From: Calditrichaceae bacterium
GTDB lineage: Bacteria; Calditrichota; Calditrichia; Calditrichales; JBFXGD01
NCBI GenBank assembly: GCA_050178385.1
Contig: JBFXGD010000080.1
Location: 1 to 14,838, forward strand
Direction: 5' to 3'
DNA: 14,838 nucleotides
The notes below the pieces were generated by a model. It did not search any database and had not been told where the DNA came from. It worked only from the letters and a program-made list of their open reading frames with translations. Positions 1 through 14,838 of this stretch are shown one piece after another. Position 1 is the stretch's first letter; the number at the start of each line of letters is the position of its first letter. The position numbers and the translations under genes are program-made.

Positions 1-233
1 ATGATATGGCCGGGAATGTCTGGCAGTGGTGCGGTGATGATTATCCCGATTTACACTATAGATACATGCGAGGCGGTAGCCGTAACAATTATGAATACAA
101 TCTGTTTACATGGGCTCGAAACAGCGCCGGTCCCGACTTCTACAGTATGTATATAGGATTTCGATGCGTCAGGGATGTTCAGAAGACCGAAGACATTGAA
201 TCAAGTCAGACTGAAGAAAATATAGAAAAATAG
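1..233 (+). CDS. C-terminal part of a formylglycine-generating enzyme (FGE/SUMF1) family domain protein, 5'-truncated by the window edge
   Basis: Frame 3 reads DMAGNVWQW...RGGS...AR...IGFRCV, the conserved C-terminal motifs of the FGE-sulfatase domain. The Met at 6 is internal to the DMxGNVWEW motif. Stop TAG at 231-233. Confidence 0.9.
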   Translation, partial: DMAGNVWQWCGDDYPDLHYRYMRGGSRNNYEYNLFTWARNSAGPDFYSMYIGFRCVRDVQKTEDIESSQTEENIEK

Positions 234-238
234 AACGA

Positions 239-1141
239 TTGACAGATATGGACATGCAGAACACTACAAATACATTAAGACAAAAAATCGGGGCCAGGGT
301 AAAATTGTACTGGCCTCTTATAAAAAGCCTGCAGACCGGATTATTGCTTATAACGGGAATTACAGGATATATAAGCGCCCGCTGTCCGATTTCTTCCTTT
401 GAAATCGGGTTTGGGTTGCTTGGCAGTCTCTTTCTTGCCATCAGCGGGAGTACGATTCTGAATATGGTGTATGACCGGGATATCGATTCAAAAATGAATC
501 GGACGGCGCACCGGCCATTGCCCTCAGGCAGATTAGACGCTAAAGAGGCTATGGTGCTTGGTTTGAGTATATCCTTTGCGGGTCTGCTGTGGGCTTTGAT
601 GCTTTCATTTCAATATGCGGCTGTAGTGTTTGCGGGGCTGTTCATCGATGTGGTGATTTATACGATGTGGCTTAAACGAAGAACAGCCTGGTCCATTATC
701 TGGGGTGGAATATCCGGCGGAATGCCTGTTCTTGCAGGCAGGACACTGGGATTGGGAACAGTTGATGGGATAGGTATCTTATTTGCTCTGGCAATACTGT
801 TATGGATCCCGACCCATATAATGACGTTCAGTATGCGGTACCATGATGATTACCAGCGTGCCGACGTACCGACCTTTCCATCCACATACGGGAATAAATA
901 TACCCGTCTGATCATCGCTATTTCAAGCTTGGGAGCGGCGATCGCCATCGGAATGGGCGCCATGGCGATCGGTCTTTCCTGGGGATATTTAAGACTGCTT
1001 GGGATATTATCTATCGGAATTTTGGGTTTATCTCTGGCAAGTGTTTTACGCCCGTCTGAAAAAATTAATTTCGGGCTTTTTAAATACGCGTCGCTTTATA
1101 TGTTAAGCGCCATGCTGCTCGTTATATTTGGCGGAATGTAA
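239..1141 (+). CDS. cyoE: Heme O synthase / protoheme IX farnesyltransferase (UbiA prenyltransferase family)
   Basis: About 300 aa, multi-TM. Motifs NMVYDRDIDSKMNRTAHRPLPSGR, YTMWLKRRT, GGISGGMPVLAG, WIPTH...DDY...VP and FKYASLY match CyoE/CtaB. Start is uncertain (TTG 239, ATG 248 or ATG 254). Confidence 0.92.
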   Translation: MTDMDMQNTTNTLRQKIGARVKLYWPLIKSLQTGLLLITGITGYISARCPISSFEIGFGLLGSLFLAISGSTILNMVYDRDIDSKMNRTAHRPLPSGRLDAKEAMVLGLSISFAGLLWALMLSFQYAAVVFAGLFIDVVIYTMWLKRRTAWSIIWGGISGGMPVLAGRTLGLGTVDGIGILFALAILLWIPTHIMTFSMRYHDDYQRADVPTFPSTYGNKYTRLIIAISSLGAAIAIGMGAMAIGLSWGYLRLLGILSIGILGLSLASVLRPSEKINFGLFKYASLYMLSAMLLVIFGGM

Positions 1142-1247
1142 ATATATGAACGCGGATGGACCGTTGAACAGTTGATCGTCAATTAAGTAATTACGGTTCA
1201 GCCTGAAGCGATTTTTAATAAAAGAGTGAAGAATGAAAGGTAGAATT

Positions 1248-1631
1248 ATGAACGGAAGTGTTGTTCTAAAAAGCCTCGCGGTTCTGGCCATTTTGTTTGG
1301 TGTTACAGCCATTGTGGATGGTTTGCCAATAGTACTCGGGATCAAAAATCCTGATCACCTGGTTCTGACATGGCTGATTTATTATAACCTGACGATGGCT
1401 GTTGTTTCCATTTTTGTCGGATTTGGTTTCTGGCTTAGACATGCTCACGCGATAAATGTGGCGGGATTAGTGGCGGTGGGACATACAATTGTCTGGCTGC
1501 TTATCCTAACCATATTTTCTGATGCGGTAGCTATGAAGAGTGTTATCGGTATGACCGTAAGATCTGTTATATGGATTAGTATTTTTGTCCTGCTCTCAAA
1601 GAAAAAAGAAAGCTGGTTTTCACCGGCGTAA
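1248..1631 (+). CDS. Small integral membrane protein (about 4 TM helices), function unknown
   Basis: Four hydrophobic stretches. Co-directional with its neighbours. AAAGG precedes ATG 1248 (alternative ATG at 1233). Confidence 0.75.
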   Translation: MNGSVVLKSLAVLAILFGVTAIVDGLPIVLGIKNPDHLVLTWLIYYNLTMAVVSIFVGFGFWLRHAHAINVAGLVAVGHTIVWLLILTIFSDAVAMKSVIGMTVRSVIWISIFVLLSKKKESWFSPA

Positions 1632-1681
1632 GTATTATGGCAAGAATTTAATCAAGCAGATCTAAAGCCGTTAGGAATATT

Positions 1682-2281
1682 ATGGCAAGGATGACAACAA
1701 AGGAGAGGAAAAGGCAGATTATCGATCAGGCGATGCAAATAATTCATGATCAGGGATATCCTGCTCTCTCAATTCGAGAACTGGCAAAAAAAGTTGGTAT
1801 ATCAGAACCGGCCATCTACAGACATTTTACAAACAAAGAAGAAATTCTGAATGGAATTCTGGACCGTATGCTCATATTTGGAAATATGTTGAATGAGAAA
1901 CTGGATGAATTTGACACCGCTAAGGAAAGGATCATGCAGCTTATTATGCTTCAACTGAGATTTCTGGAAAATCATCCGGAACTGACCGCGGTGCTGTTTT
2001 ATGACGAAATCTTTGATCCGCAGCCGTCTCTGGGTGAAAAATTACAATTATTTCGGAATTCCAGATTCCTGATTTTGGAAAGTCTTATAAATCAGGCTAA
2101 ATCAGAAGGAACTGTTGTAAATGTCAGGACACAGGATTTGATAGTAGTGATTTTAGGGATCATTAGTATGATTATCCTGGAATGGAGAAGACGAAAATTC
2201 ACATTTTCTCTGGATGACCGGGGTAGGGGGATGATTGACAGTTTAGAAAGACTCATTTTTGTAGACAGTATTGTGAAATAA
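1682..2281 (+). CDS. TetR/AcrR family transcriptional regulator
   Basis: N-terminal HTH signature IIDQAMQIIHDQGYPALSIRELAKKVGISEPAIYRHFTNKEEIL. 199 aa. AGGA RBS at 1673-1676. Confidence 0.95.
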   Translation: MARMTTKERKRQIIDQAMQIIHDQGYPALSIRELAKKVGISEPAIYRHFTNKEEILNGILDRMLIFGNMLNEKLDEFDTAKERIMQLIMLQLRFLENHPELTAVLFYDEIFDPQPSLGEKLQLFRNSRFLILESLINQAKSEGTVVNVRTQDLIVVILGIISMIILEWRRRKFTFSLDDRGRGMIDSLERLIFVDSIVK

Positions 2282-2337
2282 TTATTTTTTCATAATAGTC
2301 CCGTATGGGAATTGTTATTCAAACTAAGGAGTGTGTA

Positions 2338-4626
2338 ATGGTTAATTATTTGAAAGGATTCTACCGAAAGCCTGTCCTTGTGATGACGATCGTAGTAATC
2401 CTTACTGCGCTTTCATTTTGGCAAATGGGCGAACATGCCCGAGTCGAAACGAATCTCGATATGTATATGCCTTCAGAGCATCCCGCATTTATTTATAGCG
2501 ATCAGGCGGAATCGTGGTTCAATATCAAAGATGCTTTTATCTTCGTAGTCGAAAATCCTGATGGTCTGTTTACTTCAGGCACATTGAATAAGATCAAAAC
2601 CATCACGAAAAAATTGCAAAAGATGAGCCAAATCGAAAAGGACAATGTGACAAGTCTGTATACCCTCGATAATATTGTCTCCAGCGATTATGGTATGGAT
2701 GTCAGGCCGTTCTTCACAAAGGTTCCTGAAGATTCGGCGGGTCTGGCAAGCATTCGTGAAGCTGTAACCGGAAATGATATGATCATGGGTAGAATGGTAT
2801 CAAATGACGAGACAGCAACAATTATTGTCGCGGAACTGGAAGGGGATGTTGTATTTGATAAAGCATTATATGATCAAATACAGGAGACAGCAGAAGAATT
2901 TCGCGGTCCTGAAAATATATATTTCGCGGGACGCCCGGTTGTGGAGGGCACATTAGCGCAGCTTGCACCGGAAGATATGAAAAAAATGATTCCGATTGTT
3001 TTGTTGGTAATCGTTCTTGTTCTGTTATTGACATTACGCAGTTTTAAATCTCTAATCGTCACTCTGTTCATCGTTATTCTGAGCACAATTTGGGCATTCG
3101 GATTAATGTCGGCGCTGCAAATTCCCATATACGCGGTATCGACTATGATTCCGGTAATGCTCATCGCCATTGGTGTCGCGTACGCGATTCATTTGTTTAA
3201 CTGTCTTGAATTGTTCCTTAAGGAGAATCCGGGTGCTTCAAAAGAAGAAGCCCTTGATAATATGATCGAAGTGATGTGGAAACCTGTTTTAATGGCAGCA
3301 ACAACCACGGCAATAGGATTTATATCTCTGATTACATCGCAGGTTTGGCCGGTAAAATATTTTGGTCTTTTCACTGCATTTGGTGTACTCATGGCGTTGT
3401 TTCTGTCCATTGCTTTTCTACCGGCAATGCTATATATGGTTGGATTGCCAAAATTGAAGATTAAAGCGGCGAAGACATCGGAAAAAGAAGGTTTGGCAGG
3501 ATGGATCACCAATGCAATTTTAAACAATAGTAAGACAATACTTGTCGCTACAGTTGTCATCATCGTAGTCTCTGCGTTCGGAATGCAGAAAGTATGGATT
3601 GATTCCAGCTTCTTAAGAAATTTTGAGGATGACAGCGAGATTGTAAAGGCGGATCATTTCATAAACAGCCATTTTTCAGGAACGACGCAGTTTAATGTGA
3701 TTTTTGAAGGTGAAGACGATACTTTCAAAAAGCCTGAGGTCTGGAGAAATGTAAATATTCTGCAGGAAAAACTGGAAGCGATTCCGGAAGTGGGCAATAC
3801 CTCCTCTATGGCCGATTATCTGAGAAAAATGCACAAGGTAATGCATGGTGACAGCGTAAAATATGATGTGATTCCTGAATCCCGTGATCTGCTCGCTCAA
3901 TATCTGCTGCTTTATACGATGGCAGGCGATCCCAAAAATCTGGATAAGGTAGTTGATTACAACTACAAAAGAGCCAACCTGACCGTTCAGTTAAAAGGCG
4001 ATAATTCCAAAATTATTCAAAAAACGATTGATCTGATTAATAATAATAAAGATCTATTCCCCGGCATTACGGTCAATTTCGCTGGTTCCGCATATAAAGG
4101 ACTGGTATTTACGGATCTGATTCTCCAGGGTCAAATATCAAGTCTATTGATCTCAATTATCATGGTAGTAATACTTCTGGCTTTTATGTTCAAAAGCTTT
4201 AGCGCGGGACTTATCGGTTCGGTGCCGATTATCATCACATCGATGATCAGTTTTGCCATCATGGGATTTTTAGACATACCACTGGGTGTAACCACAGCGC
4301 TGGCAGCAAGTATCGCGATGGGTATCGGTATCGATTACGCGATACATTTTATTGAGCGCTATAAGATTTTCTCGATGGAAACCGAAGATCGCTTGCTAGT
4401 CGCCATCAAAACTATGGGGCATACCGGACGCGCGATTTTCTTTAACGCTTTAGTGCTTGTTCTTGGTTTCACGGTACTTTTACTTTCAGCTTTTCCTCCG
4501 AATCAGGAACTTGGCGGACTTATTTCACTGAATATGCTTCTGTCGTTCCTATGTACCATTATAGTGATGTTAATTCTCATCCATATAATAAAACCTAAAC
4601 TAATTCCCAAAAAAGGAGATGTGTAA
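2338..4626 (+). CDS. MMPL/RND superfamily transporter permease
   Basis: Two repeats of (1 TM + large periplasmic domain + 5 TM). GIGIDYAIH motif in the second repeat. AAGGAG at 2326-2331 supports ATG 2338 over 2305. Confidence 0.92.
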   Translation: MVNYLKGFYRKPVLVMTIVVILTALSFWQMGEHARVETNLDMYMPSEHPAFIYSDQAESWFNIKDAFIFVVENPDGLFTSGTLNKIKTITKKLQKMSQIEKDNVTSLYTLDNIVSSDYGMDVRPFFTKVPEDSAGLASIREAVTGNDMIMGRMVSNDETATIIVAELEGDVVFDKALYDQIQETAEEFRGPENIYFAGRPVVEGTLAQLAPEDMKKMIPIVLLVIVLVLLLTLRSFKSLIVTLFIVILSTIWAFGLMSALQIPIYAVSTMIPVMLIAIGVAYAIHLFNCLELFLKENPGASKEEALDNMIEVMWKPVLMAATTTAIGFISLITSQVWPVKYFGLFTAFGVLMALFLSIAFLPAMLYMVGLPKLKIKAAKTSEKEGLAGWITNAILNNSKTILVATVVIIVVSAFGMQKVWIDSSFLRNFEDDSEIVKADHFINSHFSGTTQFNVIFEGEDDTFKKPEVWRNVNILQEKLEAIPEVGNTSSMADYLRKMHKVMHGDSVKYDVIPESRDLLAQYLLLYTMAGDPKNLDKVVDYNYKRANLTVQLKGDNSKIIQKTIDLINNNKDLFPGITVNFAGSAYKGLVFTDLILQGQISSLLISIIMVVILLAFMFKSFSAGLIGSVPIIITSMISFAIMGFLDIPLGVTTALAASIAMGIGIDYAIHFIERYKIFSMETEDRLLVAIKTMGHTGRAIFFNALVLVLGFTVLLLSAFPPNQELGGLISLNMLLSFLCTIIVMLILIHIIKPKLIPKKGDV

Positions 4627-5408
4627 TGAAGAAATTCTTGTTAACTCTAATGATTGGAATCCTGCTATCAGGCATCGATATTGTGTCTGCGCAGGAATCA
4701 TTAACCGCCTTGCAGATTATAGAAAATAACTATAATCGTGAAGATGGTAATGATGAAACATCAGATTTGATCATGACCCTGATCAATAAATCAGGCGATA
4801 CTCGTGTCCGTAAAGTAAGACAATTCACGAAAGAATATGGCGGCGACGAAAAAACGGTTGTATTTTTTCTGGCTCCGGCCGATGTAATGGGCACTTCTTT
4901 CATGAGTTGGACTTATGCTGATGAGAGCAAAGACGATGATCAATGGATTTACCTGCCGGCCTTAAAAAGAATTAAGAGGATTTCATCAGAAAGCAAAAGT
5001 GATTATTTCATGGGTTCAGACTTTACCTATGATGATATCGGCGATCGCTTGCCGAATGAGGACACCCATAAGTTACTTCGTAGCGAGACTGTTGACGGTC
5101 AGGATTGCTATGTAGTTGAAAGTATTCCGAAAGAAAAAGATTCAATCTATTCAAAAACGATCAGCTGGGTGATCAAATCAAATTGGATATACCTAAAAAG
5201 AGAATATTATGATGAAGAAGGTGATTTACTGAAGATTGATCACAGCAAGAAAATTGAACAAGTTGACGGTGTGTGGACAGTGATGCACAGAGTGATGGAA
5301 AATGTTCAGTCAATTCACAAAACAGATCTCGTGTTCAGCAATTACAGATACAACATCAATACTCCCGATGATATGTTTTCTGAACGTACACTCAAAAGAG
5401 GACTGTAA
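4626..5408 (+). CDS. Periplasmic LolA-like (outer membrane lipoprotein-sorting family) protein
   Basis: Sec signal peptide (MKKFLL...VSA|Q). Motifs FLAPADVMGT, DDQWIYLPALKRIKRI and FMGSDFTYDD are typical of LolA-like partners of MMPL proteins. TAATG stop/start overlap with the transporter and AAGGAG RBS. Confidence 0.88.
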   Translation: MKKFLLTLMIGILLSGIDIVSAQESLTALQIIENNYNREDGNDETSDLIMTLINKSGDTRVRKVRQFTKEYGGDEKTVVFFLAPADVMGTSFMSWTYADESKDDDQWIYLPALKRIKRISSESKSDYFMGSDFTYDDIGDRLPNEDTHKLLRSETVDGQDCYVVESIPKEKDSIYSKTISWVIKSNWIYLKREYYDEEGDLLKIDHSKKIEQVDGVWTVMHRVMENVQSIHKTDLVFSNYRYNINTPDDMFSERTLKRGL

Positions 5409-5409
5409 A

Positions 5410-6687
5410 ATGAAAAAGTACATTTTAATCATAACGATGATTATTGGTCTGTTTCAGCAGAGTTTCGCCCTTGGGATTGATATTCATGGATACGTTCGTA
5501 ATTATTTGGGTGCTTTGACTGAACAGGATGGTGAATATTCGGTAACGCAAAACACACTGGATCTGGAGTTTTCACATTCAGCAAAAAACTCTGCATTTTT
5601 TATTAATCCTTATGTAAATCACGATAAAGAAGGTGAGCTAAAGCTTGACCTGCGCGAAGCTTATGTGGACTTGATGTGGGATAACGCGGATCTTAGAGTC
5701 GGTAAGCAGCAAATTATCTGGGGAAAAGCCGACGGCGTTTTTATCACGGATATTATTTCACCAAAAAACTTAAGTGAGTTTTTATTACCTGACTTCGAGG
5801 AAATTCGTATTGGTGTCAACGCGGTTAAATTTGATTACTATTTAGGTGATCAAACCTTTGAATTAGTCTGGCTGCCGGAGTTTCAGCCGACTATTTTTGC
5901 TGAGCAGGGTTCCATCTGGGCTCCAAAAATGCCAAATCCTGCTGAAATGATGTCATTGCCGATGGTACCGCCGATTACTTATGACTATTCGAAATCAGAA
6001 GTACAGGGTTCACTGGAAAACAGCGAATTAGCTGGTAAGTATTCATTTCTGTCATCGACGATAGATTTTGAACTTATGGGTGCCTATTTATGGGATGACA
6101 ATCCTTCAATACACCTGTTGAAACAGATGGATCCGAACACACACCAGCTAACCGGAATTACGGTACGTCCCGAGTATCACAGACTGACAATGGGCGGCGG
6201 AAGCTTTGGTGTCACCCTGGCAGGTGTTGTTATCCGTGGTGAAGGCGCGTATTATACGGGAAGAAATTATACCGCTATGGATAATCCCGCGGAAGGGAAG
6301 ACATATGAAGAAGGAGTTGTAGAAAAAGACTATGCGCACTATCTGTTAGGATTTGACTACAATGTTTGGGGTGTTGATATCAGCGGCCAGTATATTCAGG
6401 AAAGAATACTGGATTATGAAGAAGAAATGGTGCAGGATGAAGTTCAAAATACGGCAACCTTCCTGATGGCTAAAGACTACCTTAACGAAACTCTCATGCT
6501 GGAATTATTCACCTACTATGGTTTTGACAATGAGGATGGTTTGATCCGCCCTAAACTGACTTATGATATCGCAGACGGATTTGAACTTCTTATCGGCGCG
6601 AACATATTTATCGGCGAAGGCGTCGGAATGTTCGGCATGTATGAGAAAAACGATATGGTCTATACAAAACTGAAATACTCTTTTTAG
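5410..6687 (+). CDS. Putative outer-membrane beta-barrel protein (DUF1302-like)
   Basis: Signal peptide MKKYIL...SFA|L. LREAYVD...LRVGKQQIIWGKADG motif, amphipathic beta-strand pattern and C-terminal KLKYSF aromatic terminus. GAGGA RBS supports ATG 5410 rather than 5302. Confidence 0.82.
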   Translation: MKKYILIITMIIGLFQQSFALGIDIHGYVRNYLGALTEQDGEYSVTQNTLDLEFSHSAKNSAFFINPYVNHDKEGELKLDLREAYVDLMWDNADLRVGKQQIIWGKADGVFITDIISPKNLSEFLLPDFEEIRIGVNAVKFDYYLGDQTFELVWLPEFQPTIFAEQGSIWAPKMPNPAEMMSLPMVPPITYDYSKSEVQGSLENSELAGKYSFLSSTIDFELMGAYLWDDNPSIHLLKQMDPNTHQLTGITVRPEYHRLTMGGGSFGVTLAGVVIRGEGAYYTGRNYTAMDNPAEGKTYEEGVVEKDYAHYLLGFDYNVWGVDISGQYIQERILDYEEEMVQDEVQNTATFLMAKDYLNETLMLELFTYYGFDNEDGLIRPKLTYDIADGFELLIGANIFIGEGVGMFGMYEKNDMVYTKLKYSF

Positions 6688-6713
6688 TATACCATTAGTT
6701 TATGGCAATAAAG

Positions 6714-6751
6714 AAGCCGGTTGGGGAATAAAGTACCCGCCGGCTTTTTTT
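6714..6751 (+). terminator. Rho-independent terminator
   Basis: AAGCCGG (6714-6720) pairs with CCGGCTT (6740-6746), extended inward by GGG/CCC. T7 run at 6745-6751. Starts 27 nt after the beta-barrel stop. Confidence 0.85.
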
Positions 6752-6852
6752 ATACTCATTTGATCCACAGCTGATTTTGAGGCATAATTACAATAAAATG
6801 CGTTAAATGCTTCAAAAGTATAATAATCTGACTGTGCTTAGAGAACAGAGCT

Positions 6853-6861
6853 TGATATAAT
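6853..6861 (+). promoter_or_regulatory. Candidate extended -10 (TGnTATAAT) sigma70-type promoter for the two-component operon
   Basis: TGATATAAT about 80 nt upstream of the kinase start and downstream of the terminator. No convincing -35. A second TATAAT lies at 6819-6824. Confidence 0.4.
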
Positions 6862-6942
6862 AATCGTGTCTTCTTATTTTTATGGAACCTGTCCGGAGTT
6901 TTTTAAGAGATAACAATCCAACCTTTTGAATGGAAGGCTGCC

Positions 6943-9189
6943 ATGAAATGGTATAAAAAGGATCCCCTTTCAAAGATCGCCATAAAATATAAGCTGCCGC
7001 TTAGCTTTGTTCTTTTGTCTCTGATTGTTTTCGGATTTGGAGGTTATTTTGTAGTCAATTCAGTATACAGCGGCCTGGATAGAGAGATCCAAATCCGCCT
7101 GAAGAGCGAATCCATGGCTCAGGCGGTGATATTTGACAATAAACTGGAATCCCTGAAGCGCAGAGCCGAAGATTTTGCATCAGACGGGTTTATCCGCTCG
7201 AATATGAAAATTCTGCTCGACCGGCATTCGGATCGTGATAAAAAAATCATTCTTCAAAATGCCCATCATGCTCTAAAAAAACATTTAATAGCGAACAAGC
7301 TTCCTCTGGTGAATGATTTTTCTGCCATCGAAATTTACAATAATGAAAAAATACGTCTGACAGGAACCACCGATACTATCCATTTTATTCAAAAATATAT
7401 CGATCAGGCATTGATAGAAGACTCAAAAAGATTTAGTCAAATAATACCGCCGTCCAAACCGGGATCATTTCCAACCGCCGCCATCGTGACAGATATCTGG
7501 AATCTGAATCATTCTGAAAAACTGGGTTTTCTCGTTTGTGTCTTAAATTTAGAAGCCGTCGTCAAAGATATGTCCGGTGAATACGATTATGGGCTGACCG
7601 ATACACAGATTGAGAAGTATCTGACAGTGATTGATCAGAATGGGGTGTGTTTGGAAGTGCCGTGGCGGTATCTCGATGGTAATAATAATGCTGCCGCAAG
7701 TAAGGGAATTAAATTAAGCGAAAAATCCCGGTCAACGCCGATAGCGTTTCATAACGGCCGTCATATTTGCTCAAACGGCAAAGAAATGTTTGGGCAAAGC
7801 TTTCCGCTGGATAGTAATACCTGGAGAGTGATGATTGAACTCAACTCAGCTCAGGCGTTGCAGCCGATAGGTGTCCTTGAGAGCAAGGTTCTGGGTATCG
7901 CGTTTATTGTTGCCCTGACAGCGCTGATCCTGCTGTACTTTCCTGTTCAGTTTGTCATTAGACCGCTTGGGGAACTCCAAAGAATGGCTTACAGGATCAA
8001 GGAAGGAGATTTTTCAAAACGCATAAAATATCAGTCGGAAGATGAAATCGGTAATTTGGCACGAACCTTCAACATGATGGCGGAAGCGATACAAGAGCGA
8101 ACAATGAGTCTTGAACGCACAGCGCATGATCTGCAGAAGAGAGAAGTCGAACTTCGGATCCAGCACGACCGATTGAACACAGTAGTTCATTCATTGACCG
8201 ATGGGCTTGTTCTCCTGAATTCCAGAGGGGATGTTGTACTCTCCAATAAAGCGTCGGCTCCGCTGATAAATTTTCTGGAAAGCGCGGAGGCGGTAAACAG
8301 AATCCGAAAATGTAAAAACGGACTTAGCAAAGATAATAATTGTCTCCATTGTTTGATGGATGTGTCAAAAAAAACATCCTGTGTGATTGTGATTGAAAAC
8401 GCCACGTATGAAATTATTTCGACAAAATTACCGGCGGTGGACGGATCTACAAGCAAAGTTTTGGTTTCCAGGGATATTACGGAGCGTGAAAGGCTTGGTG
8501 AAAGGCAGGCGCATCAGGACCGTTTATCTGTTCTTGGAAAGACCGCGGCAGTTGTAGCGCATGAAATGAATAGTCCGCTTGCGGCGATCTCCATGTATAA
8601 TCAGATGATGGAATCGGAGCTAAGGGAGAACTCGAAATTTCATGAGCATGTTGACGTAATTAAAAGAAATACGCAGACTTGCCAGCGGATCATAAACGAG
8701 CTTCTGAACTATGCAAAACTTCCACAGCCGCGCATAGAAGAAATCAATATCCGCCAGATTCTTGTGAATGTCATACGGTTTCTAAGGCCTTTAAACAAAG
8801 AAAAGCAGACGACCATTGAACAGGATTTTCAGGATAAGGACCAGCCGTTTTTAGGTGATGCTACCCAAATCCAGCAGGTTTTTGTCAATCTTTTACTAAA
8901 TGCCTTACAGGCGGTACCGGAAGGAACAGGTAAAATTAAACTTTCAACGTTTCATAATAATAGCGGATTGATCGTTGATGTGGAAGATAACGGACCCGGT
9001 GTCGATATAAAGCATAAACGAGAAATATTTGAACCCTTCTTTACAACAAAAAACACCGGTGGAACAGGTCTGGGTTTATCGACGGCGAGAAGCATCATAA
9101 ATGCACACAACGGTGATCTCGAACTGTTCGAATCGATTCAGGGGAAAACCATTTTTCGCGTTCTTATACCGTTTCAGGCAAAAGCATAA
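6943..9189 (+). CDS. Membrane sensor histidine kinase (2 TM, ~280-aa periplasmic domain, HAMP, Cys-rich PAS-like region, HisKA, HATPase_c; NtrB-like core)
   Basis: HAMP (RPLGELQRMAYRIKEGDFSKRI...DEIGNLARTFNMM), H-box AHEMNSPL, N-box QVFVNLLLNA, DNGPG, IFEPFFTTK, GTGLGL. Confidence 0.95.
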   Translation: MKWYKKDPLSKIAIKYKLPLSFVLLSLIVFGFGGYFVVNSVYSGLDREIQIRLKSESMAQAVIFDNKLESLKRRAEDFASDGFIRSNMKILLDRHSDRDKKIILQNAHHALKKHLIANKLPLVNDFSAIEIYNNEKIRLTGTTDTIHFIQKYIDQALIEDSKRFSQIIPPSKPGSFPTAAIVTDIWNLNHSEKLGFLVCVLNLEAVVKDMSGEYDYGLTDTQIEKYLTVIDQNGVCLEVPWRYLDGNNNAAASKGIKLSEKSRSTPIAFHNGRHICSNGKEMFGQSFPLDSNTWRVMIELNSAQALQPIGVLESKVLGIAFIVALTALILLYFPVQFVIRPLGELQRMAYRIKEGDFSKRIKYQSEDEIGNLARTFNMMAEAIQERTMSLERTAHDLQKREVELRIQHDRLNTVVHSLTDGLVLLNSRGDVVLSNKASAPLINFLESAEAVNRIRKCKNGLSKDNNCLHCLMDVSKKTSCVIVIENATYEIISTKLPAVDGSTSKVLVSRDITERERLGERQAHQDRLSVLGKTAAVVAHEMNSPLAAISMYNQMMESELRENSKFHEHVDVIKRNTQTCQRIINELLNYAKLPQPRIEEINIRQILVNVIRFLRPLNKEKQTTIEQDFQDKDQPFLGDATQIQQVFVNLLLNALQAVPEGTGKIKLSTFHNNSGLIVDVEDNGPGVDIKHKREIFEPFFTTKNTGGTGLGLSTARSIINAHNGDLELFESIQGKTIFRVLIPFQAKA

Positions 9190-9239
9190 TATGAAGGCTG
9201 AAAACCTCACTATTAATCCGGGAAGGAAATAAACAGTAT

Positions 9240-10664
9240 ATGGAAATGGATGCCAAAAAATTTTATGATCTTAGCCAGCTTAAAATACTGGTGGTTGATG
9301 ATCAGGAAGATGTCAGAAGAGGGCTACAGCGGCTCATTGGTACTTTGGGGTGTGACGTAGAAGAGAAGGCATCCGCTGAAGAAGCTCTCTCCGCCCTGCA
9401 ACAGGATAGCTATGATATCGTTTTTACAGATCTGAAGATGGACAAGATGTCCGGGGTTGATTTGCTGCATGAAATTAACGCCAACTGGTCTGAGGTGGCA
9501 GTCGTTCTCATAACCGGGTACGGGACAATTGAGCTGGCGGTTTCCTGCCTGCAGAACGGCGCCTCTCATTTTGTTACCAAACCATTCGACAATAACGAAA
9601 TCCTTTCATTTGTAGAGCGCACAGGGTATAAAATTCTCTCACGGAGGATTGTTAAAAAGAATCTTGATAAATACAGGTCGGAAAATATCATCGCGGTATC
9701 TAAAATCATGCGTGATGTTCTCGACCTCGTTGATCAGGTGGCGCCCAGCAAAGTACCGGTATTGATAGAAGGCGCAAGTGGCACGGGGAAAGAATTAATC
9801 GCCCATGAAATACATAATCGGAGTCTTGTGAAAGGAAAACCATTTCTGGCCATCAATTGTATCGCTTTACCGGACACGCTTCTTGAATCTGAACTATTCG
9901 GATACAAAAAAGGCGCGTTCACAGGCGCCCATAAAGACTCCAAAGGATTGTTTGAACAAGTCAAAGGCGGCACAATCTTTTTGGATGAGGTTTCTTCCAT
10001 GTCGCTGATGTTTCAGGGGAAGCTATTGCGGGTTCTGCAGGAGAAACAAATCAGGCCTCTTGGTGGGGATGATGTCATCCCGGTTGATTTTCGTCTTATT
10101 GCCGCAAGTAACAATAATCTTGAAGAAATGGTTCAGAAGGGGCAATTCCGGGAGGATCTGTTTTACAGATTAAAAGTCATGAAAATAGAAATCCCGCTGT
10201 TAAAGGACCGGCCGGAATGTATCCCTGTTCTCGCTGAGCATTTTTTTAGAAAATCGGTGAATGAGTATTTCGAGGGCGGTGAATTAATTCCTGAACTATC
10301 TCCCGCAGCGGTAAGCGCATTAAAGAAACATGAATGGAAAGGAAATGTAAGAGAGCTTGAAAATACCATTCAGAGAGCGCTTATTGTCTGTAAAGGCGAT
10401 AAAATATTGCCATCTCACCTGGGATTGTCAAAAAGCGAGGAAAACGGTTATGGATTATTCGATGACACGACGACCTATGAAGAAGGAAAACAAAAAGCGA
10501 TTGAAGAGTTTCAACGCACGTATATACAAAATTCTCTTATGAGAACAAAAGGAAATATATCCCGCGCGGCTGATTTGTGCGGTTTGACAAGGGCAGCGTT
10601 TCAGCGCATTATGAGGAAACTGAATATTGACAGCTCAGATGCAAGGGATAATTCGTCTGAATAA
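9240..10664 (+). CDS. Sigma54-dependent response regulator (NtrC family: receiver, AAA+, Fis-type HTH)
   Basis: Receiver VVDD...TDLKM...ITG...KPF. Walker A GASGTGKE, intact ESELFGYKKGAFTGA, Walker B FLDEV, FREDLFYRL, WKGNVRELEN. C-terminal HTH GNISRAADLCGLTR. Confidence 0.96.
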   Translation: MEMDAKKFYDLSQLKILVVDDQEDVRRGLQRLIGTLGCDVEEKASAEEALSALQQDSYDIVFTDLKMDKMSGVDLLHEINANWSEVAVVLITGYGTIELAVSCLQNGASHFVTKPFDNNEILSFVERTGYKILSRRIVKKNLDKYRSENIIAVSKIMRDVLDLVDQVAPSKVPVLIEGASGTGKELIAHEIHNRSLVKGKPFLAINCIALPDTLLESELFGYKKGAFTGAHKDSKGLFEQVKGGTIFLDEVSSMSLMFQGKLLRVLQEKQIRPLGGDDVIPVDFRLIAASNNNLEEMVQKGQFREDLFYRLKVMKIEIPLLKDRPECIPVLAEHFFRKSVNEYFEGGELIPELSPAAVSALKKHEWKGNVRELENTIQRALIVCKGDKILPSHLGLSKSEENGYGLFDDTTTYEEGKQKAIEEFQRTYIQNSLMRTKGNISRAADLCGLTRAAFQRIMRKLNIDSSDARDNSSE

Positions 10665-10669
10665 TTCCG

Positions 10670-10689
10670 GTGCATAGGGTTGTATGCAC
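10670..10689. promoter_or_regulatory. Palindrome 1, GTGCATA-N6-TATGCAC, putative upstream activator sequence for the enhancer-binding protein
   Basis: Perfect 7-bp inverted repeat (GTGCATA gggttg TATGCAC), repeated 70 bp downstream, about 235 bp upstream of the predicted sigma54 start. Confidence 0.75.
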
Positions 10690-10739
10690 GATTTAAGTTA
10701 CAGTTTTTTATGCGATTATGCGGAAAATATCAAAATCGG

Positions 10740-10759
10740 GTGCATAGTCGTATATGCAC
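10740..10759. promoter_or_regulatory. Palindrome 2, GTGCATA-N6-TATGCAC, putative upstream activator sequence
   Basis: GTGCATA gtcgta TATGCAC. Arms and spacer length are identical to site 1 with a mostly different spacer sequence. About 165 bp upstream of the predicted start. Confidence 0.75.
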
Positions 10760-10888
10760 TTTCTCTGAATTTTATCATATTTTGTATCAATATAATTTCT
10801 ACTTCCAAAACAAAATCATTCTATAAACTCCAGATTTATAGTGATTTACAGTTTCTCTCTATTCAATTGAGATGTCGTAGTAGTATTA

Positions 10889-10904
10889 TGGCACAATACT
10901 TGTA
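10889..10904 (+). promoter_or_regulatory. Sigma54 (-24/-12) promoter for narC-narG
   Basis: TGGCAC-AATAC-TTGTA versus consensus TGGCAC-N5-TTGCW. Spacing is correct, with one deviation (GT instead of GC at -12). Lies downstream of a sigma54 activator gene and 65 nt before the narC start. Confidence 0.75.
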
Positions 10905-10917
10905 ATAGTGATCACAA
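10900..10917. promoter_or_regulatory. Near-perfect palindrome TTGTAAT-N4-ATCACAA (CRP/FNR-family or Rex-like operator)
   Basis: One mismatch from TTGTGAT-N4-ATCACAA. Contains TGTAA-N6-TCACA (cf. TGTGA-N6-TCACA). Overlaps the -12 element and the predicted +1. Confidence 0.5.
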
Positions 10918-10968
10918 CATCACAAACTCATAAATGAGACTGTCCACACAAAAATTATTGAGGTATCA

Positions 10969-11829
10969 ATGATTTTGGCAATCCTAAAACAAAATGATTG
11001 CAGAAGGGCTGTTCTACTCCTCACAGCTTTTCTTTTTGTTTCTGTAAATCACATCAATGCTCAGACTCCCGACGAATATTTCAAGCAAAACTGTGTCAGT
11101 TGTCATACGGTCGGCGGCGGTCGTTTGACCGGGCCTGATTTAAAGAATGTCAATGACAGGCAGTCACGTGATTGGCTGGTTAACTGGCTGATGGATCCAC
11201 AGGGAATTCTGGCCGGCGGAGACCCATACGCGTTAACGCTGCAAAAAGAAGCGCGCGGCGCCGTTATGACCAATTCACCTGGTATGACGAAAGTAATGGC
11301 CAATGCACTTCTCGATTTGATGGCAGCTGAGTCAAAGCTGGAAAAATCACAGTTTGCGGGAATGCAGATTGCTGACCGCCCCCTGCTTCCATCGGATATC
11401 GTTGAGGGTGAAGCGCTTTTTACCGGAAAAAAGCGGCTGTTAAACGGAGGCCCGGCCTGTATAGGATGTCATACCGTAAACAGTATGACCGGATTTGGCG
11501 GTGGGCTTCTCGGGTTGAATCTGACCCGGGCATTCGCCAGGCTTGGCGGGCAAAAAGCGCTTTCTACCTGGCTCGTGGCGCCGCCCGGACTCACGATGAA
11601 TCCAATCTTTAAAACCAAACCCATTGCTGACACTGAAATTTTACCCATCGTCGCATTTCTTAAAAATGAAACTGAGATGGATAAGCCGCTGAACACAGCC
11701 TCGATGGTCAATTTTTTACTTTTTGGAATAGTCGGGGCGGTAATCCTTTTGGTTGTTTTTGATTTGCTGTGGAATAAACGTTTTCGCGGTGTACGAAAGG
11801 CAATGGTTCAGCAGAAAAAACTCACTTGA
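10969..11829 (+). CDS. narC: Membrane-anchored periplasmic dihaem cytochrome c, NarC-like
   Basis: Signal peptide (INA|Q). Two CxxCH motifs (CVSCH 11092-11106, CIGCH 11458-11472), each with a downstream Met as candidate distal ligand. C-terminal TM helix followed by a basic tail. Directly upstream of narG. Confidence 0.85.
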   Translation: MILAILKQNDCRRAVLLLTAFLFVSVNHINAQTPDEYFKQNCVSCHTVGGGRLTGPDLKNVNDRQSRDWLVNWLMDPQGILAGGDPYALTLQKEARGAVMTNSPGMTKVMANALLDLMAAESKLEKSQFAGMQIADRPLLPSDIVEGEALFTGKKRLLNGGPACIGCHTVNSMTGFGGGLLGLNLTRAFARLGGQKALSTWLVAPPGLTMNPIFKTKPIADTEILPIVAFLKNETEMDKPLNTASMVNFLLFGIVGAVILLVVFDLLWNKRFRGVRKAMVQQKKLT

Positions 11830-11916
11830 GAATTCAGGAATAGATATCTGGATCATTTCGAATAATCTAAACATGTTTTGGTGATATGCATTGTTGCAAA
11901 AATTAAGGAATACATA

Positions 11917-14838
11917 ATGAGCAGGAAATCGTGGATTAGAGACGATGTTGTTCCCCAACAAAGAACCTGGGAACAATTCTACAGGAATCGCTGGCAGTAC
12001 GATAAAATTGTCCGCAGCACCCACGGTGTGAACTGTACGGGGAGCTGCACATGGAATATTCATGTAAAAGACGGGATTGTCACCTGGGAAATGCAGGGAC
12101 TTGATTATCCCACCCTCGAGCATGGTTTACCCCCCTATGAACCACGTGGTTGTCAGCGAGGTATTTCTTATTCCTGGTATTTGTACAGTCCTCTGCGTGT
12201 AAAATATCCTTATATCCGCGGCGCGATGCTGGAATTTTGGAAAAAGGCTAAATCGGAATACGATGATCCGGTTGACGCGTGGAAATCGATGGTGGAAGAT
12301 CCGGAAAAACGGCAGCGCTGGCAGCAGGCGCGCGGAAAAGGTGGATTCCGCAGGACGGATTGGGATACTGTTTTGGAGATTATGGCCGCCTCCAATATAT
12401 ATACCATTAAAAAACACGGTCCCGACAGGATTGCCGGTTTCTCACCAATTCCCGCCATGTCGATGATCAGTTATGCGGCAGGCGCGAGAATGCTGCAGTT
12501 GATGGGCGGTCTGGCTCTTTCATTTTACGACTGGTACTGTGATCTGCCAAGCGCCTCACCTGAAACATGGGGTGAGCAGACCGATGTTCAGGAATCAGCG
12601 GACTGGTATAATGCCAAGTTGCTGGCGGTCATGGGATCCAATCTGAATATGACCCGCACGCCGGATTGTCATTTTGCCGCCGAATCGCGCCATAACGGGA
12701 CCAAAATGTATGTTTTCGCGCCTGATTTCAATCAGGTCGCAAAATACGCGGATGAGTGGATGTCCATAAACGCCGGGCAGGACGGCGCCTGGTGGATGGC
12801 TGTTAATCATGTTCTGCTAAAGGAATTCCACCACGAGAAACAGACTCCATATTTTATAGAGTATGTAAAAAAATACACCGATGCCCCACTACTTGTAGAG
12901 TTGCATAAGGAAAATGATCATTTCGAAGCGGGACAGCTTCTCAGAGCCGGTCAGCTAAAGAAATATGCTGATCAGGAGAACGGGGAGTGGAAATTTCTCA
13001 TGTGGGATGATTCGGCATCAGCTCCTAAAATGCCAATGGGCAGTGTCGGTCACCGATGGGGGAAGGAGAAAGGGAAATGGAATCTTCAATTGAAGGACGG
13101 CGCGGACGGGAGCAAAATTAATCCCATTCTTACTTTCTTGAATAACAAAGATGAAGAAGTTCTGGTGCGCCTCGATGATTTTGGGGAAGCCAATAATATT
13201 GTCAGGGGCGTTCCCGTCAAAAAAATAGAAACAGAAAGCGGTACAAAGATCGTTACGACGGTCTATGATTTATTGATGGCTCAGTATGGCGTGCCCAGGG
13301 GATTAAAGGGAGAATATCCGGCTGATTATGATGATGAAAACGCCCCTTACACACCCGCGTGGTCTGAAAAATATACCGGATTGTCCCGTGATAATCTTAT
13401 CAAATTCGCCCGCGAGTGGGGAAGTACGGCCGAACACACGAACGGAAAGTGTACAATCATTATCGGCGCGGGTATTAATCACTGGTATCATGGAAATTTA
13501 ATGTACCGGGCAGGTATTCACGCGCTTATGTATACGGGTTGTATCGGAGTCAACGGCGGTGGTTTGGCGCATTATGTGGGACAGGAAAAGCTTGCTCCCG
13601 GCGAATCATGGGGAACTATCGCGTTTGCCAAAGACTGGTATGGCGCGTCACGACTCCAGAACGCGCCGAGCTGGCATTATGTTAATTCGGATCAATGGCG
13701 TTATGAAAAAGCTTTCACGGATTATCATTCTGTCCCGCAAAATCAGAAAGAAGGATCTCTGGCGAAAGGGCATACAATGGATGTCCAGATTCGGGCTGTT
13801 AAAAACGGCTGGATGCCTTTCTATCCGCAGTTTGAAAAAAGTCCGATTGAACTTGCAAAGGAAGCGATCAAAGCCACCGGTTCGAATGATGAAAAAGATG
13901 TCATAAAATATGTTGTTGATCTATTAAAAAACAAAAAACTGAAATTTTCCGTTGAAGATCCGGATGCTCCCGAAAACTGGCCGCGTGTCTGGTATATTTG
14001 GAGAGGTAACGCGCTGATGGCCAGTGCGAAAGGGCACGAATATTTTCTGAAGCATTACCTTGGTACGCATAACAATGCAATCGGTGACAGTGATTTTGCA
14101 AAGGGACAGGTCGAAGATGTGACCTGGCATGACAAGCTGCCAACCGGTAAGATGGATCTGATTGTTGATCTGAATTTTAGAATGGACACTTCGGCACTAT
14201 ACTCAGACATCGTTTTACCAGCGGCGACCTGGTATGAAAAGGCGGACCTGAATTCGACGGATATGCATAGTTTTATTCATCCGCTTTCTAAGGCGGTACC
14301 CCCCTGTTGGGAATCAAAAAGCGACTGGGAAATCTTCAAGCAAATTTCTAAAAAATTCTCAGAATTATCTCAGAAACATTTTCCGGATCATGTACCTGAT
14401 CTTGTAACAAAGCCTCTGGCTCATGACACCCCCGCGGAAATCGCGCAGACACAGATCAGGGACTGGACCAGCGGTGAAGTGGAAGCCATTCCGGGAAAAA
14501 CCATGCCGGGTATGCAGCTGGTGTACCGTGATTATAAAAATATGTATAATCAGTATATCTCCTTGGGTAAAATTGCCCGCGATAAAGGTATCGGCGCGCA
14601 TGGAACTCACTACGAGATAGATGATTTCTATGACGCCATGCTGGCAACGCATCCGACGGAAAGCTGGGGGGGAAACACATATCCTTCATTGGATGAAGAT
14701 GAAGATACCTGCAATGTCATACTGCACCTTGCTACCGTTACAAACGGTGAATTATCATATCGTTCCTACAAGAATCTTGAAGAAAAAGTCGGATTACCGT
14801 TAGCTGATCTGGTGGAGAAATCCAGAGATGTGAGAGTG
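11917..14838 (+). CDS. narG: Respiratory nitrate reductase alpha subunit (NarG/NxrA group, type II Mo-bisPGD enzyme), 3'-truncated by the window edge
   Basis: Manual translation of frame 1 gives 974 codons with no stop. [10 protein letters not shown]...[12 protein letters not shown]...PRGCQRG (FS0 ligands H, C, C, C), [20 protein letters not shown] (Mo-ligating Asp at 12541), WGEQTD, HYVGQEK, DLNFRM...[21 protein letters not shown]. No Tat leader. Confidence 0.97.

Follow-up and report, generated by a model that had tools for sequence, protein, structure and literature searches.

The locus analysed here places a membrane sensor kinase and an NtrC-type activator directly in front of narC and narG, which raises the question of whether respiratory nitrate reductase can be controlled by a dedicated two-component system acting through sigma54. 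The window, that is, the whole stretch of 14,838 nucleotides that we analysed, comes from a Calditrichaceae genome, and an earlier note on its sequence had proposed a self-contained circuit of this kind. We put the probability that the kinase, the activator, the paired palindrome and the -24/-12 site together form a dedicated sigma54 switch for nar at roughly 85%, judging from sequence; this figure applies to the core circuit and not to the signals that it would read. The circuit is self-contained in the source genome; in some relatives, by contrast, its components are scattered and there is an additional promoter, at narK.

Organisation of the locus

The contiguous order of kinase, activator with intact GAFTGA, narC and narG described in the earlier note is borne out by domains, motifs and the TIGR01580 model. 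An inverted repeat followed by a T run (6710..6750, + strand) is likely a terminator that parts the upstream operon from the kinase gene. The kinase itself (6943..9189, + strand; 748 residues) is arranged as TM, dCache-like domain, TM, HAMP, PAS with four cysteines, HisKA and HATPase. Its HAMP, HisKA and HATPase_c domains were identified by domain search and its H-box, AHEMN, lies at residue 539, while the two TM helices and HAMP set it apart from the soluble NreB-type architecture. The activator (9240..10664, + strand) consists of a receiver with D64, an AAA+ domain (Sigma54_activat, E 2.6e-67) with GAFTGA at residues 225–230 (positions 9912–9929), and an HTH_8 domain carrying the family-specific helix CGLTRAAFQRI. 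It is thus of the sigma54 type and not a LuxR-type response regulator as in NarXL and NreABC. Its recognition helix is conserved in the family and unique among the 25 paralogues in the genome, which also encodes RpoN (TIGR02395, above cut-off). Between 6688 and 10969 there is no third gene for a PcrP-like membrane PAS protein.

Downstream, narC (10969..11829, + strand) encodes a dihaem cytochrome c with two CxxCH motifs; its identity to the cytochrome c that directly precedes narG in Thermus is 29.6% (E 9e-6). The 5' part of narG (11917..14838, + strand; 1192 bits against the TIGR01580 cut-off of 1084) runs to the contig end and continues on another contig with the rest of narG, followed by narH, narJ, narI, narK, actA-F and rrf2, where actA-F are alternative complex III genes closely packed after narK. 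With narG, narH and narI all above curated cut-offs, and with narJ and a dihaem narC, the operon encodes a respiratory NarGHI with NarC. The GAF and Crp/Fnr genes found upstream of narC in the DnrST layout are absent from that position here. Elsewhere the genome carries two Crp/Fnr-type regulators, which, like the Rrf2 gene, are possible co-regulators.

The sensor kinase

Neither the dCache-like sensor nor the four-cysteine PAS domain of the kinase had been picked up in the earlier note, which had correctly reported that there is no NarX P-box: the domain search found no PilJ/NarX-type sensor domain in the kinase, nor any in the genome (94% complete). The periplasmic region (7054..7887, + strand; about residues 38–315) is dCache-like with invariant arginines, as judged from Pfam (dCache_1 matched in 9 of 33 orthologues), from its atlas neighbours, which are Cache families, and from the secondary structure of the model. 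Within it the conserved motif RRAEDFASDGFIR (7159..7197, + strand; residues 73–85) contains R74 and R85, both conserved without exception across 111 distinct motif strings, and is a candidate anion-binding or dimer-interface site. A PDB sequence search with the sensor-domain alignment returned a single match at E 0.73, hence no similar solved structure, and Foldseek with the full-length kinase model matched kinase cores only.

The cytoplasmic PAS domain (8143..8517, + strand) contains C457, C467, C470 and C480 (codons at 8311, 8341, 8350 and 8380) in the spacing C-X9-C-X2-C-X9-C, and all four are invariant in 33/33 orthologues as well as in 47/47 aligned sequences. We predict that they form a metal or Fe-S site. 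Fold searches with the PAS model support the PAS fold, with generic PAS/LOV domains as matches (best Z 9.3, rmsd 2.7, 104 aligned residues); the NreB PAS structure 9WEX is absent among the matches listed, and the single PAS region, searched against PDB sequences, had weak matches only. By sequence, two of the cysteines align with C66 and C78, which are Fe-S ligands of 9WEX in the corresponding PAS segment, at an E-value (2.6e-4) weaker than those of the PAS matches to WalK, SrrB and DcuS.

The narC promoter region

Two palindromes of the form GTGCATA-N6-TATGCAC, distal at 10670..10689 and proximal at 10740..10759, are spaced 70 bp apart and represent predicted activator sites. They had been described as identical, which is true of their 7-bp arms, whereas the 6-bp spacers between the arms mismatch at 4 positions. 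Two matches in the window compare with 0.04 expected (0 of 200 shuffles reach two), and a genome-wide scan (3.89 Mb) that tolerated one mismatch turned up no further copies. Allowing two mismatches gives 100 palindrome-like sites genome-wide, and 9 of those outside the nar promoter have a -24/-12-like site nearby, none of which matches the stricter consensus.

The -24/-12 promoter-like site expected before narC is found as TGGCAC-N5-TTGT at 10889..10903 (+ strand), which by convention from the -12 element places the predicted +1 at 10915. Taken alone, this site is within chance in the window (2 matches at no more than one mismatch against 1.4 expected), and its -12 element has T in place of the canonical C. 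Across the genome 31 of 64 TGGCAY-N5-TTG sites are intergenic, compared to 2/35 for the N4 and 1/52 for the N6 control; its TTGT form is intergenic in 11 of 21. The absence of an FNR box upstream of narC, noted earlier, is confirmed within 2 mismatches from 10515 to 11947. There is also no sigma70-like site on the + strand from 10665 to 10969 and no IHF consensus within one mismatch between enhancer and promoter.

Conservation of the module

The same module is found in four little-studied groups, Calditrichota, KSB1, Marinimicrobia and Planctomycetota, where orthologous kinase/regulator pairs are tied to narC-narG and both the palindrome and the -24/-12 motif are kept, as the earlier note would expect. 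Among the 43 genome loci that gave the best kinase matches (L029–L071), 33 have activator, narC and narG in the fetched stretch, 4 stretches end too early, and in 4 (L033, L034, L049 and L055) nar lies at a greater distance or on a different contig and is preceded by the palindrome. Weak dCache relatives are accompanied by narC in 0 of 31 annotated loci (6 further loci not annotated). In the 42 loci with activator and narC the palindrome is found in 37 (shuffles: mean 0.53, maximum 3), the -24/-12 site in 40 (mean 9, maximum 16), and both in this order in 33 (mean 0.07). A NarK-family transporter with its own palindrome appears as a second predicted target in 5 planctomycete loci, 4 of them with a -24/-12 site scoring at least 12.

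Kinase and nar also co-occur across genomes. In 61 relatives the kinase is present in 8 and a close narC in the same 8, and in 301 planctomycete genomes the kinase is present in 26, all of which (26/26) have narG, against a base rate of 41/301. Since 15 of these 41 narG genomes are without the kinase, this type of NarG does not require it. The sensor search had hits in 0/15 of them, with both positive controls recovered (2/2); we relied on it because the activator-tail search of the same 15 genomes, which gave no close match, missed one of its two positive controls. In two kinase relatives no narG was found, one of them lacking the four cysteines (G062) and one with a broken kinase (G065).

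In a hold-out with the pattern fixed, 12 of the 13 new kinase-positive loci have the palindrome ahead of narC, compared with 0 of 13 kinase-negative loci. The -24/-12 score, with weights and threshold set post hoc after earlier motif results had been seen, reaches at least 11.5 also in 7 of 13 kinase-negative narC promoters and thus separates the two classes weakly in GC-rich DNA. In a tree of 330 residues, six NarG from kinase-negative loci fall within the kinase-positive ones, so the palindrome tracks the kinase and not the NarG lineage. A single clade of kinase-linked NarG, seen in a first tree with support 0.925, was rejected by wider sampling (330 residues only). Distances between kinases correlate with those between NarG (Mantel r 0.72), which indicates that the module is co-inherited and that the loci are therefore not independent.

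Proposed mechanism

The mechanism of the NtrC family is established, and we take the phosphorelay, enhancer-binding and looping steps from it. In the proposed sequence of events the kinase would autophosphorylate on H540 and pass the phosphate to D64 of the activator, whose dimers would occupy the pair of TGCATA-N6-TATGCA sites lying roughly 165 and 235 bp ahead of +1. The bound activator would then oligomerise, loop to sigma54 polymerase at 10889–10903 and open the promoter, driving narCGHJI-narK and probably also the closely packed alternative complex III genes. A distinct RpoN-dependent nar system, as proposed earlier, is supported by the linked orthologues, the kept motifs and the presence of rpoN, with RpoN dependence itself predicted.

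What the kinase reads is less clear. Chances are about even that the dCache-like domain reads nitrate, and slightly better than even that the four-cysteine PAS holds an oxygen- or redox-labile Fe-S cluster. If both apply, a single protein would combine the roles of NarX and FNR, or those of NreA and NreB, reading nitrate on the outer side of the membrane and oxygen or redox state within the cell, and nar activation by RpoN would possibly be gated by nitrate plus anoxia. The complete picture can only be offered tentatively, as one that we hold to be rather less probable than its parts: an undescribed nar system, widespread in the four groups, in which a single kinase integrates two signals, nitrate via an arginine-lined dCache that has no relationship to NarX, and oxygen or redox state via a new four-Cys Fe-S PAS, while nitrate reductase, transporter and alternative complex III are induced together by a sigma54 activator.

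The strongest competitor, with a likelihood falling just short of even, keeps the same circuit and changes the sensing: the cysteines would hold a structural zinc or act as a disulfide switch, and the periplasmic domain would respond to something other than nitrate, be it nitrite, some organic acid or a partner protein. The pattern C-x-CxxC-x-C is common in zinc sites, and dCache domains have diverse ligands, with no solved structure resembling this one by sequence. The cysteine spacing also differs from both NreB motifs, CX2CX11C and CX2CX11CX2C, given in the available text of PMC13478379. Against this reading stand the alignment of two cysteines with NreB Fe-S ligands, the invariance of R74 and R85 and the fact that both predicted targets, nar and the NarK-family transporter, are nitrate genes.

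The remaining alternatives concern the circuit itself. It is unlikely that the activator binds the palindromes but nar is expressed mainly from a housekeeping promoter under Crp/Fnr or Rrf2, with the sigma54 site secondary or vestigial. The non-canonical TTGT would fit this, as would the Rrf2 gene and Crp/Fnr proteins with an E-x-x-S-R helix in the genome, and in Geobacter nar is a predicted target of HcpR (PMC1274295). However, the nar promoter has neither an FNR box nor a sigma70-like site, TTGT sites are enriched between genes in the source genome, GG-N10-G spacing is retained in lineages spanning 26–83% GC, and orthologous activators retain GAFTGA or a close variant. Less probable still is that the pair is a co-inherited neighbour only and the palindromes are chance or RNA hairpins, such as terminators of the kinase-activator transcript. 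The distal palindrome does begin 6 bp past the activator stop codon and was flagged as terminator-like, and the kinase and NarG trees are congruent; but the palindromes conserve sequence beyond mere pairing, are gone where the kinase is absent, and remain at narC despite 1.5–6 kb inserted after the activator or with kinase and activator elsewhere (G006, G061).

If the dedicated sigma54 switch is real, it adds a sigma54 route to the known modes of NarGHI control, in lineages known here from metagenome-assembled genomes only. With kinase, activator, predicted binding motif, promoter and regulon all defined, the circuit could be rebuilt in a laboratory host. The palindrome would make it possible to tell from the DNA sequence which nar operons rely on the switch, and the kinase offers two new sensor candidates, a possible non-NarX nitrate-binding dCache and the four-Cys PAS.

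Comparison with known systems

Two-component control of narGHJI and narK is shared with NarXL plus FNR (available text of PMC8139620 and PMC8199190), but the P-box/PilJ sensor, NarL-type regulator and FNR box are all absent here. The Thermus narCGHJIK operon (DnrS/DnrT) has the same order, narC-narG-narH-narJ-narI-transporter, and a homologous NarC, with divergent GAF and Crp/Fnr genes upstream in place of the kinase-activator pair. NreB is soluble and NreC is a LuxR-type regulator using housekeeping sigma. As far as the available text of PMC8139620 and PMC13478379 goes, NreABC of staphylococci and NreB of Bacillus licheniformis resemble our system in tying a Cys-bearing PAS kinase to narGHJI and a nitrate transporter, and differ in that nitrate is read by a separate NreA and that the cysteine spacing is not that of the kinase here, where Fe-S is predicted only. 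OrpR of Desulfovibrio vulgaris likewise couples Fe-S PAS redox sensing, again predicted only in our case, to sigma54 activation, but it is described in the accessible part of PMC8359166 as a one-component protein with three cysteines that targets the orp genes.

The available text of PMC6446978 and PMC2700814 contains no RpoN–nar link, and we found no description of sigma54 two-component control of NarGHI in the literature. The earlier note knew of no characterised example, which agrees with our finding for NarGHI but not for the regulatory logic. By description in the available part of PMC5701242, NrfS-NrfR of Desulfovibrio is a sigma54-dependent two-component system responding to a nitrogen oxyanion, with nrf regulated and nap predicted; its targets are thus nrfHA and nap, not nar. 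PcrPSR of Azospira suillum PS, where pcrPSR and rpoN mutants cannot reduce perchlorate, is alike in layout: a membrane kinase sits next to a receiver-AAA-HTH activator, an RpoN motif is conserved, and the proposed target is a related molybdoenzyme respiratory operon (available text of PMC3884062). By the same description PcrS is without a PAS domain and needs a third protein, PcrP, whereas here the four-Cys PAS lies within the kinase and there is no third gene, and the target is NarCGHJI instead of the periplasmic perchlorate reductase (pcrABCD). The sigma54 two-component logic itself therefore has precedent in PcrPSR and NrfSR, and its application to NarGHI appears to be new.

Results

The locus holds every part that the earlier note named, namely the kinase (6943–9189), the GAFTGA-bearing activator (9240–10664), palindromes GTGCATA-N6-TATGCAC starting at 10670 and 10740, a -24/-12 site TGGCAC-N5-TTGT starting at 10889, narC (10969–11829) and narG (from 11917). 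The palindromes, described there as identical, share their arms and differ in their spacers, and at one mismatch or fewer they are the only two copies in the genome (G000, 94% complete), which also carries rpoN and 25 activator paralogues, the window's own counted in. The note's failure to see an FNR box upstream of narC or a NarX P-box in the kinase was borne out: no FNR box was found in the search of the window promoter and no PilJ-type sensor in G000. The -12 element is TTGT, not TTGC; across G000, TGGCAY-N5-TTG is intergenic in 31/64 cases vs 3/87 with wrong spacings. Sorted by -12 element, intergenic sites make up 11/21 for TTGT, 12/21 for TTGA, 8/9 for TTGC and 0/13 for TTGG, TTGT and TTGA thus outnumbering canonical TTGC by count, and RpoN of this lineage may tolerate a relaxed -12. 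The genes 5' of the switch (239–6687: haem o synthase-like, a 132-aa membrane protein, TetR, MMPL/RND, LolA-like and DUF1302) are kept in the closest relatives only and apparently bear no relation to it.

Matches to the sensor region comprise 95 proteins, 80 genome loci and 34 metagenome loci from Calditrichota, KSB1, Neomarinimicrobiota, the FCB group, Planctomycetota and a few other taxa, the top one (83%) being from Calditrichaceae. The proposed linkage of orthologous pairs to narCG is seen as activator–narC–narG in 33 of the best 43 of the 80 genome loci; among the rest of these 43, the stretch ends too soon in four, nar lies elsewhere with a palindrome before it in four, and narG was not found in two. 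None of the 31 annotated loci among the 37 weaker matches has narC. Co-occurrence counts are descriptive, since they come from draft genomes related to one another: among 61 relatives the kinase is found in 8, close narC in the same 8 and narG in 13; among 301 planctomycete genomes the kinase is found in 26 and narG in 41, including all 26 kinase carriers; and in one planctomycete order each occurs in 4/21, matching. The palindrome is absent upstream of nar in the four genomes whose narC-narG is distant and at two narG without narC, where the best -24/-12 scores range from 7.1 to 11.6. L161 (G001:C20) and L162 (G032:C56) each carry another, distant narK-narGH cluster that lacks both narC and the palindrome; genome G001 has both nar types. 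At L074 (Nitrospirae) a weak sensor-domain relative lies ~5–7 kb from distant NarG/NarH-like genes (25–36% identity).

The upstream sites are conserved at orthologous loci, a check that the earlier note had proposed: both lie in order in 33 of 42 activator+narC loci (shuffle mean 0.07), a set to which the window itself and two of its close relatives belong. With up to two mismatches, and in a pattern derived from the window, the palindrome occurs in 37/42 (shuffle mean 0.53), mostly paired at 64–74 bp, and the -24/-12 site, with weights and threshold that we set post hoc, in 40/42 (shuffle mean 9). The hold-out sample covered 20/26 kinase-positive and 15/15 kinase-negative planctomycete genomes (the latter with 16 loci); with four loci seen before and six with incomplete upstream DNA excluded, a palindrome precedes narC in 12/13 kinase-positive vs 0/13 kinase-negative loci. 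Since in the NarG tree six NarG from kinase-negative genomes sit among those from kinase-positive genomes and one kinase-positive NarG falls in another subclade, the palindrome follows the kinase. The -24/-12 score separates the hold-out groups poorly, 7/13 kinase-negative loci scoring at least 11.5. Sites resembling -24/-12 (up to 14.0) stand at the kinase-negative planctomycete narC promoters L187, L188, L190 and L195, and upstream L187 and L188 carry another GAFTGA activator, a divergent one; there may be further sigma54 routes to nar. A NarK-family transporter (300–305 bits, cut-off 312) has its own palindrome at five planctomycete loci, at four of them with a -24/-12 site scoring at least 12.

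The predicted kinase structure (pLDDT 75.5), Pfam (dCache_1 in 9/33 orthologues) and the atlas indicate a periplasmic double Cache domain. R74 and R85 of RRxEDFxSDGFIR are present in 111/111 distinct strings, all retrieved by our own pattern. In the second Cache subdomain, a periplasmic HxGxHxC (7750–7770, residues 270–276), found in 38/95 orthologues, may be a site for a metal or haem. Residues 401–525 adopt a PAS fold, whose cysteines C457, C467, C470 and C480 are invariant in 33/33 orthologues and in 47/47 aligned sequences, an alignment that omits three near-duplicate loci as well as L070 and L123, the two copies lacking these cysteines. The pattern recurs in 91/95 sensor-region protein matches and, among the best 150 profile matches, in 68/77 proteins of up to 900 aa and 0/73 longer multi-PAS proteins. 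The PAS profile matches PDB 9WEX (E 2.6e-4), the Fe-S PAS domain of NreB from B. licheniformis, with C457 and C467 aligned on ligands C66 and C78 (residues counted by us against PMC13478379); PAS domains that lack such cysteines reach equal or better scores, so the NreB resemblance is a lead.

Throughout its family the activator retains the helix G[LMI]TRAA[LFV]Q, which is found in 1/25 paralogues in G000. This helix is changed in L070/L123, the sole relative without the four cysteines, for which narG was not found; the gene downstream is presumably hemN-like, by its sequence start. A variant palindrome, TGGATAC-N4-GTATCCA, lies at L123:8071. This pair is possibly a re-purposed copy.

The window is contig C80 of G000. 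Its last 244 bp (14595–14838) overlap the start of contig C32 at 98.4% identity, and 1–181 matches the start of C25 at 96.7%; both assembly breaks fall in repeat or strain variation. C32 continues with the remainder of narG, narH, narJ, narI, a NarK-family gene, six alternative complex III-type genes (ActD assigned by Pfam, the other five by their order and the domains they contain), then rrf2 and a qNor-like gene. Between narG and rrf2 no gap exceeds 65 bp, which makes one long transcript plausible. Alternative complex III genes lie close behind narI/narK at G000:C32:5215-15594 (L010), L025, L027, L028, L181 and L182, in both Calditrichota and Planctomycetota, with rrf2 and the qNor-like gene next in G000; with NarC they may form one nitrate-induced respiratory unit.

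Discussion

NtrC-family activators, phosphorylated by their kinase, bind DNA and activate sigma54 polymerase. Because of this established behaviour and the co-variation of kinase, motif and nar, the most likely mechanism (probability about 0.85) is the RpoN-dependent control that the earlier note claimed: the kinase would phosphorylate the activator, which would bind the two palindromes and switch on sigma54 polymerase, with transcription starting near 10915. Transcription of nar from a housekeeping promoter appears unlikely; no sigma70-like site was found on the plus strand of the window's promoter interval. Mere linkage, or palindromes acting as hairpins, is very improbable: palindrome sites remain at narC in G061, where the kinase is ~24 kb away, and in genome G006, where kinase and activator occupy separate contigs and the activator lies ~22 kb from narC.

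What the kinase senses is less certain than this sigma54 circuit. The NreB alignment and the anaerobic target tip the balance slightly towards an Fe-S centre on the four PAS cysteines over zinc or a disulfide, and the all-nitrate regulon and invariant arginines give nitrate about an even chance of being the outer ligand. Some other sensing chemistry, which falls a little short of even odds, would be compatible with the core circuit.

AioXSR offers a precedent for the logic. Others, in the portions of the sources available, are PcrPSR with RpoN for perchlorate reductase (PMC3884062), NrfSR (PMC5701242) and OrpR (PMC8359166). In the available part of a 2021 review, nar control is by FNR, NarXL, NarL/DevR, NreABC and ResDE, with no occurrence of sigma54, RpoN or NtrC (PMC8139620); the accessible text of a review on nitrate-sensing kinases deals with NarX/NarQ types (PMC8199190), and in Geobacter HcpR is a predicted regulator of nar (PMC1274295). 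The text and 11 supplement files of a genome-wide sigma54 survey, whose long tables are possibly incomplete, have no narG entry (PMC12316311), and the literature searched, mostly outside subscription papers, yielded no description of a kinase–activator–palindrome nar system.

The nar regulatory module is real, conserved and specific. In Thermus the cytochrome preceding narG matches NarC, whereas GAF and Crp/Fnr genes stand upstream of narC in place of the kinase–activator pair. The module resembles PcrPSR and NrfSR in output logic, and perhaps NreAB in input, but belongs to none of them.
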